Made by a program: the position numbers and the translations under genes. This document shows, piece after piece, positions 1 through 64,000 of a stretch of DNA of 64,000 nucleotides; position 1 is the first letter of the stretch; every line of letters begins with the position of its first letter. Where the stretch lies: the sequence record MK373782.1, one strand, 5' to 3'. This DNA comes from Escherichia phage vB_EcoM_KAW3E185. The notes beneath the pieces were generated by a model. That model had not been told where the DNA came from. It saw only the letters and a program-made list of their open reading frames with translations, and searched no databases.

Positions 1-1434
1 GAAGTATCCCCTGAATATAAAGACGAGAAAATCGCTCAGGCATTTGGTTCTTTCTTGACCGAAGCTGAAATTGGTGGTGACCACGGTTATAATGCTCAGA
101 ACATCGCAGCAGGTCAAACCTCTGGTGCAGTAACCCAAATTGGGCCGGCAGTTATGGGTATGGTTCGTCGTGCTATTCCTAATCTGATCGCTTTTGATAT
201 TTGTGGTGTTCAGCCTATGAACAGCCCGACCGGTCAGGTATTTGCTCTCCGTGCAGTATATGGTAAAGACCCTATCGCTGCTGGCGCTAAAGAAGCTTTC
301 CATCCGATGTATGCTCCAGATGCGATGTTCTCTGGTCAGGGTGCTGCTAAGAAATTCCCAGCTCTGGCTGCTGACACTACTACTGTTGTAGGTGATATCT
401 ATACTCACTTCTTCCAAGAAACTGGTACCGTATATCTGCAAGCTTCTGCTATCGTAACACTTGATTCTAGTGCAACTGATGCAGCTAAATTAGATGCAGA
501 AGTTAAGAAACAAATGGAAGCTGGTGCACTGGTAGAAATCGCTGAAGGTATGGCTACTTCTATCGCTGAACTCCAGGAAGGTTTCAACGGTTCTACCGAT
601 AACCCATGGAATGAAATGGGCTTCCGTATCGATAAACAAGTTATCGAAGCTAAATCTCGCCAGCTGAAAGCTGCTTACTCTATCGAATTAGCACAAGACC
701 TCCGTGCAGTACACGGTATGGATGCTGATGCTGAACTGAGCGGTATTCTGGCTACAGAAATTATGCTAGAAATCAACCGTGAAGTTGTTGATTGGATTAA
801 CTACTCTGCACAGGTTGGTAAATCTGGTATGACCCTGACTCCGGGTTCTAAAGCTGGTGTATTTGACTTCCAGGACCCGATTGATATCCGTGGTGCTCGT
901 TGGGCCGGTGAAAGCTTTAAATCTCTGTTGTTCCAGATTGATAAAGAAGCAGTTGAAATTGCTCGTCAAACCGGTCGTGGTGAAGGTAACTTCATTATCG
1001 CTTCCCGTAACGTAGTTAACGTACTGGCTTCAGTTGATACTGGTATTTCTTACGCTGCACAGGGTCTGGCTTCTGGTTTTAATACCGACACTACTAAGTC
1101 TGTATTTGCCGGTGTACTTGGTGGTAAATACCGCGTATACATCGACCAGTATGCTAAACAGGATTACTTCACCGTTGGTTACAAAGGCGCTAACGAAATG
1201 GATGCAGGTATTTACTATGCTCCTTACGTTGCACTTACCCCACTGCGTGGTTCCGATCCTAAGAACTTCCAGCCGGTAATGGGCTTTAAAACTCGTTACG
1301 GTATCGGTGTTAACCCGTTTGCTGAAAGTTCCCTGCAGGCTCCAGGCGCTCGCATCCAGTCCGGTATGCCGTCTATCCTGAACAGCCTTGGTAAGAACGC
1401 TTACTTTAGACGCGTCTACGTTAAAGGAATTTAA
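1..1434 (+). CDS. 23: Major capsid protein gp23 (5'-truncated by window edge)
   Basis: Frame is open from nt 1; translation near-identical to T4 gp23 C-terminal region (…AFGSFLTEAEIGGDHGYNA…RRVYVKGI); followed by terminator hairpin. Confidence 0.95.
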   Translation, partial: EVSPEYKDEKIAQAFGSFLTEAEIGGDHGYNAQNIAAGQTSGAVTQIGPAVMGMVRRAIPNLIAFDICGVQPMNSPTGQVFALRAVYGKDPIAAGAKEAFHPMYAPDAMFSGQGAAKKFPALAADTTTVVGDIYTHFFQETGTVYLQASAIVTLDSSATDAAKLDAEVKKQMEAGALVEIAEGMATSIAELQEGFNGSTDNPWNEMGFRIDKQVIEAKSRQLKAAYSIELAQDLRAVHGMDADAELSGILATEIMLEINREVVDWINYSAQVGKSGMTLTPGSKAGVFDFQDPIDIRGARWAGESFKSLLFQIDKEAVEIARQTGRGEGNFIIASRNVVNVLASVDTGISYAAQGLASGFNTDTTKSVFAGVLGGKYRVYIDQYAKQDYFTVGYKGANEMDAGIYYAPYVALTPLRGSDPKNFQPVMGFKTRYGIGVNPFAESSLQAPGARIQSGMPSILNSLGKNAYFRRVYVKGI

Positions 1435-1464
1435 TGCTTTAACGTTAAAAATACATAACCTTAT

Positions 1465-1493
1465 GGGAGACTCCGGTCTCCCATTCTTGTTTC
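1465..1493 (+). terminator. Rho-independent terminator after gene 23
   Basis: Stem gggagac / gtctccc with loop tccg, followed by attcttgtttc. Confidence 0.6.
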
Positions 1494-2152
1494 TATAGCT
1501 TAAAACAATCATCGCGTTCATTAATCCAATTTCTTATAGTTTTTGCGGATACGTTAAAGAATTCGGCAGCGTAATCGTAGTGGTTAAATTCATGACCTTT
1601 AATAGAAATATCCACAAATACAAATTTCTTACCTTTATTAGAATTCTTTCTAATTTTTGCTTTATGCTCTTCTGATAGTTTTCTACCTTTAAGATGAGAA
1701 TCTCTATTTTTATAAAACTTTTTATTTGCTATAGATTTGTTTTCTCGATGTTCTTTAGATTCTTTAGAACCTAATTTCTTTTTAGATATTTTGGCCCGAA
1801 CTTCTTCAGTCATACCAGCTTTTGTCTTTTCGGATAACATCTCACGATACCCAGGTTCCTGTAAAGCTACTATAACAGGATTACCCTTGCCGCCTAAGGC
1901 TGCATTATAAGTATCTGTTCTCATGACAAAAGCCTCGTCAACTAGTTCGGCTTCCTTAGCATACATCTCTTCAGATGTTTCGAAATTGAAAAGGATTTCC
2001 TTTTTAAAATTCTCTAAGCCGTATTTCTTTATGGATTTTACTATGTTAACCCCGGAACCCATATAAGAATCGTTAACATCTGTAGTGGCATGGGCTCCAA
2101 CATAAATCTTGTTATTAATGAGATTGGTTATTTTGTAAATTAAATAATTCAT
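1493..2152 (-). CDS. segD: GIY-YIG homing endonuclease (SegD-like, between genes 23 and 24)
   Basis: N-terminal GIY-YIG module (IYKITN…KIYVGAH…YMGSG), same position as segD in T4. Confidence 0.75.
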   Translation of the reverse strand: MNYLIYKITNLINNKIYVGAHATTDVNDSYMGSGVNIVKSIKKYGLENFKKEILFNFETSEEMYAKEAELVDEAFVMRTDTYNAALGGKGNPVIVALQEPGYREMLSEKTKAGMTEEVRAKISKKKLGSKESKEHRENKSIANKKFYKNRDSHLKGRKLSEEHKAKIRKNSNKGKKFVFVDISIKGHEFNHYDYAAEFFNVSAKTIRNWINERDDCFKL

Positions 2153-2155
2153 ATT

Positions 2156-2422
2156 TTACGCTGCTTTGACACGACGGTTGATGATATCACGGAAGTCAAT
2201 ACGATTTTCTTGGATTTTCAGCCAGTTACCAGATTTGTCTTTGGTATGGGTAGAATATTCACCGTTCCACCAGAAGTCAGTTTCATAAGCCAGGGCTTCG
2301 TATTTCTTAACCAATGCATTAACTGCATTACCGTTAGGATTGGTGCCAAATTTTTCTACCAGAGCTTTGATGTCTTTGTCAAGGTTAGAAAGTGTGGTAC
2401 GGATAAAGTTTAATTTGTTCAT
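2156..2422 (-). CDS. Hypothetical protein (88 aa from ATG preceded by GAGGAG)
   Basis: ORF with strong SD (gaggag) 8 nt upstream of MNKLNF start; the longer 93-aa form lacks an RBS; early promoter immediately upstream. Confidence 0.5.
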   Translation of the reverse strand: MNKLNFIRTTLSNLDKDIKALVEKFGTNPNGNAVNALVKKYEALAYETDFWWNGEYSTHTKDKSGNWLKIQENRIDFRDIINRRVKAA

Positions 2423-2451
2423 TTTTAATCTCCTCATGTTTTGATAGGTCT

Positions 2452-2481
2452 ATATTAACACGACGCTTTTTGCGTGTAAAC
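2452..2481 (-). promoter_or_regulatory. T4-type early promoter (−35 GTTTAC, −10 TAATAT)
   Basis: Reverse complement reads GTTTAC-18 nt-TAATAT; matches T4 early promoter consensus. Confidence 0.55.
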
Positions 2482-2487
2482 CACTTT

Positions 2488-2495
2488 TATAAATA
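2488..2495 (+). promoter_or_regulatory. T4 late promoter TATAAATA for gene 24
   Basis: Exact TATAAATA about 30 nt upstream of gene 24 ATG. Confidence 0.7.
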
Positions 2496-2525
2496 AAATT
2501 ATATTCTCAATAAGGAAAAAATGCA

Positions 2526-3809
2526 ATGAGTAAAATCCAAAAATTATTGCGTGAATCTACAACGTCTACTAGCAACTCAATTGGTCGCCCAAATCTCGTT
2601 GCTTTGACTCGCGCTACGACTAAATTAATATATTCTGACATTGTAGCAACACAAAGAACTAATCAACCTGTTGCTGCTTTTTATGGTATCAAATATCTTA
2701 ACCCAGATAACGAATTCACATTTAAAACTGGTGCTACTTATGCTGGCGAAGTTGGATATGTAGACCGAGAAAAAATTACTGAACTCACAGAAGAATCAAA
2801 AGTCACACTAAATAAAGGCGATTTTTTCAAATATAATAATATCGTCTATAAAGTGTTAGAAGATACACCATTTGCAGATATTCAAGAAAGTGATCTAGAA
2901 TTAGCTCTTCAGATTGCAGTCGTTCATTTAAAGGTACGGTTATTTTCAGATGCAGCGGTAACAAGCAAATTTGAAAGCTCTGATAGCGAAATTTCTGATG
3001 CAAGATTCCAGATTAATAAATGGCAAACTTCAGTCAAATCTCGTAAACTTAAAACTGGCCTCACGGTTGAATTAGCGCAAGATTTGGAAGCGAATGGATT
3101 TGATGCCCCTAACTTCTTAGAAGATTTGCTTGCTACTGAAATGGCTGATGAAATTAATAAAGATATTCTTCAGTCTTTAATTACTGTATCGAAACGTTAT
3201 AAAGTTACTGGAATTACTGACACCGGATTTATTGACTTGAGCTATGCATCCGCTCCAGAAGCAGGTCGTTCATTATATCGAATGGTGTGTGAAATGGTAT
3301 CACACATTCAAAAAGAGACAACTTATACTGCAACGTTTTGTGTAGCCTCAGCTCGTGCAGCTGCTATTCTTGCTGCTTCTGGTTGGTTAAAACATAAGCC
3401 AGAAGATGACAAGTATCTTTCACAAAATGCTTATGGATTCTTGGCAAATGGATTACCTCTTTACTGCGATACCAACAGTCCGTTAGATTATGTTATTGTG
3501 GGTGTTGTAGAAAATATCGGCGAAAAAGAAATTGTAGGGTCCATCTTTTATGCTCCATACACTGAAGGAGTAGATTTAGATGACCCGGAACATGTCGGTG
3601 CTTTTAAAGTTGTAGTTGATCCAGAAAGCTTGCAACCGTCTATCGGATTATTGGTTAGATATGCTTTATCAGCAAATCCTTACACAGTAGCAAAAGACGA
3701 AAAAGAAGCGAGAATAATTGATGGCGGGGACATGGATAAAATGGCAGGACGTTCAGACTTGTCTGTTTTATTAGGTGTTAAGCTACCAAAAATTATCATT
3801 GATGAATAA
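2526..3809 (+). CDS. 24: Capsid vertex protein gp24
   Basis: 427 aa, near-identical to T4 gp24 (MSKIQKLLRESTT…KIIIDE). Confidence 0.95.
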   Translation: MSKIQKLLRESTTSTSNSIGRPNLVALTRATTKLIYSDIVATQRTNQPVAAFYGIKYLNPDNEFTFKTGATYAGEVGYVDREKITELTEESKVTLNKGDFFKYNNIVYKVLEDTPFADIQESDLELALQIAVVHLKVRLFSDAAVTSKFESSDSEISDARFQINKWQTSVKSRKLKTGLTVELAQDLEANGFDAPNFLEDLLATEMADEINKDILQSLITVSKRYKVTGITDTGFIDLSYASAPEAGRSLYRMVCEMVSHIQKETTYTATFCVASARAAAILAASGWLKHKPEDDKYLSQNAYGFLANGLPLYCDTNSPLDYVIVGVVENIGEKEIVGSIFYAPYTEGVDLDDPEHVGAFKVVVDPESLQPSIGLLVRYALSANPYTVAKDEKEARIIDGGDMDKMAGRSDLSVLLGVKLPKIIIDE

Positions 3810-3811
3810 AA

Positions 3812-3838
3812 CAAAGGGACCGTAAGGTCCCTTTTTCA
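3812..3838. terminator. Bidirectional terminator hairpin between gene 24 and rnlB
   Basis: Stem aagggacc / ggtccctt with loop gtaa, flanked by T-runs on both strands. Confidence 0.6.
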
Positions 3839-4837
3839 TTATGATACTAATTCAATCCATGCAGGACGCAGAACATCTTGCACCATTCGGACTAATTCTT
3901 TCTTAACAAGATTCGGATTATCAGATGATGTTAATACAATACCTTCGCGAGAAGTTTCTTCCAGAATATCTTGAACAGTCAATCCCATCACTTTACCAAA
4001 ATCTTTTGGCGTTACAGCACCAATCTTAGAAATAACATTATTAACACGATTTAATGTAACATAACAAGCTAGAACATCAAGCAAGTTTTTGTCAATTTCG
4101 GTTAATGGAACCTGAGTTTTAATAGGCTTATCAGACTTTTTCTTTTCACTGAATTTAGAGTTCTTGCACTTAATAGCTACACGAGTACCGTTTGGCAGCC
4201 ATTTAGGGAAACAAGGCTTCAGAACATAACCTTCTGCCGTATTATCACCAATAACATTAGCATCAAATACACAATTATTTGCTTCGACAAGGTCTTCTGA
4301 CGCAGTAGCATTATAAGCGGCTAAGACGGAATCAAGGTCATTTGGAATCATGATAAGAGAATCAAATGTTCCACGACCAAGCATTGGTGCCATTTTAAAA
4401 CCGAATTCATTACAGAAATCTTGCATTTCGTAATCGGTCAAATACGTATTATCACCACTTTCTGTATTGATAAGGATATCGAACACATAAAAATCTTTTT
4501 CACCGTAGTCAACACCTTTCTGGATTCCACCACCAGCGAATTCACCGAATACTTGATATGATACGGCTCGAGCTGTGTACATGAATTCCTGAGCGGCTTT
4601 AATAGCTTTATCATACTTCTTGAGTACGATTTCATAACCATAAAAATCTTCTGCTGGAAGAATAGGGCCTGTGCGCTTGGCGCATGTGACGTTGTCACGT
4701 TCAATTATTAACGAGAAGTTAGTCCCATGGATTTTCTCACGTGCTACCCAAACACCAGTAGTCAAACCATTAGTGTAGAGTTTTTCAATAAACTTAGAGT
4801 TGTAGTGGTTTTCAAGACTGCTGTATTTCTTAAACAT
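3839..4837 (-). CDS. rnlB: RNA ligase 2 (RnlB, gp24.1)
   Basis: 332 aa; strong match to T4 Rnl2 ([21 protein letters not shown]…[13 protein letters not shown], ligase motif KxHGxN). Confidence 0.9.
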
Positions 4838-4956
4838 AAATCACCATTATAAATAATAATATCAAAATAATTAGCAGAGACTCTGTCTCTGACCGGATGT
4901 TTAATTTGAATAGATAGAACCTAGATTCATTATACCATCAAAAATTGTAAAGCATA

Positions 4957-5208
4957 TTAGAACTTGATTTCTATCCAATGACCATCACGCTGGTCGTGAT
5001 TAATTTTGTACTGAAAGCCGTTATCACGAAGCCATTGACCGACTTGTTCAGTTATAGTTAAATCGTTCTTTGACGGGTAGTACGTGAATTGTGTCTGGCC
5101 TTTGTCAGCGGCTTTCTCTGCCATCACAGAGAAGTTAGTAATAAAATCACTCAACAAATTAGCTTTAGTGGCCAGTGCCCTTTCTCTTAATTCCTGTGCA
5201 AAACTCAT
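4957..5208 (-). CDS. Hypothetical protein (24.2-like)
   Basis: 83-aa ORF in conserved position, overlaps next ORF by 4 nt. Confidence 0.5.
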   Translation of the reverse strand: MSFAQELRERALATKANLLSDFITNFSVMAEKAADKGQTQFTYYPSKNDLTITEQVGQWLRDNGFQYKINHDQRDGHWIEIKF

Positions 5209-5405
5209 TTCTTCACCTTTTTGTTAATCAAACGTTTACGGTATACAACTTTTTCTTTTGCTTTAAACTTTGACCGAGCTGTCTCGGCTTTAGTCCATAG
5301 TAATCCAACTTCTTTAGGTTGTAAACCAATTTTTTGAGCAATTTCTACGAATGAAAATCCCGCCTCATGTAATGTATAAACTTCAACTTCAGCTCTCATA
5401 ATCAA
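5205..5405 (-). CDS. Hypothetical small HTH-like protein (24.3-like)
   Basis: 66-aa ORF; C-terminal basic tail and helix-turn-helix-like segment (FSFVEIAQKIGLQPKEV). Confidence 0.45.
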   Translation of the reverse strand: MIMRAEVEVYTLHEAGFSFVEIAQKIGLQPKEVGLLWTKAETARSKFKAKEKVVYRKRLINKKVKK

Positions 5406-5478
5406 TCCCGTATTATTTGGTTTGTGCCATTATATACATCAATCTCAAGTTGTGTTTTGTATGCTTTAAAAACGAAGA

Positions 5479-5496
5479 AAGGGGCCGAAGCCCCTT
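5479..5496 (-). terminator. Terminator hairpin downstream of hoc
   Basis: aaggggc-cgaa-gcccctt; on the minus transcript it is a CUUCGG-type tetraloop followed by a U-rich tract. Confidence 0.6.
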
Positions 5497-5500
5497 ACGA

Positions 5501-6631
5501 TTATGGATATGTATAGATGATACCAGTTTCCAAAGCAGTTTTATGGATGATGTATCCATTACGTGATTCTTGAACATCAACTTCCGGATAGTCTTTCATC
5601 ATCTTCTGAAGAGTGTAACGATGCAGGTAGTATTTACTATCTGGATCTTCAGTTTTCCAATCTTTACCTTCTTCAGTCATTTTTTGGATTTCATCCATAA
5701 CCCACCATCCGCACCAGATGTAAGCTGAAGTACGATGTGGAAGAGGATGAACATAAGGTAGTTCACCTTCTGGTTCTGGAGCAACTTTATCGGTTACCTG
5801 AACTTGACCTTCTGCTGTAATAGTTTTGCTATCGTAATCAGTTGCAGTAATAGTTGCAGTAACTTCAATAGTTTGACTTCCAATAGATGAGGTATCAACG
5901 GTATATACATTAGTTGACCCTTCTACAGGAGAAGAATCTTTCTTCCATGAATACGCAATTTGCGCTTCTTCTGGAGCATCCGTAACATTAGCCGTAAATA
6001 TAGCTGAAGCATCTTGCTGAACGTTAATAGAAGGAGGAGTCAATGTAACCTGTGGATTCATTGTCTTCTTATTAACCGTTAATGATACTTCATTCGAAGT
6101 AACGCTTAGTGCATCATAATCTGTCGCTGTTACTTGAGCTACACACTTGATTTTTTTAACTCCGCTTGTAGTTGGAGTATAGCTAAATGTAGAGTTAGTT
6201 TCTCCACCAACCTGTGAATCATCTACATACCACTGATACGTAGCAGACGCTCCAGCTGGTTGAGAAGCTAAGGCAGCAGTAAATTGAACTGGGGTTCCAA
6301 TTACTCCAGCTGAAGGACTATTGGGAGTTACTGCCAACGTAGTTGACTGAGTTTTATTTTTAACCGTGATAGTCGTAGTAATTTCTGCTGTTTCAGCATC
6401 AGTATCAGGAATAGTATTTGTTGCAACAACTTTAATTGTTTTTGTTCCAGCAGGTCCTTTTAACACGTAATCAAAAGTTTCTGCCGATCCTACTTGAGGA
6501 GCATCGTCTACACTCCATGCATAGGTAATAGTTCCACCTTCAGTTTGACCACTGGGTGCAGCAGTAAACTGCTTAGTCTCATCTATAACTCCAGTAGGTG
6601 TTTTAGGAGTTATATCAACTGTAAAAGCCAT
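5501..6631 (-). CDS. hoc: Highly immunogenic outer capsid protein Hoc
   Basis: 376 aa, Ig-like repeat architecture, position between 24.x and inh as in T4. Confidence 0.85.
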   Translation of the reverse strand: MAFTVDITPKTPTGVIDETKQFTAAPSGQTEGGTITYAWSVDDAPQVGSAETFDYVLKGPAGTKTIKVVATNTIPDTDAETAEITTTITVKNKTQSTTLAVTPNSPSAGVIGTPVQFTAALASQPAGASATYQWYVDDSQVGGETNSTFSYTPTTSGVKKIKCVAQVTATDYDALSVTSNEVSLTVNKKTMNPQVTLTPPSINVQQDASAIFTANVTDAPEEAQIAYSWKKDSSPVEGSTNVYTVDTSSIGSQTIEVTATITATDYDSKTITAEGQVQVTDKVAPEPEGELPYVHPLPHRTSAYIWCGWWVMDEIQKMTEEGKDWKTEDPDSKYYLHRYTLQKMMKDYPEVDVQESRNGYIIHKTALETGIIYTYP

Positions 6632-6640
6632 AAGCTATCC

Positions 6641-7309
6641 TTATTTTAATGTTACGAAAGAAGAATTACGAGTTTCACGAATTAGAACTGATCCATCGCG
6701 ATTAATATAATAAATTAAGCTAAATAATGTTTGGTGAGCAGAAGCATGCACAAAACTAGTTGGGCGAGATTTCCAATCTGGGGTTTCGGCTATCCATTGA
6801 TAAATCCACCAAGGAACAGTAACATATCCTGGGGCTTTGCCTAATTTAATTAGTGTAGGACTAAAATTTTCAGGCAGAACAAATTTTACTTCTTTATTTA
6901 CCTCTGTCTCAGGCTCTTTTTCAGATTCAACAACCTGAGTAATTGCTTCTTCGAATTTATCATGGTCGAATTCTTTTTCTTGTTCGACAACTTCTAATAC
7001 TTCAACTTGTTCTGTTGGAGAATCAAACAACAGAATAGCTTCTTCTTTAACTTCTTCGTTGGTGAAATTAACACCGTCCACATCATCTGCGGCAGTAATT
7101 AAATCGGTGATAGATAATCCATCGGTTTCAGGTAATGGTTCATCAGCCAGTGCGTTAAGAGCTTCTTCGATATCAATAACAATATTATCGAATGATTTTG
7201 TTTTCTTAACACTAATGCCAAATTGTTTCGCATATTCGAACAGTTTAGCTTTGGCTTCCTTTTTATCAGAAAGAGCACGTAACTCTTCAATATAGTCTTT
7301 ATCGATCAT
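6641..7309 (-). CDS. inh: Inh, inhibitor of prohead protease
   Basis: 222 aa acidic protein in T4 inh position. Confidence 0.75.
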   Translation of the reverse strand: MIDKDYIEELRALSDKKEAKAKLFEYAKQFGISVKKTKSFDNIVIDIEEALNALADEPLPETDGLSITDLITAADDVDGVNFTNEEVKEEAILLFDSPTEQVEVLEVVEQEKEFDHDKFEEAITQVVESEKEPETEVNKEVKFVLPENFSPTLIKLGKAPGYVTVPWWIYQWIAETPDWKSRPTSFVHASAHQTLFSLIYYINRDGSVLIRETRNSSFVTLK

Positions 7310-7322
7310 GGTATTTCCTCAT

Positions 7323-7330
7323 TATAAATA
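7323..7330 (+). promoter_or_regulatory. Late promoter TATAAATA upstream of segE
   Basis: Exact TATAAATA 17-29 nt upstream of the candidate segE ATGs. Confidence 0.5.
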
Positions 7331-7358
7331 TAACTATATTTATTACATGGAAAAGAGT

Positions 7359-8090
7359 ATGTATCACTTTGTTTATGAAACCGTAAATTTAATCAATGGT
7401 AAAAAGTACATTGGCAAACATTCTACAGAAAATTTAAATGATTCGTATCTAGGGTCAGGTGTTGCCTTAAATCGCGCTATCAAAAAATACGGAGAAGAAT
7501 CATTTAAACGTTCAATAATTAAACAATTTGAAACTTCCGCTGAAGCTTTAGAATACGAAGCTCAGTTAGTAACAGATGATTTGGTCAAATCTAACGAGTA
7601 TTATAATATGCGCCAAGGCGGTGAAGGTGGAAGGTATAAGTACACCGAAGCTGATAAGACTAAAATGTCTAATAGTGCTAAAGAACGAATAAAGAGGCTT
7701 GGTCATAATCTTTTAGGAAAACACAGATCGGAAGAAACAAAAAGAAAACTATCTGAAACAAATAAACGTCGATACTCTGAAGACCCAACATGCCACGGGC
7801 GGTATGGTACAGGAAAGCCAAAGATTGATAAAATTAAAGGTCCTAAAAATCCTACAACTCTAAATAAAATTTGTGTTAACAACGGTAAAGAAAACAGATT
7901 TATATCAGCCGAGGACCCGATGCCTGAAGGATTTGTAAAAGGAATGGTCCAACTTAATAGAAAATCTAGAAAGGGCTGTGAAGTAAAACCTACGACCACC
8001 GGCAGAATATGGGTGAATAACGGGGCTATAAATAAATTAGTAAATCCGTTATCCATCCCAGATGGATATGTTAAAGGCCGTTTAAGGTAA
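7359..8090 (+). CDS. segE: GIY-YIG homing endonuclease SegE
   Basis: GIY-YIG module (MYHFVYETVNLINGKKYIGK…YLGSG); start chosen at ATG 7359 (alternatives at 7347 and 7308 in the same frame). Confidence 0.8.
   Translation: MYHFVYETVNLINGKKYIGKHSTENLNDSYLGSGVALNRAIKKYGEESFKRSIIKQFETSAEALEYEAQLVTDDLVKSNEYYNMRQGGEGGRYKYTEADKTKMSNSAKERIKRLGHNLLGKHRSEETKRKLSETNKRRYSEDPTCHGRYGTGKPKIDKIKGPKNPTTLNKICVNNGKENRFISAEDPMPEGFVKGMVQLNRKSRKGCEVKPTTTGRIWVNNGAINKLVNPLSIPDGYVKGRLR
8027..8034 (+). promoter_or_regulatory. Late promoter TATAAATA for uvsW, embedded in the segE 3' end
   Basis: Exact TATAAATA about 62 nt upstream of uvsW start. Confidence 0.5.
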
Positions 8091-8095
8091 TTATT

Positions 8096-9610
8096 ATGAC
8101 AGATATTAAAGTACATTTTCACGATTTTAGCCATGTAAGAATTGAATGCGACGAAAGCGTGTTCTATGAATTACGCGACTTTTTTAGCTTTGAAGCCGAT
8201 GGGTACAAATTCAACCCGCGTTACAAATATGGGAACTGGGATGGTAGAATTAGACTTTTAGATTACAATCGTTTGTTACCATATGGACTTGTAGGTCAAA
8301 TAAAAAAGTTCTGTAACAATATGAGTTATTCTGTATGGATTGACCCTAAAATCTTTGAGACTGAAGACCTTACCAGGGAAGATTTTGACGCATGGCTTTC
8401 TAAACAAGAAATTTATTCAGGCAACTCCAAAATCGAACCACATTGGTATCAAAAAGATGCAGTATATGAAGGACTAGTTAATCGTCGTCGAATTTTAAAC
8501 CTTCCGACATCAGCAGGTAAATCACTAATCCAAGCACTTTTAGCTCGATATTATCTAGAGAACTATGAAGGTAAAATTCTCATTATCGTCCCTACAACAG
8601 CATTGACAACTCAGATGGCTAATGATTTTGTTGATTATCGCTTGTTTAGTCATTCGATGATTAAGAAAATTGGCGGTGGTGCTGATAAAGCAGACAAATC
8701 TAAAAACGACGCTCCAATTATTGTTGGCACATGGCAAACGGTAGTTAAGCAGCCTAAAGAATGGTTCTCTCAGTTCGGTATGATGATGAACGATGAATGC
8801 CACTTAGCAACAGGCAAAAGTATTTCTTCAATCATCTCAGGATTAAATAATTGCATGTTTAAATTCGGTTTATCCGGCTCATTAAGAGACGGAAAAGCCA
8901 ATGTAATGCAGTATGTAGGCATGTTCGGCGAAATCTTCCGTCCTGTTAGCACGTCTAAATTAATGGAAGACGGACAGGTAACTGAGCTTAAGATTAATAG
9001 TATTTTCCTTCGTTATCCAGACGAATTCGCCACCAAATTAAAAGGTAAAACATATCAAGAAGAAGTTAAAATTATTACCGGACTAAAACGTCGTACAAAG
9101 TGGATTGCTCAACTTTCAGTAAAATTGGCTAAGAAAGACGAGAACGCCTTTGTAATGTTTAAACACGTTACACACGGTAAAGAAATATTTGAAGCTATTA
9201 AAGAGCTTGGATACGAAAAAGTTTATTACGTATCAGGTGAAGTTGATACTGAAACACGTAACGCGCTTAAAGTCATGGCAGAAAATGGTAAAGGCATTAT
9301 TATTGTTGCATCATATGGAGTATTCTCTACTGGTATTTCAGTCAAGAATCTTCATCATGTTATTTTTGCCCATGGTGTTAAATCAAAAATTATCGTACTT
9401 CAAACCGTAGGTCGTGTGCTTCGTAAGCACGGTTCTAAAGCTGTTGCTACAGTTTGGGATCTCATAGATGACGCAGGTGTAAAACCTAAATCATTAAATA
9501 CTAAAAAGAAGTATACTCATCTTAATTACTTGTTAAAACACGGTATTGATCGTATCCAACGTTACGCTGATGAGAAATTTAACTATGTAATGAAAACAAT
9601 TAATTTATAA
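8096..9610 (+). CDS. uvsW: UvsW recombination/repair helicase (SF2)
   Basis: 504 aa, helicase motifs (PTSAGKS Walker A, DECH box), T4 position. Confidence 0.95.
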   Translation: MTDIKVHFHDFSHVRIECDESVFYELRDFFSFEADGYKFNPRYKYGNWDGRIRLLDYNRLLPYGLVGQIKKFCNNMSYSVWIDPKIFETEDLTREDFDAWLSKQEIYSGNSKIEPHWYQKDAVYEGLVNRRRILNLPTSAGKSLIQALLARYYLENYEGKILIIVPTTALTTQMANDFVDYRLFSHSMIKKIGGGADKADKSKNDAPIIVGTWQTVVKQPKEWFSQFGMMMNDECHLATGKSISSIISGLNNCMFKFGLSGSLRDGKANVMQYVGMFGEIFRPVSTSKLMEDGQVTELKINSIFLRYPDEFATKLKGKTYQEEVKIITGLKRRTKWIAQLSVKLAKKDENAFVMFKHVTHGKEIFEAIKELGYEKVYYVSGEVDTETRNALKVMAENGKGIIIVASYGVFSTGISVKNLHHVIFAHGVKSKIIVLQTVGRVLRKHGSKAVATVWDLIDDAGVKPKSLNTKKKYTHLNYLLKHGIDRIQRYADEKFNYVMKTINL

Positions 9611-9635
9611 GGGCTTCGGCCCTTAGGAGATAAAA

Positions 9636-9866
9636 ATGGTACTTGAATTTAAACAATTTTTATACGAAGCATCTATTGACGAATTCATGGGTAAAATTGC
9701 TAGTTGTCATACCTTAGAAGGGCTTGAAGAATTGGAAGCTTATTATAAGAAACGTATAAAAGAAACGGAATTAAAAGATACAGATGATATTTCTGTCAGG
9801 GATGCCTTAGCAGGTAAGCGTGCCGAACTTGAAGGCGATGATGAGGATGTGGAAGAAGACTTCTAA
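9636..9866 (+). CDS. uvsW.1: UvsW.1 small acidic protein
   Basis: 76 aa immediately downstream of uvsW, SD aggag 6 nt upstream. Confidence 0.8.
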   Translation: MVLEFKQFLYEASIDEFMGKIASCHTLEGLEELEAYYKKRIKETELKDTDDISVRDALAGKRAELEGDDEDVEEDF

Positions 9867-9868
9867 TT

Positions 9869-9903
9869 AAAAAAAGGCCCGACCTTTTTGGAAGGGCCAA
9901 AAA
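9869..9903 (-). terminator. Terminator at the end of the uvsY operon
   Basis: On minus strand: ggccc…gggcc stem followed by TTTTTTT. Confidence 0.45.
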
Positions 9904-9924
9904 CCATAGGCAAAAAAGGTAACA

Positions 9925-10092
9925 CTATAGTAAAAGTTGGGTTTCGTTCAATTGCTCTTCTGAACTTTCTGAAACCGGCAATTGTTGGACATAATTATAA
10001 CAAGGACCAGGATGTGCTGGACCTTTGTCTGTTTCAACAACCAATGCAGAATCGATTGGAGTTTTACAGACAACACAAATCTTATCTGACAT
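9925..10092 (-). CDS. Hypothetical small Cys-containing protein (uvsY.-2-like), 55 aa
   Basis: Hand-translated minus ORF MSDKICVVCKTPIDSALVVETDKGPAHPGPCYNYVQQ…; below the ORF-track threshold; preferred over the overlapping plus ORF because of operon context. Confidence 0.5.
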   Translation of the reverse strand: MSDKICVVCKTPIDSALVVETDKGPAHPGPCYNYVQQLPVSESSEEQLNETQLLL

Positions 10093-10124
10093 GATTGCCT
10101 CCTAAGTTGAAATTACATATCTAT

Positions 10125-10349
10125 TTATACAACTCTCATATGCATATCAATGCCCATATCTTTAGAATAAAAATATTCATCAAGATATCCGGCAAATTTT
10201 CCTTTAATATAAAGGACGTCTTCACCACACGGGTGGTCTGCCAGGATACGAATATCCTGACGACGTAGACGATACTTTTCCATTAAGAATTTAATTTCAG
10301 TTTCAAATTCTTCGTCATTATTAAAGGCATCTTCAATTGAATAACGCAT
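10125..10349 (-). CDS. Hypothetical protein (uvsY.-1-like)
   Basis: 74-aa ORF with start/stop overlap to uvsY. Confidence 0.6.
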   Translation of the reverse strand: MRYSIEDAFNNDEEFETEIKFLMEKYRLRRQDIRILADHPCGEDVLYIKGKFAGYLDEYFYSKDMGIDMHMRVV

Positions 10350-10762
10350 TATTGCCCCGCTTCAAATTCTCGCATATCCTGGATATGTTTAAGTGCAAAA
10401 CTACGAGACTTAACTGCGTCAAGTGCACCACTACAGAACTCAAGTAAAATTCCCCAGTATTGTAAAGTAGTCTCTATTTTAAGCACATCTTTATCTGCAG
10501 CCAGGACAGTTTTCATTTCAGATTTCTCGTATCGGTCCATACTGAATTCATCACCGTCACCTCGTCCCGAGTAGTAGTCTAATCTTGCTTTTAGAGCAGT
10601 TTTCTTCTGAGTCTCTATACGCAACATTTCTTTACGAATAAATGAGTGCTTACGTAGCCATTTGCTGTATAACTTAACATTATTCGCCGTCTCATATTGC
10701 AACTTTGACATATCAATAGCTAAGTCTGCGTCTAACTCTTCCTGTAAATCTTCCAGCTTCAT
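10349..10762 (-). CDS. uvsY: UvsY recombination mediator
   Basis: 137 aa, T4 UvsY length and sequence. Confidence 0.9.
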   Translation of the reverse strand: MKLEDLQEELDADLAIDMSKLQYETANNVKLYSKWLRKHSFIRKEMLRIETQKKTALKARLDYYSGRGDGDEFSMDRYEKSEMKTVLAADKDVLKIETTLQYWGILLEFCSGALDAVKSRSFALKHIQDMREFEAGQ

Positions 10763-10816
10763 AATATTCTCTCATTAACTAATAATCTCCCGGCTGTATC
10801 GGAAGGACCTAAAACC

Positions 10817-10841
10817 ATTATACATAGGTCGCCTTGAAGCA
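10817..10841 (-). promoter_or_regulatory. Middle (MotA-dependent) promoter of uvsY
   Basis: Minus strand reads TGCTTCA (MotA box) - 12 nt - TATAAT, with TG immediately 5' of the hexamer. Confidence 0.55.
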
Positions 10842-11240
10842 TTACACTCTATTGCTTGACGCTAACTGAAGTTTAATTTGTTCAATATCGTCAGGGTTGT
10901 CTACGACTGAAAATCTAATCTCTACTATAACCGTATAGTCATCATATACTGGCGTTACACTTACAGAAAGTTTGTCGATGCGTGGCTCATAGTTACGAAC
11001 AGCTGCCTGGATATTACGCTCAATCGTATCGGCTGTAAGTGGTGTCATGTTCTCGAAAAGTTCGTCGACCAAATCGCATCCAAATTCAGGGTCGAAGGGG
11101 CGTGAGCCTTTTCTAGTTGTCACTATGCCAAGAAGACTATTTTTAATAGAACGAAGTCCTACAGAACGAGCAACGTCCTTGTTCCAATCCATACGCATTT
11201 CTGGGTCGATATCTGAATAAAGTTTATTGATATTAGACAT
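10842..11240 (-). CDS. 25: Baseplate wedge protein gp25
   Basis: 132 aa, T4 gp25 length and position. Confidence 0.9.
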   Translation of the reverse strand: MSNINKLYSDIDPEMRMDWNKDVARSVGLRSIKNSLLGIVTTRKGSRPFDPEFGCDLVDELFENMTPLTADTIERNIQAAVRNYEPRIDKLSVSVTPVYDDYTVIVEIRFSVVDNPDDIEQIKLQLASSNRV

Positions 11241-11866
11241 TATAATAACTCAAAGAATTCTTTGAGGCCTCGTATTGTGTGAACGTGTGACGCCCCACAT
11301 TTGGGACATTTAATAGGGGTTGCCAGATAAATTGATGGCGACACCAAAAGATTTTTAATATTGATCATGTCATCTTCTGTTATAAGGCCGTAAAGGTCGT
11401 TTATTTCTGCTTCAGTTAAATCTTCAACAGGGATGGACTCTCCATTGACAAAAACGGCCTCAATACATGAAGCAATCATTAATGCGATATTTTTATCGTC
11501 AAATAATTTAGGTTGACGGAACTTAATTTTAATACCACTAAACGAATACCAGGGATCGGCCTGTTCATCTAATTGAGTGTGCAATAAATTCATATAGACT
11601 TGAAATGAATGCCCACAGGAACAATTCCAGGTGTGTTCTTGATTCACTTCACCTAACGAATGTGCCCACAGATTTACCAACAATAGCTCGGCTTCTTGTT
11701 TAGTCAAGTTTTTAGCGTTAGAGCAATTAGTGATAATATTGTTCACTGCTGATTCAATAGTACCGGTAGCCCGTGCACCTATGAGTCCTAAATATTCTTT
11801 TAAAGTAAAGGCTCTACAATTCACTTCTTTATCGCCTAAACGTACGGTAAACGTATATTTGTACAT
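11240..11866 (-). CDS. 26: Baseplate hub protein gp26
   Basis: 208 aa, overlapping stop/start with gp25. Confidence 0.85.
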   Translation of the reverse strand: MYKYTFTVRLGDKEVNCRAFTLKEYLGLIGARATGTIESAVNNIITNCSNAKNLTKQEAELLLVNLWAHSLGEVNQEHTWNCSCGHSFQVYMNLLHTQLDEQADPWYSFSGIKIKFRQPKLFDDKNIALMIASCIEAVFVNGESIPVEDLTEAEINDLYGLITEDDMINIKNLLVSPSIYLATPIKCPKCGASHVHTIRGLKEFFELL

Positions 11867-11884
11867 GTTAACTCCTTTATTGTG

Positions 11885-11892
11885 TATTTATA
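11885..11892 (-). promoter_or_regulatory. Late promoter (TATAAATA on minus strand) for genes 26-25
   Basis: Plus strand tatttata is the reverse complement of TATAAATA. Confidence 0.6.
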
Positions 11893-11896
11893 AATA
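11889..11896 (+). promoter_or_regulatory. Late promoter TATAAATA for gene 51
   Basis: Exact TATAAATA 18 nt upstream of gene 51 ATG; overlaps the divergent late promoter. Confidence 0.65.
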
Positions 11897-11913
11897 ATAG
11901 AAAAGGAGTAATT

Positions 11914-12666
11914 ATGGCTAATATAATTCGTTGTAAATTACCGGATGGTGTTCATCGTTTCAAGCCGTTCACCGTGGCGGATTATAGAGACTTTTTACTA
12001 GTTAGAAATGATATTGAACATCGTTCGCCACAAGAACAAAAAGAAATAATTGCCGATCTGATTGATGATTATTTTGGCGAGTACCCTAAAACATGGCAAC
12101 CATTTATATTCCTGCAAGTTTTTGCAGGCTCTATAGGCAAAACAAAAGTTCCCGTTATTTTCACTTGCCCTAAATGCTCTAAAGAAAAAACTGCACCATT
12201 TGAGATATATCAAAAAGAACTAGTCGAACCTGAACTTGATGTTGCTGGTATAAAAATACGTTTTTCTTTCCCTGAAAAGTTTTATGACAACAAAGCATTA
12301 ATGATAAGTGAAAACATAAAAGAAATATATTATAATGATGAATGGTACCCATGGAATGATTTGACTGAAGAGAACCAAATCCAAGTAATAGAAGCAATAG
12401 ACATTGACTCGCTCGAGAAGGTTATTGCTTCTATGAACCCTATTAATTTGACCCTTAGATTAGGTTGTTGTGAACGTCATGTTAAAACATATACTGATAT
12501 CTTAGAGGTTTTTAAATTGTTAGTTAACCCTGATGAGATTTTTACATTCTATCAGATAAACCATTCACTAGTAAAGAGTCAATACACATTGGATTCTATT
12601 ATGCAAATGATTCCTGTTGAACGTGGTATTGCTTTAACATTAGTAGAAAAGGACCATAAAAAATGA
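11914..12666 (+). CDS. 51: Baseplate hub assembly catalyst gp51
   Basis: 250 aa, T4 gp51. Confidence 0.9.
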
Positions 12667-13835
12667 CAGTATTCCAACGTCCAGGATATCCTAACTTAAG
12701 CGTTAAATTATACCAAGATTATTCGGCTTGGCAAGAAAATAGATACGTTGAACTCGCGGCAACAATAACAACTTTAACCATGCGAGATTCGCTATATGGA
12801 AGAAATGAAGGGATTCTTCAATTTTATGACACTAAAAACATCCACACTAAAATGGACGGTAGACAGATAGTTCAAATCTCTGTTTCAAATTCAAACACAC
12901 CTCTCCAAGTTAGAACTCGAATTTATGGATGTAGACATTATTCTGTGTCTGTGGACTCAAAAGGTGACAATATTATTGCAATTGAGCTTGGAACAATACA
13001 TTCTATAGAGAACCTTAAATTTGGGCGGCCATTCTTCCCAGACGCAGGCGAATCTATACGTGAAATGTTAGGTGTCATATACAAAGACCGCGCGTTAATT
13101 ACTCCGCCAATAAACACTATTAATGCTTATGTTCCTGATATCCCTTGGACAAGCACATTTGATGATTATTTGGCATATGTCAGAGAATTAGGACTTGCTA
13201 CAGCGAGTGATAAGTTCGTATTCGTATGGCAAGATATTTTAGGCGTAAACATGATTGACTACGATACTCTTATTGGTCAGGAAGGCATTAAGATGATTGT
13301 AGGCGAGCCAAATACTGTAGGTCAGTATATTCAAGAGCTTGAGTATCCATTAGTATGGGATTTCACCTGGATGACTAAAGCTAACCAATTTACAAGAGAC
13401 CCTATTAAAAACGCCACGATATTCGCTCATTCATTTTTAGATACATCTATTCCGGTTATTGTTACAGGCGATGGTGATAATGCTATTCTTGTGTCAAGAT
13501 CCGGTGGATATTCCGAAATGACCTATCGTAATGGATTTGAAGAAGCAAGTCGTCTTCAGACAATGGCTCAATATGACGGATATGCTAAATGCACTACTAC
13601 AGGTAATTTTAACATAACGCCTGCTACTAAAATTATATTTGTTGACCAAAAGAACCAATTCAAATCCGAATTTTACGTGGATGAAGTTATTCATGAGTTA
13701 TCAAATAACAACTCACAAACTCATCTGTACATGTTTACCAACTCAATGGTGTTAGAACCTGTTAACCCAGTTAAGGTTAAAAATGAACTTAAATCTGATT
13801 CTACCTCTAAAGAAAATAATTCTACCACAGTCTAA
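12663..13835 (+). CDS. 27: Baseplate hub protein gp27
   Basis: 390 aa, T4 gp27. Confidence 0.9.
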
Positions 13836-14316
13836 TAAAAAGGTAATGATTCCCAAATTAGGGCTCAAACATTATAATCTTTTAAAGGACGTTAAAGGTC
13901 CTGACGAAAACATGAAAATCTTAGCTGATTCTATTTGTAAAAATATGAGTCCCGCAGATTTTGATTTTGCATGTCTACACATATTGGAATTTAATAACAA
14001 ACTTAAGTCTGAAGTTGAAAAAGATGGATTCACTTATAAACTAGATGACGTCTATGTATGCCAACGAACAGAATTCCAATTTCAAGGTAATACTTTTTAT
14101 TTTAGACCACCAGGCAAATTTGAACAATTCGCTACAATCAGTGAAATGCTATCAAATTGCTTAATAAAAGTTAATGACGAAGAGAAAGAAATTTCTTTCC
14201 TTGAGATGCCTGCTTTTGTAATCAAATGGGCAGAAGACCTTTCGACAACTATTGCTATTCCAGGCCCTAATGGTCCTATTAAGGGTATAGCAGAAATTAT
14301 TGGATTGCTTGAATGA
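13783..14316 (+). CDS. 28: Baseplate hub distal subunit gp28
   Basis: 177 aa, overlaps gp27 3' end as in T4. Confidence 0.85.
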
Positions 14317-16085
14317 AACCTGAAGAAATGAAATCCATGCGTAGAAATAAGGTCATTGCCGATAATAAACCACAAAAAGTAGCTGCAACAGCAGCTACCG
14401 ATTCATTAGAAGCATTGAATGACATTTCATCAAAACTAGACGATGTCCAAGCCGCGTCTGAACTCACATCACAAAGTGTAGAAGATAAAGGCAATGGAAT
14501 CATTGAATCAATTGGAGACTTAAAGAATTCGACAGATAATACTGCTGAAGGCACAGAGCTTATCGCAGAAGTTATTGAAAAACAAACTGAAGTCACTAAA
14601 AGTATAAACGAAGTTTCTAGTGCAATAAGCTCTAAGTTAGACCGATTAGCTACATTATTAGAGCAAAAATTACAAACATCTACCGCTATTCAAAATACAG
14701 GAGGCACCTCTCTTGAAGTAATTGAGAACGCAATACCTGTTAAAGTGGTTGAGAATGAAACTTCTGATGAGTTGTTTAAAGCATTACCTACACCTGAAAA
14801 GATTGATAATAAGCCAGACGAAGATTTCTTCCCGGCCCCGGTTCAAGAAAGTGCTAATTCTACTTCCGATTCTAAAGGCGGAATTAGCTTTAAATTGAGC
14901 GATAAAATTGCAATGCTCACCAAAACAGTTCAAACCGGGTTTAATAAATCAATATCAATTTCAGACAGAATTGCTGGAATGCTTTTCAAATACACTATAA
15001 CAGCTGCTATTGAAGCAGCAAAAATGGCCGCACTTATTCTTGGTATTGTTATCGGTATTGATTTATTGATAGTCCATTTCAAATATTGGACAGACAAGTT
15101 CACTTCTGCCTGGGATTTATTTGATGAAAACTTTACTAAATTCTCCGATGAAGCTAAAGAGTGGGGTAAATTCTTAAGTGATATATTCACTTCTATTGAC
15201 TCTATAAAACAATTGTGGGAAGCTGGAGACTGGGGTGGTTTAACCGTTGCTATTGTCAAAGGTGTAGGAACAGCATTAATGAACTTAGGTGAACTAATTC
15301 AATTAGGAATGGCTAAACTCTCTGCGTCTATATTGCGTGCTATAGGTTTTGGCGATACCGCGGACGAAATAGAAGGACGTGCTTTAGAAGGATTCCAAGA
15401 AACTACTGGGAACAAATTAAAGAAAGAAGACCAAGAGAAAGTCGCTAAATATCAAATGAAGCGTGACGATGGGGAATTAGGAACCGTTTCTAAAGGTCTT
15501 GATATGTTACAACGCGGCAAAACATTCGTTACTAACTGGGTTCGTGGTAATGACAATAAAGAAGAGTTTAGTACAAGCGATGAGCGTGCTGCGGAATCAG
15601 CAAAATTAAAAGAGTTACCTGAAGAGGAACGTAAAGAGGCATACATAAAAGCGAATGAAACTCGTGCGGCACTGGTTAGATTTGAGGATTATATCGATAA
15701 AATCGATATGACTAATCCGGAAAATGCTAAAAACGTCGAGAAGTCTTATGCTGATTTAAGTAAACTTATTAAAGACCCTGAACTTAATAAAACTCCTGTT
15801 GTTAAAAAGGAAATAGATGCTAGATTTGAAAAGCTAAATAATAAAATGGCTGAAGCCAAAAAGGCTCAGACAACAGTTAAGCCTGAATCTTCGACTAAAT
15901 CTCCGGAAGCAAAACAAGTTCAGTCAATAGAGAAAGGACGTGCTTCTGAATCTAAACAACAGCAACCGGTAGCGGCGATTAGTAACACAAATAATGTCGT
16001 CAAAAAGAATACCGTAGTCCAGAATATGAACCCTGTAACAAGTACAACGGCTCCTGGAATTTTCCATGCCACCGGTGTTAATTAA
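14313..16085 (+). CDS. 29: Baseplate hub / tail length determinator gp29
   Basis: 590 aa, T4 gp29. Confidence 0.9.
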   Translation: MKPEEMKSMRRNKVIADNKPQKVAATAATDSLEALNDISSKLDDVQAASELTSQSVEDKGNGIIESIGDLKNSTDNTAEGTELIAEVIEKQTEVTKSINEVSSAISSKLDRLATLLEQKLQTSTAIQNTGGTSLEVIENAIPVKVVENETSDELFKALPTPEKIDNKPDEDFFPAPVQESANSTSDSKGGISFKLSDKIAMLTKTVQTGFNKSISISDRIAGMLFKYTITAAIEAAKMAALILGIVIGIDLLIVHFKYWTDKFTSAWDLFDENFTKFSDEAKEWGKFLSDIFTSIDSIKQLWEAGDWGGLTVAIVKGVGTALMNLGELIQLGMAKLSASILRAIGFGDTADEIEGRALEGFQETTGNKLKKEDQEKVAKYQMKRDDGELGTVSKGLDMLQRGKTFVTNWVRGNDNKEEFSTSDERAAESAKLKELPEEERKEAYIKANETRAALVRFEDYIDKIDMTNPENAKNVEKSYADLSKLIKDPELNKTPVVKKEIDARFEKLNNKMAEAKKAQTTVKPESSTKSPEAKQVQSIEKGRASESKQQQPVAAISNTNNVVKKNTVVQNMNPVTSTTAPGIFHATGVN

Positions 16086-16093
16086 GGATTATT

Positions 16094-17203
16094 ATGATTA
16101 GTGTAAAAGAAATAGTAGTAGATGCAAAGGATTTAAATAAAGCAATCCCAGTATCAGAAAGTGCTGGGCAAAGCACTAAAACCGAAACAACTACTAAAAC
16201 TTATGTTGCTCAATTTCCTACAGGAAGAGCAGCCGGAAATGACTCCACAGGAGACTTCCAGGTAACAGACCTTTATAAGAATGGATTATTATTTACCGCG
16301 TACAATATGTCTGCACGCGATTCAGGATCCCTCAGGAATTTACGTCCGGCGTATGCCGGGACTTCATCTAATGGTATCATATCAGATTTAACTGATAATG
16401 TGAAAGATGCAGTGACTAAATTCTCTAATGGGTTGCTTCCTGCCGGAGCTAATAAATCTACTATAAATAAAACTCCTGTTGCTAATATACTTTTGCCACG
16501 TTCCAAATCTGACGTTGATACAACTTCACATCGTTTTAATGATATCGGTGATAGCCTTATTACTAAAGGTGGAGGTACTGCTACAGGTGTTTTAAGTAAC
16601 ATTGCTTCTACTGCAGTCTTTGGTGCATTAGATTCTATTACTCAAGGGCTTATGGCTGATAATAACGAACAGATTTATACGACTTCTCGTAGTATGTATG
16701 GCGGTGCTGAGAACCGTACTAAAGTCTTTACATGGGATTTAACTCCACGTTCAACTGAAGACCTTATGGCTATTATAAACATTTACCAGTATTTTAACTA
16801 TTTCTCATATGGTGAGACCGGTAAATCACAGTACGCCCAAGAGATTAAAAGTTATTTAGACGAATGGTATCGTTCAACGTTTATTGAGCCTATGACGCCA
16901 GATGATGCAGTAAAAAATAAGACATTGTTTGAAAAGATTACTGCGTCATTAACAAACGTATTAGTTGTAAGCAACCCTACAATTTGGATGGTTAAAAACT
17001 TTGGTTATACGTCTAAATTTGATGGATTAACTGACGTATTTGGTCCATGCCAAATTCAAAGCGTACGTTTTGATAAAACTCCAAATGGACAATTTAATGG
17101 TCTTGCTGTTGCTCCTAACTTACCATCAACATTTACGTTAGAGATAACAATGCGAGAAATTATTACATTAAACCGTTCTTCACTTTATGCGGGGACTTTC
17201 TAA
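16094..17203 (+). CDS. 48: Baseplate tail tube cap gp48
   Basis: 369 aa. Confidence 0.9.
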   Translation: MISVKEIVVDAKDLNKAIPVSESAGQSTKTETTTKTYVAQFPTGRAAGNDSTGDFQVTDLYKNGLLFTAYNMSARDSGSLRNLRPAYAGTSSNGIISDLTDNVKDAVTKFSNGLLPAGANKSTINKTPVANILLPRSKSDVDTTSHRFNDIGDSLITKGGGTATGVLSNIASTAVFGALDSITQGLMADNNEQIYTTSRSMYGGAENRTKVFTWDLTPRSTEDLMAIINIYQYFNYFSYGETGKSQYAQEIKSYLDEWYRSTFIEPMTPDDAVKNKTLFEKITASLTNVLVVSNPTIWMVKNFGYTSKFDGLTDVFGPCQIQSVRFDKTPNGQFNGLAVAPNLPSTFTLEITMREIITLNRSSLYAGTF

Positions 17204-18165
17204 TGTACTCTTTAGAAGAATTTAATAACCAAGCTATAAATGCAGATTTCCAACGAAACAATATGTTTAGTTGTGTATTTGCTACTACACCATCAACCAA
17301 ATCGTCTTCACTAATTTCGTCAATTGGTAGTTTTGCTTATAATAACTTAGGGTTGGATTCAGATTGGCTAGGATTGTCTCAAGGTGATATCAATCAGGGC
17401 GTAACAACCCTGATTACAGCAGGAACACAGAAATTAATTCGAAAATCGGGTGCAAGTAAATATCTGATTGGAGCAATGAGTCAACGTACGGTACAAAGCT
17501 TGTTAGGTGAGTTCACAGTAGGAACTTATCTGATAGACTTCTTCAATATGGCATATAATAATACAGGTTTAATGATTTATTCTGTAAAAATGCCTGAGAA
17601 CCGATTATCTTATGAAACGGACTTCAACTATAACTCCCCGAACATCCGAATTACCGGCCGTGAAATGGACCCGTTAGTAATAAGCTTTAGAATGGATTCT
17701 GAAGCATCTAACTTTAGAGCAATGCAAGACTGGGTAAACTCGGTCCAAGACCCTGTAACAGGTCTTCGCGCTTTACCACAAGACGTCGAAGCAGATATTC
17801 AGGTTAATTTACACGCACGAAATGGTTTACCACATACCGCTGTCATGTTCACAGGATGTATTCCTGTTAGTGTCTCTTCTCCTGAGTTAACGTATGATGG
17901 TGATAATCAGATAACAGTTTTTGATGTAACATTTGCTTATCGCGTTATGCAATCAGGTGCTGTAAATAGACAGGCTGCTTTAGAATGGCTGGAATCAGGA
18001 CTTATTAGTAGTGTTTCAGGAATGTTTGGAAATAATCAGAATGATTCTGGACTAGGAAGTGCAGTATCAAGACTTTCTAGATTAGGTGGGACTGCTGGTG
18101 GTGTGTCTAATATAAACACATTGACAGGTGTTGTGAATTCTGCGTCAAGAGTTTTAGGACTATAA
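17203..18165 (+). CDS. 54: Baseplate tail tube initiator gp54
   Basis: 320 aa. Confidence 0.9.
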   Translation: MYSLEEFNNQAINADFQRNNMFSCVFATTPSTKSSSLISSIGSFAYNNLGLDSDWLGLSQGDINQGVTTLITAGTQKLIRKSGASKYLIGAMSQRTVQSLLGEFTVGTYLIDFFNMAYNNTGLMIYSVKMPENRLSYETDFNYNSPNIRITGREMDPLVISFRMDSEASNFRAMQDWVNSVQDPVTGLRALPQDVEADIQVNLHARNGLPHTAVMFTGCIPVSVSSPELTYDGDNQITVFDVTFAYRVMQSGAVNRQAALEWLESGLISSVSGMFGNNQNDSGLGSAVSRLSRLGGTAGGVSNINTLTGVVNSASRVLGL

Positions 18166-18200
18166 GAAAAAGGGAGACGTTGTCTCCCTTTAGTGGTTTA
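18166..18200. terminator. Bidirectional terminator between gene 54 and the alt-downstream ORF
   Basis: Stem gggagac / gtctccc with loop gtt, T-runs on both strands. Confidence 0.6.
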
Positions 18201-18491
18201 TTTACGGAATGAAAGGAATGCTGGTGCTCGGAATGGAGTATCATCTTTAGAGTATTTAACTAATACGACCATTGGTACCTCTGTTTCTAAATGACCTGTC
18301 AGCACACCGATAAAAATTTGATCAGTGTGCTCAGGGTCACGAAAGTTTTTAAGAGGTTCCATAGCAATATGGAATGCACCTGGGAATACTCGATTCAATT
18401 CGTCAATCACAGCTTCGTTAAAAACATCATCCGCTGGGATAGCATCTTCAACTACTAGCTCTTGACCATTAAAGCGAAGCATAGATTTCAT
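18198..18491 (-). CDS. Hypothetical protein downstream of alt (alt.-1-like)
   Basis: Start set at MKSMLRF (GAGG SD upstream); the longer 121-aa form would overlap the promoter and the alt stop. Confidence 0.5.
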   Translation of the reverse strand: MKSMLRFNGQELVVEDAIPADDVFNEAVIDELNRVFPGAFHIAMEPLKNFRDPEHTDQIFIGVLTGHLETEVPMVVLVKYSKDDTPFRAPAFLSFRK

Positions 18492-18520
18492 AACGTTTTC
18501 CTCATGTTGTTGATGGGATG

Positions 18521-18550
18521 ATAGTATCACACATCCGTGTGTTTGTAAAC
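18521..18550 (-). promoter_or_regulatory. Early promoter (GTTTAC / TACTAT)
   Basis: GTTTAC-18 nt-TACTAT on minus strand, immediately after the alt stop. Confidence 0.5.
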
Positions 18551-20637
18551 TATCCTTGGACAAATTTAAATGGAACTGATTCTAAATCCATTAAAGATGC
18601 TAACAATTTCAAACCTTTAGGTGCACTAGTTTTTTCTACAAATGAGGCAAAAGATACCGGCTCATCTGATTCGATTTCACCCGTCATAGCAACTACCTCG
18701 CCTGTTTCCATGAGAACATCACCATCGTAAATGACAGCTTCGTCCAACTGGTCCGAGGACATGACTTCAGCTTGAATAAATTTAAGGTTGGATTCTAAAC
18801 CTGCACCAGTGTCAGATGACGCATCTGTAATTTTATTTATCTGCAAGAGAATGCCTCTAGGCAAAATAATTTCTTGCTCATTAGGGTGATTACTCAACTG
18901 TCCGGGATAAATCACGTTAACTTTATGAGCGCCATCAATAGCCCATCCAACATTAACACGAATTTGTTCTGGCGCATGCATAGCGGTACGTGCCAGGCTA
19001 GGAGAAATAGTAACACCTTCGTCATTATTGTCAATGTTAAGCTCTTTGCGAACTTCTTCAGGAGCAAGTCCAAGGGCAACGTTCTCTTTAAACCCACCAA
19101 AAATAATAGGAGCTAATGAAGTAGAAACATAGTTTCTGAAGTAGAATACCTTATTTTTAACCATTGCTTCGTAAATAGGCATTCTGATAGACTGGGCTCT
19201 ATACAACGTTAGTCCTTCAGGTAAACGGTCTCCATTTAAAAACGCCGAATCAAGACCATCAATAGCGCGTTTAACTTCATCTTCATCTGCAACATCATAA
19301 AAATCCGGTTTATAACGGCCTAACAACATATTATTGATATCGGTATACGCAGAAGAGGCATATTCGCGAATAGCTCGTTTTTCAGCAACAGAGTATTGTT
19401 TAGGGTCCCGATTCATTGTTATATTAAAGGTGCCTCTAGCCGATTCTCGTGCATAAGTATACATCACATTAGACAAGAACGCTGATTTACGTTGTTTCCA
19501 AGTTTTTTCAGATACTTCAGCTAAAACATCGTCGGCCAGTTGGAAATTATCACGTCTAAAATCTTCAAACCATTCGTCTTTAATAGAGTCCGCAATTTCG
19601 TTTGCAGCTTCAACAAAAGCAGCTAATGCTTTAACAGATGTTGTTTTTTCAGTTTTAATTTTCTTAGCAAACTTTTCTAAAGTTGGCTTAATAACACTAC
19701 CATAAGAAACTTCATCAGCAAATCTAAAGGATTCATCAATACGATTATAAATCTTATTTTCGATATCAGCAACTAAAGTGCCTTTTGCTGTGGATGATGC
19801 TTGGGCTAGTACGATTTCATATGCTTCAGGAAGTAATTCGGCTGTAGCCGGGCCACTAACTTCTTTAGCAGAATTTTCGTATTTCTGGAATAACTCACCT
19901 TCTTGGCGGTCAGCTTCTAAAGATTGGCTTGCGGCAATAGCACGACGAGAAATTTTAGTACGAGCAATAACAGGCTTATCTTTACGTTTTTCTTCTACAG
20001 CAGCAATAGAACCAGCGATAGCCGTTTCTTTGGTGACTTTTTCGCCGGTCTTTTTACTCACATAAACTTCGCCAACATCAGAATCTACTTTCGTGTACAA
20101 CTCTGTGTTAATGTTAGGGATGCCTTTAATATCTTCAATGTTGGCATTTTTACGAACCATCATCACATAGGTGTGTTTACCTGTGAATTGATACATTGCC
20201 GACAATACTTTAAAACGACCACCGGTTTTAGTAGAAACTAAACGAGCAAGAAGAGTTTGAAGCTGTTGTCCACGTCCTTTCAATTTCTTGGTAGGGAATC
20301 GGAACAGAACTGCATCCATACGAAGAGCTTTAACTTGTTCATATACTGTATTGAAAATGGTGTTGATTGCATCAATAGGAGCAGGACCAAGGCCATTTTT
20401 CAATTCAGCGAGATTACCCTTTTCAGACAGACTCATAATAACAACATGAGCGTATTTGTCGCCAAGTTTAACTTGTTTTACAGCGTCGCCTTCGGAAAGG
20501 TAAGAGAATAAACGAACTACAATATTTGTATCGATATCACCAATTTTCCAGACTTGTGGAACTTTAGCTTTAGGGTTCAAATTGACGACAGGAAGACTGC
20601 CTTCAGATTCAAACACTTCATTTAATTGTTCAGACAT
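18550..20637 (-). CDS. alt: Alt, virion-packaged ADP-ribosyltransferase
   Basis: 695 aa; long collinear similarity to T4 Alt (…FQKYENSAK…FYFRNYVSTSL…VIYPGQ…). Confidence 0.9.
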   Translation of the reverse strand: MSEQLNEVFESEGSLPVVNLNPKAKVPQVWKIGDIDTNIVVRLFSYLSEGDAVKQVKLGDKYAHVVIMSLSEKGNLAELKNGLGPAPIDAINTIFNTVYEQVKALRMDAVLFRFPTKKLKGRGQQLQTLLARLVSTKTGGRFKVLSAMYQFTGKHTYVMMVRKNANIEDIKGIPNINTELYTKVDSDVGEVYVSKKTGEKVTKETAIAGSIAAVEEKRKDKPVIARTKISRRAIAASQSLEADRQEGELFQKYENSAKEVSGPATAELLPEAYEIVLAQASSTAKGTLVADIENKIYNRIDESFRFADEVSYGSVIKPTLEKFAKKIKTEKTTSVKALAAFVEAANEIADSIKDEWFEDFRRDNFQLADDVLAEVSEKTWKQRKSAFLSNVMYTYARESARGTFNITMNRDPKQYSVAEKRAIREYASSAYTDINNMLLGRYKPDFYDVADEDEVKRAIDGLDSAFLNGDRLPEGLTLYRAQSIRMPIYEAMVKNKVFYFRNYVSTSLAPIIFGGFKENVALGLAPEEVRKELNIDNNDEGVTISPSLARTAMHAPEQIRVNVGWAIDGAHKVNVIYPGQLSNHPNEQEIILPRGILLQINKITDASSDTGAGLESNLKFIQAEVMSSDQLDEAVIYDGDVLMETGEVVAMTGEIESDEPVSFASFVEKTSAPKGLKLLASLMDLESVPFKFVQG

Positions 20638-20669
20638 AGTGTTTTCCTTTTAGTAATAATTTATATTTA

Positions 20670-20693
20670 TGCCAAAAAGAGCCCGAAGGCTCT
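20670..20693 (-). terminator. Terminator hairpin between ligase operon and alt
   Basis: Minus strand: agagcc-UUCG-ggcucu followed by UUUU. Confidence 0.5.
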
Positions 20694-20881
20694 TAATCCA
20701 CAATCGGAAGCAAAGTACGATAAACTTCAAAATTAGAGCCTTTTTCGTACTTATCGAAATTGTCCATAAAAATATGATAGGAATCGTTATTAGGAAAATC
20801 TAATATAATCTGAGAGCAAGAGGTGGAAACATCTCCACCATCCTTCTTAGCTACAATAACTGTTTCTAAATAAGCTTTCAT
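20693..20881 (-). CDS. Hypothetical protein, translationally coupled to ligase (TAATG)
   Basis: 62-aa ORF from ATG overlapping the ligase stop codon. Confidence 0.45.
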   Translation of the reverse strand: MKAYLETVIVAKKDGGDVSTSCSQIILDFPNNDSYHIFMDNFDKYEKGSNFEVYRTLLPIVD

Positions 20882-22374
20882 TATAAACCTGTCTGGGACC
20901 ACGGTCCAAATACGTCTTCAAACGAATCCGCTTCTGTTTTATCAAAACGGAACCCTTTAATAATTGGGAGGAAAATACCTACAGTGCCTTCACGTCCTTT
21001 AGAATGAACCCAACCATTGCATTCACAATCAGCAATACGTCCAATCAATTTACCTTCACGAGCTTCGGTCATTAATCGTTCACGGTCCAAATCATGTCGC
21101 TCATCTAAAGGAATAAGAACCTTTACACCATCAACTGTTTTATGAGTTGTATCTTTAAACCCTGAACCACAATCGGTTGTAATACGACGACAACGTGATA
21201 CGAGTTCGACACCACCTAATTTGTTAGGGTCTTTAGAGTGTTCATAGTATCCTACAACTTCTAAAGCGATATCAATAACTTCTTTAAACTTAATTAGGTT
21301 CTTAGAGCGTTTGTTTTCCCAATATGAATCACGGTTTTTAAGGATAATACCTTCAAGACCTTGGTCAACATATTTTTTATAAACCACTTTAGCTTCGTCA
21401 AGATTACGAACTAACTGATTTTCAATTGGCTCAATTCGTTTAAAGCCTTCAGCCATATTTTCAAGAGCAGCAAAACGAACATCGTATTTCTGACCTTTAA
21501 TTTTGCCATCAGAATAGACTTCATCTAAAGGAACATAGTCCCAGGCTTGAAGAACCATACCTTCAGCTTCTTTAGGAGAAATAGTCCCTTGAAGAGATTT
21601 ATTTGCTAAACCGTTTGAAGTGCTACGGTCCGCAACTTGTACTTCTTCGGATTCTTCATTATCACCAAATAAGAACGACAGGTCATTTCCTGAGCTCACA
21701 GCCTTTTTAATATCAAATGAATGGTAAACTAATTCACCGTCGATTAAAACCCCATTAGGGTGTCTTTCACGAGCTTCTTTAGTCATTTCCATTAGTTCAT
21801 CCGCTAATAGAGTAAGACCATGATATTCGTTGCCGGCACGAGAAAAGAATTGAACACCATCATCGCGAACTTCAGCGAAACAACGAGCACCATCTGCTTT
21901 TAATTGGGCAAATGCGGGCCATTTAATATTTTTAGTAATCAATTTCTCGTCATATGCAGATGCTAACATCTGTGGTTGCAATTGAATAAGTCCAGGCCAC
22001 ACCTTATTCGCGATAGACACTGAAGCACCTACTTCAAGGTCGCGCATCATTACACGACGAAGGACTTCTACATCATCAGGTTTACCATCAGCGATATAAC
22101 CCATGAGCTCTTTAATTGCAGCATTACCAGTGAGTTTACGAGTGGCTAATGTGAACTCAATAAAATCCAACATGTCATCTAATTCAAGAAGACCATACGC
22201 TTGAGACCTTTCACCTGGTCCTGGCCATTTCTTAATATAATACTGGATACCACGTGCATATGTTAAACGATACACACGTTCAAGTAATTTGTTGTCCTTA
22301 TTTTTCTTAAGGATTTCCTGTTTTGTTTTAGTAGAACCGATCGCAGCTATTTGGTTTAAAATATCTAAAATCAT
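20881..22374 (-). CDS. 30: ATP-dependent DNA ligase gp30
   Basis: 497 aa, strong identity to T4 DNA ligase (MILDILNQIAAIGSTKTKQEIL…, KADGAR adenylation motif). Confidence 0.95.
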   Translation of the reverse strand: MILDILNQIAAIGSTKTKQEILKKNKDNKLLERVYRLTYARGIQYYIKKWPGPGERSQAYGLLELDDMLDFIEFTLATRKLTGNAAIKELMGYIADGKPDDVEVLRRVMMRDLEVGASVSIANKVWPGLIQLQPQMLASAYDEKLITKNIKWPAFAQLKADGARCFAEVRDDGVQFFSRAGNEYHGLTLLADELMEMTKEARERHPNGVLIDGELVYHSFDIKKAVSSGNDLSFLFGDNEESEEVQVADRSTSNGLANKSLQGTISPKEAEGMVLQAWDYVPLDEVYSDGKIKGQKYDVRFAALENMAEGFKRIEPIENQLVRNLDEAKVVYKKYVDQGLEGIILKNRDSYWENKRSKNLIKFKEVIDIALEVVGYYEHSKDPNKLGGVELVSRCRRITTDCGSGFKDTTHKTVDGVKVLIPLDERHDLDRERLMTEAREGKLIGRIADCECNGWVHSKGREGTVGIFLPIIKGFRFDKTEADSFEDVFGPWSQTGL

Positions 22375-22640
22375 TTGATGTCCTCGATTTTGGTTACGGT
22401 TCTATTATAAGCCACTTCATCTAGAAGCGATTTCAGCGTTTTCTGATAAGTTGTAATCCATTTACCGAGTCCTTCAACATAGTATTCTGAAATGTAGATG
22501 AACCCTTGTTCAACACACTCTTTAAATATTTCTGCGTCTTTTACTGAACGAAACAATGGCCAGTCTCGAAAGAACATGTTAACGTGACCGTAGTCACGTG
22601 TGGTATTTTTGCCATCTGTAATATCATGAACTACAAACAT
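22371..22640 (-). CDS. Hypothetical protein (30.1-like)
   Basis: 89-aa ORF, 4-nt overlap with ligase start. Confidence 0.5.
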   Translation of the reverse strand: MFVVHDITDGKNTTRDYGHVNMFFRDWPLFRSVKDAEIFKECVEQGFIYISEYYVEGLGKWITTYQKTLKSLLDEVAYNRTVTKIEDIK

Positions 22641-22649
22641 AATTAACCC

Positions 22650-23474
22650 TTAACAATTTATAGACCAAGTCCATTTAGACGAATCTAAAGGAAAGTTTTG
22701 AATCGTCCACCACGGCTGCATATCAGTTGGTCCTGGGGTTCGCCAGGTATATGGAGTACGTGTTGTCGAGGGGCCACCAATTTGATTAGGCCATGCACCT
22801 GGACTTGTTGCACCAGATTCTTTAAGCAAATCCGCCAATCGTTTTAAAAGGTCTTCACGATCTGAATCTGAATTATTCTTAGGCAGAACCAAACGAGATT
22901 CAATATCATCCCACGTGTGTACACGTTGTGCAGTACGAGGAATGGCATCACGTTCACCACGAGCCAACCAATAAATCGGTACATTAAGAATTTCTGCCGC
23001 ATGGTCACAATGATGAGCTAAATCGTCAACGTAACAAATTACGTTATATTTTGTTTTAGCTAGTTCGAATAATTGTTCCTTTGAAGAATCATGACCACAC
23101 ATCATTACTTCAGAGAAAGCGCCTGGGAACAAAGCATTCAAATTAAATTGTCTATTCAATCGAGCATCAATTGAATCACCTAGCGCCGTCACGGCTACAA
23201 AATTATAGTCTTCTTTTAGTTTATTGATAACTCGAAGAGCATCAGAATAAGGCGCTAAGTAACGAATAAAATCAGAGCTATTATATTTTTCTATTAATTG
23301 TTTACCAAGGTTATCGTCGGTATTGAACAGTTTACCAGGAGAAATAAATTTTTCGTCCTGAATCATTTTTAAAATATGTTCTAATGGAAGGTTATATTTT
23401 TGGGCAAAATAAGGAAGTCCAGATTGCCAGCTTAAACATACACCATCAATATCAGTCAAAATAGTAGGCTTCAT
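22650..23474 (-). CDS. HAD-superfamily hydrolase-like protein (30.2-like)
   Basis: N-terminal DxDGV motif (LTDIDGVCL) typical of HAD phosphatases. Confidence 0.6.
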   Translation of the reverse strand: MKPTILTDIDGVCLSWQSGLPYFAQKYNLPLEHILKMIQDEKFISPGKLFNTDDNLGKQLIEKYNSSDFIRYLAPYSDALRVINKLKEDYNFVAVTALGDSIDARLNRQFNLNALFPGAFSEVMMCGHDSSKEQLFELAKTKYNVICYVDDLAHHCDHAAEILNVPIYWLARGERDAIPRTAQRVHTWDDIESRLVLPKNNSDSDREDLLKRLADLLKESGATSPGAWPNQIGGPSTTRTPYTWRTPGPTDMQPWWTIQNFPLDSSKWTWSINC

Positions 23475-23938
23475 AAAGAGTCTCTTAATAGGTTTAACAC
23501 GTCAATAAATTCATCTTCAGTTAGTATTGTATCATCTTTTGTTAGGTGGCTGGCCATGCTGTGCTTCAAAATTTTTCCTTTAGAGGCTTGTAAGGCATCA
23601 CGAAACCCCTTGTTTTGGATCGCGGCTTCAAAATATGCATTTGTGTATAATTCTTTCCACGCTTCAGAGTATCTTGAAAATGGAACTCCTAACCAGAAGA
23701 GAGTCCCACGGTCCTGAGCTCTTGCATAAGACCTTCCAGCTTGCTGTGCAGCCAATCCAGACAACCCAAATATACGTCTTTGTTGTTCAACATTTTTCAC
23801 CTTACATCCTTGGAGAAATCCTTCAAGACCTCCGAATTGAATACCATCCATAACAAAAGGCCATTGAGCAAAGTTACTTAATGCACATGACGGCCATTTG
23901 AAATTACTTCTTATTTCTAATTCAGACATCTTTAACAC
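23471..23938 (-). CDS. NADAR / YbiA-family (DUF1768) protein (30.3-like)
   Basis: LSNFAQWPFVMDGIQF…EGFLQGCK resembles E. coli YbiA FSNFAAWPIKVDGKTW…EHYFQAQK. Confidence 0.65.
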   Translation of the reverse strand: MLKMSELEIRSNFKWPSCALSNFAQWPFVMDGIQFGGLEGFLQGCKVKNVEQQRRIFGLSGLAAQQAGRSYARAQDRGTLFWLGVPFSRYSEAWKELYTNAYFEAAIQNKGFRDALQASKGKILKHSMASHLTKDDTILTEDEFIDVLNLLRDSL

Positions 23939-24140
23939 TTATAATTTCAACATCAGCCCAATGTCCGTATCCAGGTATACGGTCTTCGATAGATAAATTT
24001 CTGTCATTTTTAGGCATTTTAATTGACGTAACGTATGGTTCTAAACGGTTTTCCGCGTAATATGGAAAAACGTCAGTTACACGATAAGTAACTTCAATCA
24101 TTTCCGTACCAAACAATTTCTGGATTAATTTATTCAACAT
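23922..24140 (-). CDS. Hypothetical small protein
   Basis: 72-aa ORF in a tightly packed minus-strand operon. Confidence 0.4.
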   Translation of the reverse strand: MLNKLIQKLFGTEMIEVTYRVTDVFPYYAENRLEPYVTSIKMPKNDRNLSIEDRIPGYGHWADVEIISVKDV

Positions 24141-24327
24141 GTTTCAACCCTTTAATAGGAGATAACTCTTTACCCATACGTATGTCAGAAGTCCCATCAA
24201 CCCATTGAACAGCATACGCTTCATTGATAATTCCAGCGGCAGTTTTAAATTCTTTGAGAACTTTAAAAATCATCCCAGGGATTCCAACACCTTTTAATTG
24301 GACTGTTTGTGCTATTAAAAATTTCAT
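24130..24327 (-). CDS. Hypothetical small protein
   Basis: 65-aa ORF in operon context. Confidence 0.4.
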   Translation of the reverse strand: MKFLIAQTVQLKGVGIPGMIFKVLKEFKTAAGIINEAYAVQWVDGTSDIRMGKELSPIKGLKHVE

Positions 24328-24381
24328 ATTTTTCCACTTACTAAAGAAATCATTATACTCTAATCCGTCCTTGGATGTACA

Positions 24382-24996
24382 CTACTTAATGAAATTAATT
24401 TCTACCGGATGAACAACAGGTTGAGCAGTGATATATTGAGTAATTGCTTTCATGACTAGAGCTTCAGAACCAGGATTTTTCTCAACGAATTCACGTGCTA
24501 GGTTATGAGCTTCGAGTTCACTCAATAAACCGGAACGCTGGCATCCACGGTCTTGAGTACCCTGTTCAGATAAAAGGACTACTACATATTTTTCATCGTC
24601 GTAGGGCTTAGCCAGTTGAGCAAATGTTCCTTTACTTCCAAAAGGAGAGTTATGTCGCCACATCACGCCGTGAGGAGTTTCAACCTTCGTATATTCGTGC
24701 GGTCCATTTTTCTTAGTTTCTTGATGTGGAACTTCATAGACCTTAGGGTTAGGACATTCAATAAAATGCTCATCTAAATCGGTCGAGAATATTAAAGTAA
24801 AACAATTACTGAATTTACCAACACCGGCCTGATAAATTTTACCTTCAGAAGTTCTAATTTCACAAACTGAGCCGGCATCAGTAACTTCTAAAACTTCAAA
24901 AGGCTCAATAAGGTCATATGAGAACATGTTTTTAAGGCGTGGAGTAATATCCCCATTTTTAAAATTCATTTTATAAAAAGTATTAACTTTAAACAT
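24382..24996 (-). CDS. Hypothetical protein (30.x cluster)
   Basis: Start placed at ATG (MFKVNTFYK) preceded by GAGG; the ORF-track start at 25026 is a TTG inside a hairpin. Confidence 0.55.
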   Translation of the reverse strand: MFKVNTFYKMNFKNGDITPRLKNMFSYDLIEPFEVLEVTDAGSVCEIRTSEGKIYQAGVGKFSNCFTLIFSTDLDEHFIECPNPKVYEVPHQETKKNGPHEYTKVETPHGVMWRHNSPFGSKGTFAQLAKPYDDEKYVVVLLSEQGTQDRGCQRSGLLSELEAHNLAREFVEKNPGSEALVMKAITQYITAQPVVHPVEINFIK

Positions 24997-25031
24997 AATT
25001 TCCTCAGTGGGAGCCGAAGCTCCCAATTAAT

Positions 25032-25397
25032 TTAGATATCAAATTCGTTAAGAACTACATCAAAGATTGCTTCGAGATGTTCAGGTTTAGCTCGGTTACT
25101 CAGGATATGACGAATCCAAGTTTTAACCAGAAGTTTACGATTAACACCATTCCAGCAAGGATGAGTACCTAAATCACGCTGACGGAAATCATCATCTAAT
25201 GCAATTTTAAAATTTGAACCTTCCATCGTGATTGAAACCGTGATACCATTTTCAAATCGCATATAAACGTAATTAGGAGTCATGCACTGTTCGATTTCAC
25301 AAACTGTACCGTTTTCGTGTTTCCATAAGCAAATAACTTCAGAAGAACCAGCAATACCGTTAGAAACATATTTACGTTCGAAGTTGGTGTAGTTCAT
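25032..25397 (-). CDS. Hypothetical protein (30.x cluster)
   Basis: 121-aa ORF with its own early promoter. Confidence 0.5.
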   Translation of the reverse strand: MNYTNFERKYVSNGIAGSSEVICLWKHENGTVCEIEQCMTPNYVYMRFENGITVSITMEGSNFKIALDDDFRQRDLGTHPCWNGVNRKLLVKTWIRHILSNRAKPEHLEAIFDVVLNEFDI

Positions 25398-25438
25398 TTT
25401 ATTCTCCAGATGTTTAAGTTGTTTGTTGGTACAGGTCT

Positions 25439-25467
25439 ATAATAACATAACCTGTACCAAAGTAAAC
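25439..25467 (-). promoter_or_regulatory. Early promoter (GTTTAC-17-TATTAT)
   Basis: Consensus early promoter; −10 embedded in an 11-bp inverted repeat. Confidence 0.55.
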
Positions 25468-25471
25468 TGTT

Positions 25472-25840
25472 TTATGCAACTTTAATCCAATTGTCTAAAT
25501 TTAAAACACCTTTGGCTTTCATTTTTTCGATCAGGTTATCTGCTGTAATGCGTCCATTTTGATACCATGTAACATCTTCAGAGTAACCAGTTTCTTCGTC
25601 AACATATGTTTCTGAACGAATTTTACCGGTAATAATAGTTTTTAATTCATATGTGTCACCTGTGAAAAAGTTTGCTAACACAATTTTCCAAGAGAAATCA
25701 TCTGAAGGACCTTCAGGGGTCATACAACCTACGAACTCAAATTGCTCTTTGTATAACATCCACTGGAATTCTTTAATTTCGATAGCTTTATAACCGTCGT
25801 GGTCTTTACATTTGATGTATGAGTTCAGATTGATTTTCAT
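25472..25840 (-). CDS. Hypothetical protein (30.x cluster)
   Basis: 122-aa ORF. Confidence 0.5.
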   Translation of the reverse strand: MKINLNSYIKCKDHDGYKAIEIKEFQWMLYKEQFEFVGCMTPEGPSDDFSWKIVLANFFTGDTYELKTIITGKIRSETYVDEETGYSEDVTWYQNGRITADNLIEKMKAKGVLNLDNWIKVA

Positions 25841-25882
25841 TTTGTTCTCCGGTTTGTTTTATCGATTAGGTGGTACAAGTCT

Positions 25883-25911
25883 ATAGTAACACATCCTACA
25901 GGAGAGTAAAC
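25883..25911 (-). promoter_or_regulatory. Early promoter (GTTTAC-17-TACTAT)
   Basis: Consensus match upstream of ORF 25472-25840. Confidence 0.55.
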
Positions 25912-25935
25912 ATCTTTTTTAAACTTTTTCTGCCC

Positions 25936-25966
25936 TAAACGCACAAAAGGGAGACCGAAGTCTCCC
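25936..25966 (-). terminator. CUUCGG tetraloop terminator hairpin
   Basis: gggagac-cgaa-gtctccc; minus transcript has a UUCG loop followed by UUUUGUGCGUUU. Confidence 0.55.
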
Positions 25967-25971
25967 TAAAA

Positions 25972-26151
25972 TTATGCAACAACCTTTCCAAAACGAGAAG
26001 CATCATCTCGAAGAACTGCACGTGCTCTGCGCATGATCTTCTCAACTGTTTGATTAATACGAGAGTTCGACCCACGCTTGTATCCAGCGCGTTTAGAGGT
26101 ACCATCAACTTTCTTTTCAACTGCTTTCTTTGCTTTAGCTTGTTTTGCCAT
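25972..26151 (-). CDS. Small basic hypothetical protein (59 aa)
   Basis: Hand-translated MAKQAKAKKAVEKKVDGTSKRAGYKRGSNSRINQTVEKIMRRARAVLRDDASRFGKVVA; SD AAAGAG upstream; not on the ORF track (a different frame was listed). Confidence 0.4.
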   Translation of the reverse strand: MAKQAKAKKAVEKKVDGTSKRAGYKRGSNSRINQTVEKIMRRARAVLRDDASRFGKVVA

Positions 26152-26307
26152 TATAAATTCTCTTTAAATGAAAATGCAGGACTTATTGACATTGCCTGCG
26201 CAAGCCCTCAAGGGGAACATAGGTTTTGGATATTTAACGACAGGATAACCATAAACCCGTCATCATACCAACCACGACTTAGACAGATAACCTTTTTCTG
26301 ACGCGTG

Positions 26308-26336
26308 ATAGTACAAAATACATTCAAGAGGTAAAC
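26308..26336 (-). promoter_or_regulatory. Early promoter (GTTTAC-17-TACTAT) about 150 nt upstream of the small basic ORF
   Basis: Consensus match within the 263-nt intergenic region downstream of rIII. Confidence 0.45.
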
Positions 26337-26414
26337 CGTAAAACTGCCGGGGACTTAAAACTATAATGATTCGCAAATCATTAATCAGACAGTTCGACGG
26401 CTCCTCGATTTAAC

Positions 26415-26663
26415 TTACTTTAGGGTAATAACAAAATGACGTACTGCTTTACGAGCTGCAGAAGCCAAAGGCTTAGCATATTTCAGTTCATCTTTTGCTT
26501 CCAGTTCAGAGGCCAAAGCTGCCTGGACCGGGTTCAGATGTTTGAAATATCGCAGGATTTCAAGAGCTTCGGCTTCAACATCGATAGATGCGCCATAGTT
26601 TTCGTGACCATTATTCCATGCGTTACGTTGCAGTTCAAGAGCGTGTTGTAATTGTTTAATCAT
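26415..26663 (-). CDS. rIII: rIII lysis-inhibition accessory protein
   Basis: 82 aa, T4 rIII size and position next to gene 31. Confidence 0.8.
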   Translation of the reverse strand: MIKQLQHALELQRNAWNNGHENYGASIDVEAEALEILRYFKHLNPVQAALASELEAKDELKYAKPLASAARKAVRHFVITLK

Positions 26664-26779
26664 TTTAAATTCTCAATTCGAGATAATATTTAGTAGCCAC
26701 GTTCGACTGAATTTCACCTTCTTTCGACAGGTCTCTCAGTTGTAGGCTACCGCTTAGAAGAGTGTTCTCTTCATATAGT

Positions 26780-26787
26780 TATTTATA
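26780..26787 (-). promoter_or_regulatory. Late promoter (TATAAATA on minus strand) upstream of rIII
   Basis: Plus strand tatttata immediately 3' of the gene 31 stop. Confidence 0.45.
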
Positions 26788-27120
26788 TCACTTATAAAGA
26801 CACGGAATAGCTTTATAATGGCATGTTACGAATTTCTGTTTAATTTCTTTAGGTTGTTTAAGTCCCAAAGCCACAAATGGATGTGGAACATTTCGAATTT
26901 GTCCAACTGGTAGTGGAGTCAAATCACCGACTTCAACAAAACCTTCAGGAACATCAGGACCTACAGAATGAACTACACATAGTTCAGGAACTTCACCTTG
27001 AACACGTTTACCAATCACAAGTCCTGATTCGGTAACTTCTTCATCACCTGCTTGAGCGGGTTCAGAAACCAGAATGACATATTCACCAACAGCACGAATT
27101 GGGAGTTGTACTTCAGACAT
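26788..27120 (-). CDS. 31: Co-chaperonin gp31 (GroES-like)
   Basis: 110 aa, T4 gp31. Confidence 0.9.
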
Positions 27121-27150
27121 CTTATTTCCTTGTTGTTTGACGATAGATTA

Positions 27151-27176
27151 ATAATACCATACTATTCGTAAAGCAT
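27151..27176 (-). promoter_or_regulatory. Putative middle promoter for gene 31
   Basis: Minus strand TGCTTTA (MotA box) - 13 nt - TATTAT. Confidence 0.4.
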
Positions 27177-27177
27177 A

Positions 27178-27486
27178 TTACATAAGAAGCAAACGTTCTA
27201 CCGGAGTACCATCAACCGAAATTACTTTATCAAGGCGGAAAGAACGCCACTGACCTAACTTGGTATCGAATGCTCGAACTGATTCACGAGGTTCAGAACG
27301 AACTTCTGATGCCGGATTGTTATTTTCATATTTGACTTCAAGTTCATCGCGAGAAGCAAACATAGTGCGTACCTCACCGTTAGCCTTTTCAAATACAATA
27401 CAATGAACGCCTACAGACAGAATAGTTTTAATACGTTCACGAAGAACCATAGTTTCTTTTTCAGTTAAAATCATATTATTCACCAC
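27178..27486 (-). CDS. Hypothetical protein (31.1-like)
   Basis: 102-aa ORF between cd and 31. Confidence 0.5.
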   Translation of the reverse strand: MVNNMILTEKETMVLRERIKTILSVGVHCIVFEKANGEVRTMFASRDELEVKYENNNPASEVRSEPRESVRAFDTKLGQWRSFRLDKVISVDGTPVERLLLM

Positions 27487-28057
27487 AAAAGTTTCGGATT
27501 TGTTCCCAATTCAGAGAACGAAGATTATTACGAGAGTACTGAATTACTTCAATACCGGCTTGTTTTAGAATGTCTGCCCAATTTTCAGGAGATCTGTCAT
27601 ATAATTCTGCGTATACAACCTTTTTAATACCTGACTGTGTAATAGCTTTAGTGCAATCAGGACATGGAGAAAGCGTCGTATATAATGTAGCACCTTCAAT
27701 AGAATTACCTTTACGAGCTGCAAACAAAATTGCATTCAATTCAGCATGGATTTCGTTATTAGCAGACCATGCACTATGAGCGGCCCGATGTTCTTTAGCC
27801 AAAACAAAATTATCTGCCCGTCCAAATGCTGTAGTGCCTTCTTTATGCCCAGCAACGATGACCGGGCTTGGTTTATTCTTCAACCAACCGTTTTCGGATG
27901 CATGTTCGCAACAGTTTGTACCACCTGAAGGAGAGCCATTATAACCTGTAGAAATAATGCGTCCATCTTTTTCAATGACGGCGCCAACTTTCCATGAACA
28001 ACATTTTGATTCTTGAGAAATCAGATATGCAATCTGAAGGTATGTGCTAGCTTTCAT
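27476..28057 (-). CDS. cd: dCMP deaminase
   Basis: 193 aa; zinc-binding deaminase motifs HAELNAI and SPCPDC. Confidence 0.95.
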   Translation of the reverse strand: MKASTYLQIAYLISQESKCCSWKVGAVIEKDGRIISTGYNGSPSGGTNCCEHASENGWLKNKPSPVIVAGHKEGTTAFGRADNFVLAKEHRAAHSAWSANNEIHAELNAILFAARKGNSIEGATLYTTLSPCPDCTKAITQSGIKKVVYAELYDRSPENWADILKQAGIEVIQYSRNNLRSLNWEQIRNFCGE

Positions 28058-29049
28058 TATTGAACCTTATTAATATAAGTTAACAGCTCTTTAGTTTGTT
28101 CCCAACTGATGCACGCATCGGTAACGGAAACGCCATAGGACATATTATCAGAAATTTTTTGATTTCCTTCATGTAGGAACGATTCTATCATAATTCCTTT
28201 GACCAAATCATTAGCTGCTAAATTTTTACCAATACCAATTTGATTGCTATAATGCCCATCAGCGTTTGCATGGCTACAGTCAACCATTACATAATGATTC
28301 AGACCTACTGCCCTTGCTTTGTTAGAAGCTTCTTGAATATCAGAAGAATGATAGTTCGGGCCGTTGGTCCCGCCACGCAATACGATATGCGTATTCTGAT
28401 TACCTTCAGCTTCAACAATGCCTACAGTACCATCGACGTCCATACCCATATACCGATGAGGCCAGGCGGCACTATACATCGCGTCTGTAGCTACTTTAAT
28501 AGAACCATTGGTTGCGTTCTTGAAGCCTACGCACATCGGTAGACCTGAAGCAATTTCACGATGTGTCTGACTTTCAGTCGTACGGGCGCCAATAGCAACC
28601 CATGAGAAAATACCAGAAAGATACTTAATCGTGAATGGGTCTAATACTTCAGTTGCTAATGGAAGTCCCATACGTAGAAGTTTACGACACAATGTTCGTG
28701 CAACTATAAGACCGTGGTTCATATCAAAACTTCCGTCAAGATATGGATCATTTACAAGACCTTTCCAACCTACGGTAGTTCGAGGCTTTTCAAAATAAAC
28801 GCGCATCACTAACAGAACATTAGGAAGACGAGTTTGAAGTTCAGCCAGACGTTTGCCGTATTCAACAGCAGCAATAGGGTCATGAATTGAACAAGGACCT
28901 ACAACAATAAGTTTGCGTGGGTCTTCACCATTCATAATCGAATTAACTTGTTCGCGATGAGAAGCCACTTGTGATGCGTAAGCTTCCGACAAAGGAATAA
29001 TCTCAGCCAGTTCTTTTGGAGAAATAAGTTTTCCGACGACAGGTAACAT
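28057..29049 (-). CDS. 3-deoxy-D-arabino-heptulosonate-7-phosphate (DAHP) synthase, class I (AroG/F/H-like)
   Basis: 330 aa; conserved AroG blocks GPCSIHD, KPRTTVGWKGLVNDP, IGARTTESQTHRE, DCSHANA, ESFLHEGNQ, VTDACISWE. Confidence 0.9.
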   Translation of the reverse strand: MLPVVGKLISPKELAEIIPLSEAYASQVASHREQVNSIMNGEDPRKLIVVGPCSIHDPIAAVEYGKRLAELQTRLPNVLLVMRVYFEKPRTTVGWKGLVNDPYLDGSFDMNHGLIVARTLCRKLLRMGLPLATEVLDPFTIKYLSGIFSWVAIGARTTESQTHREIASGLPMCVGFKNATNGSIKVATDAMYSAAWPHRYMGMDVDGTVGIVEAEGNQNTHIVLRGGTNGPNYHSSDIQEASNKARAVGLNHYVMVDCSHANADGHYSNQIGIGKNLAANDLVKGIMIESFLHEGNQKISDNMSYGVSVTDACISWEQTKELLTYINKVQ

Positions 29050-29169
29050 AACAATCCTTAGGAGATATAAACAGATTCTGATTCAACAATACCTTTAACC
29101 GGATTAGACAGGCTAAGTTGGTAGTGCTCAGATTTATGACCATTCTCGATAGTAATGAGATAGCTCTCA

Positions 29170-29406
29170 TTATAGTGTTCCATATACTCGAGTTGCTTCA
29201 ACAAGACCATCACTGCATAATTTAAGATTAGTAATTTGGTCACCATCTTTAGGATTAACGATTATGAGAAAAGAACGTGGAGATTCTTGAATAACTCGTA
29301 ATGTTGCATCTTGGAAACGTTCAGACACTTTATTGATGAGTGCTTGAGCAAATTCTTTTACTTTAATCTGAAATTCGTGTACTGTAATTGGGTTTTCACT
29401 TAGCAT
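29170..29406 (-). CDS. Hypothetical protein (cd.x-like)
   Basis: 78-aa ORF with early promoter upstream. Confidence 0.4.
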   Translation of the reverse strand: MLSENPITVHEFQIKVKEFAQALINKVSERFQDATLRVIQESPRSFLIIVNPKDGDQITNLKLCSDGLVEATRVYGTL

Positions 29407-29434
29407 TTCTATTTCCTCATTTGTTGGTAGAGTT

Positions 29435-29464
29435 ATAGTATCACAACTCCACCATGTTGTAAAC
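29435..29464 (-). promoter_or_regulatory. Early promoter (GTTTAC-18-TACTAT)
   Basis: Consensus match. Confidence 0.5.
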
Positions 29465-29466
29465 CA

Positions 29467-29742
29467 TTAAATTGCTTTGCATTCAATTTTTTGTGTACCG
29501 AAATTGATATCACATTGGATAACTAAATCGCCGTCAAGATCAAATACCACGATGACGTGTGCAGACCCAGGGAGAAGAGTAATAGCAATAGAATCTACTT
29601 GGTCTGGGAGCAAAGCATTGAGTACATGAGTTACTTGAGCATGAACTCTGAGTTCGGCTGCGTTATCAAGCACTTCAAACATATTATTAGCAATAATCTG
29701 ACTGAAGACTACCTTTACAATTTCAGAATAAGTTGGGAACAT
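29467..29742 (-). CDS. Hypothetical protein (cd.x-like)
   Basis: 91-aa ORF. Confidence 0.4.
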   Translation of the reverse strand: MFPTYSEIVKVVFSQIIANNMFEVLDNAAELRVHAQVTHVLNALLPDQVDSIAITLLPGSAHVIVVFDLDGDLVIQCDINFGTQKIECKAI

Positions 29743-29749
29743 AATTACC

Positions 29750-29974
29750 TCAGTGCACAGTATTTACTTTAACTCGAACAACAAATCGCTCGGTTGGTTC
29801 ACCTACAGGAACAAACTCTACATGATATTCACCTTTGTAACGAGTATTCAGATCATTACGAATTCCTGCGAGTTTGTTGATTAATGTAGGACTCATATTA
29901 AGTCCCACTAGTTTACGAAGCATTTTGTATGCTTCATCTTCGATTTCATGATGTTTATCGTACATAGTTTTCAT
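29750..29974 (-). CDS. Hypothetical protein (cd.x-like)
   Basis: 74-aa ORF. Confidence 0.4.
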   Translation of the reverse strand: MKTMYDKHHEIEDEAYKMLRKLVGLNMSPTLINKLAGIRNDLNTRYKGEYHVEFVPVGEPTERFVVRVKVNTVH

Positions 29975-30145
29975 TTAACCATTCAATTGCCTGGTCGACG
30001 TTATCAAATACACCGCCATCCAAACGTTCTTCATGCTCATAGTCCAGCACATCAATACCGAACTGTCCATTTACTAAAGGCCATGCTACAAACAAATATT
30101 CTTTATGATGTTCGATGGCCTCAATCACTTCATATAATCGTTTCA

Positions 30146-30146
<1 letters not shown>
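29955..30146 (-). CDS. Hypothetical protein (cd.x-like)
   Basis: 63-aa ORF, ATGA overlap with pseT start. Confidence 0.4.
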
Positions 30147-31232
<1,086 letters not shown>

Positions 31233-31233
<1 letters not shown>

Positions 31234-31532
31234 TATTTGATTCCTAAGAAAGCTTCAAGAATACGAATGTTGAGTTCGCGCCGGTCTTTATTAATTTCAG
31301 CAACGTTTTTATTAATTGACGTACTTCTAACGTTTGAAGAAATAAATTTAATCATATGACTTTTGAGTTGTTGCAAATCCAACCCTTTTTCTTTAGCAGC
31401 TTTACGAAGAGCTTTACCTGCTTCATCTAGTGCCTTTGCTGCATCTTTGTCATAATCTACAAGTGTCATTCCACGGCAGATATCAATATACTCATCAGAC
31501 CGTTTGATGTAATTCTCTAGTAATGTTTTCAT
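31233..31532 (-). CDS. Hypothetical protein
   Basis: 99-aa ORF. Confidence 0.45.
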
Positions 31533-31560
31533 TTAGATTTCCTCAATTATCCATAGGAGC

Positions 31561-31590
31561 ATTATACTCTGCTCCCGAGAGTTTGTAAAC
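31561..31590 (-). promoter_or_regulatory. Early promoter (GTTTAC-18-TATAAT)
   Basis: Perfect −10 TATAAT embedded in palindrome ggagca…tgctcc; near-duplicate of the promoter at 61403-61432. Confidence 0.55.
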
Positions 31591-31814
31591 TATTTTACTA
31601 AAGATTCAATATACTCATGAAGAGCTTTAGTCGCTACTGCCCACTTATTCTGATATTCATTTTTCAGATTAGCACGAGACTGAACTAACAAGCGGTCATT
31701 AGTCGGAGGCAAAGATTCTAATCGTTGAATCTGGCGTCCATAAATCATAGCCGCCATTTCAGATTCATAGATAAGCCCTTTAATGTATTCATGCTGTTCT
31801 TTAGTCATTGGCAT
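31590..31814 (-). CDS. Hypothetical protein
   Basis: 74-aa ORF. Confidence 0.45.
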   Translation of the reverse strand: MPMTKEQHEYIKGLIYESEMAAMIYGRQIQRLESLPPTNDRLLVQSRANLKNEYQNKWAVATKALHEYIESLVK

Positions 31815-32095
31815 TTTTCCTCTTTTAAACCACTACGATAATAACATAACATAGTCTTCTGGTCATGTATATATCTTTTTACGTCGTTTAACCAGATACG
31901 AAATTCTTGAGAGTCTTCAAATGGCATTCCAACCCACGGATTACCATCAATAACCTTTACTTGCCATTTCTGGTTGTATTCGGAAATAGGCGTAGGCCAT
32001 GAAGGATGTAAAGTTTCTTTAGGGCTTACTGGCACATCCTGAGTACATCCAACTAGGAGACCAATAGATAATACAGCCACAGTTAATTTAATCAT
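31805..32095 (-). CDS. Outer-membrane spanin lipoprotein (Rz1 equivalent, PseT.2-type)
   Basis: Signal peptide with lipobox LLVGC; directly downstream of a TMD plus coiled-coil protein. Confidence 0.6.
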   Translation of the reverse strand: MIKLTVAVLSIGLLVGCTQDVPVSPKETLHPSWPTPISEYNQKWQVKVIDGNPWVGMPFEDSQEFRIWLNDVKRYIHDQKTMLCYYRSGLKEEKCQ

Positions 32096-32448
32096 TCTGA
32101 GAGCTTCCTGAGGTCTTCTGCAAAGGAATCGAAGGACCTGTTGATTTGTTTTTCGACCAATCCTGGCTTACTTGCCACCACGTTCTTCTTCTTCGAATCC
32201 TTACGGAGCTTTTCATTTTCAGCCTTAAGTTGGTCAACTAAAACACGGTTCTTATAAGTCATTTCTTCGATTGACTGATATTGAATCTTGAAGTCGTCTA
32301 ATACTTTAGCATTGTTTTTAGCAGTCTCTTTAACAGAAGCCAATTCAGTATTCAGCGAATCGACTTTATGGTTCAGAAATGCTATTGTTACAGTAGCAAC
32401 AACTGCAAAAGCTGCTACTATAGCGTAAATAGGATTTACTTTAAGCAT
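32092..32448 (-). CDS. Inner-membrane spanin (Rz equivalent, PseT.3-type)
   Basis: N-terminal TMD (IYAIVAAFAVVATVTIAF) followed by a charged coiled-coil region. Confidence 0.6.
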   Translation of the reverse strand: MLKVNPIYAIVAAFAVVATVTIAFLNHKVDSLNTELASVKETAKNNAKVLDDFKIQYQSIEEMTYKNRVLVDQLKAENEKLRKDSKKKNVVASKPGLVEKQINRSFDSFAEDLRKLSE

Positions 32449-32936
32449 GTTTTAATAATCTCAATGATTTCATCTCGGGATAATCCATTGATAAGAACGG
32501 TTTTCGGACCATCACACTGGATTTTGTATGATTCAAACAATACACACAACTCTTCTGCTGTATGATATGGACTTGAGATTCCGAGACGGTTGAATTTGTC
32601 GGTAAGAGGGTCGCAAATAATGTAAAATTTTATACCTGCGATATGTACGTTTGGTTGACTAATATTAATGAACACATTAGCGTCATATTTAGTCAAATTG
32701 TTTTGAAGAAATTCTACCATAGAATTAACTGCTTCTGGCATCGCTTCGCGTTTCTCTTCAGCGTATCGGGTTGAATACTCTTTTTGTTTTACTTTCTTTT
32801 TAAGATTTTTGGCCAGTGTAACACGTAGGTCAGTAAGATAACCAACTGGACGTCCTTTCTTAAAGACTCGGATTCCGTCAGTTGTGTCTCCAAAAGCGGT
32901 TACGACCATATCGTTAGTAATCAATTGCATATTCAT
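32436..32936 (-). CDS. alc: Alc, inhibitor of host transcription
   Basis: 166 aa from ATG (MNMQLITN) preceded by GAGGAG; T4 Alc is about 167 aa; the ORF-track N-terminal extension lacks an RBS. Confidence 0.7.
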   Translation of the reverse strand: MNMQLITNDMVVTAFGDTTDGIRVFKKGRPVGYLTDLRVTLAKNLKKKVKQKEYSTRYAEEKREAMPEAVNSMVEFLQNNLTKYDANVFINISQPNVHIAGIKFYIICDPLTDKFNRLGISSPYHTAEELCVLFESYKIQCDGPKTVLINGLSRDEIIEIIKTCLK

Positions 32937-32966
32937 AATTTTCTCCTCGTGTTGTTGATAAAAGCC

Positions 32967-32996
32967 ATAGTAACACCTTCCTTGGTGTTTGTAAAC
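32967..32996 (-). promoter_or_regulatory. Early promoter (GTTTAC-18-TACTAT) for alc
   Basis: Consensus match overlapping the rnlA stop. Confidence 0.5.
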
Positions 32997-32998
32997 CA

Positions 32999-34132
<1,134 letters not shown>

Positions 34133-34149
34133 TCAGTTAGTTTTTTTAA

Positions 34150-34178
34150 ATTGTACCACAATCCTTGTGGTGTGTAAA
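34150..34178 (-). promoter_or_regulatory. Early promoter (GTTTAC-17-TACAAT) for rnlA
   Basis: Consensus match. Confidence 0.5.
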
Positions 34179-34589
34179 CTACTTTTTCTTATGTTGGATA
34201 TTCCAAGGCGGGTTGAACTTTTTGATAAAAAGCGGTTCTTCAAGGTCCATTGTTGCGATGGTCATTGAACCAAGTTCGTTGGTGACTGAAAGGTCAAAAC
34301 ATTGGCGGGCCCAGAATTCAACCTTTTTGCCTTGCATTAAGGCATCCAAAATCATAAGTGATTTTCTTGAATCTGAAGTCTGGTCTTTTCGATTTATGGC
34401 TGTTCGATAATAGTTAATGCGTTTCTTTAAATTCTTGGTTTTACCAATATACACAAGTTCGTCATCTATAGCAATAGCATATATGACATTTTTCTTATTA
34501 GGGACATCAACTGTTTTAATTGTTGCATCTTCTAATAGCTCCAATTCTGTATATTTAATAAAGGAATATTCGGCGGCGATATCTTTCAT
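34179..34589 (-). CDS. denA: Endonuclease II
   Basis: 136 aa, near-identical to T4 EndoII (…VIYAIAIDDELVYIGKTKNLKKRINYYRTAINRKD…). Confidence 0.9.
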   Translation of the reverse strand: MKDIAAEYSFIKYTELELLEDATIKTVDVPNKKNVIYAIAIDDELVYIGKTKNLKKRINYYRTAINRKDQTSDSRKSLMILDALMQGKKVEFWARQCFDLSVTNELGSMTIATMDLEEPLFIKKFNPPWNIQHKKK

Positions 34590-34615
34590 AATAAAGTGGG
34601 ACCGAAGTCCCGTCC

Positions 34616-35110
34616 TTAGAAATATTTTTTGTATGAATTGATTACATTTTGGTCTACATCATTATCAATTTGTGCAACAAGATAAGAACTGATTTCAACT
34701 TCTTGTGGGGCTGCTTGAACCAAATCAGAGTTCAAATACTCACGAATCCATGGAATAGGATGACGAGTTGATACGTCTTTAAGAGGACATGGCAGACCAC
34801 AACTACGCATACGAGACACGGTAAGATAATCCACAAATTCACTTAGGATTTTAACATTTAGACCTGGAAGAGCACCATCTTTAAACAAGTGTTCAGCCCA
34901 TTCTTTTTCTTGAGCGTTAACTTCCATGAAAATATCAACTGCTTCTTGTTCACACTCTTGAGCAATTTTGACCCATTCATCGCCGTCTTCGCCATCTTGT
35001 AAAGCACGAATAATATATTGAGTGCCCTTGAGGTGGAGCTGTTCATCACGAGCAATGAACTTCATAATCTTGGCATTACCTTCCATGATTTCCATATTCT
35101 TATGGAAGTT
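34616..35110 (-). CDS. nrdB: Ribonucleotide reductase beta subunit NrdB, exon 2 (upstream boundary approximate)
   Basis: R2 motif MEGNAKIMKFIARDEQLHLKGTQ; frame stays open upstream of the first ATG to about 35146, so the 5' end is a splice junction rather than a start codon. Confidence 0.7.
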   Translation of the reverse strand, partial: NFHKNMEIMEGNAKIMKFIARDEQLHLKGTQYIIRALQDGEDGDEWVKIAQECEQEAVDIFMEVNAQEKEWAEHLFKDGALPGLNVKILSEFVDYLTVSRMRSCGLPCPLKDVSTRHPIPWIREYLNSDLVQAAPQEVEISSYLVAQIDNDVDQNVINSYKKYF

Positions 35111-36214
35111 AAAGGTACCGTTATGTTCGATTGAGCTCGCTAATTCTCAACCCGTTCTCTTATGAACTGCTACATATTACTATGCAGACCAGACTATATC
35201 ACAATCCCAGAGGGATTCTCCCCATTTCGAGTCGCTTGACCCTACGTCCGAAGACTAGTCGTTGAACCTTGCTTTGCAATTGTCGCCGTGCCATCGTTTA
35301 TATGTTGATGGTGATAAATCTTTCTTATCACAATATGGACAATTCAATTGAATTCTATTTGGATTTAATTTACATCTGTCATTATGTTTTAGATAAAATC
35401 CAGGACCTTTACCAATGTGACCGCAGAAATCACATGTGATTTCTTTTTGTGCAGGATGGGTCCCGTTCTTAACCATTTCTAATGTTTTTGCTGATGTTCT
35501 TTTCTTATGGTCTTCTGACAAGAAATGATGTGAACCGTCATTTACCCGTTTTGATTGAGTTTCTGACTGCATTTTACCACCGCAAAATACATGAGTACCT
35601 TCTTTTATAGCTGCAATATTGCGTTCTTTAACTTTTGCAATATGCTCAGCTTGTTGAAAATTATGTATACCTAATGCAACTCTATTTAAATTAGATTTAC
35701 GCTGTATTTCACCGTCTAAAAGATGAAATGTACCATTTTCTATCTTAGATTTAATAGAGGCAATATTTTTAGCTCGTACTTCAGGGATATTAAAAATCTG
35801 GATTTCTCTAGATTTTGCGGCTTTAGAAGCTAATTCAGAAATTTCTTCAGGAGAATATTTCATTCTAAGCTTTATAGCATGACAAGCCTGGTAATCTTTT
35901 TGAGCTAAATGTATATCATAATGTTCCTGTATAGAAAGGCACATCAAATTATCTAAATCATTATTTTCACGGTTACCGTCTTTATGATGGATTTCGTATG
36001 TTCTTCCATCAGAATCTTTAGGTATAGGTCCGTTAGCATCTATCCAAATTTTTCTATAGTTCAATTGTGCATCCTCTTAAAAGTATAATCATATTTATAT
36101 TATACTAATTAAAGGTGCAAGCAAAACCTTGGCTGCTAGTTTTCCTATAAAGGACTTTCCAGCAATTAAAGGAGTTTTCGATAAACGTTACCGTTTAAAG
36201 GCGCATTTTACGCA
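35111..36214 (-). mobile_element. Group I self-splicing intron in nrdB with embedded HNH endonuclease ORF (boundaries ±30 nt)
   Basis: About 1.1 kb interrupts the NrdB reading frame between …RFYVSFA and …MEGNAK; contains a free-standing HNH ORF. Confidence 0.6.
35255..36064 (-). CDS. Intron-encoded HNH homing endonuclease (I-TevIII-like, intact)
   Basis: 269 aa with HNH motif YEIHHKDGNRENN and C-terminal Cys-rich zinc finger. Confidence 0.8.
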   Translation of the reverse strand: MNYRKIWIDANGPIPKDSDGRTYEIHHKDGNRENNDLDNLMCLSIQEHYDIHLAQKDYQACHAIKLRMKYSPEEISELASKAAKSREIQIFNIPEVRAKNIASIKSKIENGTFHLLDGEIQRKSNLNRVALGIHNFQQAEHIAKVKERNIAAIKEGTHVFCGGKMQSETQSKRVNDGSHHFLSEDHKKRTSAKTLEMVKNGTHPAQKEITCDFCGHIGKGPGFYLKHNDRCKLNPNRIQLNCPYCDKKDLSPSTYKRWHGDNCKARFND

Positions 36215-36885
36215 AAAGATACATAAAAACGAATAGCTTCTAAGGCATTAATAACGTGTAAACAGAGGTAAAGAGACTTCATTAAAGCACGTTTAGCTTC
36301 GGCTTCTTGTTTAATAGCTCGGTTTAAACGAAAGTCGGCATCAGGAGATTCTTTAGCTAGTTCTACAAATTCTTTAGCGTTTTCCCAATAACGAGCTTTA
36401 ACCAGAACATCATCATAATATCGTCCGATAGATTCGGCACGCTTCATAATAGCTTCATCTAATACAATCTCATCAAACACCTTCGATGGATCTGTATAAA
36501 GATTTCGCATAATATGAGTATATGAACGAGAGTGAATAGTTTCACTGAAAGTCCATGTAGCAACCCATGTATCTAATGAAGGGTCTGAAAGCAATGACAT
36601 AAGTACCGCAGATGGTGCTCTACCTTGGATAGAATCTAATAATGATTGATACTTAAGGTTGTTGGTAAAGATGTCCTGTTGGAACTGTGGAAGCTTATTA
36701 AACTGGGCCGAATCCAACATCAAGTTTACCTCTTCGGGGCGCCAGAAAAAACTGATCTGCCGCTCAATGAGTTCTTCAAATACTCGATGTCGTTGAATAT
36801 CATATCGAGCTAAACCTAATCCAGAACCAAAGAACATCGGTTCATTCAAAACATCGACTTGTTGTGTGTTAAAAACTGTACTCAT
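36215..36885 (-). CDS. nrdB: Ribonucleotide reductase beta subunit NrdB, exon 1 (3' boundary approximate)
   Basis: N-terminal R2 sequence ending …EAIRFYVSFA, then in-frame stop inside the intron. Confidence 0.7.
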
Positions 36886-37580
36886 TTAGAATCCTTAAAT
36901 TTACATTTATCATAATGCCATCTTAAAGCATTGCCTTTATTAACTTTCTTACCACAGTGCGGGCAAGGTGGATACTCAGTCCTTTGTTTAGTCTTCAAAG
37001 AAATTAAATCACGCGTTTCTTTGCTATGAGGAACATCTCTTGTAGGAGAAATTGTACCATACATAGGGTTAAGCACACCAACTTTAGCAGAAGATATGTT
37101 CTTTTTAGCTTCCTCTGATTTGGGCTTTCTCATCTTTTTCTTAGTTTCTTCGCTTTTAGCCCTTCCTTTGGTTGCCGCCGATATTTTGTGTTTGGTTTCT
37201 TCTGTTAAACGCAGACCTGTTTTCGCTTTTGATATTTTCAGTCTCGTTTCTTCAGAAATGACCGTACCTTTGCGAAATTGTGAATTTAACTTCTTTGCAT
37301 GGGCATATATTTTAGAATGAACTTTATAATGACGTTTCTTAGTTCCTTTCATATTGCACATCATGAAAAATGCGAATATAACAGATTTTACCGGATAAAT
37401 CTTTGATAAAATAGCATGCGCTATAAAATGTTCTCTAGCTGTTAATTCAACTAAATTTTCCTTATCATCAGTACCTCCCATACATCTAGGTAAGATATGA
37501 TGATTCTCTTTATACCCTGATAAAGGTTCCCGAGCCTGAGCTCGGGAAATTAGGTCGTTATAGATTTTTTGATAATTCAT
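36882..37580 (-). CDS. mobE: HNH homing endonuclease (MobE-like) between nrdA and nrdB
   Basis: HNH motif ENHHILPRCMGGTDDKENLV; C-terminal CPHC zinc finger; T4 mobE position. Confidence 0.75.
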   Translation of the reverse strand: MNYQKIYNDLISRAQAREPLSGYKENHHILPRCMGGTDDKENLVELTAREHFIAHAILSKIYPVKSVIFAFFMMCNMKGTKKRHYKVHSKIYAHAKKLNSQFRKGTVISEETRLKISKAKTGLRLTEETKHKISAATKGRAKSEETKKKMRKPKSEEAKKNISSAKVGVLNPMYGTISPTRDVPHSKETRDLISLKTKQRTEYPPCPHCGKKVNKGNALRWHYDKCKFKDSK

Positions 37581-39835
37581 TACAATTTACAAGCAGAACA
37601 ATCTTCAGCTTTAGGTGTTTCTAATTCATAGTCATCAGTACCAGAACCATCACGAGTGTTATGATAGTAGAGGTTTTTTCCGCCAAAGTACCAGAAGTAA
37701 AGCAGATCGTCAAGCATTACTGACATTGGCACTTTACCTTTCTCAAATACTGCAGGGTCATAGTAAGTATTAGCAGAAGCAGATTGGCACACCCATTTCA
37801 ACATGATAGCAACTTGGGTCAAATAAGGTTTATTACCTTTCTTAGCAAGTTTCCACGCGTAGTCGTAAAGACCCATGTTATGTTCGATATTAGGAACAAC
37901 CTGACGGAAGTTGCCTTCTTTAGATTCTTTAATACTTACTGGACCGCGCGGGGGCTCAATCCCGTTTGTAGAGTTTGATACTTGACTGCTTGACTCACAA
38001 GGCATGAGTGCAGACAACGTTGAGTTACGAATTCCATGTTCTTTGAGTTCAGCTCGAAGTTCTTCCCAATCACATACGTAGTTCGGGGCTGCGATTTGGT
38101 CAATCTTTTTATTGTACCAGTCAATAGGTAATTCGCCTCTAGACCATTTAGTGTCTGAATAATACTCGCAACATCCTTTTTCTTTGGCGAGTTTGATTGA
38201 AGCTTTGATAAGGCCATATTGCAATCTCTCAAACAATTCATGAGTCAAATCGTTAGCGTCTTCATATGAAGCGAAGTTAGAAGCTAACCATGCAGCATAG
38301 TTCGTAACACCAACACCAAGATTTCGACGCTTTTTAGCTTTTAAAGCTTCCGGAACCGGATAATCTTGATAGTCTAGCAGGTTATCAAGTGCACGTACTT
38401 GTACTTCAGCAAGTTCATTAATTTTATCTTGGTCTTGCCAATCAAATTTATCTAATACAAAGGCAGATAACGTGCATAAACCAATTTCAGCATCAGGACC
38501 ATTCACATCATTAGTTGGAATAGCGATTTCACAACATAAGTTACTCTGACGAATTGGAGCTTTTTCACGAATAAACGGAGTGTAGTTATTCGTGTTATCA
38601 ACAAACTGTGGATAAATTCGAGCAGTACCAGAGCGTTCAGTCATGAACAATTCAAAGAGTTCTAGTGCTTTGATTCTTTTCTTTCTGATTGTTGGGTCTT
38701 TTTCAGCTTTCTCATAAAGCTCACGGAATTTATCTTGATCTTCAAAGAACGAGTAGTATAGTTCGCCTGACATTTCGTGAGGGCTAAATAAAGTAATATA
38801 ATCATTTTTACCAAGGCGTTCCATCATAAGGTCATTAATCTGAATTCCGTAGTCCATATGTCGAATACGGTTTTCATCCACGCCTTTGTTATTTTTCAGA
38901 ACTAATAGGTTCTCTACTTCTAAGTGCCACATCGGATAATACGCTGTAGCAGCACCACCACGAATACCACCTTGAGAACAAGATTTTACTGCAGTTTGGA
39001 AATGTTTCCAGAATGGAATAACACCCGTATGTCGAACTTCACCCATACCGATCTTAGAACCTTCTGCACGAAGCATACCAACGTTGATACCTATACCAGC
39101 TCGTTTAGAAATATATTCAATAATTGATGCTGAAGTTTTGTTAATAGATTTTAATGAATCACCGGCTTCAATAACTACACAACTAGAGAACTGGCGAGTT
39201 GGAGTACGAGCACCTGCCATAATTGGAGTAGGCAATGAAACTTGATGAGTAGAAACGGCGTCATAAAAACGAATAATATGTTTCAAACGGTCATGAGTTT
39301 CGTCTTGATGTAAGGCCATACCAATAGCCATGATAGCAAACTGGGGAGTTTCATAAATCTTCCCAGTTGTTTTATCTTTAACTAGATATTTTTCTTTAAG
39401 CTGCATAGCACCAGCATAAGTCAGGTCAAAGTCTCGTTCATGTTTAATCTGTGAATCGAGATAAATGATTTCTTCTGCTGAATATTGAGACAACAGCTCA
39501 GGGTCATATTTGCCTTCATTAACACAATAAGAAATATGGTCGATAAAAGCAGGCGGCTCAAACTGCCCATATACATCTTTACGAAGTGCAAACATTAGCC
39601 CTTTGGCGGCGACATACTGATAATCAGGTTCTTCGACAGAAATCGAGTTAGCTGCAACTTTAATACAAATCTTCTGAATATCTTTGGTGCTCATCCCATC
39701 GACAAGATGGGTCTTAATTTCTTCGTACAATTCATATGGGTCGATTTGTGTTCCTTCACATTGCCAAGTTAATACTTGAATAATTTTCTGTGCATCAAAA
39801 TTTTGGGATACCCCACTGCTCTTAGTTACTTGCAT
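37580..39835 (-). CDS. nrdA: Ribonucleotide reductase alpha subunit NrdA
   Basis: 751 aa class I RNR large subunit. Confidence 0.95.
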   Translation of the reverse strand: MQVTKSSGVSQNFDAQKIIQVLTWQCEGTQIDPYELYEEIKTHLVDGMSTKDIQKICIKVAANSISVEEPDYQYVAAKGLMFALRKDVYGQFEPPAFIDHISYCVNEGKYDPELLSQYSAEEIIYLDSQIKHERDFDLTYAGAMQLKEKYLVKDKTTGKIYETPQFAIMAIGMALHQDETHDRLKHIIRFYDAVSTHQVSLPTPIMAGARTPTRQFSSCVVIEAGDSLKSINKTSASIIEYISKRAGIGINVGMLRAEGSKIGMGEVRHTGVIPFWKHFQTAVKSCSQGGIRGGAATAYYPMWHLEVENLLVLKNNKGVDENRIRHMDYGIQINDLMMERLGKNDYITLFSPHEMSGELYYSFFEDQDKFRELYEKAEKDPTIRKKRIKALELFELFMTERSGTARIYPQFVDNTNNYTPFIREKAPIRQSNLCCEIAIPTNDVNGPDAEIGLCTLSAFVLDKFDWQDQDKINELAEVQVRALDNLLDYQDYPVPEALKAKKRRNLGVGVTNYAAWLASNFASYEDANDLTHELFERLQYGLIKASIKLAKEKGCCEYYSDTKWSRGELPIDWYNKKIDQIAAPNYVCDWEELRAELKEHGIRNSTLSALMPCESSSQVSNSTNGIEPPRGPVSIKESKEGNFRQVVPNIEHNMGLYDYAWKLAKKGNKPYLTQVAIMLKWVCQSASANTYYDPAVFEKGKVPMSVMLDDLLYFWYFGGKNLYYHNTRDGSGTDDYELETPKAEDCSACKL

Positions 39836-40131
39836 ATGTCCTCTATATTAAATTCGTCTTTAAAAAGTTTATTAACCACTAGAGCTATTATATCACCATG
39901 ACAGGCTTTTGGTTTACATGTGCATCCCAGACGCATACCACGTAAAGGTTCTAGATGAGCTTTTGTGATTTCTCCACACTTAATTCTCTTAATAAAATCC
40001 TTTTTGAAAAGCTCAATAGCTTCTTCTCGGGAAGAGGCATCCTTGCCTACATAATTTCCCCAGAATGTGCCACGATGAATATTAACATCAAAATCGGATT
40101 TATATTTATTCACAACGCGGCACATTTTCAT
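39826..40131 (-). CDS. Hypothetical protein (nrdA.1-like)
   Basis: 101-aa ORF. Confidence 0.5.
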   Translation of the reverse strand: MKMCRVVNKYKSDFDVNIHRGTFWGNYVGKDASSREEAIELFKKDFIKRIKCGEITKAHLEPLRGMRLGCTCKPKACHGDIIALVVNKLFKDEFNIEDICK

Positions 40132-40385
40132 TACATGTCCTCTGCAATAATTTCTTCATATTCTTTAGGTGTCAAGACTGTGATATTGAAATAAACCAAC
40201 GGTTCTTTTTCTATACCGAATCCACCACAGAATTCACGATATTCATAAATTCGTTCATGTGAATAACAAATGAATCGTTCACCTTTAACTGTGATTTCAC
40301 TATTCGGTGAAGGGATATCTAGTTCGGTAGGATTTTTCATTTCAAAAATTGTGGTGCCATATGAATTAATAAAACGTAAAATCAT
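40131..40385 (-). CDS. Hypothetical protein (nrdA.2-like)
   Basis: 84-aa ORF. Confidence 0.5.
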   Translation of the reverse strand: MILRFINSYGTTIFEMKNPTELDIPSPNSEITVKGERFICYSHERIYEYREFCGGFGIEKEPLVYFNITVLTPKEYEEIIAEDM

Positions 40386-41246
40386 TTATACCGCCATTTT
40401 AGCTTTGATAGTTGGATGAGATTCGTAATTTTTAAGAACGAAATCAGAATGTGTCATCGTTCCAGTAACCCAGTCCACTTGGATTTTTGTAGGCCAATTC
40501 TCAAAATTACTAGGCCAATTAATTTCAAGAGAACACAACTCTTTAGGTTCACGACGAAGAACTTCTTTGCATTGTTCTACATGATTGCTGTAGATATGCG
40601 TATTGCCGCCTGAGAACACTAAATCACCTGGGATAAGGTTACACATCTTCGCTACAATATGCGTCAAGGCAGCGTACGAGGCAATGTTGAACGGCAGGCC
40701 CAAGAAAACATCTACACTGCGTTGATACCATTGTAAATCAAGATGCCCATTACGCACATTAAATTGATAGAACATATGACAAGGAGGAAGAGCCATTTGG
40801 TCAATTTCGGCTGGGTTCCATGCAGAAACTATTTGACGACGATCATTAGGAAGAGCTTTAATACGGTCGATAGTTTTGACCAATTGGTCTACACCACCAA
40901 AATCACGCCATTGCTTACCATAAATAGGACCAAGTTCGCCGCTATGATATCCAAGGTCTTTTGCCTGATTTTCATAGTTGTCGTCCCAAATAGTTTTACC
41001 TTGAATAAGACTACCATGAGTACGAATACGCAAATCATTAACATTGGTAGAACCAGACATGAACCACAGTAACTCGGCAATACAAGCTTTCCATGCTAAT
41101 TTCTTAGTTGTTACTGCAGGGAATCCTTTAGTCAGATCCCAACGTAATTTAGTTCCGAACAGGGCAATAGTGCCGGTACCTGTACGGTCGTCTGTTTCGT
41201 AGCCATTTTCTAGGATATCATTAATCAGGTATTGGTATTGTTTCAT
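40386..41246 (-). CDS. td: Thymidylate synthase (uninterrupted, no intron)
   Basis: 286-aa continuous ORF with catalytic PPCH motif (MALPPCHMFYQF); T4 td is split by an intron, this one is not. Confidence 0.95.
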   Translation of the reverse strand: MKQYQYLINDILENGYETDDRTGTGTIALFGTKLRWDLTKGFPAVTTKKLAWKACIAELLWFMSGSTNVNDLRIRTHGSLIQGKTIWDDNYENQAKDLGYHSGELGPIYGKQWRDFGGVDQLVKTIDRIKALPNDRRQIVSAWNPAEIDQMALPPCHMFYQFNVRNGHLDLQWYQRSVDVFLGLPFNIASYAALTHIVAKMCNLIPGDLVFSGGNTHIYSNHVEQCKEVLRREPKELCSLEINWPSNFENWPTKIQVDWVTGTMTHSDFVLKNYESHPTIKAKMAV

Positions 41247-41830
41247 TTATATACGCTCTCAGTAATTTCGGTGAGTTCATCGATTCTGTAGTAATGAGAT
41301 TCTACCATAGAACGTTGAAGCATAATATCTTGGACGAAATCTTTATCAAGTTGAACATCGGAATTAACACGACATTTCTTAATGATTTTAGTCATCACGA
41401 TTTCATCGGCATAAGGCAGTGCTTGTTTAAGTAGAGCAGGACCGCCGATAACAGATACATTAACATGTTCAGTAGAAAGTTTAAACGGTACATCAGTTGC
41501 AGGGCTAAACAGGTTAATTTCACCACCTGTTACCAAGGTAATAAATTCAGATTGGGTGATATAGAACCGTGCAAGTTCATCAGTTTTAGTCCTAGGCAGT
41601 TTTCTGGCCATATCAGTGACAACCACATGAGTACGATCTGGGAGTAGACGAGGTAATGATGCAAAAGTCTTAGCACCCATAACCATTACAGTGTTTTTAG
41701 TGCGAGCAACAAAGTTACTCATATCTTGTTTGATATGCTTCCATGGAAGTCTATCACCTAATCCAAAAGCATATTCCAGTTTATCATCAACTGTTTTAGA
41801 TGGTGCGCATGCGAATACTAATTTAAGCAT
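41243..41830 (-). CDS. frd: Dihydrofolate reductase
   Basis: 195 aa, T4 Frd-like. Confidence 0.9.
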   Translation of the reverse strand: MLKLVFACAPSKTVDDKLEYAFGLGDRLPWKHIKQDMSNFVARTKNTVMVMGAKTFASLPRLLPDRTHVVVTDMARKLPRTKTDELARFYITQSEFITLVTGGEINLFSPATDVPFKLSTEHVNVSVIGGPALLKQALPYADEIVMTKIIKKCRVNSDVQLDKDFVQDIMLQRSMVESHYYRIDELTEITESVYK

Positions 41831-42071
41831 TTTTAAGTCCTTTAATAACTTTTTGGATTTGTGATTTAGACGAAACTAGTTCTGTCTGAATTTCCAAACC
41901 ATCGGTTTGGTCAAATGTTGTAACACAAACACGAGGTTTTGTTGTGTATCGTCCAGACAAATCAAATGCATCACCAATGAATTCGGCCAAATCCGGATGG
42001 TCTAAATTAACTGAAGTATAAACTTCATATCCGACATCAGCGCCTTGAGAGTATTCAACAACAACATTCAT
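41823..42071 (-). CDS. Hypothetical protein (frd.1-like)
   Basis: 82-aa ORF. Confidence 0.45.
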   Translation of the reverse strand: MNVVVEYSQGADVGYEVYTSVNLDHPDLAEFIGDAFDLSGRYTTKPRVCVTTFDQTDGLEIQTELVSSKSQIQKVIKGLKNA

Positions 42072-42073
42072 AA

Positions 42074-42322
42074 TTATTTCCTCAGATTTTTCTTAACAAC
42101 TTTCCAATCGGCTTTGAACATTTCAACATCAGAGTGGCAAATCCAGAATCCTGCACTTTCACCATCTTCGTAGAGTGGACATCCATCACATTCTTCGTTC
42201 CAACCCATTTCGCGTAAAGCTTCTTCAGCTTGTTCAAGGAGTTCAGCATCTTTACCAACGATGTTGAAGTACCATTTACCTCTAACTTCCAAATCTTTGA
42301 TGCTCTGGCGTTGCAATCTCAT
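42074..42322 (-). CDS. Hypothetical protein (frd.2-like)
   Basis: 82-aa ORF. Confidence 0.45.
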   Translation of the reverse strand: MRLQRQSIKDLEVRGKWYFNIVGKDAELLEQAEEALREMGWNEECDGCPLYEDGESAGFWICHSDVEMFKADWKVVKKNLRK

Positions 42323-42385
42323 TTTATTCTCCTCTTCACTTTTATTTTATAGGGCTATGTTATAGTAGCCCTATCTTGTTATAAA

Positions 42386-42778
42386 CTACTTTTTAAAAGT
42401 TTTTTGCAAAAGTTTGATGATTTCGTCGACGTTAGTTTCATCTACGATACAATGGATTTTTGTTACACCTAAAGCTATACCTTCGTTAGTAGGTTGAGGC
42501 TTTACTATATCTACCTCAGTAAAGTATTTGAACTCGTCAGGATAAATCTCAAAATAAGTTTCAATTTCACCACCGGCAGAACATACAGTACCATCTTCCA
42601 TAGTTACACTTACTACGTTTGACGTATCGCTATCATAATCAGGTTCCATTCCGTTTACAACAAAACTAGGCCCGTGGAGTTCAATCAATTTTAACATCTT
42701 AGCGTTATTGTGTGGTGCTTCTTGAACAAAGTCATCTTTAAATAAAGGGTTAATGATATAAGATTTTCCGATTTCCAT
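42386..42778 (-). CDS. Hypothetical protein (frd.3-like)
   Basis: 130-aa ORF with early promoter upstream. Confidence 0.45.
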   Translation of the reverse strand: MEIGKSYIINPLFKDDFVQEAPHNNAKMLKLIELHGPSFVVNGMEPDYDSDTSNVVSVTMEDGTVCSAGGEIETYFEIYPDEFKYFTEVDIVKPQPTNEGIALGVTKIHCIVDETNVDEIIKLLQKTFKK

Positions 42779-42807
42779 TTTGATTTCCTCATGTTGTTGA
42801 TAGGTCT

Positions 42808-42836
42808 ATACTAACACATCCAGGGAAGAAGTAAAC
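42808..42836 (-). promoter_or_regulatory. Early promoter (GTTTAC-17-TAGTAT)
   Basis: Consensus match. Confidence 0.5.
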
Positions 42837-42855
42837 AACTTTTTCGGCAATTTAC

Positions 42856-42885
42856 AGATACTCAAAAGGGAGACCGAAGTCTCCC
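42856..42885 (-). terminator. CUUCGG tetraloop terminator downstream of gene 32
   Basis: gggagac-cgaa-gtctccc; minus transcript has a UUCG loop followed by UUUU. Confidence 0.6.
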
Positions 42886-42891
42886 AATTTA

Positions 42892-43794
42892 TTATAAACC
42901 AGCTAACAGGTCATCGAGGTCGCCATCATCAGAGGATGAGGTAGAGCTCATGAAGTCATCTTCAGTTTTTGCAGAACTAAAGGCTTCCATGTCTTTATCA
43001 AAATCGTCAAGGTCAGAAGCAACTTTATCTGCAACAGAAGCTGCTGCGGCTGCTGCACCACCAAGAGCGGCAGTACCAAGAACCTTAGCGAAAGATTCAT
43101 TTAATTTTTCAAAGGATTTGAACTGGTCTTTAGCCGTCAAAGTAGTAAGGTCTACCATCTGGTCATATAGTTCTTTCTGGAATGCTTCATCATTAATACG
43201 AGGAATTTCAGATTGACCCAAGAATTTAGATTCGTCATAGTTGCTAAAACCGGAAACCTGCTTAGCTTTCAGAACGAAGTTGGCACCTTCAAACGGACAA
43301 GTAACATCAACTGGAGTTTCACCCATTTCGGTATCAACAGCAATCATTGCATTGATTTTGTCCCAAATCTTTTTACCGAAACGATATTTAAATACTTTAC
43401 CTTCGTTATCTGGAGCTTGAGGGTCTTTAACAACCAGAATATTAGCCCAATAAGAAGTTTTACGTTTCAGTTGAGAATATTCATTTTTGTTGGTATTGTA
43501 CAGGTCATTTTTACTAATGTACTGACATACAGGACAAGAGTCATAATCACCGTGTGTAGAAGAGCAATTTTCAATATACCATTTACCATTTTTCTTGAAA
43601 CCGTGGTTAACAAGAATTGCAAATGGTAGTGCATCATCAGTTTTTGCTGGCAAGAAACGAATTACCGCTTGACCATTACCGGATGCATCTAGCTTCAGCT
43701 TCCATTCGCCTTTATCTTCTGAAGAGAAACCTTTGTTACCATTCAGTTTAGCCATTTGAGCAGCGAGGTCAGCAGTAGATTTACGTTTAAACAT
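42892..43794 (-). CDS. 32: Single-stranded DNA-binding protein gp32
   Basis: 300 aa, near-identical to T4 gp32 including acidic C-terminus. Confidence 0.95.
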
Positions 43795-43873
43795 TATATT
43801 TACCTTTATTTAGATTATTTAATTTATTTACAGTTGGTTGCTACGACACTTATACCTCGTAGCTGGTATGTTT
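43795..43873 (-). promoter_or_regulatory. Gene 32 translational operator / 5' leader
   Basis: Leader reads …UAAAUAAAUUAAAUAAUCUAAAUAAAGGUAAAUAUA-AUG, the A/U-rich repeated UUAAA-type tract known as the gp32 autoregulatory site. Confidence 0.55.
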
Positions 43874-43881
43874 TATTTATA
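43874..43881 (-). promoter_or_regulatory. Late promoter (TATAAATA on minus strand) for gene 32
   Basis: Plus strand tatttata. Confidence 0.5.
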
Positions 43882-43910
43882 TGGTAATTCTAACACAGAT
43901 AAAATAAAGC

Positions 43911-44564
43911 TTAATACTTACATGATTTGATTGTTTCTATGAACAATTTCTTAGCAGCATTTCCATCGATTTGAAGTATTTTTCGATATGCCTTTAATTT
44001 GGTAGAATAATTTTGCCAAACTAAGTTATCGGTGAGTTCGTCGTGCTTATCTATAATATTCAAAAATGAGTCCAACAATAAGAAAGTCTCAAATGAAATT
44101 ATATTGCTTTGTAGCAATTTGAATATGTAGCTCGACTGAACGTTGTTATTATAATCAAATATCTCTTGAAGCGCACTAACTTCAACTTTCTTACTGAAAT
44201 AGTAGATGTTACGTACGTCTTCAGCAAACGACTCTTTAGCTTGTTTGAGACGTCCAATATATTCCCTATAGAAAACTAATGCATCAGCGTCCGATATCTC
44301 ACCAATCCATGCGTCTTGGTTAGCAACTAAGTTGCTTATGAATATCAAGGTGAGTTCCTTCAATTTATATTTCTCTGCTAGTTTTTCAAAGAAATATTTA
44401 TCTCGGCGTTTTTGATACGCATTATCAGAAACACGCATGCACCAGTTATATTTGATTACGTCATACCGACCACCAAAGTGGTTTTTGCACATCAAGTATA
44501 GTTTATATACTGATTTACCATTAATATAACGTTCTCCGTCAGGAGGCATACGTATTTTAATCAT
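43911..44564 (-). CDS. 59: Helicase loader gp59
   Basis: 217 aa. Confidence 0.9.
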   Translation of the reverse strand: MIKIRMPPDGERYINGKSVYKLYLMCKNHFGGRYDVIKYNWCMRVSDNAYQKRRDKYFFEKLAEKYKLKELTLIFISNLVANQDAWIGEISDADALVFYREYIGRLKQAKESFAEDVRNIYYFSKKVEVSALQEIFDYNNNVQSSYIFKLLQSNIISFETFLLLDSFLNIIDKHDELTDNLVWQNYSTKLKAYRKILQIDGNAAKKLFIETIKSCKY

Positions 44565-44899
44565 AATAAGAAATCTAACGTATTAGTTTTTTCACCACGA
44601 GCAACTGATGGGCGAAGCATGTTTTCGTCAATTGCTTCGCTTGTAATTTTTTCAACAATTCCTGTAGGAATAAATTTAGCAAATTGTGTTTCTGGAATAG
44701 AATTTTCTTCCAAGAAAGCAGTTGTTGCTTCTAAATAAGACATACCAAATTGTTCAACCATGGATTCGATAATGAATCCGTTTTCTTGTCGGTCAAGCAA
44801 TTTAGCGATATCATCTTTATCATGTTTTACTGCTAATTCTTGTTCAGATAAACCGGCCTCATCAACCGGTTTAATATCACTTAGTGAAAACTGTGTCAT
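44561..44899 (-). CDS. 33: Late transcription co-activator gp33
   Basis: 112 aa. Confidence 0.85.
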   Translation of the reverse strand: MTQFSLSDIKPVDEAGLSEQELAVKHDKDDIAKLLDRQENGFIIESMVEQFGMSYLEATTAFLEENSIPETQFAKFIPTGIVEKITSEAIDENMLRPSVARGEKTNTLDFLL

Positions 44900-45146
44900 A
44901 AAGCTCGACTACCTCTTCATTTTCAGCTTCAAATTGGTCACGAGCGTCTTTATGATAAAGAGCTAACAAACGATTAAACATTTTTCCATCGACACCAAGC
45001 TCTTCTTTAGCACGAGTACGAATGTCTTTAATCAGTTCATTATAACCAGAAATTTTAAGTTTGTTATCGGAAGCTTCCTTGACTAGTTTAGCCAGTTCTT
45101 CACCATGCACATCTTGATTAAATTCAACTGCTTCTTTCTTAGCCAT
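44877..45146 (-). CDS. dsbA: Double-stranded DNA-binding protein DsbA
   Basis: 89 aa from MAKKEAVEF (T4 DsbA start); the ORF-track version is extended by 6 aa. Confidence 0.75.
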   Translation of the reverse strand: MAKKEAVEFNQDVHGEELAKLVKEASDNKLKISGYNELIKDIRTRAKEELGVDGKMFNRLLALYHKDARDQFEAENEEVVELYDTVFTK

Positions 45147-45153
45147 GTTTACC

Positions 45154-46071
45154 TCAGAATTCATTAATTACACTTGTTAATTTAGAAAGACCAGATTTTA
45201 CAAAATATGAATAAATCTTGCCTTTAGGTTGTTGTTTATATGAGTTATAATACTCTATAATGGTTGAAGCAATATTATCAGGGATATAATCGAAATCAAT
45301 GAGAACCAAATTTTCTTGATACCGTTTATATTCTTCTGCACTTAATAATACTTCAGCTTGAGAACGGTCATTAGCAATTGCTTCAATAATCGTTGTTTTC
45401 ATGCTCGGAGTTCGTTCACCATCAACTCTGGTAAACCAGAAGTCGCCACGAACTCGAACAGATGCAACACCATCCTTACGGTCACCTTTAAGAATTTTAG
45501 TCATGCAATCAATTTCAGCAGAACCGTTCTTAATTTTAACCCATTTTTTCTGTGGTGGCGACCACTGTTTGACATTAGGGTATTTGTGTAATTGTGTAAA
45601 GTCACCATCTGATGCAACAATACATACTTTATGTCCAGCTAATGACAAATATTTAGTTAATACACCGATATGGTCATCCGCTTCATACTTGTCAATATCC
45701 ATTACAACGTATGGCATGTATTTCTTAATCTCATCAACAACTTGATGGAGTGCAGTAAAATATCCTTCCCAATCCCACTTTGAAGCTTCACGATCTGTTT
45801 TACGATTTTTCTTGTAATAGTAAGCAAAATCACGTCGCCAATAACCTGAAGTAGCATTATCCATACACAATACAAATTTTGTATAGCCTTGCTTACGGAA
45901 CATCACTACGTTTTTACGAATTGAGTTCAAGATTACATGTCGAACCATTGGAACAGTAATTTTATCGCCGTCTTCAAAGTTGTTTAATGCGGCTGCCAAT
46001 GCAATGTTACTAAAGTCGGCAAGTGCAATACCTTCTTTGTAATCTTCATCCAACATCATTTCTAAATCCAT
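45154..46071 (-). CDS. rnh: RNase H / 5'-3' exonuclease
   Basis: 305 aa, near-identical to T4 RNase H. Confidence 0.9.
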   Translation of the reverse strand: MDLEMMLDEDYKEGIALADFSNIALAAALNNFEDGDKITVPMVRHVILNSIRKNVVMFRKQGYTKFVLCMDNATSGYWRRDFAYYYKKNRKTDREASKWDWEGYFTALHQVVDEIKKYMPYVVMDIDKYEADDHIGVLTKYLSLAGHKVCIVASDGDFTQLHKYPNVKQWSPPQKKWVKIKNGSAEIDCMTKILKGDRKDGVASVRVRGDFWFTRVDGERTPSMKTTIIEAIANDRSQAEVLLSAEEYKRYQENLVLIDFDYIPDNIASTIIEYYNSYKQQPKGKIYSYFVKSGLSKLTSVINEF

Positions 46072-46103
46072 ATGAACCTCTTGTTCAGTTAGTCAACTTG
46101 TCT

Positions 46104-46133
46104 ATAGTAACACACTCATTTGAAAGCGTAAAC
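46104..46133 (-). promoter_or_regulatory. Early promoter (GTTTAC-18-TACTAT) for rnh
   Basis: Consensus match. Confidence 0.5.
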
Positions 46134-46136
46134 TGG

Positions 46137-46144
46137 TATAAATA
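46137..46144 (+). promoter_or_regulatory. Late promoter TATAAATA for gene 34
   Basis: Exact TATAAATA about 30 nt upstream of gene 34 ATG. Confidence 0.65.
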
Positions 46145-46174
46145 AGTATTATTGAAACAATAAAGGAAAAACGA

Positions 46175-49100
46175 ATGGCCGACATCAAACGTAAGTTCAG
46201 AGCCGAAGACGGTCTGGACGCCGGTGGCGACAAGATTGTTAACGTAGCATTAGCCGACCGTACAGTAGGTACTGATGGCGTAAACGTTGACTTCCTGGTA
46301 CAAGAAAACACCGTTCAAGTATATGATTCTACGCGTGGATATAACAAAGGATTTGTTGTTCTTTATGACAACCGTTTATATCAAGCAATAAATGATATCG
46401 TGTCTCCTTCCGGGGCATTTAACCTTTTACAATGGCGTGCAGTTCGTACCGATGCACAATGGATAACTGTCGCTTCTGGGACTTATCAACTTTCTTCAGG
46501 TGAATCTATTTCGGTTAACACTGGTGCCGGCAATGATATGGTTTTCACGTTGCCGAATACGCCGGTTGATGGCGATACTGTTGTTTTGGCTGATATTGGC
46601 GGAAGAACCGGAACAGTTAAAGTACAGATTAACGCGTCTGTGCAGAGTATTTTAAACTTTAGAGGTGAACAAGTTCGTACAGTTTTAATGACGCGTCCGC
46701 GTTCACAACTATTGTTTGTGTTTAGTAATCGTTTGTGGCAGATGTATATTATCGATTATGGTAAAGAATCAATCACTGTTACACCTGCGACACCATATCA
46801 AGCACAAGCAAATGATTTTATCGTTCGTCGTTTTACTAGTGCAGCACCAATCAACATTACACTTCCACGTAATGCCAACAATGGTGATATAATCCACCTA
46901 GTTGATTTAGATAAATTAAACCCACTGTATCATACAATTGTTAAAACATTTGATGATACAACGTCTATTGGTGAAGTCGGGACTCATATTGCCGAAGGCA
47001 GAAATGACTCTGACGCGTTTTTTGTTTTTGATGCTGCGAATAGTTTATGGCGTATATGGGAAGGCGACCAGAAATCGCGTCTTCGTATTATCCGTGCGGA
47101 TTCAAACATTCGTCCAAATGAAGAAGTTCTTATTTTTGGCACAAATAACGCTACAGCCGGAACTATTAATCTTACGCTGCCTACCGGAATTTTGAGTGGT
47201 GACACTGTTAAAATTTCAATGAACTACATGCGTAAAGGCCAAACAGTAAAAATTAAAGCTGCCGAAGGTGATACAATTGCTTCTTCTGTTGCATTGCTTC
47301 AGTTCCCTAAACGTTCTGAATATCCACCTGATGCTCAATGGGTCTCTGTTACTGAACTAGAATTCAATGGCACTACTTCATATGTTCCTGTATTAGAATT
47401 AGCGTATATCGAAGACACCGTTGCTGGTACACGTTATTGGGTTGTGCAACAGAATGTCCCTACGGTAGAACGTGTTGATGCTGGATCTGATGCTACACGA
47501 GCTCGTTTAGGTGTTATTGCTCTTGCTACTCAAGCGCAAGCAAATGTTGATTTAGAGAATACTCCAGCTAAAGAAGTGGCTATTACTCCTGAAACGTTGG
47601 CAAATCGTACAGCAACTGAAGCTCGACGTGGTATCGCTAAAATTGCTACAACAGCACAAGTTAATCAGAATTCCACAGCATCATTTGTGGACGATACTAT
47701 TGTTACGCCTAAAAAACTAAATGAGCGTACAGCAACTGAAACTCGTCGCGGTCTTGCTGAAATTGCTACTCAGGCCGAAACCGATGCTGGTCTTGATGAC
47801 ACAACGATTATTACACCTAAGAAATTGCAGGCACGTCAGGGTTCTGAAACACTATCTGGTATAGTTAAATATGTATCAACTACTTCTGCTACTCCTGCTG
47901 AAACTCGTGGGGCCGCAGGCACTAACATTTATAATAAAACCGTAAATAATTTAACTATTTCTCCTAAAGCCCTTGACCAATATAAAGCAACTTATGCTCA
48001 ACAAGGTGCAGTAATTTTAGCTGTTGATAGTGAAGTAATTGCTGGTCAATCCCAAGCAGGTTATTCTCACGCTGTAGTAACTCCTGAAACACTACATAAG
48101 AAAACTTCTACTGATGGACGTATTGGTTTAATTGAAATTGCTACGCAAGCAGAAACTAATGCTGGGACTGATTATACACGTGCAGTAACGCCTAAGACGT
48201 TAAATGATAGGAGAGCGACGGAAGGATTATCCGGCATAGCCGAACTTGCTACGCAAGTCGAATTTGATACTGGAACTGATGATACTCGTATCTCGACTCC
48301 ACTGAAAATTAAAACTCATTTTGATTCTTCTGACCGTACCAGTGTTAATTCTGATTCCGGACTTATTGAAGAAGGAACCTTGTGGAACCATTATACTCTT
48401 GATATTTCTAAAGCAAATGAAACACAACGTGGTACACTTCGCGTAGCGACCCAGGCAGAATCTAATGCAGGAACTTTAGATGATGTTCTTATTACTCCTA
48501 AAAAGCTTTTAGGGACTAAGTCCACTGAAACGTCTGAAGGCGTAATTAAGGTTGCTACTCAGGCTGAAACTGTAACAGGAACTTCTGCTAATACTGCTGT
48601 ATCTCCTAAGAATTTAAAATGGATTGTCCAGAACGAACCAACATGGGCTGCTACTACAGCAATTCGCGGATTCGTTAAAACTTCATCCGGTTCTATTACA
48701 TTCGTTGGTAATGATACAGTTGGTTCAACACAACCTTTAGAATCATATGAAAAAAATAGCTATGCTATATCTCCATATGAATTAAACCGTGTACTTGCTA
48801 ACTATTTGCCATTGAAAGCTAAAGCCGTAGATAGTAATTTATTAGATGGCCTAGATTCATCTCAGTTCATTCGTAGGGATATTGCACAGACGGTTAATGG
48901 TTCACTAACCTTAACCCAACAAACGAATCTGAGTGCCCCTCTTGTATCATCTAGTACTGCTACGTTTGGTGGTTCAGTTTCGGCAAATAGTACATTAAGT
49001 ATTTCTAATACTGGAACGGCAACTCGTCTGATTTTTGAGAAAGGACCTCAAACTGGAACTAACCCAGCACAGACGATGACTATCAGAGTTTGGGGAAATC

Positions 49101-50050
49101 AGTTTGGTGGCGGATCAGATACAACACGTTCTACTGTATTTGAAGTTGGTGATGAAACGTCTAATCATTTTTATTCTCAACGTAATAAAGATGGGAATAT
49201 AGCGTTTAGCATTAATGGTACTGTAATGCCAATAAACATTAATGCTTCCGGTTTGATGAATGTTAATGGCGTTGCAACATTTGGTCGTTCAGTCACAGCC
49301 AATGGTGAATTCATTAGCAAGTCTGCAAATGCTTTCAGAGCAATTAGCGGTGATTACGGATTCTTTATTCGTAATGATGCTGTTAATACCTATTTTATGC
49401 TTACTGCATCAGGTGATCAGACCGGTGGATTTAATGGATTACGTCCTTTGGCTATTAATAATGCATCTGGCCGAGTAACGATTGGTGAAGGCTTAATCAT
49501 TGCCAAAGGTGCTACTATAAATTCAGGTGGTTTAACTGTTAACTCGAGAATTCGTTCTCAGGGTTCTAAAACATCTGATTTATATACCCGGGCGCCAACA
49601 TCTGATACCGTAGGATTCTGGTCAATCGATATTAACGATTCAGCCACTTATAACCAGTTCCCGGGTTATTTTAAAATGGTTGAAAAAACTAATGAAGTGA
49701 CTGGGCTTCCATACTTAGAACGTGGCGAAGAAGTTAAATCTCCTGGTACATTGACTCAGTTTGGTAATACACTTGATTCGCTTTACCAAGATTGGATTAC
49801 TTATCCAACAACTCCAGAGGCACGTACAACCCGTTGGACACGTACATGGCAGAAAACTAAAAATTCTTGGTCAAGTTTTGTTCAGGTATTTGATGGTGGA
49901 AACCCTCCTCAACCTTCTGATATTGGTGCTTTACCTTCTGATAATGCAACAATCGGAAACTTGACAATAAGGGATTTCTTAAGGATTGGTAATGTCCGCA
50001 TTATTCCAGACCCTGTGAATAAATCTGTTAAATTTGAGTGGATTGAATAA
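46175..50050 (+). CDS. 34: Long tail fibre proximal subunit gp34
   Basis: 1291 aa (T4 gp34 is about 1289 aa). Confidence 0.95.
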   Translation: MADIKRKFRAEDGLDAGGDKIVNVALADRTVGTDGVNVDFLVQENTVQVYDSTRGYNKGFVVLYDNRLYQAINDIVSPSGAFNLLQWRAVRTDAQWITVASGTYQLSSGESISVNTGAGNDMVFTLPNTPVDGDTVVLADIGGRTGTVKVQINASVQSILNFRGEQVRTVLMTRPRSQLLFVFSNRLWQMYIIDYGKESITVTPATPYQAQANDFIVRRFTSAAPINITLPRNANNGDIIHLVDLDKLNPLYHTIVKTFDDTTSIGEVGTHIAEGRNDSDAFFVFDAANSLWRIWEGDQKSRLRIIRADSNIRPNEEVLIFGTNNATAGTINLTLPTGILSGDTVKISMNYMRKGQTVKIKAAEGDTIASSVALLQFPKRSEYPPDAQWVSVTELEFNGTTSYVPVLELAYIEDTVAGTRYWVVQQNVPTVERVDAGSDATRARLGVIALATQAQANVDLENTPAKEVAITPETLANRTATEARRGIAKIATTAQVNQNSTASFVDDTIVTPKKLNERTATETRRGLAEIATQAETDAGLDDTTIITPKKLQARQGSETLSGIVKYVSTTSATPAETRGAAGTNIYNKTVNNLTISPKALDQYKATYAQQGAVILAVDSEVIAGQSQAGYSHAVVTPETLHKKTSTDGRIGLIEIATQAETNAGTDYTRAVTPKTLNDRRATEGLSGIAELATQVEFDTGTDDTRISTPLKIKTHFDSSDRTSVNSDSGLIEEGTLWNHYTLDISKANETQRGTLRVATQAESNAGTLDDVLITPKKLLGTKSTETSEGVIKVATQAETVTGTSANTAVSPKNLKWIVQNEPTWAATTAIRGFVKTSSGSITFVGNDTVGSTQPLESYEKNSYAISPYELNRVLANYLPLKAKAVDSNLLDGLDSSQFIRRDIAQTVNGSLTLTQQTNLSAPLVSSSTATFGGSVSANSTLSISNTGTATRLIFEKGPQTGTNPAQTMTIRVWGNQFGGGSDTTRSTVFEVGDETSNHFYSQRNKDGNIAFSINGTVMPININASGLMNVNGVATFGRSVTANGEFISKSANAFRAISGDYGFFIRNDAVNTYFMLTASGDQTGGFNGLRPLAINNASGRVTIGEGLIIAKGATINSGGLTVNSRIRSQGSKTSDLYTRAPTSDTVGFWSIDINDSATYNQFPGYFKMVEKTNEVTGLPYLERGEEVKSPGTLTQFGNTLDSLYQDWITYPTTPEARTTRWTRTWQKTKNSWSSFVQVFDGGNPPQPSDIGALPSDNATIGNLTIRDFLRIGNVRIIPDPVNKSVKFEWIE

Positions 50051-50058
50051 GAGGTATT

Positions 50059-51186
50059 ATGGAAAAATTTATGGCTAAGTTTGGACAAGGATACGTCCAA
50101 ACGCCATTTTTATCGGAAAGCAATTCAGTACGATTTAAATTAAGCATAGCGGGCTCTTGTCCGCTATCAACATCTCCTACTTATATTAAGTTCCAAGATA
50201 ATCCACTTGGGTCCCAGGTTTTTTCCGTTGGATTAAACGTTCGTGTAATAAATCCTACAACAGGTGCAGTAGTTGAATCTAAGACATATAATTTCTCTAC
50301 TGAAAACGACGCCACGTCAAGTGCATTTGTTACTTTCATGGACACGTATGCTTCAAATTTTATATTTGCTCTTGTTACTAATGCTAAAACAAACTTTCCA
50401 CCCGAAGTTCTTGCATGGTTTACTAAAGCTGGGAGTTCTGCTATTCCATTAGCTCAACAAGTTTTAAATATAGTTGACATTTCTTATTCGGCATTTTATA
50501 TTTCTGGTAAGAACGCTATAGCACTAGAACATATTAAGTATAGTAATAAGAAAACTTCAACCGACTATAGTACACCACTTGATGTTGTGTACGACACTAT
50601 CGATGATATTGGTGCTACCGGCTTCCCTAGTCGTACGTATGAATCGTCAGACACATTTTTATCTGCCGTTGGAGGTACTAATAATGAAATTAAAAGGATG
50701 CCTACAACGTCCATTATTACACCTCTCGCTGGGTATAAATTGAAGCCTGGAGATTTCCTTTATACGAAATTCCAACTAATGGCCGATGCCGATTTGTTAG
50801 CACAAGGGACGACACGACTTTCTATTCGTTTCTTTAAATCTCCTTCTACTTCACCTATTTCATTTAAGGATACAAACTTTGATGGGGCTGCAGGTGAATG
50901 GAAGATATATGAAGACTACATAGAAATTCCTGCTGGTGCTGACGGGTTCACGATTTATTGTTATCGTACAGCTCCAGTCGGGCAAGGTGGATTAAGAAAC
51001 GTTATATTCACTGAAGTATCATGTAATGGAAGCGTTTCAAAACCTGCTGAGTTTGGTATAAATGGTATTCGTGTAAATTATGTTTCAGAATCTTTAAGTG
51101 CTCCAGACATAATGACATTACCTACTCAATCTTCAACTTATACCGGTAAGGTATTTGGACAAGAATTTAAAGAAGCATCAGAATAA
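50059..51186 (+). CDS. 35: Long tail fibre hinge connector gp35
   Basis: 375 aa. Confidence 0.9.
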   Translation: MEKFMAKFGQGYVQTPFLSESNSVRFKLSIAGSCPLSTSPTYIKFQDNPLGSQVFSVGLNVRVINPTTGAVVESKTYNFSTENDATSSAFVTFMDTYASNFIFALVTNAKTNFPPEVLAWFTKAGSSAIPLAQQVLNIVDISYSAFYISGKNAIALEHIKYSNKKTSTDYSTPLDVVYDTIDDIGATGFPSRTYESSDTFLSAVGGTNNEIKRMPTTSIITPLAGYKLKPGDFLYTKFQLMADADLLAQGTTRLSIRFFKSPSTSPISFKDTNFDGAAGEWKIYEDYIEIPAGADGFTIYCYRTAPVGQGGLRNVIFTEVSCNGSVSKPAEFGINGIRVNYVSESLSAPDIMTLPTQSSTYTGKVFGQEFKEASE

Positions 51187-51191
51187 ATTTA

Positions 51192-51216
51192 GGGAGACTT
51201 CGGTCTCCCATTTTTG
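51192..51216 (+). terminator. Terminator hairpin after gene 35
   Basis: gggagac-ttcg-gtctccc followed by atttttg. Confidence 0.55.
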
Positions 51217-51224
51217 TATAAATA
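51217..51224 (+). promoter_or_regulatory. Late promoter TATAAATA for gene 36
   Basis: Exact TATAAATA 25 nt upstream of gene 36 ATG. Confidence 0.65.
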
Positions 51225-51248
51225 TGGTATACATATAAGGAGACAACT

Positions 51249-51914
51249 ATGGCCGATTTAAAAGCTGGTAGTACAACTGGCGGTGCCGTTATATGGCATC
51301 AAGGTAATTTCCCTTTAATGCCAGCAGGTGATGACGTCCTGTATAAAACGTTTAAACTCTATTCAGAATATAATAAACCACAAGCTGCCGATAACGATTT
51401 CGTTTCTAAAGCTAATGGTGGTACTTATGCATCAAAGGTAACATTTAACAGCGGTGTTCAAATACCATATGCTATAAACAATACAAATCAATCTGGTATT
51501 TATCCTGGTAATGGAGATGCAGCTACTTTTGTTACAGCAAATATTGATATTGTTTCGTGGTATGGTATTGGTTTTAAATCATCACAAGGAACAGCGGGTA
51601 GAACTGTAGTAATCAATACACGTAATGGCGATATTAATACAAAGGGCGTTGTATCTGCTTCAGGACAAGTAAGAAGCGATATGACTGCTCCGGTTGCAGC
51701 AAATGATCTCACAAGAAAAGATTATGTTGATGGAAGAATAAATATTGTTACGGATAACGCAAATTCCCGTGTATTGCGTAAAGGCGATACCATGACTGGT
51801 ACTTTAACAGCACCAAACTTTTTCTCACAGAATCCGGCGTCTGAGGCTAATCATGTTCCTCGTTTCGACCAGATTGTAATTAAAGATTCTGTTCAAGATT
51901 TCGGCTATTATTAA
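51249..51914 (+). CDS. 36: Long tail fibre distal connector gp36
   Basis: 221 aa. Confidence 0.9.
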
Positions 51915-51922
51915 GAGGACTT

Positions 51923-54900
51923 ATGGCTACATTAAAACAGATACAATTTAAAAGAAGCAAAGTGGCAGGAGTTAATCCTACTGCAGCACAATTAGCCGAA
52001 GGCGAATTAGCGATAAACTTAAAAGACCGAACTCTTTTTACTAAAGATGACCTCGGTAATATTATTAGCCTAGGCTTTGCTAAGGGCGGGGATATTAACG
52101 GTAATGTAACTCAAACTGGTGATTATTTACAAAACGGCGCGTATAATCTCAATGGAAATCAGTTTGTTTATGCAGGAAAATACATTGAATTTTTACCTAA
52201 AACCACTGGAAATGGCGCTTGGGCTAACCAACATTCGAATAAAGCCCCTATCTTTACAGATTTAAGTTCAACTACTTCTGTTTCAGAATACCATCCACTG
52301 ATTAAACAACGCTATAAAGATGGAACTTTTTCTGCCGGTACATTAGTAAACGAAGGTAGTTTTAAATTCCATTATATTGATGAAACCCGGACTTCAAAAT
52401 ACTGGACTTTTAATCGAAACGGTAATTTTCAAGTTGATTCCGGAAGTTTATTAGTATCTAATGGATATTTAGTTACTCAAAGTAATATTGAAACTAAAGC
52501 TGGTTCTTTAATTGGTCCTAAAGTTATTACCAAAAATATCAATGTGAGCACTAAATCTTGGGACACTAATATTGATACTGCATATGATTTAGTTTCATTA
52601 CCGACTTGGCAGTATACTCCAACCGAAACGGATTTGGATACTAATGGTATAAACTACCTTCGTAAATTCCGCGGACATGTTTCTTCTGCTATTTTCCATG
52701 AAGTTGCTGATGCTCGTTCAGGTAAACCACAGAATATTTCGTATTGGACGGGACGTAATGCCGAAGTTTATCAATGGTCTTATACCACAGATGGGCGTAT
52801 GTCTGTTGCTAATTCGATAGGTATAGGTCTTGCTGATGTTGGTGACCAAGGACGTTATCCATTGGTTTCGTTTGGTAAAGGTATTGCAATTGGTGACAAT
52901 GATACTGGTATTAAATGGGTTCGTGACGGCGTTATTGATTTGATTGCTAACGGGGTTTCGACCGGTACAATAAACAGTACTGGTATTAACAGCACTAAGA
53001 AATTGATGGTCGGTTATAGCCGCGATTCTGGTACTACTTGGGATTACCCAAATAACAACCAAGCAATGTTTACTGCGCGCACCGATGTTGATGGTAATAA
53101 TAACGGCGATGGACAGACTCATATCGGTTATAGCAGCAATGCCAAGATGTATCACTATTTCCGTGGTACAGGTCGTATGTCCGTTAGTATGGGCGATGGA
53201 CTTCTTGTTGAGCCCGGCATTTTAGATATTAAAACCGGTTCAAATTCGCTAAATTTGCGTGCTGATGGTACCATCGCTTCTGTTCAAACGTTAAAACTTA
53301 ATAACGGATTATATTTTAATGGTGATGGAACTAATGCTTCTCTAGTTTTTAAAGCAGCTTCAGGTATTGATGGCACTAAGCAAATAATGTGGGAAGGCGG
53401 TACTCGTGCAGGTCAGAACAAAAGTTATGTGACCGTGAAAGCATGGGGTAACTCATTTAATGCTACTGGTGATAAAGCTCGAGAAACCGTATTTGAGGTT
53501 TCTGATGGCCAAGGTTATTATTTCTATTCTCAACGCGTAGCTCCGACCGGTTCTGAAACTACAGGCCCTGTTGTAACCCAGTTCAATGGACAAGTTAATG
53601 CTAGAGGAAGTATTATTACTGACGGAAGTTTTAAAGTTAATGGATTAAGCACTTTAGTCGGTAATGTTACTATGTCTAATGGTTTGTTTGTCCAAGGTGG
53701 TTCTTCTATTACTGGACAGGTAAAAATTGGTGGAACGGCTGATGCATTAAGAATTTGGAATGCTGAATACGGTGCTATTTTCCGTCGTTCTGAAGATAAG
53801 CTTTATATTATTCCAACTCCAAAGAATGTTGGTGAATCAGGTGGTATTTCTAATTTACGTCCGTTCTATATTGCATTAAGTAACGGTAAAGTTTCTATGG
53901 ATCATGACGTAGATATAGGCGGCGGTAGATTTAAAGTAGAAGCGGCTGGAACTACGGCTGGTCAACGCATAACAGTAAATATGGCATCAGATGCTATTAG
54001 AATAAATGCCCCAACACAAGAATCTTCTAACTTCATCCAAGGACGTAAAGAAGATGTTCCGAAATGGTATTTAGGTATTGGCGATGGCGGCAACGTCGTT
54101 CGTATGCACAGTTACACCTACTCCCATGGTATTGCATTAAACTCTGATACGGTTGATATAGCTAAACCTCTTAGAATAGGTTCAACCCAGATTGGTACTG
54201 ATGGTAATATTACCGGTGGTTCTGGTAATTTTGCTAACTTGAATACAACAATAAATAACCTTAAGACAGATATTGTCTCAAGTTATCCTATTGGTGCTCC
54301 GATTCCTTGGCCTACTGATACACCTCCTGAAGGTTATGCCATAATGGAAGGTCAAACATTTGATGCTGACTTGTATCCTAAGTTAGCTGCAGTGTATCCT
54401 TCCGGCGCTCTGCCTGATATGCGTGGTCAAACTATCAAGGGTAAACCATCTGGGCGTGCTGTATTGAGTACAGAAGCAGACGGTGTTAAGTCACATAGCC
54501 ATAGTGCAAGTGCATCAAGCACAGATTTGGGTACTAAGACCACTTCTAGTTTTGATTACGGTAGCAAAACGACTTCAAGCTTTGATTATGGTACTAAGAC
54601 CAGTAATACCACCGGCAACCATAACCATACGGTAAGTGGAACTACCAGTTCAGCCGGTGCTCACCAACACGCGCGTTCAGGTCCTCAGGTCACTGCTGCA
54701 TGGGCAAACGATTTGTTTAGAGACGGGGTTACTACGATAGGTGCAAACTCATATGCTAAAATTAACTCAGGTATCACTGGTTCGACTTTAGCAACTAAGG
54801 TCGGTAAAACATCAAATGACGGTGCCCACACCCATAGTTGGTCAGGAACTACTAGCTCTACGGGTAACCATGCTCATACGGTAGGTATTGGTGCTCATAC

Positions 54901-55039
54901 CCATTCGGTAGGTATTGGTGCTCATTCTCATACTGTTGCAATTGGTTCCCATGGACATACAATAACTGTAAATGCCACAGGAAATACAGAAAACACAGTT
55001 AAAAACGTTGCTTTTAACTATATCGTTCGTTTAGCATAA
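51923..55039 (+). CDS. 37: Long tail fibre distal subunit gp37 (receptor-binding), T4-type
   Basis: 1038 aa; C-terminal His-box repeats (GNHNHT, GAHQHA, GAHTHS, GNHAHT, GAHSHT, GSHGHT) and T4-like C-terminus [11 protein letters not shown]. Confidence 0.95.
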
Positions 55040-55043
55040 GGAG

Positions 55044-55061
55044 AAGGGGCTTCGGTCCCTT
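55044..55061 (+). promoter_or_regulatory. Hairpin in the gene 38 translation initiation region (between SD and AUG)
   Basis: GGAG at 55040-55043, hairpin aaggggc-uucg-gucccuu, AUG at 55070; hairpin shortens the effective SD-AUG distance. Confidence 0.5.
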
Positions 55062-55069
55062 TTTATAAT

Positions 55070-55621
55070 ATGAAACTCTATCACTATTATTTTGACACTA
55101 AAGAATTTTACAAAGAAGAAAATTATAAACCATTAAAAGGCGTAGGATTTCCGGCTCATTCGACACCAAAAAAACCTTTAGACCCTAAAGAAGGCTATGC
55201 TGTTATATTTGACGAACGCGAGCAAGAATGGGTATATGTTGAAGACCATCGAGGAAAAACAGTATGGACTTATGATAAGCAAAAAATTGTTATTGACACT
55301 CCAGGTGCTCTTCAAAATGTTACTACAGAAGAACCTGGCGAATTTGACATTTGGACTGACGACGGGTGGAAGGAAGATGAAGCGTATAAGCGGGTAGTTC
55401 AACGTGATAAGAAAATTCATGAACTCTATAAATTATTCAGTGTTTTAAGTTCTCTTATTGATGCAGAGGTTGCTAATAGAGAAGAAAAACGAAAATTTAA
55501 AGAGCTCAAAAAATTCTTTGCCCTTTTAGAAAAACATGAACATCTTGGTGGCGAATTCCCTAAATTCCCTGACCTTGAAAGCAAATCACTTGTTAAACGA
55601 ATTATAAATATCTTTAAGTAA
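55070..55621 (+). CDS. 38: Tail fibre assembly chaperone gp38 (T4-type)
   Basis: 183 aa; MKLYHYYFDTKEFYKEENYKP… matches T4 gp38. Confidence 0.9.
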   Translation: MKLYHYYFDTKEFYKEENYKPLKGVGFPAHSTPKKPLDPKEGYAVIFDEREQEWVYVEDHRGKTVWTYDKQKIVIDTPGALQNVTTEEPGEFDIWTDDGWKEDEAYKRVVQRDKKIHELYKLFSVLSSLIDAEVANREEKRKFKELKKFFALLEKHEHLGGEFPKFPDLESKSLVKRIINIFK

Positions 55622-55630
55622 GGAGGTATT

Positions 55631-56290
55631 ATGGCAACACCAAAAGTGTCATTTTCGCCTAGTGATATTCTATTTGGGTTGCTAGATCGTATTTTCAAAG
55701 ATAACGCTACTGGAAAGGTTTTAATGTCCCGAGTAGCGGTAATTATTCTTTTGTTCCTAATGGCACTAATATGGTACAAAGGAAGTATTTTGCTGGATTA
55801 TTATGTAAGATCTAAGTATGATACTTATACTGAAATAATCCAAAAAGAACGAGCTTTACGTTTTGAATCTGCGGCTCTAGAACAACTGCAAATAGTTCAT
55901 ATCTCATCTGGTGCAGATTTTAGTGCTGTGTATTCTTTCAGACCTAAAAACTTAAATTATTTCGTCGACCTTATAGCTTATGAAGGCAAACTGCCTAGCA
56001 CAATTTCTGAAAAGTCCCTTGGGGGATTCCCGGTGGATAAAACGGCCAATGAATATATAATTCATTTAAGTGGCCGTCATTTCTCGTCTAAATCAGAATT
56101 TGCATTTTTGCCTACAAAATCTAAAACTGCCGAACTTTCTTATATGTATAGTTGTCCATACTTTAATTTGGATAACATCTATGCTGGAACTGTGACGATG
56201 TATTGGTATAAGGGGAATAATATACTTGAGGAAGATCGCTTAGCGGCTATATGCAACCAAGCGGTCCGAATACTAGGAAGGGCTAAATAA
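55631..56290 (+). CDS. t: Holin T
   Basis: 219 aa; near-identical to T4 holin (…FSPSDILFG…KDNATGKVL…). Confidence 0.9.
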   Translation: MATPKVSFSPSDILFGLLDRIFKDNATGKVLMSRVAVIILLFLMALIWYKGSILLDYYVRSKYDTYTEIIQKERALRFESAALEQLQIVHISSGADFSAVYSFRPKNLNYFVDLIAYEGKLPSTISEKSLGGFPVDKTANEYIIHLSGRHFSSKSEFAFLPTKSKTAELSYMYSCPYFNLDNIYAGTVTMYWYKGNNILEEDRLAAICNQAVRILGRAK

Positions 56291-56563
56291 TTAGTTGTTA
56301 GAATACATCGCTAAATGACGATAAATATTTTCAAAACCTTCATTGAATTCACTAATCAGTGTTTTCTTTTCTTCGGCAGTTAAATTTGTAATTAGTTTTC
56401 TGAACGAATTCTGATTTAGCTGCCGACCATCTTTTTTAATTCCAATCTCATTCAAGAATCCGATGAAACTTGCTCGGTCTTCAACAATATCTTCCCTAGA
56501 GAATTTAATCAAAATAGAAGCAATAGTAATAATTTCACGTACGATTTCAATGTCTTTATTCAT
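56291..56563 (-). CDS. asiA: Anti-sigma70 factor AsiA
   Basis: 90 aa; strong match to T4 AsiA. Confidence 0.9.
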   Translation of the reverse strand: MNKDIEIVREIITIASILIKFSREDIVEDRASFIGFLNEIGIKKDGRQLNQNSFRKLITNLTAEEKKTLISEFNEGFENIYRHLAMYSNN

Positions 56564-56760
56564 AACGTTTTATTCATTCCACTTAGTTGATATGGATATA
56601 GTACCATTATCAGTGTTGATTGTAAACGGCTTTTTCTACGCTTTTAACGTAATCAATGTAGTCTTCCTGTTCATATGAGTGTAAGGCCAAGAATGGAACT
56701 AATAGTTCATTATAGACTAAAGCCTCACGCTCACGTTCGGCCTCTACTACGTTCTGAAGA

Positions 56761-57060
56761 TTATGACTCATATTGTTCCTTATAACTATAAATGTAGTCC
56801 TGTATGTCGAAGAATGACATTTCATATTCTAGGACATTAAGAGCCCGTTCTTCAGTATAGTCAGAACCAAAGACGATAGTGATTTCACCGGGCTTCATGT
56901 GATTGAAATCGACACTAAAAGGAATACGAGAACATACTTCGTCTGCCATATCTACGATAACACTACGACACACTTCTCGGTTAACCTGATAAAGCTCTGC
57001 AAGTTCTTCACAACGAATAACAAGTTCAGTTGCAGGATTTTCTTTGATTTTAGTAAACAT
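56761..57060 (-). CDS. Acidic hypothetical protein, possibly Arn (anti-restriction, DNA mimic)
   Basis: 99-aa acidic ORF adjacent to asiA as arn is in T4. Confidence 0.45.
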   Translation of the reverse strand: MFTKIKENPATELVIRCEELAELYQVNREVCRSVIVDMADEVCSRIPFSVDFNHMKPGEITIVFGSDYTEERALNVLEYEMSFFDIQDYIYSYKEQYES

Positions 57061-57134
57061 AGTCTTTACCCTTATGTTTTTGTTTGCGTTTAGATTGAAG
57101 TTCTGATTTCTTCTTGTCCTTATGGACAGAAGCC

Positions 57135-57362
57135 TTATTGAAATCGTGTTTTGCTACAAGATTGTTCATAATGATTTATAACCTCGTTTAAACATTTGTC
57201 TGTGAAAGAAAACTTTTTAGCCACAGAACATTCGATAATGTGCTCTTTCAAATCTTTAGAGTCGGTATATCCCATCTCAGTAATAAAGTGGCGAATTAAA
57301 GCTTTATTCTTATCATTAACAGAATTAAAATAATCTGCTTTAGAATCAATTATTCTCATCAT
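57135..57362 (-). CDS. Hypothetical protein (arn.x-like)
   Basis: 75-aa ORF. Confidence 0.4.
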   Translation of the reverse strand: MMRIIDSKADYFNSVNDKNKALIRHFITEMGYTDSKDLKEHIIECSVAKKFSFTDKCLNEVINHYEQSCSKTRFQ

Positions 57363-57627
57363 CTAATTTCCTTAATTGATATTGCAACGAGCTAATAATT
57401 TCTTCGTTCATTTTAATATACATGTCACGCAAGAAAGGTTTTAACCCATCACGAATAATTGCTAACGTACCACCTTTACATAAATTAACCAAATAAGGAT
57501 GGTCTAAAGCATCCCAACCAGGCTGATTAGCATACATACCATAGTTTTCTTCCATCATATGATTAAGACGTTTGATATCTTGGATACGTGATTCAATAGC
57601 ATCTTTCTGGAGTTGTTTAATATTCAT
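57346..57627 (-). CDS. Hypothetical protein (arn.x-like)
   Basis: 93-aa ORF. Confidence 0.4.
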   Translation of the reverse strand: MNIKQLQKDAIESRIQDIKRLNHMMEENYGMYANQPGWDALDHPYLVNLCKGGTLAIIRDGLKPFLRDMYIKMNEEIISSLQYQLRKLDDENN

Positions 57628-58088
57628 TAATACAGGTCCTCTGAATAAAGTTCTTTCTCACTTCCGTCACGTTCAATACGTACCTGTCCAGCATACGTTG
57701 CAATAATCATTGCTTCTTCACGAGTCCAGTAATTAGAGTATTGGTCGATAAAGCCTTGGTCGTCACCACAAACTTGTTGCGAGACTAATTGAGGACCAAC
57801 TATATCAAGTACTTCAGCCATATCTTTAGAGTAATGACGAACTCCAGGAATAACCAGAGTTCCACCGCTCTTCAATTTAAACCTATTAGCTGCACATACT
57901 ATAACACGTTGAACTTTTTGGTCATTATTCCAATAACACGTTTGCCAACAGATTTCAGGAACTTCATTCATTATATCATCAGCAGAATAATTATAACCGT
58001 AGGACTGGAATTTTTCTGCTAGACTTTCAGGAGTCTCACGAGACAAGGCCAAATCTAATAGCTCTAAACGTTCTTTAAATGATTTCAT
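57627..58088 (-). CDS. Hypothetical protein (arn.x-like)
   Basis: 153-aa ORF. Confidence 0.45.
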
Positions 58089-58414
58089 TTAAACCATTCC
58101 TTAATACGTTGCCAAATAGATTTTTGTGCTTGTTTATTTACACCAATCGAACGAATAACCGGTTGTGACTGCTGATATTCTTTATAATCTTCTTTATAGA
58201 TTTCGTAAGCTGCATCAACAAACGAACTGATCGCTGCCATGTAGTTTTTACGAAGACCAAATGGCGCGTCATTATTTTCACGAATAACCGTATATTGGCC
58301 TGCTTTAATCTTTACAATTGTCCCTAAATAAGCACCGTGGTACCAAATATCCCATCCTTCCTGAGTAGGTTCTGCACATTTACGAAGTTCGTTAATAATA
58401 TTCAGCTTATTCAT
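58085..58414 (-). CDS. Hypothetical protein (arn.x-like)
   Basis: 109-aa ORF. Confidence 0.45.
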
Positions 58415-58424
58415 TATGTATTCC

Positions 58425-59057
58425 TCACAGTACGTTAGTTACAAGGGTAATGATTTCTTTGGACACATTAGGGAAGTCAATGTAAGTATATTTACCACCG
58501 ATCTTAATCTTAACATCATTTTCAAGAGAAGTAAACAGCTTTGATTCAGTTTCTGACATGTTGTATGCAAAGATTCTAAGAGCGCCATCTCGTCGAATTT
58601 CAATTTGGCGAATGCCTAGAACTCGTTTTGCAAATCGAACTTCTAAGTTACTACGGTTTTCACCAATTTCTTTAACTTCAACTTTATCTTTAATATTTTC
58701 AAAAACAAAGTTTGCTAATTCATGCATTTCAGGAGTAACTCCACGTGCTTTTCTGGTGTTACGTTTCTGAAGAAGTTCTGGAGCATTTTCTTGAGCAAAT
58801 AGGTCTGCAGCTTTTTGGATAATATCCATTGCTTCGCCGGTTGCCACAAGACCATCACCAGATTTTTCGACTAAACCTTTCTTAATCAATACACCAATGT
58901 TAGAGTTAACAACTGATGCGTTGTATTCTGCTTCCAGAGCTTCACGGACATTGGCAGCAGTGGTGAAGTTGTTCTTAATGATATAAACCATTATTGCAGC
59001 AGTTTTTTCATTCAGAGCGTTTTCAGAAGCTTTGATGATGTAAGTAACTTTAGACAT
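58425..59057 (-). CDS. motA: Middle-transcription activator MotA
   Basis: 210 aa; N-terminal similarity to T4 MotA (MSKVTYIIKAS…NSNIGVLIKKGLVEKSGDGL). Confidence 0.85.
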   Translation of the reverse strand: MSKVTYIIKASENALNEKTAAIMVYIIKNNFTTAANVREALEAEYNASVVNSNIGVLIKKGLVEKSGDGLVATGEAMDIIQKAADLFAQENAPELLQKRNTRKARGVTPEMHELANFVFENIKDKVEVKEIGENRSNLEVRFAKRVLGIRQIEIRRDGALRIFAYNMSETESKLFTSLENDVKIKIGGKYTYIDFPNVSKEIITLVTNVL

Positions 59058-59096
59058 TTTATTTCTCCAATTCGGTTGTTTTGTTTTGATAGGTTT

Positions 59097-59125
59097 ATAA
59101 TATCATGTTTGACGCACGTGTAAAC
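59097..59125 (-). promoter_or_regulatory. Early promoter (GTTTAC-17-TATTAT) for motA
   Basis: Consensus match. Confidence 0.55.
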
Positions 59126-59242
59126 TGTTTTGTGAGAAAAATGCACAAAAAGGAGCCGAAGCTCCCTAATCATGTTTGTCCAACCAATACAGCCAAATCA
59201 CTAGTGCAGCTATTGCACCGAGAAATCCTAAGGCTAGGGCAC

Positions 59243-60568
59243 TCAAAGTGCCTCCAAGTCTTTAGTGTACTCTGTCACAACATCAGTAGACTTCCAATAC
59301 TCATTTTCTTCTTTCTTAGCTTTAGCTTCTTCTGCTAGTTTACGTGCTTCATCGGAAGTGATATGGAAGATGTTAAGACCTACCAGTTTATCGACATGTT
59401 CTTTATACATTTCGATTTGTGCTAGCTCTTCAGTCAAAGCTTTACGAGTCTTGCCTTGAATCACAATTTCGCCACTGATAACTTTTTTGATGAAGTGTGC
59501 CTTAGCAAAAGCAAGTTTAAATGCTTTTTCAGATTCAATGATTTTGTTGTCAATACGTTTCTGAACGTAAGTCTTACGGACTTCAACAAAATCTTTGATT
59601 AAGTCCACTACGTTATCGTAGACCGCTAATTTACCCTTTTCATTAATCACTGTGATGTTTTGTGAACGACGTTCGATGAGACTAAAATCTTTCATGATTT
59701 TTTCATGACGTAGCTCTTCATCATCAGGAAGCGAGTACTCTTTACGGAACTTCACCTTAAACCCAAAGCCGTGTTCACCACAATCATCTTCCCATGAGAT
59801 TAGACCTTTGTCTTCCAACGGGTCAAGAACCTTACTCACGTACGTTTCACGGTCGAATTTATATGGGATTTCAGTTATCTGCATTTGAGTGCGAGATGTG
59901 AACTTATATGTTCCGTGAATCTCATAACGCCCATCAACTTCATGCACTTCACCGCGGAATTCCGGGAATTCAACTTTTGGCTTAGTGACATTTTTACCTT
60001 GAAGAGCTTGTAATACAGCCTTTTTGACTGATTTGAAACTATGAGGCAGAATATTTGTTGCGTAACCGGTTGCAATACCGGAGACGCCGTTCAAAAGAAC
60101 TGTCGGAATAATAGGAAGATAGAATTTTGGTGGAACGTGTTCTTTATCTTCATGAGCTGGAGCATATTCGGTATCTTTATAGACATTATAGAAATTTTTG
60201 CTTACACGAGCAAAAATATAACGAGATGCTGCAGCTTTTTGGACTGTTCGAGAACCAAAGTTGCCTTGGCCATCTAACAGTGGATAGTTGTTGTTCCATG
60301 TGTTAGCCATCAATGCACCTGCATCTTGTGCAGAAGATTCACCATGGTGATAACCTAAATCTGCAACACCGCCTGCAATTGACGCAAGTTTATGAAATTT
60401 TTCTTTATTACCACGAGCCAAATCTAACGCACGATGAACCACAAAACGTTGAACCGGCTTAAATCCATCAATCATGTTTGGGATTGCACGGTTTTCAACG
60501 GTGTACATCGCATATGCTAAGGCTTCGTTATCAATAATACTTTTTAGATTACGAGAATTCAATTGCAT
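59243..60568 (-). CDS. 52: DNA topoisomerase II medium subunit gp52
   Basis: 441 aa. Confidence 0.95.
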   Translation of the reverse strand: MQLNSRNLKSIIDNEALAYAMYTVENRAIPNMIDGFKPVQRFVVHRALDLARGNKEKFHKLASIAGGVADLGYHHGESSAQDAGALMANTWNNNYPLLDGQGNFGSRTVQKAAASRYIFARVSKNFYNVYKDTEYAPAHEDKEHVPPKFYLPIIPTVLLNGVSGIATGYATNILPHSFKSVKKAVLQALQGKNVTKPKVEFPEFRGEVHEVDGRYEIHGTYKFTSRTQMQITEIPYKFDRETYVSKVLDPLEDKGLISWEDDCGEHGFGFKVKFRKEYSLPDDEELRHEKIMKDFSLIERRSQNITVINEKGKLAVYDNVVDLIKDFVEVRKTYVQKRIDNKIIESEKAFKLAFAKAHFIKKVISGEIVIQGKTRKALTEELAQIEMYKEHVDKLVGLNIFHITSDEARKLAEEAKAKKEENEYWKSTDVVTEYTKDLEAL

Positions 60569-60572
60569 ATTT

Positions 60573-60713
60573 TCACCATATTAATGAACGAATATCCATT
60601 ATAACATCTGAAATGAAAAGCACTACTTGGATTAGTCCAAACATCACACCGTAGTACAGAACCGTAAGCAACAACAAGAGCCCGAAGGCTCCTGCTAAGA
60701 TTTTCTTAATCAT
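60573..60713 (-). CDS. Small hydrophobic membrane peptide (46 aa)
   Basis: Hand-translated MIKKILAGAFGLLLLLTVLYYGVMFGLIQVVLFISDVIMDIRSLIW; ATG overlaps the stop of the upstream micro-ORF (TAATG). Confidence 0.35.
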   Translation of the reverse strand: MIKKILAGAFGLLLLLTVLYYGVMFGLIQVVLFISDVIMDIRSLIW

Positions 60714-60859
60714 TACTCGCCTTTTAACACGTTAAAAAGAGCTAAGACCGCTAAGGTGCCTTGTGATACGGCCTGTTGAAATACTGTTGTTTCGCCTGTA
60801 ACTAAAGTGTTAACGAATAAAAACGACCAACACAGCAATGCAATAATCCATGCTACCAT
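60713..60859 (-). CDS. Small membrane protein (48 aa), possibly ac-like
   Basis: Hand-translated MVAWIIALLCWSFLFVNTLVTGETTVFQQAVSQGTLAVLALFNVLKGE; sits where the small ac membrane protein is expected. Confidence 0.4.
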   Translation of the reverse strand: MVAWIIALLCWSFLFVNTLVTGETTVFQQAVSQGTLAVLALFNVLKGE

Positions 60860-60911
60860 TTTAATTACCTCAAAAATAAATTAAAGGCCCAACTTAATAG
60901 GCCCGTATAAA

Positions 60912-61358
60912 TTAGTAACTCTGCAGAATGAATTTGAAATTATCAGCCAGAAGACGGTTCATTTCAGTGAGTGTTTGATATTCTGATGTATGATTGCGAG
61001 TGAATGCCAGAGCCAATTGTCCTTTACCATAACCAGTGGTCAGTGGTTTCATGTTCTTAGCTGCAACAAAGATTACATCATATTCAATATTGTTAGTGCC
61101 CATGGTACGGGCTAGTTGTGAACGGCCTTGACGAATGTGAGAAAGAATTGCATCCAACCCTTGTTTAGAACGTTGACGTCCTACAAAGAATCGTGCTGCT
61201 ACTTGTCGCCAATCAGATGAACCTTTAACAAAGAAGTAAAAACCTTCACGAGAACGAAACTCTTTAGAAACTTCAGAACCGTATTCACCATTACGAACTA
61301 CTGCAACAACTTCACCGCCAACTGCCAGAAGGTCTTTACGAGTTAAATATTTGGACAT
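60912..61358 (-). CDS. ndd: Nucleoid disruption protein Ndd
   Basis: 148 aa; strong C-terminal identity to T4 Ndd (…[20 protein letters not shown]…[11 protein letters not shown]). Confidence 0.85.
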
Positions 61359-61402
61359 GCTAATTTCCTCAATTGATTAATGTTTTTGTAATCCATGAGA
61401 GC

Positions 61403-61432
61403 ATTATACTCTGCTCTCAAGAGTTTGTACAA
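61403..61432 (-). promoter_or_regulatory. Early promoter (TTGTAC-18-TATAAT) for ndd
   Basis: Near-duplicate of the promoter at 31561-31590, with palindrome gagagca…tgctctc around the −10. Confidence 0.5.
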
Positions 61433-61434
61433 TT

Positions 61435-61635
61435 TTATTCGGCCATATCAGAACGTTCAAAAAGCTCTTCAACAGTTAAACATTCAGTGTCATCTTCAAT
61501 AAAGAATCGAGTCCAACACGTTGGGGCGATACAGTTATGAGTTTGTCCGGCGATAGAAGCTACACGAATAAGCTGCTGACCGTTATTCAGAACAAATTTT
61601 TCACCAATTTCAACATCTTTAAAAAGCTTAGCCAT
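61435..61635 (-). CDS. Hypothetical protein (ndd.x-like)
   Basis: 66-aa ORF. Confidence 0.4.
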   Translation of the reverse strand: MAKLFKDVEIGEKFVLNNGQQLIRVASIAGQTHNCIAPTCWTRFFIEDDTECLTVEELFERSDMAE

Positions 61636-61663
61636 TTTGTGTTCCTCATATTTTGATAGGACT

Positions 61664-61693
61664 ACTATACCATAATCCTACCTTGATGTAAAC
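61664..61693 (-). promoter_or_regulatory. Early promoter (GTTTAC-18-TATAGT)
   Basis: Consensus match; near-duplicate of 62180-62209. Confidence 0.5.
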
Positions 61694-61889
61694 AATTAAA
61701 TTAAATTACATTAAAGTATGTTAAAGCCAACCATGTTCCAGTGAACGAACATGCGATGTAAAAACCGTATCACAAATTGTTCTTAGTACAATAAGAAGTG
61801 CATTTTTCATAAGTACCTCAATGCAATTGAAAATATTATACAAATCATAGGGATACTAAGCAACCATATTCCGATCCACATTTTAGAGC

Positions 61890-62153
61890 TCATAGCTCAA
61901 CTTCCGCGAGTTCCATATATCCTTTGTTGATAACCTCTTTAAGGTCTTTAGAAAGAATAACACTAAAATGGTCGTTCATATGTCCATTAACTAAACGAGT
62001 TATTTCGGCTTCAGATGACATATAAGGCACGTCTGAGTCCCAATGAGATAGACCCAAATGAGTATAAATCATCCCTTCGTCATCTGCAGTGTTGTACATT
62101 GAAACAAATTCGCCTGTTACTTTATGTTTTGCGTAGAAAAATTTAAATTTCAT
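61890..62153 (-). CDS. Hypothetical protein (ndd.x-like)
   Basis: 87-aa ORF. Confidence 0.45.
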   Translation of the reverse strand: MKFKFFYAKHKVTGEFVSMYNTADDEGMIYTHLGLSHWDSDVPYMSSEAEITRLVNGHMNDHFSVILSKDLKEVINKGYMELAEVEL

Positions 62154-62179
62154 GATGTTATCCTCTTTTAGATAGGACT

Positions 62180-62209
62180 ACTATATCATAGTCCTACTTA
62201 GTTGTAAAC
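62180..62209 (-). promoter_or_regulatory. Early promoter (GTTTAC-18-TATAGT)
   Basis: Consensus match; −10 inside the 8-bp palindrome taggacta…tagtccta. Confidence 0.5.
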
Positions 62210-62221
62210 ACTTTTATGAAA

Positions 62222-62779
62222 TTAAAGATGAAGATACCACCCGTTGTAGTTGCTCTTGCGGACGATTTTCTTTAGGTCTTCATGGTCTCCCACGAACTTT
62301 ATAGAATAAGAGAAGACGTCGGGTGAGGTTTCTTTGACATCTAATATAATAATGCAATCTGCGACTCGATGGTTCAAGAAGGGCCCTATATTGATTCCAT
62401 TACCACCCGGATAATCACCACCGTATCCTGTGGTAACCGAAATCCATTTCGAATCCATCTGATGGGTCTTGACTTCGACACGCAACCCGCAGTATTTAGG
62501 ATGAGCTAACACGTCCCATGCATACGTGTACGGGTCTTCTACGTCTTCATTACCTTTATTAACATATCCGTCTAGCCAATTTGCTACTACATACTCTGCA
62601 AAGACTGCAACCTTACAACGTCGAACAACGTCTTCTTTTATTTGACCTGGATCTTGTTTCAACGAGTACCGAGCAGTGTCAGCAATCTTCACCTTCATTT
62701 CACTAGTCAAAAACTCATTCGACAGGATAAATGTCGGAAGACTCTTCAGCCTCAACAGCCCCAAGTTCGTCTTTACCAT
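62222..62779 (-). CDS. denB: Endonuclease IV
   Basis: 185 aa from MVKTNLG (SD GAGG upstream), matching T4 DenB length; the ORF-track start is 21 codons further upstream. Confidence 0.7.
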   Translation of the reverse strand: MVKTNLGLLRLKSLPTFILSNEFLTSEMKVKIADTARYSLKQDPGQIKEDVVRRCKVAVFAEYVVANWLDGYVNKGNEDVEDPYTYAWDVLAHPKYCGLRVEVKTHQMDSKWISVTTGYGGDYPGGNGINIGPFLNHRVADCIIILDVKETSPDVFSYSIKFVGDHEDLKKIVRKSNYNGWYLHL

Positions 62780-63002
62780 AGATACCTCTGATGTGTAGTT
62801 CGCCAAAATAAATGCGGTCACCTTCTTCAAGATATTCAGCATCTACAGGTGGGATTTCAATAACAACTTCGTCGCATTCTAACCAGCCGTAGTGTGCATC
62901 GCCAGGATGTTTTACCAATTTAGCACAATAAACTGATTTACACTTATGATGACCACGAAGATTAGCAATTTTGGATTCTGATACGTCAAATGGATGAATC
63001 AT
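62715..63002 (-). CDS. Hypothetical protein (denB.1-like), overlapping denB start
   Basis: 95-aa ORF with plausible composition; overlaps denB by about 65 nt in another frame. Confidence 0.4.
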   Translation of the reverse strand: MIHPFDVSESKIANLRGHHKCKSVYCAKLVKHPGDAHYGWLECDEVVIEIPPVDAEYLEEGDRIYFGELHIRGIYGKDELGAVEAEESSDIYPVE

Positions 63003-63011
63003 AATTACCCC

Positions 63012-63038
63012 TAAAGAAAAAAGGGGACCGAAGTCCCC
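63012..63038 (-). terminator. CUUCGG tetraloop terminator after rIIB
   Basis: ggggac-cgaa-gtcccc; minus transcript has a UUCG loop followed by UUUUUUCUUU. Confidence 0.6.
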
Positions 63039-63043
63039 AATTA

Positions 63044-63991
63044 TTATTCTGCAAATAATTCAGTAACGTCTGAAATTACTTCATAACGACAAGTACGCAT
63101 CTTAGCATCACCATAGTCGACTGGGATGGATACAACATCACGTGGATGAACTTTAACCTTAACAACTTTATCTGAGCTTGAACCAAAGTGGCGAATATAA
63201 GATTTAGCACAAACATGGAGACCGCGAGAACAGGTTTGAGTATCATCGTCGTTAACTCGAGTACGAGGCATTGAAACAACTTTACCTGGGGAGTTATCAA
63301 ATGTACCACTATAGCAGTCTAAATAGTCCTTACGAACTACTTTCCACGCATAGAAATGACCATCTTCAGTGATTTCAATATCGTTTGCAACCAAGAAGTC
63401 GAATAAACGTTGTACAGCTTTTTCGCTTGGGTTTTCTAACAGGTTTTCAAGGAATGGCAGATAGAATTTAAAGTCTTCACCTTTTTCCATAGAATCAATA
63501 ATACGATTAACCAGGCCAGAACGAATCTCTATACCTTGATAAAATAAACTACCACCTTCAATAACAACATTACCGTCAACAAACTTACTAATAGCTTTCT
63601 TGATGTTAATAAGTTCGACAGCTTTACTAAGGTTTCCTGCGACCAGATTAGCTTTAATTTCTTCAAAATTTGCATGACTTGATGGAGTCGCATTGTATGC
63701 TACGCGTCCTTCAATAATTGAAATAAATTTAGATGACGCGTTCCATACGATTTCAGGACGATGGCCGCCGATAATAGGTTCATCATTTTCTGGAACTTCT
63801 TCGATTACATAAGAGGCATCGTTTGCTTCAGGGACAACGCCTTCTGCTTTAAAATTCTTAACAATCTTACGAAGAGTATCTGTTGAAATGTCGAAGTAAT
63901 CGGCAATTTCTTTACGAGTCCATTTGCCTGATTCAACCAGGCCGTAAGCTTCTAACTGTTCTTCTTGGGACAAGCATTTGATATTGTACAT
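63044..63991 (-). CDS. rIIB: rIIB
   Basis: 315 aa; extensive identity to T4 rIIB (MYNIKCL…DDDTQTCSRGLHVC…). Confidence 0.9.
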   Translation of the reverse strand: MYNIKCLSQEEQLEAYGLVESGKWTRKEIADYFDISTDTLRKIVKNFKAEGVVPEANDASYVIEEVPENDEPIIGGHRPEIVWNASSKFISIIEGRVAYNATPSSHANFEEIKANLVAGNLSKAVELINIKKAISKFVDGNVVIEGGSLFYQGIEIRSGLVNRIIDSMEKGEDFKFYLPFLENLLENPSEKAVQRLFDFLVANDIEITEDGHFYAWKVVRKDYLDCYSGTFDNSPGKVVSMPRTRVNDDDTQTCSRGLHVCAKSYIRHFGSSSDKVVKVKVHPRDVVSIPVDYGDAKMRTCRYEVISDVTELFAE

Positions 63992-64000
63992 AATGTTTCC

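What the first reader, a model, noticed from the sequence alone, without database searches (positions are those of the whole stretch)
23471..23938. NADAR/YbiA-family protein in the early 30.x operon: candidate ADP-ribose/DNA-modification reversal enzyme
The 155-aa ORF shares the YbiA/NADAR signature region (LSNFAQWPFVMDGIQF…EGFLQGCK against E. coli YbiA FSNFAAWPIKVDGKTW…EHYFQAQK). NADAR domains have been reported to hydrolyse ADP-ribosyl adducts, including on DNA bases. In a phage early operon, next to a HAD-like hydrolase (22650-23474), this could be a counter-defence function against host ADP-ribosylating toxins such as DarT, or a nucleotide-salvage function.
Basis: partly seen in the sequence, partly recalled or inferred. 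Interest (0 to 1): 0.45.

Follow-up and report, generated by a model that had tools for sequence, protein, structure and literature searches.

The report
Known phage anti-DarT enzyme AdfN (gp30.3)

Summary
The ORF is real. The likely coding sequence is 23471..23929 on the minus strand, 152 aa from an ATG. The 155-aa reading starts at an upstream GTG.

It is 146/152 identical to T4 gp30.3 and scores 232 bits against Pfam PF08010 (Phage_30_3). On its own it does not reach PF08719 (NADAR). The link to NADAR is still solid:
- 23 of 61 family members hit PF08719.
- The residues E36, K43 and the phage-clade H123 are invariant.

The window comes from a Mosigvirus, the genus of RB69. It lacks the frameshift that truncates and weakens RB69's allele.

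The neighbouring gp30.2 does have a HAD fold, but it is not consistently linked to the NADAR gene in other phages.

Verdict: observation confirmed, interpretation supported, already known, low interest.

The parts
23471..23929 (-). adfN (gene 30.3) coding sequence, 152 aa, phage-clade NADAR ADP-ribosylglycohydrolase
23930..23938 (-). Three extra codons (GTG-TTA-AAG) of the mechanical ORF, probably not translated as part of the protein
   Evidence: T4, APCEc01 and PinkRuby annotations all start at the ATG, 459 nt. Family alignment N-termini begin at or after this ATG.
23822..23824 (-). Codon GAA = Glu36, which binds the distal ribose (equivalent to PnNADAR E43 and E. coli C7 NADAR E88)
   Evidence: Invariant in 61 homologues. 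Aligned to the YbiA Glu in SEHYFQAQK. Mutated in T4 AdfN (E36A) with loss of function (PMC11257639, PMC11825919).
23801..23803 (-). Codon AAG = Lys43, which binds the phosphates (equivalent to PnNADAR K50 and C7 NADAR K95)
   Evidence: Invariant in the family. Same E-x6-K spacing as YbiA and PnNADAR. K43A impairs T4 AdfN (PMC11825919).
23561..23563 (-). Codon CAC = His123 in the last beta-strand, the residue that marks the phage NADAR clade (Glu in YbiA, Asp in DarG1-type)
   Evidence: Invariant in the family. Lies in strand 120-123 of the model. Clade rule stated in PMC11125620 and PMC11543638.
23477..23518 (-). C-terminal alpha-helix (residues 138-151), intact here
   Evidence: Helix 138-151 in the model. 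RB69 has an extra T at gene position 411 that creates a TGA and removes this helix; the window lacks the insertion. Truncation reduces activity (PMC11825919).
22650..23474 (-). Context only: gene 30.2. HAD-superfamily hydrolase core (about residues 1-200) plus a disordered, variable C-terminal tail. Start overlaps the adfN stop.
   Evidence: D8xD10, T96, K132, D150-D151 conserved in 51 homologues. AF2 core pLDDT above 90. Foldseek hits are HAD enzymes, with 5'(3')-deoxyribonucleotidases giving the lowest rmsd.
23922..24140 (-). Context only: gene 30.4 homologue, whose stop overlaps the adfN start by 8 nt
   Evidence: ORF. PHROG 2042, E = 2.4e-35. Same position as T4 30.4.

Best explanation
The gene is the ortholog of T4 adfN (gene 30.3), carried by a Mosigvirus-type T-even phage. 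It encodes a minimal NADAR enzyme that consists of the YbiA-like core only.

Proposed mechanism: when a DarTG1-carrying host is infected, the DarT1 toxin ADP-ribosylates guanines in phage DNA and blocks replication. AdfN binds the ADP-ribose (Lys43 on the phosphates; Glu36 and His123 around the distal ribose). It cleaves the N-glycosidic bond to guanine, restoring unmodified DNA and allowing replication. It does this catalytically, without binding the toxin.

Shown here: gene integrity, orthology, NADAR fold, conserved active-site residues, and an intact C-terminal helix.

Taken from published experiments on the 96%-identical T4 protein: the enzymatic activity, guanine specificity and DarTG1 phenotype.

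Inferred: that this particular allele, in an arabinosyl-hmC phage background, behaves the same way.
For: - Orthology: 146/152 identity to T4 gp30.3, with all six differences outside invariant columns. PF08010 E = 2.2e-69. Same gene order as T4 and RB69: alt, alt.1, 30, 30.1, 30.2, 30.3, 30.4.
- NADAR membership: profile hit to YbiA, hhalign 93%, 23/61 homologues hit PF08719.
- Active site: E36, K43 and H123 are invariant.
- Integrity: no RB69-type frameshift.
- Literature: AdfN removes DarT1-made ADP-ribose from DNA and is necessary and sufficient against DarTG1, and E36A, K43A and the C-terminal truncation impair it (PMC11257639, PMC11825919). In vitro guanine-ADPr hydrolysis by T4 NADAR is reported in PMC11125620. 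adfN insertions are lost on DarTG1 hosts (10.1101/2025.11.20.689424).
Against: - No experiment exists on this allele or this phage.
- The window protein alone does not reach the PF08719 model, nor any NCBIfam or PADLOC model.
- T4 AdfN fails to detoxify DarT1 in uninfected cells and works poorly for phages with unmodified DNA (PMC11257639). Its real substrate preference (hmC-containing DNA) is not fully understood.
- T4 NADAR also removes guanine-ADPr from RNA in vitro (cited in PMC12945103), so DNA may not be its only target.
Confidence: 0.9

Rival explanations
1. It mainly acts on soluble or RNA-linked ADP-ribose derivatives rather than on DNA adducts. Candidates are immune signalling nucleotides, by-products of RNA repair, or guanine-ADPr on RNA.
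For: [quoted passage not shown] T4 NADAR removes RNA G-ADPr in vitro (cited in PMC12945103). Distant homologues sit inside tRNA gene clusters in Karamvirus and Ralstonia phage RSP15, the latter two genes upstream of an 'RNA-binding protein' gene.
Against: The DarTG1 phenotype of adfN deletion in T4 and T2, together with removal of ADPr from DarT1-modified DNA, directly supports a DNA target (PMC11825919). No soluble substrate has been shown. At most this is an additional role.
Confidence: 0.06
2. It is a YbiA-type N-glycosidase working in riboflavin-intermediate detoxification or nucleotide salvage, perhaps together with the adjacent HAD phosphatase gp30.2.
For: It shares fold and motif with E. 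coli YbiA. The neighbouring gene encodes a HAD fold closest to deoxyribonucleotidases. The 30.3-30.2 adjacency is kept in an Acinetobacter Lazarusvirus.
Against: The Glu that defines the YbiA subfamily is replaced by His123 (PMC11125620). AdfN alone is sufficient for counter-defence (PMC11825919). The 30.2 linkage is absent in Karamvirus, Schizotequatrovirus and RSP15. There is no riboflavin gene context.
Confidence: 0.02
3. It reverses or tunes ADP-ribosylation written by the phage's own transferases (Alt, ModA, ModB). Alt is encoded 3 kb away.
For: Alt (PF03496, E = 2.9e-28) lies at 18550..20637 in the same transcriptional direction and region. [quoted passage not shown]
Against: Alt and Mod modify arginine on proteins (established T4 knowledge), whereas all tested NADARs act on guanine (some on cytidine) base adducts (PMC11125620, PMC12945103). 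The proximity is shared synteny of the ligase region and is lost in other genera.
Confidence: 0.02

Closest known systems
T4 AdfN (gp30.3), anti-DarT factor NADAR (Johannesman, Carlson & LeRoux, Nat Commun 2025;16:1598)
   Same: Same length (152 aa), 96% identity, same genomic slot between 30.2 and 30.4. E36, K43 and H123 are kept, the C-terminal helix is intact, and the fold is NADAR core only.
   Different: Six substitutions: K11R, E89P, I120V, M125I, H128G, D139A (window residue first), none in an invariant column. The host genome is a Mosigvirus (arabinosyl-hmC DNA in RB69, per PMC11257639) rather than a Tequatrovirus (glucosyl-hmC).
RB69 gp30.3 (naturally truncated AdfN allele)
   Same: Same genus-level background. 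The DNA of the gene is nearly identical to the window.
   Different: RB69 has an extra T at gene position 411 that gives a TGA and a 137-aa product lacking the last helix. RB69 is DarTG1-sensitive. The window has no insertion.
DarG1 antitoxins (BC4488-type NADAR, e.g. G. lovleyi 8bat, E. coli C7 NADAR)
   Different: There is no adjacent DarT gene and no N-terminal beta-beta-alpha extension that forms the DNA groove. The last strand carries His instead of Asp. T4 AdfN cannot replace DarG1 in uninfected cells (PMC11257639, PMC11125620).
E. coli YbiA (2b3w), riboflavin-intermediate N-glycosidase in the LexA-controlled ybiA-dinG-ybiB region
   Same: Bare NADAR core without extensions. Best Foldseek hit (E = 6.9e-5, TM 0.68). 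Shares the SNFA..W/P..DG...E..FQ..K motif.
   Different: About 20% identity. YbiA has Glu where the phage clade has His123. YbiA does not protect against DarT1 in vivo (PMC11125620).
Other phage anti-DarT factors: AdfA (gp61.2), AdfB (ICP1), AdfM (Tk.4 macrodomain)
   Same: All have the same biological purpose, neutralising DarTG defence.
   Different: AdfA and AdfB are thought to act by binding the toxin (shown for AdfA by two-hybrid assay; PMC11257639). AdfM is a macrodomain aimed at thymidine-ADPr made by DarT2 (10.1101/2025.11.20.689424). None is homologous to AdfN.

Membership tests
NADAR superfamily (YbiA fold; Pfam PF08719) | Alpha-helical core flanked by two small beta-sheets (YbiA-like fold) | tested here: met
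NADAR superfamily (YbiA fold; Pfam PF08719) | Conserved Glu and Lys seven residues apart (E-x6-K) that bind the distal ribose and the phosphates | tested here: met
   E36 and K43 are invariant in 61 homologues. They align to the E and K of YbiA's SEHYFQAQK. Their roles are defined in PMC11543638.
NADAR superfamily (YbiA fold; Pfam PF08719) | Significant match to the PF08719 profile | tested here: inconclusive
   The window protein alone has no hit at E <= 1. 23 of 61 close family members hit PF08719, best E = 1.5e-7. The family profile against YbiA gives E = 0.0088, and hhalign gives 93%.
NADAR superfamily (YbiA fold; Pfam PF08719) | Hydrolysis of guanine-linked ADP-ribose | not testable with these tools
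   Shown for the 96%-identical T4 protein (PMC11125620, PMC11825919), not for this allele.
Phage NADAR clade = gp30.3 / AdfN (Pfam PF08010) | Match to PF08010 above the gathering score | tested here: met
   232 bits against a cut-off of 36, full-length match 1-138/138.
Phage NADAR clade = gp30.3 / AdfN (Pfam PF08010) | Histidine in the last beta-strand, in place of the Glu (YbiA) or Asp (DarG1) residue | tested here: met
   H123 is invariant in the family alignment and lies in strand 120-123. The rule is stated in PMC11125620.
Phage NADAR clade = gp30.3 / AdfN (Pfam PF08010) | Full-length product with the C-terminal helix needed for full activity | tested here: met
   The reading frame is open to residue 152 and lacks the RB69 +T at nt 411. 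Helix 138-151 is modelled at high confidence.
Phage NADAR clade = gp30.3 / AdfN (Pfam PF08010) | Protection of the phage against DarTG1 | not testable with these tools
   Needs plaque assays. Shown for T4 and T2 (PMC11825919) and by transposon screen (10.1101/2025.11.20.689424).
DarG1 antitoxin (BC4488-type NADAR of DarTG1 operons) | Encoded next to a DarT1 ADP-ribosyltransferase gene | tested here: not met
   The neighbours are 30.4 (PHROG 2042) and 30.2 (HAD fold). No DarT was found and there is no PADLOC hit.
DarG1 antitoxin (BC4488-type NADAR of DarTG1 operons) | N-terminal extension (beta1-beta2-alpha1) and Asp in the last strand | tested here: not met
   The 152-aa protein is the core only (PMC12945103) and has His123 at that position.
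YbiA subfamily (riboflavin-intermediate N-glycosidase) | Glutamate in the last beta-strand | tested here: not met
   The position is occupied by the invariant His123. The subfamily rule is in PMC11125620 and PMC11543638.

The most novel reading that the evidence does not exclude
AdfN and the translationally coupled gp30.2 might form a two-enzyme module in the ligase-region phages. gp30.2 is a HAD hydrolase with a deoxyribonucleotidase-like fold and a disordered, fast-evolving C-terminal tail. In this module the HAD enzyme would process the ADP-ribose (or a nucleotide product) released by AdfN, or would target AdfN to modified phage DNA. That could explain why T4 AdfN works only in the context of T-even infection.
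Probability: 0.05. Interest if true: 0.4.

Novelty: already known. Interest (0 to 1): 0.1.

Why it matters
It shows that the first-stage reader can recover a genuine counter-defence enzyme from raw sequence. It adds no new biology, because gp30.3/AdfN has been described bioinformatically (2012, 2022, 2023), biochemically (2024) and genetically (2025).

The useful local point is predictive. This RB69-like (Mosigvirus) genome carries the intact allele, so it should plaque on DarTG1 hosts where RB69 does not. Most database records, including the closest relative APCEc01, still label the gene 'hypothetical protein' and could be re-annotated as adfN.

Tried and rejected
- Single-sequence searches of the window protein found nothing for NADAR: Pfam PF08719, NCBIfam, PADLOC and phmmer against the PDB (only a chance lectin hit at E = 2.4). 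Family profiles and fold comparison were needed.
- The sigma-70 promoter and terminator scan of 20500-27500 was at the chance level (25 found against 21.5 expected). It says nothing about early transcription.
It was repeated without that row.
- A functional pairing of 30.3 with 30.2 was considered. It was largely rejected because the adjacency is missing in Karamvirus, Schizotequatrovirus and Ralstonia phage RSP15 and AdfN alone is sufficient in T4 (PMC11825919).
- T4's annotated internal out-of-frame gene 30.3' was checked as a possible hidden feature. It is interrupted here.
- A pseudogene or truncated allele like RB69's was rejected by DNA alignment.

Full report
**What is at the coordinates**

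The minus strand carries an uninterrupted ORF at 23471..23938, 155 aa from a GTG. Three codons downstream there is an ATG at 23929. T4, APCEc01 and PinkRuby all annotate their 459-nt gene from the equivalent ATG. Homologues in the family alignment begin at or after this position. The likely product is therefore 152 aa (23471..23929). That ATG overlaps the stop codon of the upstream gene, the 30.4 homologue, by 8 nt (ATGTCTGA). The TGA of the ORF overlaps the ATG of the downstream gene 30.2 (ATGA). This tight packing is typical of a co-translated phage gene string.

**Where the window comes from**

The 2.1-kb stretch around the gene is 99.7% identical to Escherichia phage APCEc01. That phage is classified in Mosigvirus, the genus of RB69. 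Gene order matches T4 and RB69: alt, alt.1, DNA ligase (30), 30.1 (DUF3045), 30.2, 30.3, 30.4, and so on to rIII, 31 and cd.

**Checking the observation**

- Scanned alone, the protein matches Pfam PF08010 'Phage_30_3' over its whole length (E = 2.2e-69, 232 bits, cut-off 36). It does not match PF08719 (NADAR) even at E <= 1.
- It matches PHROG 652 (unknown function).
- It matches nothing in NCBIfam or PADLOC, and phmmer against PDB sequences finds nothing meaningful.

- BLASTP against K-12 YbiA, fetched from NC_000913, aligns residues 17-70 with YbiA 29-83. It pairs LSNFAQWPFVMDGIQFGGLEGFLQGCK with FSNFAAWPIKVDGKTWPTSEHYFQAQK (pairwise E = 8e-6).
- I collected 82 homologues and aligned 61 full-length ones (A1).
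- A profile of that alignment finds YbiA (2b3w) as the only credible hit in the PDB sequence set, E = 0.0088, over the same stretch.
- hhalign of the alignment against YbiA gives 93% probability, E = 2.9e-7.
- 23 of the 61 members individually hit PF08719, best E = 1.5e-7.
- One cluster already carries both Pfam labels, and three carry JGI's 'YbiA (DUF1768 family)' name.

**Fold**

**Active site and integrity**

The invariant columns of the family alignment include E36, K43 and H123.

- E36 and K43 have the same seven-residue spacing as PnNADAR E43/K50 and E. coli C7 NADAR E88/K95. Those residues bind the distal ribose and the phosphates and are needed for guanine-ADPr hydrolysis (PMC11543638).
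- H123 lies in the last beta-strand of the model (strand 120-123). This is the position that separates the NADAR families: Glu in YbiA, Asp in DarT-associated NADARs, His in phage gp30.3 proteins (PMC11125620; PMC11543638).
- The protein is 146/152 identical to T4 gp30.3, and the six differences avoid all invariant columns.
- A DNA alignment with RB69 and T4 shows RB69's extra T at gene position 411. It creates a TGA and a 137-aa product. The window lacks this insertion and reads through the C-terminal helix, residues 138-151.

**What is already known**

- De Souza and Aravind's NADAR classification already listed the phage branch (cited in PMC11543638 and PMC11125620).
- Iyer et al. 2022 noted that NADAR genes in T4-like phages are early genes expressed along with the ARTs (PMC9503650).
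- Schuller et al. 2023 showed that NADARs reverse guanine ADP-ribosylation made by DarT1 (PMC11543638).
- A 2024 study showed that the T4 phage NADAR (gp30.3) hydrolyses guanine-ADPr but not thymidine-ADPr in vitro, and that it does not rescue cells from DarT1 (PMC11125620).
- Johannesman, Carlson and LeRoux (preprint PMC11257639; Nat Commun 2025;16:1598, PMC11825919) mapped DarTG1 resistance of T-even phages to gene 30.3 by phage crosses and renamed it adfN.
  - Expressing it rescues RB69, and deleting it sensitises T4 and T2 by about four logs.
  - It does not bind DarT1.
  - It removes ADP-ribose from DarT1-modified DNA.
  - E36A, K43A and the RB69-like truncation impair it.
  - It does not counter DarTG2, and it works best on T-even (hydroxymethylated) DNA.
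- A transposon screen later found adfN insertions lost specifically on DarTG1 hosts. It also identified Tk.4 (AdfM) as the macrodomain counterpart for DarTG2 (10.1101/2025.11.20.689424).

**Mechanism proposed for this gene**

- Shown here: an intact, conserved ortholog with a NADAR fold and a complete catalytic triad.
- Taken from experiments on the T4 ortholog: catalytic removal of ADP-ribose from guanine N2 in phage DNA, which undoes DarT1 and allows replication.
- Inferred: the same holds for this allele in a Mosigvirus background. It follows that this phage, unlike RB69, should be DarTG1-resistant. This agrees with the report that RB69's closest relatives with full-length alleles are resistant.

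**Rival readings**

The rivals are a soluble or RNA-linked ADPr substrate, a YbiA-like metabolic glycosidase, and an eraser for the phage's own Alt/Mod transferases. Each has only contextual support, and the published genetics or the His123 substitution contradicts or outweighs each of them. They are best seen as possible side activities.

**The neighbour, gp30.2**

By sequence, gp30.2 (22650..23474) is only weakly HAD-like:

- Pfam HAD_2 E = 0.014, below threshold.
- A profile of four homologues against 5'(3')-deoxyribonucleotidase 2jao gives E = 0.011.
- One homologue hits NT5C at E = 0.0087.

The stronger evidence is structural. All four HAD motifs are conserved across 51 homologues: D8xD10, K132 and D150-D151 are invariant and T96 is nearly so. 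The AF2 model has a high-confidence core that matches many HAD enzymes, and the deoxyribonucleotidases give the lowest rmsd.

The pairing with 30.3 is kept in an Acinetobacter Lazarusvirus and loosely in an Aeromonas phage. It is absent in Karamvirus, Schizotequatrovirus and Ralstonia phage RSP15. AdfN alone is sufficient in T4. The adjacency therefore looks like inherited synteny rather than a functional unit.

**Distribution**

tblastn finds the gene in 1,510 of 50,697 phage records. These are nearly all T4-like phages of Escherichia, Klebsiella, Shigella, Aeromonas, Acinetobacter, Vibrio and other hosts. Almost all copies are annotated 'hypothetical protein'.

**Verdict**

The feature is an already characterised counter-defence enzyme, and interest is low.

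Noticed in passing
window 23471-23929 compared with RB69 (L010:9216-9681): The window is from RB69's genus (Mosigvirus) but lacks RB69's +T frameshift at gene position 411. RB69's truncated, weakened adfN therefore looks like an isolate-specific lesion rather than a genus trait.
   Followed up: yes
window 23566-23793 (-): T4's annotated out-of-frame internal gene 30.3' (75 aa, 'internal translation within gene 30.3') is split by a stop codon here into ORFs of 34 and 24 aa. This argues against 30.3' being a conserved coding gene.
   Followed up: partly
window 22650-23474 (-), especially 22650-22870: gp30.2 has a confident HAD core (residues 1 to about 200) followed by a tail of about 70 aa rich in Trp, Pro and Thr. 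The tail is modelled as disordered (pLDDT below 60), differs strongly from T4's tail, and is absent from the Acinetobacter and Aeromonas phage homologues.
   Followed up: partly
window 24382-25026 (-): A 204-214-aa ORF (annotated in APCEc01 as a 204-aa hypothetical protein) occupies the slot where T4 and RB69 have the roughly 95-aa gene 30.6. It has no Pfam hit. This looks like a variable cargo position in the 30.x string.
   Followed up: partly
L004 (Klebsiella phage KaAlpha) 5001-5450; L008 (Ralstonia phage RSP15) 4995-5513: In these distant phages the gp30.3-family NADAR gene lies inside a tRNA gene cluster. In RSP15 it sits two genes upstream of an 'RNA-binding protein' gene. This hints at an RNA-related role for some clade members.
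   Followed up: no
homologue list (P0008, P0014, P0017, P0049): Several complete T-even genomes (SV76, UGJNEcP4, vB_Eco_NR1, vB_EcoM-RPN226) carry gp30.3 products of only 86-109 aa, some with a second Pfam label. Disrupted or recombined adfN alleles may therefore be more common than RB69 alone.
   Followed up: no
window 23471-23929 (PHROG 652 match): The protein matches only positions 126-272 of the 296-position PHROG 652 profile, and a few homologues are 201-254 aa long (P0029, P0033, P0079). Some family members therefore carry an N-terminal extension of unknown nature.
   Followed up: no
window 18550-20637 (-): The Alt ADP-ribosyltransferase (PF03496, E = 2.9e-28) is encoded about 3 kb from adfN on the same strand. 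The phage therefore keeps an ADP-ribose 'writer' and an 'eraser' in one region, although their known substrates differ (protein arginine and DNA guanine).
   Followed up: partly

What the first reader, a model, noticed from the sequence alone, without database searches (positions are those of the whole stretch)
25972..26414. Unannotated small basic protein with an early promoter and about 150-nt leader inside a 263-nt non-coding gap below rIII
Between rIII and the 30.x cluster lies a 263-nt region with no ORF on the track. It contains an early promoter (26308-26336) and leads into a 59-aa lysine/arginine-rich ORF (MAKQAKAKKAVEKKVDG…RRARAVLRDDASRFGKVVA, pI clearly basic) that ends in a CUUCGG terminator. 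The ORF track missed it, reporting an overlapping 61-aa frame instead. The composition suggests a nucleic-acid-binding protein. The long structured leader could be regulatory or a small RNA.
Basis: seen in the sequence. Interest (0 to 1): 0.45.

Follow-up and report, generated by a model that had tools for sequence, protein, structure and literature searches.

The report
T4 gene 30.9 and its structured spacer
The small basic ORF is the already catalogued but uncharacterised phage T4 gene 30.9, the proposed early promoter is probably a chance match, and the 263-base gap upstream is an unusually well conserved, folded RNA spacer that no RNA database describes.

Summary
The window comes from a T4-like Mosigvirus. 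The 59-aa ORF (25972-26151, minus strand) is real and is under protein-level selection. It is not new: it is the homologue of T4 gene 30.9 (PHROG 1427), annotated as a hypothetical protein in hundreds of relatives. Its function is unknown. The UUCG terminator is confirmed.

The "early promoter" (26308-26336) matches only the two hexamers. Its flanks score like random DNA. Its GTTTAC rests on a single-base change found in none of 44 related loci. T4 lacks the -10 segment. Both hexamers lie inside conserved RNA stems. Gene 30.9 is therefore most likely read through from rIII and from promoters further upstream.

The 263-nt gap is the largest intergenic gap in 50 kb. Its nucleotide sequence is better conserved across four genera than the flanking genes. 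It is a mosaic of RNA modules: a long hairpin, a second hairpin, a pseudoknot, a mini-hairpin, and a hairpin with a conserved 14-nt loop. Compensatory base changes support the long hairpin and the pseudoknot. Rfam has no match.

In relatives, a strongly covarying 140-nt RNA occupies the same slot. How the spacer works is inferred, not shown. The most likely role is a cis-acting post-transcriptional element recognised by a protein or nuclease.

The parts
25972..26151 (-). Gene 30.9 homologue: 59 aa, pI 11.35, with the invariant core SKRAGYKRxSNxR. The model predicts a disordered N-terminal half and one C-terminal helix.
   Evidence: PHROG 1427 match at E 2.4e-31. tblastn finds it in 1006 phage records. 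The codons of the invariant motif vary synonymously and third positions change most. AlphaFold2 gives a helix at 34-54 and mean pLDDT 67.
25942..25967 (-). Intrinsic terminator: GGGAGAC-UUCG-GUCUCCC followed by UUUU. It ends the transcription unit that contains rIII and 30.9.
   Evidence: dG -19.2 kcal/mol, z -5.9. It is annotated as a terminator in G2469 and GiZh. Relatives keep the stem with different sequences, such as GGACUCC-UUCG-GGAGUCC in T4.
25883..25911 (-). Typical early promoter for 30.8 (GTTTAC-N17-TACTAT, with an upstream A-tract). Together with the terminator it forms a PeSL-type terminator/promoter cassette.
   Evidence: The flank score is +19.6 bits, among the best in the window. 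The PeSL concept comes from PMC4122927.
26152..26414 (-). The 263-nt non-coding spacer between rIII and 30.9. It is probably transcribed as part of the rIII-30.9 message.
   Evidence: No conserved ORF. Relatives differ by 1-nt indels, and T4's old 97-aa N-terminal extension is closed in the window. Nucleotide identity to T4, IME08 and UPEC07 is 92-99% for the modules each of them carries, against 71-93% for the flanking genes.
26328..26406 (-). Module A: a long interrupted hairpin directly after the rIII stop codon. It contains the inner hairpin UUAAUGAUU-UGCG-AAUCAUUA at 26364-26384.
   Evidence: The RNAalifold consensus has 25 pairs, 5 of them with compensatory changes and few broken.
26308..26336 (-). 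It is probably not a typical early promoter.
   Evidence: The hexamer pattern matches, but the flank score of -18.5 bits is at background level. The T of GTTTAC is absent from all 44 related loci. T4 lacks the -10 segment.
26266..26313 (-). Module P: a hairpin in which UACUAUCACG pairs with CGUGGUUGGUA. Its inner stem is CAGA/UCUG and its loop is AAAAGGUUA. It is absent from T4, and a 140-nt RNA (module B) replaces it in many relatives.
   Evidence: The predicted fold includes the TACTAT bases. The inner stem covaries, CAGA/UCUG against CAGC/GCUG, and different closing stems flank the same core in L042 and L049 (read by eye). Presence and absence are mapped.
26222..26261 (-). Module C1: an H-type pseudoknot. 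Stem 1 is GACGGG/CCUGUC. Stem 2 pairs GGUU in the loop with AACC downstream. The linker GUUAAAUAUCCAAA is conserved.
   Evidence: Both helices covary: 46 cells changed on both sides against 19.4 +/- 3.5 in shuffles (0 of 500 shuffles reach the observed value), with a covariation score of 0.349 against at most 0.161 in the slid controls. Stem 2 reaches 7-11 bp in other genera and beats shuffled tails.
26199..26215 (-). Module C2: the mini-hairpin CCC-CUUGA-GGG followed by the conserved CUUGCG.
   Evidence: It occurs once in the window, with 0.03 matches expected by chance. It is present in most relatives and can sit before or after C1. One relative has GCCU/AGGC in place of CCCU/AGGG (read by eye).
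26176..26199 (-). Module H: a hairpin with stem GCAGG/CCUGC and the conserved 14-nt loop CAAUGUCAAUAAGU, followed by a U-rich stretch.
   Evidence: The loop is conserved while the stem changes to (G)AACUGG/CCAGUU(C) in Proteus-type phages. One pair is compensated, A-U to U-A. Other structured inserts, such as motif E, fill the same slot in Moon and Jiaoda phages.
26149..26175 (-). Ribosome-binding region of 30.9: AUUUUC-AUUUAAA-GAGAAU, a weak hairpin over the Shine-Dalgarno GAGA, followed by AUG.
   Evidence: Seen in the sequence. Occlusion is not exceptional: the mean unpaired probability is 0.52, rank 36 of 64 genes. Other genera have stronger UCC/GGA or CCUC/GAGG hairpins at this place.
26415..26663 (-). 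rIII (lysis-inhibition accessory protein), the upstream gene of the same transcription unit.
   Evidence: PHROG 1457 match at E 3.8e-43. Annotated as rIII in relatives.
26780..26787 (-). TATAAATA, the T4 late-promoter consensus, overlapping the gp31 stop codon. It would drive late rIII transcripts, with read-through into 30.9.
   Evidence: Seen in the sequence and kept in nearly all relatives. The consensus itself is established T4 knowledge, not tested here.

Best explanation
The ORF is the Mosigvirus copy of T4 gene 30.9. It encodes a 6.6-kDa, very basic early protein of unknown function and is the last gene of a transcription unit that runs through gp31 and rIII and stops at the UUCG terminator.

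The 263-nt gap is not a promoter followed by a leader. It is a transcribed intercistronic spacer, serving both as the 3' UTR of rIII and the 5' leader of 30.9. It folds into a chain of conserved modules: hairpin A, hairpin P, pseudoknot C1, mini-hairpin C2, and hairpin H with a conserved loop.

The most likely role is cis-acting post-transcriptional control of the 30.9 message. The conserved single-stranded loops would be recognition sites for a protein or nuclease that sets the translation, processing or stability of the downstream cistron independently of rIII. This is the logic known for the pseudoknot-containing leader of T4 gene 32.

Shown here: the gene's identity, its coding nature, the terminator, the conservation of the spacer, and the covarying helices. 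Inferred: read-through transcription and a regulatory role. Unknown: the trans-acting factor.
For: Gene identity and coding nature:
- PHROG 1427 match, synteny between rIII and 30.8, and annotations in relatives.
- T4 30.9 (T4p212, P17310) is in the 'early' RNA class in PMC9697503.
- The invariant motif's codons vary synonymously, and the alternative frame is broken in seven of eight relatives of other genera.

The spacer is under nucleotide-level constraint:
- Modules A, P and C1-H are 92-99% identical to T4, IME08 and UPEC07 wherever those phages carry the module, while rIII is 84-88% and 30.9 is 71-93%.
- A gap of 120-416 nt is kept in all 47 distinct relatives examined.

RNA structure:
- Module A has 25 pairs, 5 of them compensated.
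- Both C1 helices covary above shuffled and slid controls.
- Module H keeps its loop while its stem changes.

Read-through rather than an internal promoter:
- The internal candidate scores at background level, depends on a private single-base change, and is missing in T4.
- In relatives, helix 1 of module B and the closing stem of module P begin at or inside the would-be -10, so they need transcripts that start upstream.
- The scan found no terminator between rIII and 30.9.

Link to the rIII context:
- Distant 30.9 homologues that have their own promoter carry short leaders without these modules. This ties the structured spacer to co-transcription with rIII.
Against: - No transcript, 5'-end or translation data were examined for the spacer.
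- In this window the Shine-Dalgarno region is no more occluded than in an average gene, so simple masking of the ribosome-binding site is not supported here.
- Single-sequence folding energies of the modules are unremarkable, z -0.5 to -1.35.
- The modules are optional and get re-ordered between phages, and they are exchanged with the gp31-rIII leader. That fits mobile or trans-acting RNAs at least as well as a dedicated 30.9 operator.
- The leader type (H or E) does not track the C-terminal type of gp30.9. This gives no sign of co-evolution between the protein and the leader.
- The window-specific GTTTAC could still have created a working promoter in this one phage.
Confidence: 0.4

Rival explanations
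1. The spacer modules are stand-alone non-coding RNAs, or decoys, that are processed out of the rIII-30.9 transcript and act in trans. They could, for example, bind a host or phage protein or counter a host defence. They would spread between co-infecting T4-like phages by recombination, and 30.9 would merely be the neighbouring gene.
For: - The distribution is patchy but the nucleotide identity is very high. Module B is present once per genome in 404 phage records, at 93-100% identity across most genera and down to 86-90% in the most divergent (Aeromonas, Serratia), and it is never annotated.
- Module B is a closed domain with 42 pairs, 15 of them compensated, and 99.4% of cells paired.
- Modules are swapped between the rIII leader and the 30.9 leader.
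- Unpaired loops are conserved.
- The spacer is better conserved than the flanking genes.
Against: - There is no expression or processing evidence.
- The modules always sit in the same two leaders and on the sense strand, as cis elements do.
- The window lacks module B.
- There is no similarity to host RNAs or DNA and no Rfam family, so no target can be named.
Confidence: 0.25
2. A functional early promoter at 26308-26336 starts a roughly 150-nt structured leader, and 30.9 is expressed as its own early unit.
For: - The site is an exact GTTTAC-N17-TACTAT match. That pattern is enriched in this window, with 20 matches found against 3.1 expected, and TACTAT is the commonest -10 hexamer of the phage's early promoters.
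- The TACTAT is conserved in relatives that carry module P.
- T4 30.9 RNA is in the early class.
- Distant homologues do have their own early-type promoters.
Against: - The flanks score -18.5 bits, which is background level. The site groups with the three other low-scoring matches (58507, 46257, 17711), and about 3 chance matches are expected.
- There is no upstream A-tract, no GGA..TGTG spacer motif, and no conserved initial transcribed sequence.
- The GTTTAC is private to this genome.
- T4 lacks the -10.
- In one relative, L017, the spacing is 11 nt.
- Both hexamers lie in RNA stems that covary or are predicted to pair.
Confidence: 0.2
3. The spacer has no specific regulatory ligand. It is a passive insulator. 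Its stable structure keeps the long untranslated stretch from loading Rho and from nuclease attack, supplies RNase E or RegB processing sites, and serves as a recombination hot-spot, like PeSL cassettes.
For: - A GGAG (the RegB target) sits at the start of module A, and an AU-rich single-stranded linker flanked by stems (GUUAAAUAUCC) lies in C1 (the enzyme specificities are from established T4 literature and were not tested here).
- The mosaic, cassette-like organisation and the partial duplication of the C1 5' half at the end of module P point to repeated recombination.
- A true PeSL lies immediately downstream.
Against: A passive structure would not need conserved loop sequences, nor 92-99% nucleotide identity across genera. 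It also would not need the specific covarying pseudoknot that persists even in a phage whose gp30.9 is only about 50% identical (L072).
Confidence: 0.15

Closest known systems
Bacteriophage T4 gene 30.9 (T4p212, UniProt P17310; older name 'uncharacterized 11.1 kDa protein in Gp30-rIII intergenic region', ORF D; PHROG 1427)
   Same: About 90% amino-acid identity. It sits in the same position between rIII and 30.8, is about the same length (58 against 59 aa), has the same invariant SKRAGYKRxSNxR core, has the same terminator downstream, and has the same long upstream gap (244 nt in T4).
   Different: T4 lacks module P, and therefore lacks the TACTAT of the proposed promoter. It carries an extra module D after rIII. 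In T4 the reading frame stays open upstream to give the old 97-aa '11.1 kDa' call. In the window that extension is closed by 1-nt indels. The function is unknown in both.
Autoregulatory 5' leader of T4 gene 32 mRNA (a pseudoknot followed by an AU-rich stretch, bound by gp32)
   Same: Both are long untranslated leaders of a T4-type early gene that contain an H-type pseudoknot well upstream of the start codon, with AU-rich single-stranded RNA downstream. This is the best-known precedent for how such a leader can work (from established T4 literature; the comparison is by design only).
   Different: No sequence or model comparison was made. The binding protein for the 30.9 leader is unknown. The 30.9 spacer is more than twice as long as the gene 32 leader of this phage (263 against 117 nt). 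It is modular and carries several further hairpins.
PeSL cassettes (promoter-early stem-loop) of T4-like phages (Arbiol 2010; Comeau 2014, PMC4122927)
   Same: The terminator at 25942-25967 plus the early promoter at 25883-25911, just downstream of 30.9, is a PeSL-type unit. Like PeSL-flanked regions, the spacer shows cassette-like gain, loss and re-ordering between phages.
   Different: The spacer modules are not terminator/promoter pairs. They lack the early-promoter signature and show RNA-level covariation.
Arginine-rich-motif RNA-binding peptides (for example lambda N)
   Same: Both are short, very basic, and predicted to be disordered where the invariant residues lie, with a helix next to them.
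   Different: There is no sequence relationship and no test of binding. This is only a lead for the protein's mode of action.

Membership tests
T4 gp30.9 family (PHROG 1427) | Significant match to the family profile | tested here: met
   phrog_1427 at E 2.4e-31, covering residues 1-57. A profile search finds 138 relatives, all small phage proteins. The exhaustive search finds only 24 cluster representatives among 1.84 billion proteins.
T4 gp30.9 family (PHROG 1427) | Position between rIII and 30.8, followed by a terminator | tested here: met
   The order gp31, rIII, 30.9, terminator, 30.8 (Pfam Phage_30_8 at E 6.7e-44) and 30.7 is seen in the window and its relatives.
T4 gp30.9 family (PHROG 1427) | Reading frame and invariant core kept by selection on the protein | tested here: met
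   Across 48 distinct coding sequences the SKRAGYKR codons vary only synonymously, including a TCN/AGT switch for serine. Third codon positions change most.
T4-type early promoter | GTTTAC-type -35 and TAnnnT -10, 16-18 nt apart | tested here: met
   GTTTAC-N17-TACTAT at 26308-26336.
T4-type early promoter | Flanking signature of the phage's own early promoters: upstream A/T tract, GGA..TGTG in the spacer, and a conserved initial transcribed region | tested here: not met
   A leave-one-out weight matrix over the 47 positions not fixed by the pattern gives the candidate -18.5 bits. Fifteen typical sites score -3 to +24, and random positions score -22.4 +/- 9.2.
T4-type early promoter | Conservation of the promoter elements in relatives | tested here: not met
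   All 44 related loci have GTGTAC. T4 lacks the -10 segment, and L017 has an 11-nt spacer.
T4-type early promoter | A primary transcript 5' end at the site | not testable with these tools
   No 5'-end data are available here.
Intrinsic (Rho-independent) terminator | G+C-rich hairpin followed by a U run just after the stop codon, conserved in relatives | tested here: met
   A 7-8 bp G+C-rich stem with a UUCG loop and UUUU, dG -19.2 kcal/mol, z -5.9. Relatives keep the stem with different sequences. It is annotated as a terminator in two records. The simple scan missed it, probably because stem extension left too few U in its tail window.
Conserved structured RNA (cis-regulatory element or ncRNA) | Base pairs maintained by compensatory changes, above controls | tested here: met
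   Module A has 5 compensated pairs among 25. For C1, 0 of 500 shuffles reach the observed double-change cells or covariation score, and the slid controls are lower. Module H has only 1 compensated pair, and modules P and C2 were judged by eye.
Conserved structured RNA (cis-regulatory element or ncRNA) | Membership of a described RNA family | tested here: not met
   No credible Rfam 15 match in the window region at E up to 10, nor in 9 related loci at E up to 1.
preQ1-I-like pseudoknot riboswitch (considered because C1 is an H-type pseudoknot with an A-rich 3' tail) | Match to the covariance model and association with queuosine genes | tested here: not met
   No PreQ1 hit in the permissive Rfam scans. 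The neighbouring genes are rIII and 30.9.
Protein-coding N-terminal extension or upstream ORF in the gap (the old '11.1 kDa' ORF D) | Reading frame conserved among relatives | tested here: not met
   The 97-aa form exists for T4 (P0036). In the window the extension frame stops after 10 codons. Relatives differ by 1-nt and 2-nt indels throughout the gap.

The most novel reading that the evidence does not exclude
The rIII-30.9 spacer of T4-like phages, including T4 itself, is a 'non-coding hyperplastic region'. On this reading it carries a family of undescribed structured RNA modules that are exchanged horizontally. They include pseudoknot C1, loop-conserved hairpin H, motif E and, in about 400 sequenced relatives, a 140-nt multi-helix RNA (module B). 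They would act in trans, for example as decoys for host RNA-binding or defence proteins, possibly together with the invariant basic peptide gp30.9.
Probability: 0.2. Interest if true: 0.8.

Novelty: new variant of a known kind. Interest (0 to 1): 0.45.

Why it matters
Gene 30.9 and the gap upstream of it exist in T4, one of the best-studied viruses, yet neither has a known function. Three results make this a tractable problem in a model system. First, the gap is the best-conserved DNA of the neighbourhood. Second, it folds into covarying modules that no RNA family describes. Third, relatives insert a strongly covarying 140-nt RNA at the same place. The region could reveal a new post-transcriptional control element or a new class of phage non-coding RNA. 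The result also corrects a tempting mis-annotation: a perfect-looking early promoter that is probably a one-base accident inside an RNA stem.

Tried and rejected
- Rfam scans of the window region and of 15 related loci gave only chance-level hits.
- ARAGORN found no tRNA or tmRNA.
- blastn of the spacer and of a Moon-type spacer against 5,426 E. coli genomes found no match, so there is no host mimicry at the sequence level.
- Pfam, PADLOC and a PDB profile search with gp30.9 found nothing significant. The SlmA hit at E 0.7 is noise.
- AlphaFold2 gave a single helix and a disordered half, so no fold search was worth running.
- The exhaustive profile search found no larger or cellular relatives.
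- The gene neighbourhood of a distant homologue was uninformative.
- Strong masking of the Shine-Dalgarno site was tested as the mechanism. It was not supported for this window.
- Literature searches for 30.9, for T4 small RNAs and for structured RNAs of T4-like phages found no description of the spacer. The T4 genome review (PMC150520) is not held.
- A resemblance of SKRAGYKR to the N-terminus of ribosomal protein bL32 was recalled from memory only. Pfam gave no such hit, so it was dropped.
- A coding reading of the gap was rejected because of the indel pattern and the compensatory changes.

Full report
**What the window is.** The region is 99.8% identical to Escherichia phage vB_EcoM_G2469, a T4-like Mosigvirus. 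All the genes discussed here lie on the minus strand. Their order is cd, 31.1, gp31 (26788-27120), rIII (26415-26663), the 59-aa ORF (25972-26151), 30.8 (25472-25840) and 30.7.

**The observation.** Three parts of it hold.
- The ORF-free gap is exactly 263 nt (26152-26414). It is the largest true intergenic gap in 50 kb of the near-identical annotated genome, where other gaps stay around 120 nt or less.
- The ORF has the quoted sequence, pI 11.35 and a mass of 6.6 kDa.
- Four bases after its stop codon lies GGGAGAC-UUCG-GUCUCCC-UUUU, with dG -19.2 kcal/mol and z -5.9.

The string GTTTAC-N17-TACTAT is indeed at 26308-26336.

**The ORF is T4 gene 30.9.**
- It matches PHROG 1427 at E 2.4e-31.
- tblastn finds it in 1006 phage records.
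- It is annotated in relatives as gp30.9, as a hypothetical protein, or as 'putative 11.1 kDa protein, ORF D, in Gp30-rIII intergenic region'.
- In T4 it is T4p212 (P17310). It falls in the 'early' RNA class, and no protein class is recorded for it in the time-resolved omics study PMC9697503.

**It is a real coding gene.**
- Across 48 distinct coding sequences, the invariant core SKRAGYKRxSNxR is encoded by synonymous codon variants: TCT, TCC, TCA and AGT for serine, CGC and CGT, GGA, GGC and GGT, TAC and TAT.
- Third codon positions change most.
- The overlapping 61-aa frame is broken by stop codons in seven of eight relatives of other genera; only T4 keeps it open.

**What the protein looks like.**
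- Profile searches find only small phage proteins of 41-105 aa: 138 in the indexed search, and 24 cluster representatives among 1.84 billion proteins in the exhaustive search.
- There is no Pfam, PADLOC or PDB relative.
- AlphaFold2, run with 34 sequences, predicts a disordered residue range 1-33 that contains the invariant motif, and one helix at 34-54. Mean pLDDT is 67.

This is the pattern of a peptide that folds on a partner. The partner is unknown, and nucleic-acid binding remains a guess.

**The proposed promoter.** The hexamer pattern is enriched in this window, with 20 matches against 3.1 expected, almost all on the minus strand. The typical sites share more than the two hexamers. They have an upstream A/T tract, GGA..TGTG in the spacer, and a conserved initial transcribed sequence resembling AGACCTATCAAC. 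I built a leave-one-out weight matrix over the 47 positions not fixed by the pattern.

| Sites scored | Score (bits) |
|---|---|
| 15 typical early promoters in the window | -3 to +24 |
| Random genome positions | -22.4 +/- 9.2 |
| Candidate at 26308-26336 | -18.5 |

The candidate groups with three other low-scoring matches (58507, 46257, 17711). That agrees with the roughly three chance matches expected.

Four further points weaken the call.
- The T that makes GTTTAC is private to this genome. All 44 related loci that carry this stretch have GTGTAC.
- T4 lacks the whole -10 segment, and one relative has an 11-nt spacer.
- The -35 lies in the 3' arm of a covarying hairpin.
- The TACTAT is predicted to form the 5' arm of the next hairpin.

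I therefore rate a functional, typical early promoter here at about 0.2. In contrast, the site just downstream of the terminator (25883-25911) scores +19.6 bits. Together with the terminator it forms a PeSL-type cassette.

**The likely transcription unit.** No terminator-like site was found between rIII and 30.9. TATAAATA, the T4 late-promoter consensus, overlaps the gp31 stop codon at 26780-26787 and is kept in relatives. The next typical early promoter upstream is at 29435-29464. The simplest reading is that 30.9 is the last cistron of transcripts that pass through rIII and end at the UUCG terminator. This is inferred, not shown.

**The gap itself.** Every relative that has rIII next to 30.9 keeps a gap of 120-416 nt. 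There are 47 distinct versions. The gap is a mosaic of nucleotide modules, and the window carries A, P, C1, C2 and H. One search gives the nucleotide identity of window segments to T4, IME08 (Dhakavirus) and UPEC07 (Gaprivervirus).

| Segment | Identity |
|---|---|
| Module A | 95-96% |
| Module P | 99% (IME08 only; T4 and UPEC07 lack P) |
| C1-C2-H-SD | 92-96% |
| rIII | 84-88% |
| 30.9 | 71-93% |
| gp31 | 77-88% |
| 30.8 | 82-85% (IME08 and UPEC07; the T4 alignment covers only 7%) |

The region is not coding. Relatives differ by 1-nt and 2-nt indels. T4's old 97-aa N-terminal extension of 30.9 is closed in the window.

**RNA structure of the window's modules.**
- **Module A (26328-26406).** A long interrupted hairpin with 25 consensus pairs, 5 of them compensated.
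- **Module C1 (26222-26261).** An H-type pseudoknot in which both helices covary. There are 46 cells changed on both sides against 19.4 +/- 3.5 in shuffles, and 0 of 500 shuffles reach the observed value. The covariation score is 0.349 against at most 0.161 when the partners are slid. The second helix is 7-11 bp long in other genera and beats shuffled tails.
- **Module H (26176-26199).** It keeps its 14-nt loop CAAUGUCAAUAAGU while the stem changes. Only one pair is compensated in the small set available.
- **Modules P and C2.** These show compensatory differences by eye.

Single-sequence folding energies are unremarkable, z -0.5 to -1.35. The support therefore comes from comparison between phages, not from thermodynamics. 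Rfam 15 has no credible match, and there is no similarity to E. coli DNA.

**How it may work.** The architecture recalls the T4 gene 32 leader: a pseudoknot, then hairpins with conserved loops, then the ribosome-binding site of an early gene. I therefore favour a cis-acting post-transcriptional element recognised by a protein or nuclease (confidence 0.4). Several results temper this.
- The Shine-Dalgarno region of 30.9 in this window is not unusually occluded. Its unpaired probability is 0.52, rank 36 of 64 genes.
- The modules are optional and get re-ordered between phages.
- Modules are exchanged with the gp31-rIII leader.
- The leader type does not track the protein's C-terminal type.
- Distant 30.9 homologues keep the invariant motif but have their own promoter and a short plain leader. 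The motif's primary target is therefore not the leader.

These points keep two rivals alive: trans-acting RNAs that spread by recombination (0.25), and a passive insulator or processing spacer (0.15).

**Novelty and interest.** The gene is already known as an uncharacterised T4 gene. The promoter is probably an artefact. The conserved, covarying, modular spacer is not described in Rfam or in the literature I could search. It is present in T4 itself. I rate it a new variant of a known kind, a structured phage mRNA leader, with moderate interest.

Noticed in passing
Not in the window. Example: L013:868-1012 (Citrobacter phage Moon), in the rIII-30.9 gap, in the slot where the window has module P (26266-26313).: A roughly 140-nt RNA ('module B') occurs once per genome in 404 phage records. 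Identity is 93-100% across most genera and 86-90% in the most divergent (Aeromonas, Serratia), and it is never annotated. Its consensus structure has 42 pairs in 7 helices. Fifteen pairs are compensated and 99.4% of cells are paired. No shuffle out of 500 reaches the observed values, and the slid controls give 0-1 compensated pairs. Rfam has no match. It is a strong candidate for an undescribed phage RNA.
   Followed up: partly
window 26693-26751 (minus strand), in the gp31-rIII intergenic region: This is structured motif 'E'. It has a covarying closing stem, the conserved UACAAC, a nested variable hairpin, and the conserved GA(A/C)GAACGUG. In Moon and Jiaoda phages the same motif sits just upstream of 30.9 instead. 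Five of 9 consensus pairs are compensated. The single-sequence fold of the gap has z -3.2. Rfam has no match.
   Followed up: partly
window 26664-26787 (minus strand), and the same gap in related loci: The rIII leader has the same design as the 30.9 leader. Its parts are the late promoter TATAAATA, a variable hairpin, a large stem-loop whose interior is one of several alternative conserved cassettes, and a small hairpin over the Shine-Dalgarno site (CCUC..GAGG in many genera). The two ribosome-binding regions in the window are almost identical: GAGAAUUUAAAAUG and GAGAAUUUAUAAUG.
   Followed up: partly
L073 and L075 (metagenome contigs of 122 and 285 kb): Distant phages carry two paralogous copies of the 30.9-like gene about 870 bp apart. 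Each copy has its own sigma-70-like promoter and a short leader.
   Followed up: no
window 24326-24647, compared with the annotation of G2469 and moha: The gene downstream of 30.7 is annotated with different lengths. It is 348 nt in G2469 and 615 nt in phage moha, and the window has a 214-aa TTG-start ORF at 24382-25026. The apparent 322-nt gap in G2469 is probably a start-codon annotation problem.
   Followed up: no
window 26266-26278 and 26249-26261 (minus strand): The 3' end of module P (GUCGUGGUUGGUA) resembles the 5' half of the C1 pseudoknot of other genera (GUCGUGGUUGGUAGUUAUCC in L040). This suggests a partial duplication left by recombination between modules.
   Followed up: no

Follow-up and report, generated by a model that had tools for sequence, protein, structure and literature searches.

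Why should a T4-like phage carry the entry enzyme of the shikimate pathway next to its dCMP deaminase gene, and what would it gain from it? This question is raised by the cd-pseT region of Escherichia phage vB_EcoM_KAW3E185 (MK373782.1), of which a stretch of 64,000 nucleotides, called the window in the following, was analyzed. DAHP synthase represents the flux-controlling step of the shikimate pathway, and the later enzymes of the common pathway are largely constitutive. Here, an initial annotation proposed that a class I DAHP synthase displaying the hallmark motif blocks of AroG, AroF and AroH is encoded between cd and pseT. The gene itself is already known, since it is annotated in Mosigvirus entries of GenBank/RefSeq and is represented by PHROG 5045. 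In the literature searched, phage DAHP synthase (DAHPS) is mentioned descriptively as a putative auxiliary metabolic gene, and no functional work on it was found (PMC8022965, PMC11845039).

The identity of the product is confirmed. In the ORF list of the window, a reading frame of 330 amino acids spans 28057..29049 exactly, and it contains all six motifs that had been pointed out, namely GPCSIHD, KPRTTVGWKGLVNDP, IGARTTESQ, DCSHANA, ESFLHEGNQ and VTDACISWE. The frame lies on the minus strand, which the initial annotation did not give. A comparison with PF00793, which had been recommended as a check, resulted in an E-value of 5e-75 (252.3 bits at a cut-off of 25.5), far above chance. The protein also exceeds the cut-offs of the aroFGH equivalog TIGR00034 (427.7 bits, cut-off 173.2) and of the Tyr-sensitive AroF subfamily NF009395 (455.1 bits, cut-off 343), and it stays below those of the AroG equivalog NF006723 (363.2 bits, cut-off 568) and the AroH subfamily NF009396 (386 bits, cut-off 463). 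Among phage families, residues 1-330 correspond to profile positions 8-337 of the 341 positions of PHROG 5045 (phospho-2-dehydro-3-deoxyheptonate aldolase; E 3.2e-182). The best sequence match among solved structures in the PDB is E. coli AroF (6agm, E 5e-105), and the identity to E. coli AroF, AroG and AroH amounts to 51, 47 and 44%, respectively. Family scores, catalytic residues and fold match all identify the product as a type I-alpha DAHP synthase, so that the proposed class assignment was correct.

On the level of catalysis, the alignment places C53, H260, E289 and D311 at the positions of the AroG metal ligands C61, H268, E302 and D326, and these ligands are invariant across all phage homologues. 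The PEP/E4P residues R83, K88-P89-R90-T91, A155-R156, K177 and R225, the counterparts of AroG R92, K97-T100, A164-R165, K186 and R234, are all kept as well, and the whole set of metal, PEP and E4P residues is conserved in seven phage genera. The AF2 model (pLDDT 92.6, pTM 0.92) was compared with known structures using Foldseek, which revealed TM-scores of 0.95-0.96 and an rmsd of 1.4-1.6 Å to 4HSO, 5CKS, 1GG1 and 1KFL; the predicted fold is a (beta/alpha)8 barrel with I-alpha decorations, as tested by this comparison. The earlier impression of a catalytically intact enzyme is in line with these data, as no substitutions occur at the metal, PEP or E4P positions. The best explanation is a genuine and catalytically competent enzyme, for which we infer the conversion of PEP and erythrose-4-phosphate into DAHP and Pi.

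The site at which the bacterial enzymes bind their aromatic amino-acid inhibitor is in a different state. An intact site consists of an N-terminal D/N at 6-7 together with P150, Q151 and S180, and this combination is not present in the phage enzyme. Its N-terminus is shorter by eight residues compared to AroG, by nine compared to AroF and by seven compared to AroH; missing N-terminal residues had been noted before, although their number had been set too high at 12-20. Within the window sequence, no in-frame start codon is found farther upstream of the ATG before a stop. In AroG numbering, the N-terminal D6/D7 contacts are deleted, Pro150 is replaced by Ile (I141), Gln151 by Lys (K142) and Ser180 by Pro (P171). 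Of the residues lining the pocket, L170, V212 and G202 are retained, the last of which occupies the Tyr/Phe selectivity position and corresponds to G212 of AroF (Gly, AroF-type). For the bacterial enzymes it has been reported that Q151/Q152 and S180/S181 touch the main chain of the inhibitor, and that AroG P150L and S180F are feedback-resistant (PMC9529685).

This pattern is a property of the whole phage clade. All 31 phage-clade sequences have the short N-terminus and Pro at position 180, together with Ile at 150 (Pro in one case) and Lys at 151 (Arg in one case); the exact I-K-P triplet is present in 29 of them, and T4-like loci in IMG/VR carry the same signature. Among the 96 nearest bacterial homologues the pattern does not occur once; these retain N/D/E, P/V, Q and S/T at positions 7, 150, 151 and 180, respectively. 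Some bacterial homologues also depart from P-Q-S, for example that of Cobetia with A-A-G. Since the clade-wide signature represents a single phylogenetic event, to which one independent case is added below, its weight is that of two lineages and not of 31 sequences. The feedback site thus appears to be dismantled while the catalytic site is untouched, and the phage enzyme probably escapes feedback inhibition, overriding the control that the host exerts on the entry into the shikimate pathway. The initial suggestion that feedback control is affected is thereby strengthened, because two of the residues that contact the inhibitor have been exchanged throughout the phage clade, in addition to the shortening of the N-terminus. 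Apparently, this remodelling across the clade is unreported in the literature searched.

The independent case is an unannotated DAHPS of 387 amino acids from Aeromonas phage HJ05, which is 38% identical to the enzyme of the window. In the HJ05 clade, positions 150/151/180 are occupied by A-H/S-P and the catalytic residues are intact, whereas P-Q-S is kept in 104 of the 117 other homologues of the HJ05 enzyme. HJ05 and the T4-like clade were joined in only 5 of 50 bootstraps, and HJ05 is therefore regarded as a separate lineage. It is about an even bet that at least two phage lineages, T4-like and HJ05-like, convergently lost the feedback site and kept catalysis, so that one early gene would override both the allosteric and the transcriptional control of the host. 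Further candidates were not supported as additional lineages. The sequences L030/L031 (P-N-P; L030 is a 262-kb contig with the gene next to thymidylate kinase and NUDIX genes) group with the T4-like clade in 34 of 50 bootstraps and are regarded as a deep and less-derived branch. The aroF matches under the name 'Acinetobacter phage MD-2021a' were rejected, as they have cobS and cobT as neighbors, which indicates bacterial DNA. Other IMG/VR matches mostly keep the canonical P-Q-S; many of these belong to MAG bins of giant viruses or probably represent cellular DNA, and the matches were left out as evidence either way.

The genes and signals surrounding the DAHPS gene are compiled in Table 1.

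Table 1. Features of the cd-pseT region, with positions in the window.
Feature	Position	Strand	Basis
cd (dCMP deaminase), directly downstream of the DAHPS gene	27476..28057	-	95% identical to RB69 Cd, 72% to T4 Cd
Right direct repeat ATAATGA[A]AGCTA at the DAHPS stop/cd start junction	28048..28060	-	both junctions aligned with RB69 cd.2/cd
DAHP synthase (3-deoxy-7-phosphoheptulonate synthase) CDS, type I-alpha, AroF-like	28057..29049	-	ORF, profiles, PDB matches, AF2 model
Shine-Dalgarno AAGGA, 5 nt 5' of the DAHPS ATG	29055..29059	-	read from the sequence
Insertion scar, 3' remnant of a Kanagawavirus/Klebsiella-phage-type cd.2 (SYLITIE...G.VES.SVY)	29061..29177	-	tblastn, alignment, BLASTP
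Left imperfect direct repeat ATAATGA[G]AGCTA at the resident cd.2 stop/insert junction	29161..29173	-	both junctions aligned with RB69 cd.2/cd
cd.2 homologue of 78 aa, nearest gene downstream of the early promoter	29170..29406	-	65% T4 Cd.2, 95% RB69 Cd.2
Sigma-70-type early promoter (putative), GTTTACA, 17-nt spacer, TACTAT, with TG	29435..29463	-	T4 homology
pseT (polynucleotide kinase/phosphatase), upstream edge of the cd.x block	30146..31045	-	ORF list, annotation, comparison

As had been described, the gene is flanked by cd and pseT and possesses a Shine-Dalgarno sequence of its own. The latter overlaps the TAA (29058-29060) that closes the remnant reading frame, and the DAHPS stop overlaps the start of cd by one base (TAATG). 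The assignment to an early operon also agrees with the locus, since the gene lies downstream of a putative promoter that is the positional and sequence homologue of T4 Pe133295 in the cd.3/cd.2 intergenic region. A consensus scan revealed 11 promoter sites where 14.4 were expected by chance from shuffles and thus no enrichment, so that the promoter call is based on homology to T4 only. Between this promoter and cd, no terminator-like sites were found on the minus strand. From the promoter homology and the Shine-Dalgarno sequence, early expression of DAHPS is predicted.

How did the gene arrive at this position? In comparison to RB69, the window contains an extra segment of 1.1 kb with a recombination scar (BLAST breakpoints 28060/29155), in agreement with the proposed insertion, and two junctions are present where RB69 has a single one between cd.2 and cd. 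The scar lies in a frame different from that of the resident cd.2, and its peptide is 51% identical to Cd.2 of Entb_45 over 39 aligned positions (BLASTP, E 1e-7); a part of it is annotated as a 50-aa hypothetical protein in GenBank (JK45). The scar is what remains of the 3' end of a foreign-type cd.2 and shows that the DAHPS cassette was acquired through phage-phage recombination; the best explanation is that Mosigvirus received it from a different T4-like phage.

T4 and RB69 do not contain the gene, and T4 has just cd.1-cd.5 between cd and pseT, in agreement with the small cd.x ORFs named in the initial annotation. Public phage records with identical or near-identical DAHPS number about 139; many annotate it as DAHP synthase and some as 'hypothetical protein', and the protein of the window is 100% identical to many of these, e.g., the 'aroF' of O157 typing phage 3. 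The public carriers of the PHROG 5045 gene comprise Mosigvirus, Kanagawavirus, Winklervirus, Bragavirus and Klebsiella T4-like phages, and at least six T4-like genera have the gene next to cd. The phylogeny that had been called for revealed an AroF-related clade, which is monophyletic in 30/30 and 50/50 bootstraps and is placed as sister to an AroF-containing group in a distance tree. Within this clade, the identity of DAHPS tracks that of the flanking genes. The GC content of 41% is at phage level (host aro genes, 52%), and a dN/dS of 0.13-0.24 (about 0.15), at saturated synonymous divergence, shows that the sequences have evolved under purifying selection. Of the features expected for an auxiliary metabolic gene, phage context, synteny and purifying selection are thus found, and expression is predicted from promoter homology and Shine-Dalgarno sequence. 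The possibility that the gene was taken up recently from E. coli was considered and rejected, given the identities to AroF/G/H and the GC difference stated above; furthermore, a search of 5,426 complete genomes of E. coli revealed no phage-type copy, and the closest bacterial sequences share only 51-55% identity and come from scattered taxa. The best explanation is an old, phage-resident clade that is cd-proximal in many T4-like genera.

For the role of the enzyme, the following sequence of events is proposed. The genes cd.2, DAHPS and cd, with the scar between the first two, would be co-transcribed from the T4-type early promoter. The phage, which shuts off host gene expression, would then supply its own DAHP synthase, and as this enzyme would evade the canonical inhibition by Phe, Tyr and Trp, the entry into the shikimate pathway would be freed from the repressed or inhibited AroF/G/H of the host. 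In this way chorismate and aromatic amino acids might be kept available for phage protein synthesis. We assign a probability of roughly 0.6 to this reading as a whole, i.e., an early, feedback-free DAHP synthase that belongs to a phage clade, was recombined into Mosigvirus and sustains the aromatic supply, whereby activity, deregulation, expression and benefit are what we infer. Any benefit would be conditional, because neither T4 nor RB69 needs the gene to thrive. The proteins encoded in the window contain 4.24% F, 4.15% Y and 1.24% W and are somewhat Tyr-rich relative to E. coli; this composition is weak evidence, as T4 has a similar one without the gene.

Several other roles have to be weighed against the sustained aromatic supply. 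The remodelled pocket with Ile141, Lys142, Pro171 and the short N-terminus might bind another effector, with chorismate, prephenate and a signal specific to the phage as examples. Conservation of the new residues is itself strict among the phage genera (29/31), which goes beyond simple decay of a site, and the pocket residues L170, V212 and G202 would still be available. The deletion of the N-terminal lid, however, removes half of the inter-subunit pocket, the different replacements in HJ05 (A-H-P) speak for loss and not for a shared new specificity, and the sequence alone points to no ligand; another effector has a minor though real chance. A smaller chance is given to a carbon sink, in which the use of E4P (and PEP) would pull the non-oxidative pentose-phosphate pathway toward pentose phosphates, with the shikimate products being incidental. 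A sink of this kind would be well served by an enzyme free of feedback control, and the consistently adjacent nucleotide genes (cd in the T4-like phages, thymidylate kinase and NUDIX in L030) would fit as well, but the idea is conjecture, DAHP would build up or proceed to chorismate in any case, and transketolase and transaldolase genes are absent from the regions inspected. Slimmer still is the prospect that chorismate is raised mainly for pABA/folate, serving the thymidylate and hydroxymethyl-dCMP cycle or the pteroyl-polyglutamate of the baseplate. This link is speculation drawn from the gene neighborhood: DAHPS is translationally coupled to cd within a nucleotide-metabolism cluster, with nrdAB, td and frd at distances of up to about 12 kb. 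T4 gene clusters, however, routinely mix unrelated functions, pab or fol biosynthetic genes are not found alongside DAHPS, and T4 and RB69, which lack it, share the folate-dependent enzymes and the baseplate. Moreover, folate acts catalytically, and its amount in the virion is tiny.

Two further explanations are highly improbable. A changed substrate, arabinose-5-phosphate or another sugar phosphate, could feed the arabinosyl-hmC modification of RB69-like phages, since PF00793 covers KDO8P synthases as well as DAHP synthases, and the Mosigvirus member RB69 carries arabinosyl-hmC (PMC6024577). RB69 itself, however, has the modification without the gene, and the gene is spread over many other genera irrespective of arabinosyl-hmC. 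A KDO8P-synthase-like or otherwise altered specificity was rejected on account of the E4P-phosphate motif KPRT and substrate residues identical to AroF/G/H and of the DAHPS-specific NCBIfam matches. The gene might likewise be a neutral passenger or a decaying moron without function for the phage, as its distribution is patchy, with absence from T4 and RB69, and the short flanking direct repeat would permit precise loss. This reading is already disfavoured by the low dN/dS over saturated synonymous divergence, by a reading frame and catalytic residues that are intact in six genera, by a GC content ameliorated to phage level and by the retained Shine-Dalgarno sequence and translational coupling.

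The remodelled inhibitor site turns the label of an auxiliary metabolic gene into a specific and cheaply testable hypothesis, according to which phages use a DAHP synthase insensitive to aromatic amino acids to free aromatic biosynthesis from host regulation. If true, this would be a clear case of viral evolution stripping a captured metabolic enzyme of its allosteric control, and natural feedback-resistant DAHP synthases would become available for metabolic engineering of strains producing aromatic compounds. Furthermore, the scar documents the exchange of a cassette among T4-like genera at a translational-coupling junction.

In comparison to known systems, the records of PHROG 5045 and the Mosigvirus aldolases represent the same gene at the same cd-adjacent locus. 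With E. coli AroF (PDB 6AGM/6AGL) the phage enzyme shares the metal ligands and PEP/E4P residues, but it is 26 residues shorter (nine N-terminal, nine C-terminal, five and three internal), lacks N7/N8 and has Q152 changed to K, S181 to P and P151 to I. To E. coli AroG and N. meningitidis DAH7PS (1KFL, 1GG1, 4HSO) the predicted fold is the same at an rmsd of about 1.5 Å, whereas D6, D7, P150, Q151 and S180 of AroG are absent or replaced. Laboratory substitutions at AroG 150/151/180 abolish or weaken inhibition (PMC9529685), and the phage residues I141, K142 and P171 sit at the very positions of the engineered feedback-resistant AroG variants P150L, S180F and those of Q151, and of their AroF equivalents. 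In contrast to these variants, the phage residues are different amino acids and are combined with an N-terminal truncation. The DAHPS of Aeromonas phage HJ05 differs from that of the window in its long N-terminus, its 79 kb genome type and its context, yet it is likewise a phage-encoded type I-alpha enzyme with non-canonical residues at 150/151/180.

The open reading frame (ORF) between cd.2 and cd spans exactly the interval listed in the table, and all motifs quoted in the initial annotation are found in its translation. Its identity as a DAHP synthase (DAHPS) is confirmed by Pfam PF00793 (E 5e-75), by the aroFGH equivalog TIGR00034 of NCBIfam (427.7 bits, cut-off 173) and by the AroF-type subfamily NF009395 (455 bits, cut-off 343), while the AroG- and AroH-specific NCBIfam cut-offs are not reached. 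The closest solved structure is the Tyr-sensitive AroF of E. coli (6agm, E 5e-105). Furthermore, an AlphaFold model computed from an alignment of 60 sequences has high confidence (pLDDT 92.6) and superimposes on crystal structures of type I-alpha DAH7PS with a TM of 0.95–0.96 and an rmsd of about 1.5 Å. The metal ligands are complete (C53/H260/E289/D311, equivalent to C61/H268/E302/D326 of AroG), and after mapping to E. coli numbering all PEP/E4P residues, KPRT among them, are kept. The ORF thus looks catalytically intact, as initially proposed, and would be expected to encode an active enzyme.

The phage is an RB69-like Mosigvirus of the T4 family, and its genes are arranged here as pseT - small ORFs - cd.3 - cd.2 - DAHPS - cd - 31.1 - 31. 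In T4, cd.1 is found at the position of DAHPS, in agreement with the earlier statement that the gene is missing there, and in RB69 cd directly follows cd.2. The gene has its own Shine-Dalgarno sequence, as previously noted (AAGGA, 5 nt upstream of the ATG), and its stop codon shares one base with the start codon of cd in a TAATG overlap. The candidate promoter between cd.3 and cd.2 is near-identical to the early promoter Pe133295 marked in the T4 record, and no terminator-like sites were found on the minus strand between it and cd. A reasonable inference is that cd.2, DAHPS and cd are transcribed together early; this relies on the T4 homology, since a generic promoter scan of the window revealed no enrichment over shuffled sequences.

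Coordinates of the features in the window
Feature	Coordinates	Strand	Description
DAHPS ORF	28057..29049	minus	330 aa
Additional segment relative to RB69	28061..29154		RB69 flanks with 94–96% nucleotide identity
Early promoter candidate	29435-29463	minus	GTTTACA-N17-TACTAT, cd.3/cd.2 intergenic region
Split nrdB	34616..36885	minus	
nrdB part	36208..36885	minus	Ribonuc_red_sm profile positions 9–141
nrdB part	34616..35095	minus	Ribonuc_red_sm profile positions 177–271
ORF between nrdB parts	35255..36064	minus	269 aa, TTG start, HNH_3 endonuclease domain
Rfam group I intron match	35170..35410		sub-threshold, 33.9 bits (gathering 50), E 2.6e-6
ORF with NUMOD3 motif	36882..37580	minus	232 aa, between nrdA and nrdB

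Comparison with RB69 bears out the gene as an insertion. The motif ATAATGA[A/G]AGCTA is present at both junctions of the additional segment and as a single copy in RB69. The approximately 110 bp from the stop codon of the resident cd.2 to the start of DAHPS are not a random spacer: read in their own frame, they yield the C-terminal half of a Kanagawavirus/Klebsiella-phage-type Cd.2 (SYLITIE...G.VES.SVY; 51% identity over 39 aligned positions, E 1e-7), unlike the C-terminus of the resident Mosigvirus/T4-type Cd.2. Therefore, the cassette consists of the 3' remnant of a foreign cd.2 and DAHPS. This scar, a documented case of cassette insertion, indicates that the cassette entered an RB69-like cd.2/cd junction via recombination with a T4-like phage already carrying cd.2-DAHPS-cd. 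The crossovers probably occurred in homologous cd sequence on the right and at a short microhomology on the left. RB69 represents either the empty site or a precise loss of the cassette through the repeat.

As an annotated family, phage DAHPS is already known. Homologues were detected by tblastn in 212 phage records, 139 of them with at least 95% identity; many are 100% identical and labelled phospho-2-dehydro-3-deoxyheptonate aldolase, DAHP synthetase or aroF, and the family corresponds to PHROG 5045 (E 3e-182). One cluster representative with 98% identity bears the NCBI name '[Escherichia coli]', its source contig being phage-genome-sized (170,875 bp). A DAHP synthetase domain was noted in the genome paper of Mosigvirus phiC120 (PMC8022965), and for a Kanagawavirus an amino-acid AMG was hypothesised (PMC11845039); functional or biochemical work was not found in the searched literature. 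DAHPS close to cd is also present in Kanagawavirus (Enterobacter, Edwardsiella), Klebsiella T4-like phages, Winklervirus (Serratia), Kagamiyamavirus (EcS1) and Bragavirus (Proteus), with the order cd.2 - DAHPS - cd.1 - cd in phages harboring a cd.1 homologue (X20, EcS1, PM2). The phage sequences are monophyletic (30/30 and 50/50 NJ bootstraps) and their sister group includes enterobacterial AroF, a phylogeny with the enterobacterial aro genes having been suggested initially. The closest bacterial proteins share just 51–55% identity, and no phage-type copy was found in complete E. coli genomes. Identity to the window protein drops in parallel with that of the flanking cd and gp31, the GC content of 41% equals that of the neighbours (host aro genes, 52%), and dN/dS is 0.13–0.24. 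The gene is thus old, under selection and resident in phages; a recent capture from the host is rejected given the distant bacterial homologues, the phage-like GC content and the lack of phage-type copies in complete E. coli genomes.

The part that exceeds the database annotations is the allosteric site. The inhibitor of E. coli AroG and AroF sits between two subunits, contacts Gln151/152 and Ser180/181 (PMC9529685), and lies in a pocket lined by Pro150 and N-terminal residues of the partner subunit. The N-terminus of the window protein is 8–9 residues shorter than in these enzymes, less than the 12–20 initially estimated, and therefore D6/D7 of AroG (N7/N8 of AroF) are absent. The role of the N-terminal residues, including AroF N8K and the deletion of Ile11, was reportedly addressed by Jossek et al. 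in 2001. In addition, Pro150, Gln151 and Ser180 are replaced by Ile141, Lys142 and Pro171. Among the best 120 database homologues and seven phage loci, the N-terminus is short in all 31 sequences of the phage clade, and in these position 150 is Ile (Pro in one), 151 is Lys (Arg in one) and 180 is Pro; the 96 bacterial homologues without exception have N/D/E, P/V, Q and S/T at 7, 150, 151 and 180, respectively. The same signature recurs in the T4-like loci of IMG/VR. These altered residues suggest an enzyme insensitive to feedback inhibition; apart from the truncation size, the core interpretation of a phage DAHP synthase was upheld.

The shikimate pathway is controlled at its entry step, DAHP synthase; in E. 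coli the main determinants of flux are feedback inhibition of AroF/G/H and repression by TyrR/TrpR, later enzymes of the common pathway being largely constitutive. Since a T4-like phage shuts off host transcription, it would be stuck with the DAHPS level and inhibition state of the cell at infection. In the proposed mechanism, a single early gene for a DAHPS that escapes canonical feedback inhibition would by itself reopen the pathway, ensuring a steady supply of chorismate and aromatic amino acids for phage protein synthesis. That one gatekeeper suffices would explain why phages carry just this gene of the pathway. The composition of the window proteins (9.6% aromatic residues, Tyr 4.15%) fits weakly, T4 having a similar composition yet no DAHPS.

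The remodelled pocket may instead bind a different effector, as the strict conservation of I-K-P would allow. A role in folate/pABA supply, suggested by the gene neighbourhood, is speculative, since folate acts catalytically and T4 and RB69 do without the gene. For the enzyme as an E4P/PEP sink driving pentose-phosphate supply for nucleotides, the recurrent nucleotide-gene neighbours, also in the metagenomic contig L030, are suggestive but purely inferential. An altered sugar specificity tied to arabinosyl-hmC is rejected by the intact KPRT motif and the absence of the gene from RB69, and a neutral passenger is ruled out by dN/dS and conservation.

Elsewhere in the window, nrdB is split. At gathering threshold, the Rfam scan of the whole window gave no match; the sub-threshold hit and the enclosed ORF make a group I intron with a homing endonuclease, as in T4 nrdB, most likely. 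In the close relative JK45 (NC_054940; Tequatrovirus jaykay in its taxonomy line, Mosigvirus jaykay in current NCBI taxonomy) the insert is labelled 'intron-like DNA endonuclease', and nrdB and nrdA are directly adjacent with no gene in between. NUMOD3 is a DNA-binding module typical of homing endonucleases, and the NUMOD3 ORF is probably a free-standing mobile endonuclease, variable among Mosigviruses.

Beyond the T4-like phages, L030 (IMGVR_UViG_3300028829_003504, 262 kb), a probable jumbo phage with phage-only PHROGs among its neighbours, encodes a DAHPS (3956..5005) with the intermediate residues P-N-P and a 13-residue N-terminus; 34/50 bootstraps place this enzyme with the T4-like clade. 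Its gene is flanked by those for a type IB topoisomerase-domain protein (phrog_23460) and a thymidylate kinase, and a NUDIX hydrolase is encoded close by, a further instance of DAHPS amid nucleotide-metabolism genes. In putative giant-virus bins of IMG/VR (GVMAG, L034-L097), dozens carry type I-alpha DAHP synthases of 40–48% identity with canonical P-Q-S. The contig L017 (CAKLQH020000056.1, 'Acinetobacter phage MD-2021a') has aroF beside cobS, cobT and an alpha-ribazole phosphatase gene; it was discarded, as this is an ordinary bacterial chromosome context and the 'phage' label looks wrong.

In Aeromonas phage HJ05, an isolate, and three relatives from metagenomes, 150/151/180 are occupied by A-H/S-P, whereas 104 of the 117 nearest other homologues retain P-Q-S. 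Only 5/50 bootstraps place this lineage with the T4-like clade. The Gln and Ser contacts thus seem to have disappeared independently in two phage lineages, in each case with Ser replaced by Pro and every catalytic residue retained. A natural, apparently convergent loss of feedback control is a sharp, testable hypothesis; in E. coli AroG, feedback resistance results from P150L, S180F and changes at Gln151 (PMC9529685).

Follow-up and report, generated by a model that had tools for sequence, protein, structure and literature searches.

Why should two distant early promoters of the same phage share a long and nearly identical block in which the −10 element lies inside an inverted repeat? The question is raised by a 64,000-nucleotide stretch of Escherichia phage vB_EcoM_KAW3E185 (MK373782.1), hereafter the window, for which a preliminary description made from the letters alone had proposed either a dimeric DNA-binding regulator acting at the −10 element or a conserved RNA hairpin in read-through transcripts. 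The phage is an RB69-type, T4-like member of the genus Mosigvirus. In a nucleotide comparison with a 1.2-kb probe around the locus, vB_EcoM_G53 proved 100% identical and about 160 further records 95-99% identical, and the alignment with T4-type phages was confined to pseT.1-pseT.3, at about 75% identity. In both regions harbouring the shared block the genes are carried by the minus strand, and the first copy lies between the following features.

31590-31814, minus strand: homologue of pseT.1, 82% identical to T4 PseT.1, co-oriented with copy 1 and upstream of it
31533-31592, minus strand: copy 1 cassette, the entire intergenic sequence, starting with the stop codon of pseT.1 (TAG, 31592-31590) and ending just before the ATG of the 99-aa ORF
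31561-31590, minus strand: copy 1 promoter core, with −35 GTTTAC at 31590-31585 (TTTACA at 31589-31584) and −10 TATAAT at 31566-31561
31555-31576, minus strand: copy 1 hairpin, with 5' arm GGGAGCA at 31576-31570, loop GAGTATAA holding the −10 box and 3' arm TGCTCCT at 31561-31555
31541-31544, minus strand: Shine-Dalgarno sequence GAGG of the 99-aa ORF
31233-31532, minus strand: 99-aa ORF (phrog_2364) downstream of copy 1, with its ATG at 31532-31530
31042-31233, minus strand: 63-aa ORF (phrog_8683), homologue of RB69ORF230c and second gene of a block inserted relative to T4

Read on the minus strand, copy 1 is GTTTAC aaactctcGGGAGCAgag TATAAT GCTCCTatggat; a consensus promoter scan calls it as TTTACA-17-TATAAT with 11/12 matches, the gap from GTTTAC to TATAAT being 18 nt, and the 20 nt upstream of the −35 box are 85% A+T. 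Judging from spacing only, transcription would start near A31554. The stem comprises 6 bp (GGAGCA at 31575-31570 with TGCTCC at 31561-31556) plus one G·T around a loop of 8 nt, and the hairpin, with a local energy of −11 to −12 kcal/mol, is present in the predicted centroid structure. Transcripts of pseT.1 would continue into copy 1. The second copy occupies the corresponding position between ndd.1 and ndd.

61435-61635, minus strand: homologue of ndd.1, 66 aa, 45% identical to T4 Ndd.1, upstream of copy 2
61359-61437, minus strand: copy 2 cassette, starting with the stop codon of ndd.1 (TAA, 61437-61435) and ending just before the ndd ATG
61403-61432, minus strand: copy 2 promoter core, with −35 TTGTAC at 61432-61427 (TGTACA at 61431-61426) and −10 TATAAT at 61408-61403
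61396-61419, minus strand: copy 2 hairpin, with 5' arm TGAGAGCA at 61419-61412, loop GAGTATAA and 3' arm TGCTCTCA at 61403-61396
60912-61358, minus strand: ndd, 148 aa, 59% identical to T4 Ndd, downstream of copy 2

Copy 2 reads TTGTAC aaactctTGAGAGCAgag TATAAT GCTCTCAtggat on the minus strand and is called as TGTACA-17-TATAAT with 10/12 consensus matches and a gap of 18 nt between TTGTAC and TATAAT; its transcription start would probably fall near A61396, and the sequence upstream of its −35 box is about 65% A+T as counted by eye. Here the stem reaches 8 bp, with the −10 hexamer in the 8-nt loop, and the hairpin is again found in the centroid structure. A search of PHROGs with all five flanking small ORFs returned 'unknown function' for each.

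The near-identical strings quoted in the preliminary description are indeed found at the coordinates it gave, the copies lying on the minus strand at 31549-31586 and 61391-61428, and the promoter scan bears out its reading of a −35 element, 18 nt and TATAAT at both sites. The −10 box does lie inside an inverted repeat in both copies, within the loop of a stem of 6-8 bp, and the downstream genes are as it had them, i.e. ndd for copy 2 and the two small ORFs between pseT.1 and pseT for copy 1. As for the extent of the likeness, which it had put at about 35 nt, the similarity is real but the figure is too short: the resemblance begins at the upstream stop codon and, past a 19-nt insertion carried by copy 2 relative to copy 1 between hairpin and Shine-Dalgarno sequence, resumes via AATTGAGGAAAT (Shine-Dalgarno) up to the ATG. 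Since the similarity thus extends from stop codon to start codon, the duplicated unit is the whole intergenic cassette. The copies are 85% identical across 46 nt, their stems differing by a compensatory G-C to A-T double change, and a 38-nt degenerate pattern gave matches with 0 mismatches at these two sites only, with 0 expected in 100 shuffles. When transcripts of 121-136 nt were folded, as the preliminary description had proposed, the hairpin was the sole element retained in the centroid structures, and no pairing of the Shine-Dalgarno sequence was seen in the predicted structures of either copy, so that sequestration of that sequence by the hairpin was rejected. The stems are short, and in this 121-136 nt context the folding z-scores (−0.39 for copy 1 and −0.15 for copy 2) indicate transcripts no more stable than shuffles, the local hairpin alone standing out.

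The cassette recurs in RB69, JS98-like phages and T4, where it precedes motB. RB69 has both copies with unchanged sequence, located within the predicted early promoters Pe:136687 (copy 1) and Pe:165022 (copy 2) (Nolan et al., 2006, PMC1524935, Additional file 3), and that study makes no mention of a stem-loop, hairpin or palindrome at promoters. The T4 copy, between motB.1 and motB, reads GTTTAC aaactcttGGGACCAgag TATAAT GGTCCCgtgg. A BLAST search with the 66-nt cassette retrieved 731 phage records and 1254 places, that is 3-4 places per genome for RB69-type phages and one, at motB, for T4-type phages; no further copies were found in positions 1-50,000 of G53. In IMG/VR, 24 loci were found with a pattern in which flanks and loop were fixed and the nine and eight-to-nine stem positions were left as N, which superseded an earlier 16-mer scan where some 21 of 76 matches were true cassettes and the rest mainly chance matches to coding sequences.

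The cassette family occurs in at least six flank contexts, namely pseT.1 followed by MKT/ELLENYI, MS/TLRDNSFV or MKILWYVEN ORFs, ndd.1 followed by ndd, three more ORF pairs, and motB.1 followed by motB in T4. In JS98-type phages, the same pseT.1-type upstream flank and cassette precede at least three alternative first ORFs, including a homologue of the 99-aa ORF of the window. In T4, pseT.1 abuts pseT without a spacer, so that 31046-31596 of the window, i.e. the cassette and two small ORFs, corresponds to an insertion; neither of these ORFs has a T4 counterpart in the approximately 100 kb of T4 examined, the 99-aa ORF is absent from the T4 pseT.1-pseT junction, and nucleotide homology to T4 ends just upstream of the copy 1 −35 box.

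Regarding the pairing itself, the 18 distinct variants available (the IMG/VR loci, T4 and one T4-like record) were aligned, and 97.2% of the cells formed standard pairs. Double-sided changes are seen in five of the eight stem pairs (GC/AU; GC/CG/UA; CG/AU; AU/GC). Compared with 0.226±0.029 in shuffles, the score for covariation was 0.408, a value reached by 0/500 of them, bearing in mind that the variants are related sequences and that the shuffle statistics therefore overstate independence. Sliding the 3' partner by 1-3 columns lowered the pairing to 35-49%, and a 15-variant alignment gives the same picture. The result is not circular, as the stem positions were left unconstrained in the search pattern. 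The loss of the palindrome in related phages, an outcome against which the preliminary description had set its proposal, is not what is seen, since pairing is kept. Besides, all the one-sided stem changes produce G·U or U·G pairs on the mRNA-sense strand and C·A mismatches on the opposite one, and among 22 hairpins drawn from the cassette family and other promoters of the window and T4, 17 fold more stably on the sense than on the antisense strand, by 2.4 kcal/mol on average. Taken together, the sense-only wobbles and the stability bias point to a single-stranded sense structure rather than a symmetric duplex-DNA site, which argues for RNA or, less likely, non-template DNA. As judged from these alignments, the hairpin is maintained by selection for pairing on the mRNA-sense strand.

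Two candidate identities for the element were also considered. A RegB site was suggested by the GGAG of the copy 1 5' arm and was rejected, as copy 2 (GAGAGCA) and the GGGACCA variants are without this motif, which is hence not conserved. Rfam 15 covariance models gave no match at 31300-31800 and, in 61200-62300, a single chance snoRNA match (E = 0.45) located away from copy 2.

The architecture is found at further early promoters of the window, of which 17 were curated, all on the minus strand. A −10-spanning hairpin is present in 8/17, with first −35 bases at 25467, 29464, 31590, 42386, 56627, 61432, 61693 and 62209 and local energies of −5 to −18 kcal/mol, and another four (2481, 18550, 32996 and 34179) have a hairpin wholly inside the spacer. 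The stems of the −10-spanning hairpins are unrelated in sequence (GGTACAGGT, GGTGGAGTT, ATAGGGCT, TAGGACT and GGAGCA). Three promoter/hairpin cassettes lie within about 800 nt in the ndd-denB region; copy 2 is the last, and its neighbours are as follows.

61664-61693, minus strand: early promoter with a different −10-spanning hairpin (TAGGATT/AGTCCTA)
62180-62209, minus strand: early promoter with a −10-spanning hairpin (TAGGACT/AGTCCTA)

Native combinations of spacer and downstream sequence gave −8.75 kcal/mol vs. −5.43±0.56 kcal/mol when the 16 nt following the −10 box were exchanged among promoters, and 0/2000 permutations reached the native value, which indicates that the complementarity of each spacer is specific to its own start-site region. 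Several early promoters of T4 share this feature, among them the orthologues of 25467 and 29464, in which every difference from the window copies either preserves the pair or makes a wobble. In the first 50 kb of G53, just 1/10 strict early promoters had a −10-spanning hairpin and the permutation was not significant (447/2000), so that hairpin enrichment is not claimed genome-wide; it is a subset of promoters that carries the hairpins, and this subset is concentrated in regions like the present window.

Each of the three promoters with the weakest internal structure (25911, 42836 and 59125) is preceded, 16-31 nt before the −35 box, by a canonical UUCG-tetraloop hairpin with a T-run; where a hairpin spans the −10 box, no terminator of this kind is found upstream. 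Neither feature is seen at promoter 46133, which faces late genes running the other way. The orthologous spacer between ndd.1 and ndd in T4 contains a hairpin (GGCCG...CGGCC) and no early promoter. Because internal hairpins and upstream terminators alternate and the T4 hairpin stands without a promoter, the pattern suggests a requirement for one sense-strand hairpin per early intergenic spacer, which in compact spacers is superimposed on the promoter. Like intrinsic terminators, including the T4-type ones with a UUCG tetraloop, the hairpins described here are intergenic sense RNA hairpins following a stop codon, and the two seem interchangeable in position; unlike them, they have no U-tract, a larger loop of 8 nt holding the −10 box and a weaker stem, and they receive no call in a scan. 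Both hairpins are without a U-tract behind them (tails AUGGAUAAUUGA and UGGAUUACAAAA), the tails examined for a U-run (ATGGATAATTGA and TGGATTACAAAA) show none of the kind that directly follows the G+C-rich hairpin of an intrinsic terminator, a terminator scan called neither copy, and the TransTerm list of Nolan et al. for RB69 (PMC1524935) has no entry at the coordinates of copy 1 or copy 2. A canonical intrinsic terminator was thus ruled out in the strict sense, and strict intrinsic termination is unlikely in the absence of both U-tract and terminator call. Of note, GenBank annotation by WebGeSTer/TransTermHP has a 'promoter' and a 'rho-independent terminator' overlapping each other at two sites, the orthologue of copy 1 and the T4-type motB copy. 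A literature search for the mapping of T4 transcript ends yielded nothing usable.

Portable regulatory cassettes of this type, in which a strong early promoter has a small hairpin around its −10 box, are mostly already described, as PeSLs (promoter-early stem-loops); the finding itself is real. PeSLs have been divided into classes with a stem-loop between −35 and −10, overlapping −10, and others (Arbiol 2010, PMC2839356); their stems contain G·T pairs, they run from a stop codon to the Shine-Dalgarno sequence or ATG, they cluster in hyperplastic regions and they are associated with the shuffling of ORFans by recombination (PMC2839356; PMC4122927). Comeau 2014 extended them to T4/PST and KVP40/nt-1, where the stem-loops are reported to lie just upstream of the promoter, and the ndd-denB region is the site of a PeSL-flanked gene swap between T4 and PST (PMC4122927). 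Both copies in the window show, at the level of sequence, every trait of the class. They have a σ70-like early promoter with −35, a spacer of about 17 nt and −10; a stem-loop in the promoter, with the −10 box in the loop and conserved pairing; an AT-rich upstream tract and a span from stop codon to Shine-Dalgarno sequence and ATG, the stop codons abutting the −35 box and the Shine-Dalgarno sequence and ATG lying within 25-45 nt; and a repeated occurrence near variable ORFs, with two copies of the subfamily, 17 early-promoter cassettes in the window, at least six contexts and an insertion relative to T4. The likeness also covers the filling of the spacer, the many copies per genome, the G·T pairs in the stems and the adjoining variable small ORFs, including those of ndd-denB. 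The PeSLs of RB49 and phi1 differ in having GGGG...CCCC stems and a TTGACA −35 box, the stems in the window being AT-richer and without a U-tract. Terminator activity has been demonstrated for one RB49 stem-loop only, which lowered lacZ expression in the manner of a strong terminator (PMC2839356). Neither PMC2839356 nor PMC4122927 covers RB69-type phages, and, as far as they were read, neither gives evidence from covariation or strand bias. As regards T4 early promoters (GTTTAC-N-TATAAT with UP-like A-tracts), hexamers and spacing are as here and T4 carries the cassette at motB, but their consensus neither includes nor explains the complementarity between spacer and start site.

The two copies are probably PeSL-type cassettes, combining an early promoter, a read-through RNA hairpin and homology for recombination. 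From the promoter consensus, the pairing, the strand bias and the distribution over multiple contexts, all of which are observed, we infer initiation, an effect of the hairpin on RNA and a role in recombination. As duplex DNA, the cassette would act as a T4-style σ70 early promoter, GTTTAC-N18-TATAAT, filling the gap between two co-oriented early genes. With a putative start about 7 nt past the −10 box, the cassette's own transcripts would not contain the 5' arm and would therefore be unable to form the hairpin. Read-through RNA from upstream early promoters would in turn contain both arms and could fold into a hairpin of 6-8 bp with the −10 sequence in its loop. The hairpin might mark or limit the 3' side of the upstream message, plausibly as a pausing or attenuation site or as a barrier to 3' exonucleases, and it may also leave the downstream ribosome-binding site free, insulation of that site being a plausible role as well; it would replace the separate terminator hairpin found upstream of other early promoters. 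Finally, a block of about 45-60 bp repeated within and between genomes could supply short homology for recombination, moving modules of small ORFs such as the two between pseT.1 and pseT. That read-through transcripts contain a conserved RNA hairpin, the second of the two initial proposals, is supported by the covariation, the sense-strand wobble bias, the alternation with upstream terminators and the promoter-less T4 ndd.1-ndd hairpin.

A first alternative, which we regard as unlikely, is that the structure operates in DNA, as a cruciform or single-strand hairpin in supercoiling, replication or recombination, either modulating promoter opening or serving as a target, e.g. of endonuclease VII. 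The cassettes sit at module junctions, a mini-circle crossover has been mapped within the loop of a PeSL stem-loop, and the stem-loop was speculated to be a target of recombination proteins (Arbiol, PMC2839356). As G·T pairs are also tolerated in DNA hairpins, the strand bias would fit a hairpin of the non-template strand equally well. A true cruciform, however, needs both strands to be paired, and the antisense one is destabilised by C·A mismatches. In addition, stems of 6-8 bp with loops of 8 nt extrude poorly, which counts against this alternative, and both the alternation with RNA terminators and the T4 hairpin standing without a promoter point to a role in RNA.

Much the same low probability is given to the hairpin being an insulator of the ribosome-binding site instead of a transcript-end signal, its purine-rich 5' arm sequestering, in read-through mRNA, the CTCC/CCTA start-site region, which resembles an anti-Shine-Dalgarno sequence, from the downstream Shine-Dalgarno sequence. 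The predicted probability of the Shine-Dalgarno sequence being unpaired in read-through RNA was higher with the native than with a shuffled 5' arm at 7/7 promoters, by 0.03-0.21, for instance 0.61 vs. 0.46±0.10 at 61432 and 0.52 vs. 0.31±0.03 at 61693. Yet these effects, obtained by thermodynamic prediction, are small, as exemplified by copy 1 (0.67 vs. 0.64±0.13), and only about 2/7 exceed 2 SD; the 'complemented arm' control of this test is an artefact, since it creates an anti-Shine-Dalgarno sequence. Moreover, such insulation leaves the spacer-internal hairpins and the trade-off with upstream terminators unexplained.

It is still less likely that a phage factor recognises the hairpin as a signal, in RNA or in non-template DNA, and that it would thereby sort read-through from promoter-proximal transcripts or aid the shut-off of this subset of early promoters; if true, a hairpin read in this way would bear on the unexplained early-promoter shut-off of T-even phages. 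The regulator of the preliminary description, here taken as a dimeric phage or host protein that binds the repeat at the −10 box as an operator and shuts off these early promoters, fares slightly worse still and is very improbable. The inverted repeat has its centre at the −10 box, a position in which a bound repressor would occlude σ70, reviews call early-promoter shut-off 'not completely understood' and do not consider AsiA necessary for it, and the conserved block common to both copies and T4 motB is unusually long. There is, however, no common half-site, the unrelated stems of other promoters (ATAGGGCT, GGTACAGGT and GGTGGAGTT besides GGAGCA and TAGGACT) occurring under the same architecture; half-sites drift by compensatory or G·T changes that keep pairing and lose dyad symmetry; stability is biased to one strand, the sense strand folding better in most of the hairpins compared; and the palindrome is found in a subset of early promoters only, whereas shut-off is general. 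Least probable of all is an absence of function, one promoter having recently been duplicated or copied by gene conversion and the palindrome being a chance feature carried along, for although the copies are close in sequence and T4-type phages recombine efficiently on short homology, the pairing survives at least five independent double-sided substitutions across genera, unrelated stems take the same position in other promoters and the spacer/downstream permutation never reached the native value.

No new mechanism is revealed by the PeSL-type reading of the two copies. It assigns two predicted early promoters of an RB69-type phage to the PeSLs, a class thereby extended to Mosigvirus, and adds evidence from covariation and strand bias, the observation that the hairpins appear interchangeable with upstream terminators, and one subfamily common to T4 (at motB), RB69-type and JS98-type phages; a descriptive motif becomes a testable RNA-level element. 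The pseT.1/pseT and ndd.1/ndd junctions are concrete sites at which to study swaps of small accessory genes in T-even genomes, with a use in the annotation and engineering of therapeutic T4-like phages. Both the published class and the wider cassette family across many T4-type phages had escaped the preliminary description.

A further parallel is offered by the lysozyme gene e of T4, where a promoter also lies inside a hairpin, the read-through RNA folds and the RNA from the internal promoter, being without the 5' arm, cannot (PMC3014915). There, the 3' arm sequesters the Shine-Dalgarno sequence and ATG and the internal promoter is a late one, whereas in the cassettes the Shine-Dalgarno sequence lies 7-26 nt past the stem and is predicted to be unpaired.

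Three promoter/hairpin cassettes, i.e. early promoters with the -10 box in the loop of a hairpin, stand in tandem over some 800 nt of the ndd region (window 61396-62224), each followed by a small ORF, with -35 boxes as follows.

62209, -35 box of a tandem cassette
61693, -35 box of a tandem cassette
61432, -35 box of a tandem cassette

The segments 61651-61708 and 62167-62224 are 83% identical and make up a second cassette subfamily with the stem TAGGAYT/AGTCCTA. The ndd region of the JS98-type phage IMGVR_UViG_2706795394 (VR26-like) also carries two cassette copies, 412 nt apart, whose stems differ but are each compensated (GGGAGCA/TGTTCCC vs. GGGGTCA/TGACCCC).

about 3865, minus strand, cassette copy in IMGVR_UViG_2706795394
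about 4277, minus strand, cassette copy in IMGVR_UViG_2706795394

At the orthologous ndd.1-ndd place, the RB69-type phage exhibits a promoter plus hairpin, whereas the T4 spacer (T4 166041-166100; 47138-47197 of the T4 DNA compared, L085) contains a hairpin, GGCCG...CGGCC, but no early promoter. Hairpins that span the -10 box are rare in positions 1-50000 of G53, whose genome is the closest: 1 of 10 strict early promoters there bears one. The -10-spanning hairpin is concentrated by region rather than universal.

In a second promoter class of the window, the entire hairpin lies in the spacer separating the -35 box from the -10 box, with stems such as ACACC..GGTGT, CCACAA..TTGTGG and ACACA..TGTGT, and the T4 promoter at 167086 likewise has a spacer-internal hairpin (CCACAAGGACCGTGG).

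32967-32996, spacer-hairpin promoter
34150-34179, spacer-hairpin promoter
18521-18550, spacer-hairpin promoter
2452-2481, spacer-hairpin promoter

Many early promoters of the window share, 3' of the -10 box, a conserved motif of start site and leader, AGACCTATCAA(C/A)AACA...GAGG (e.g. 2451-2430, 42807-42785 and 59096-59075), and in the hairpin-bearing subset the pyrimidine-rich start region is the pairing partner of the spacer arm.

The window also holds near-exact repeats of a UUCG-tetraloop terminator (GGGAGACTTCGGTCTCCCTTTTG and GGGAGCTTCGGCTCCTTTTTG).

25944-25966, minus strand, UUCG-tetraloop terminator, 23-mer identical to 42863-42885
42863-42885, minus strand, UUCG-tetraloop terminator, 23-mer identical to 25944-25966
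63017-63039, minus strand, UUCG-tetraloop terminator, near-exact repeat
about 59141-59165, minus strand, UUCG-tetraloop terminator, near-exact repeat

Most of these repeated terminators are followed, 16-31 nt downstream, by an early promoter devoid of internal hairpin, a combination that is the "classical" terminator-then-promoter version of the cassette.

Unrelated to the promoter/hairpin cassettes are the direct repeats within the plus-strand tail-fibre genes (window 47453-48977 and 54869-54949), namely several families of 44-48 nt and a tandem repeat of 3 x 27 nt encoding His-x-His-type motifs.
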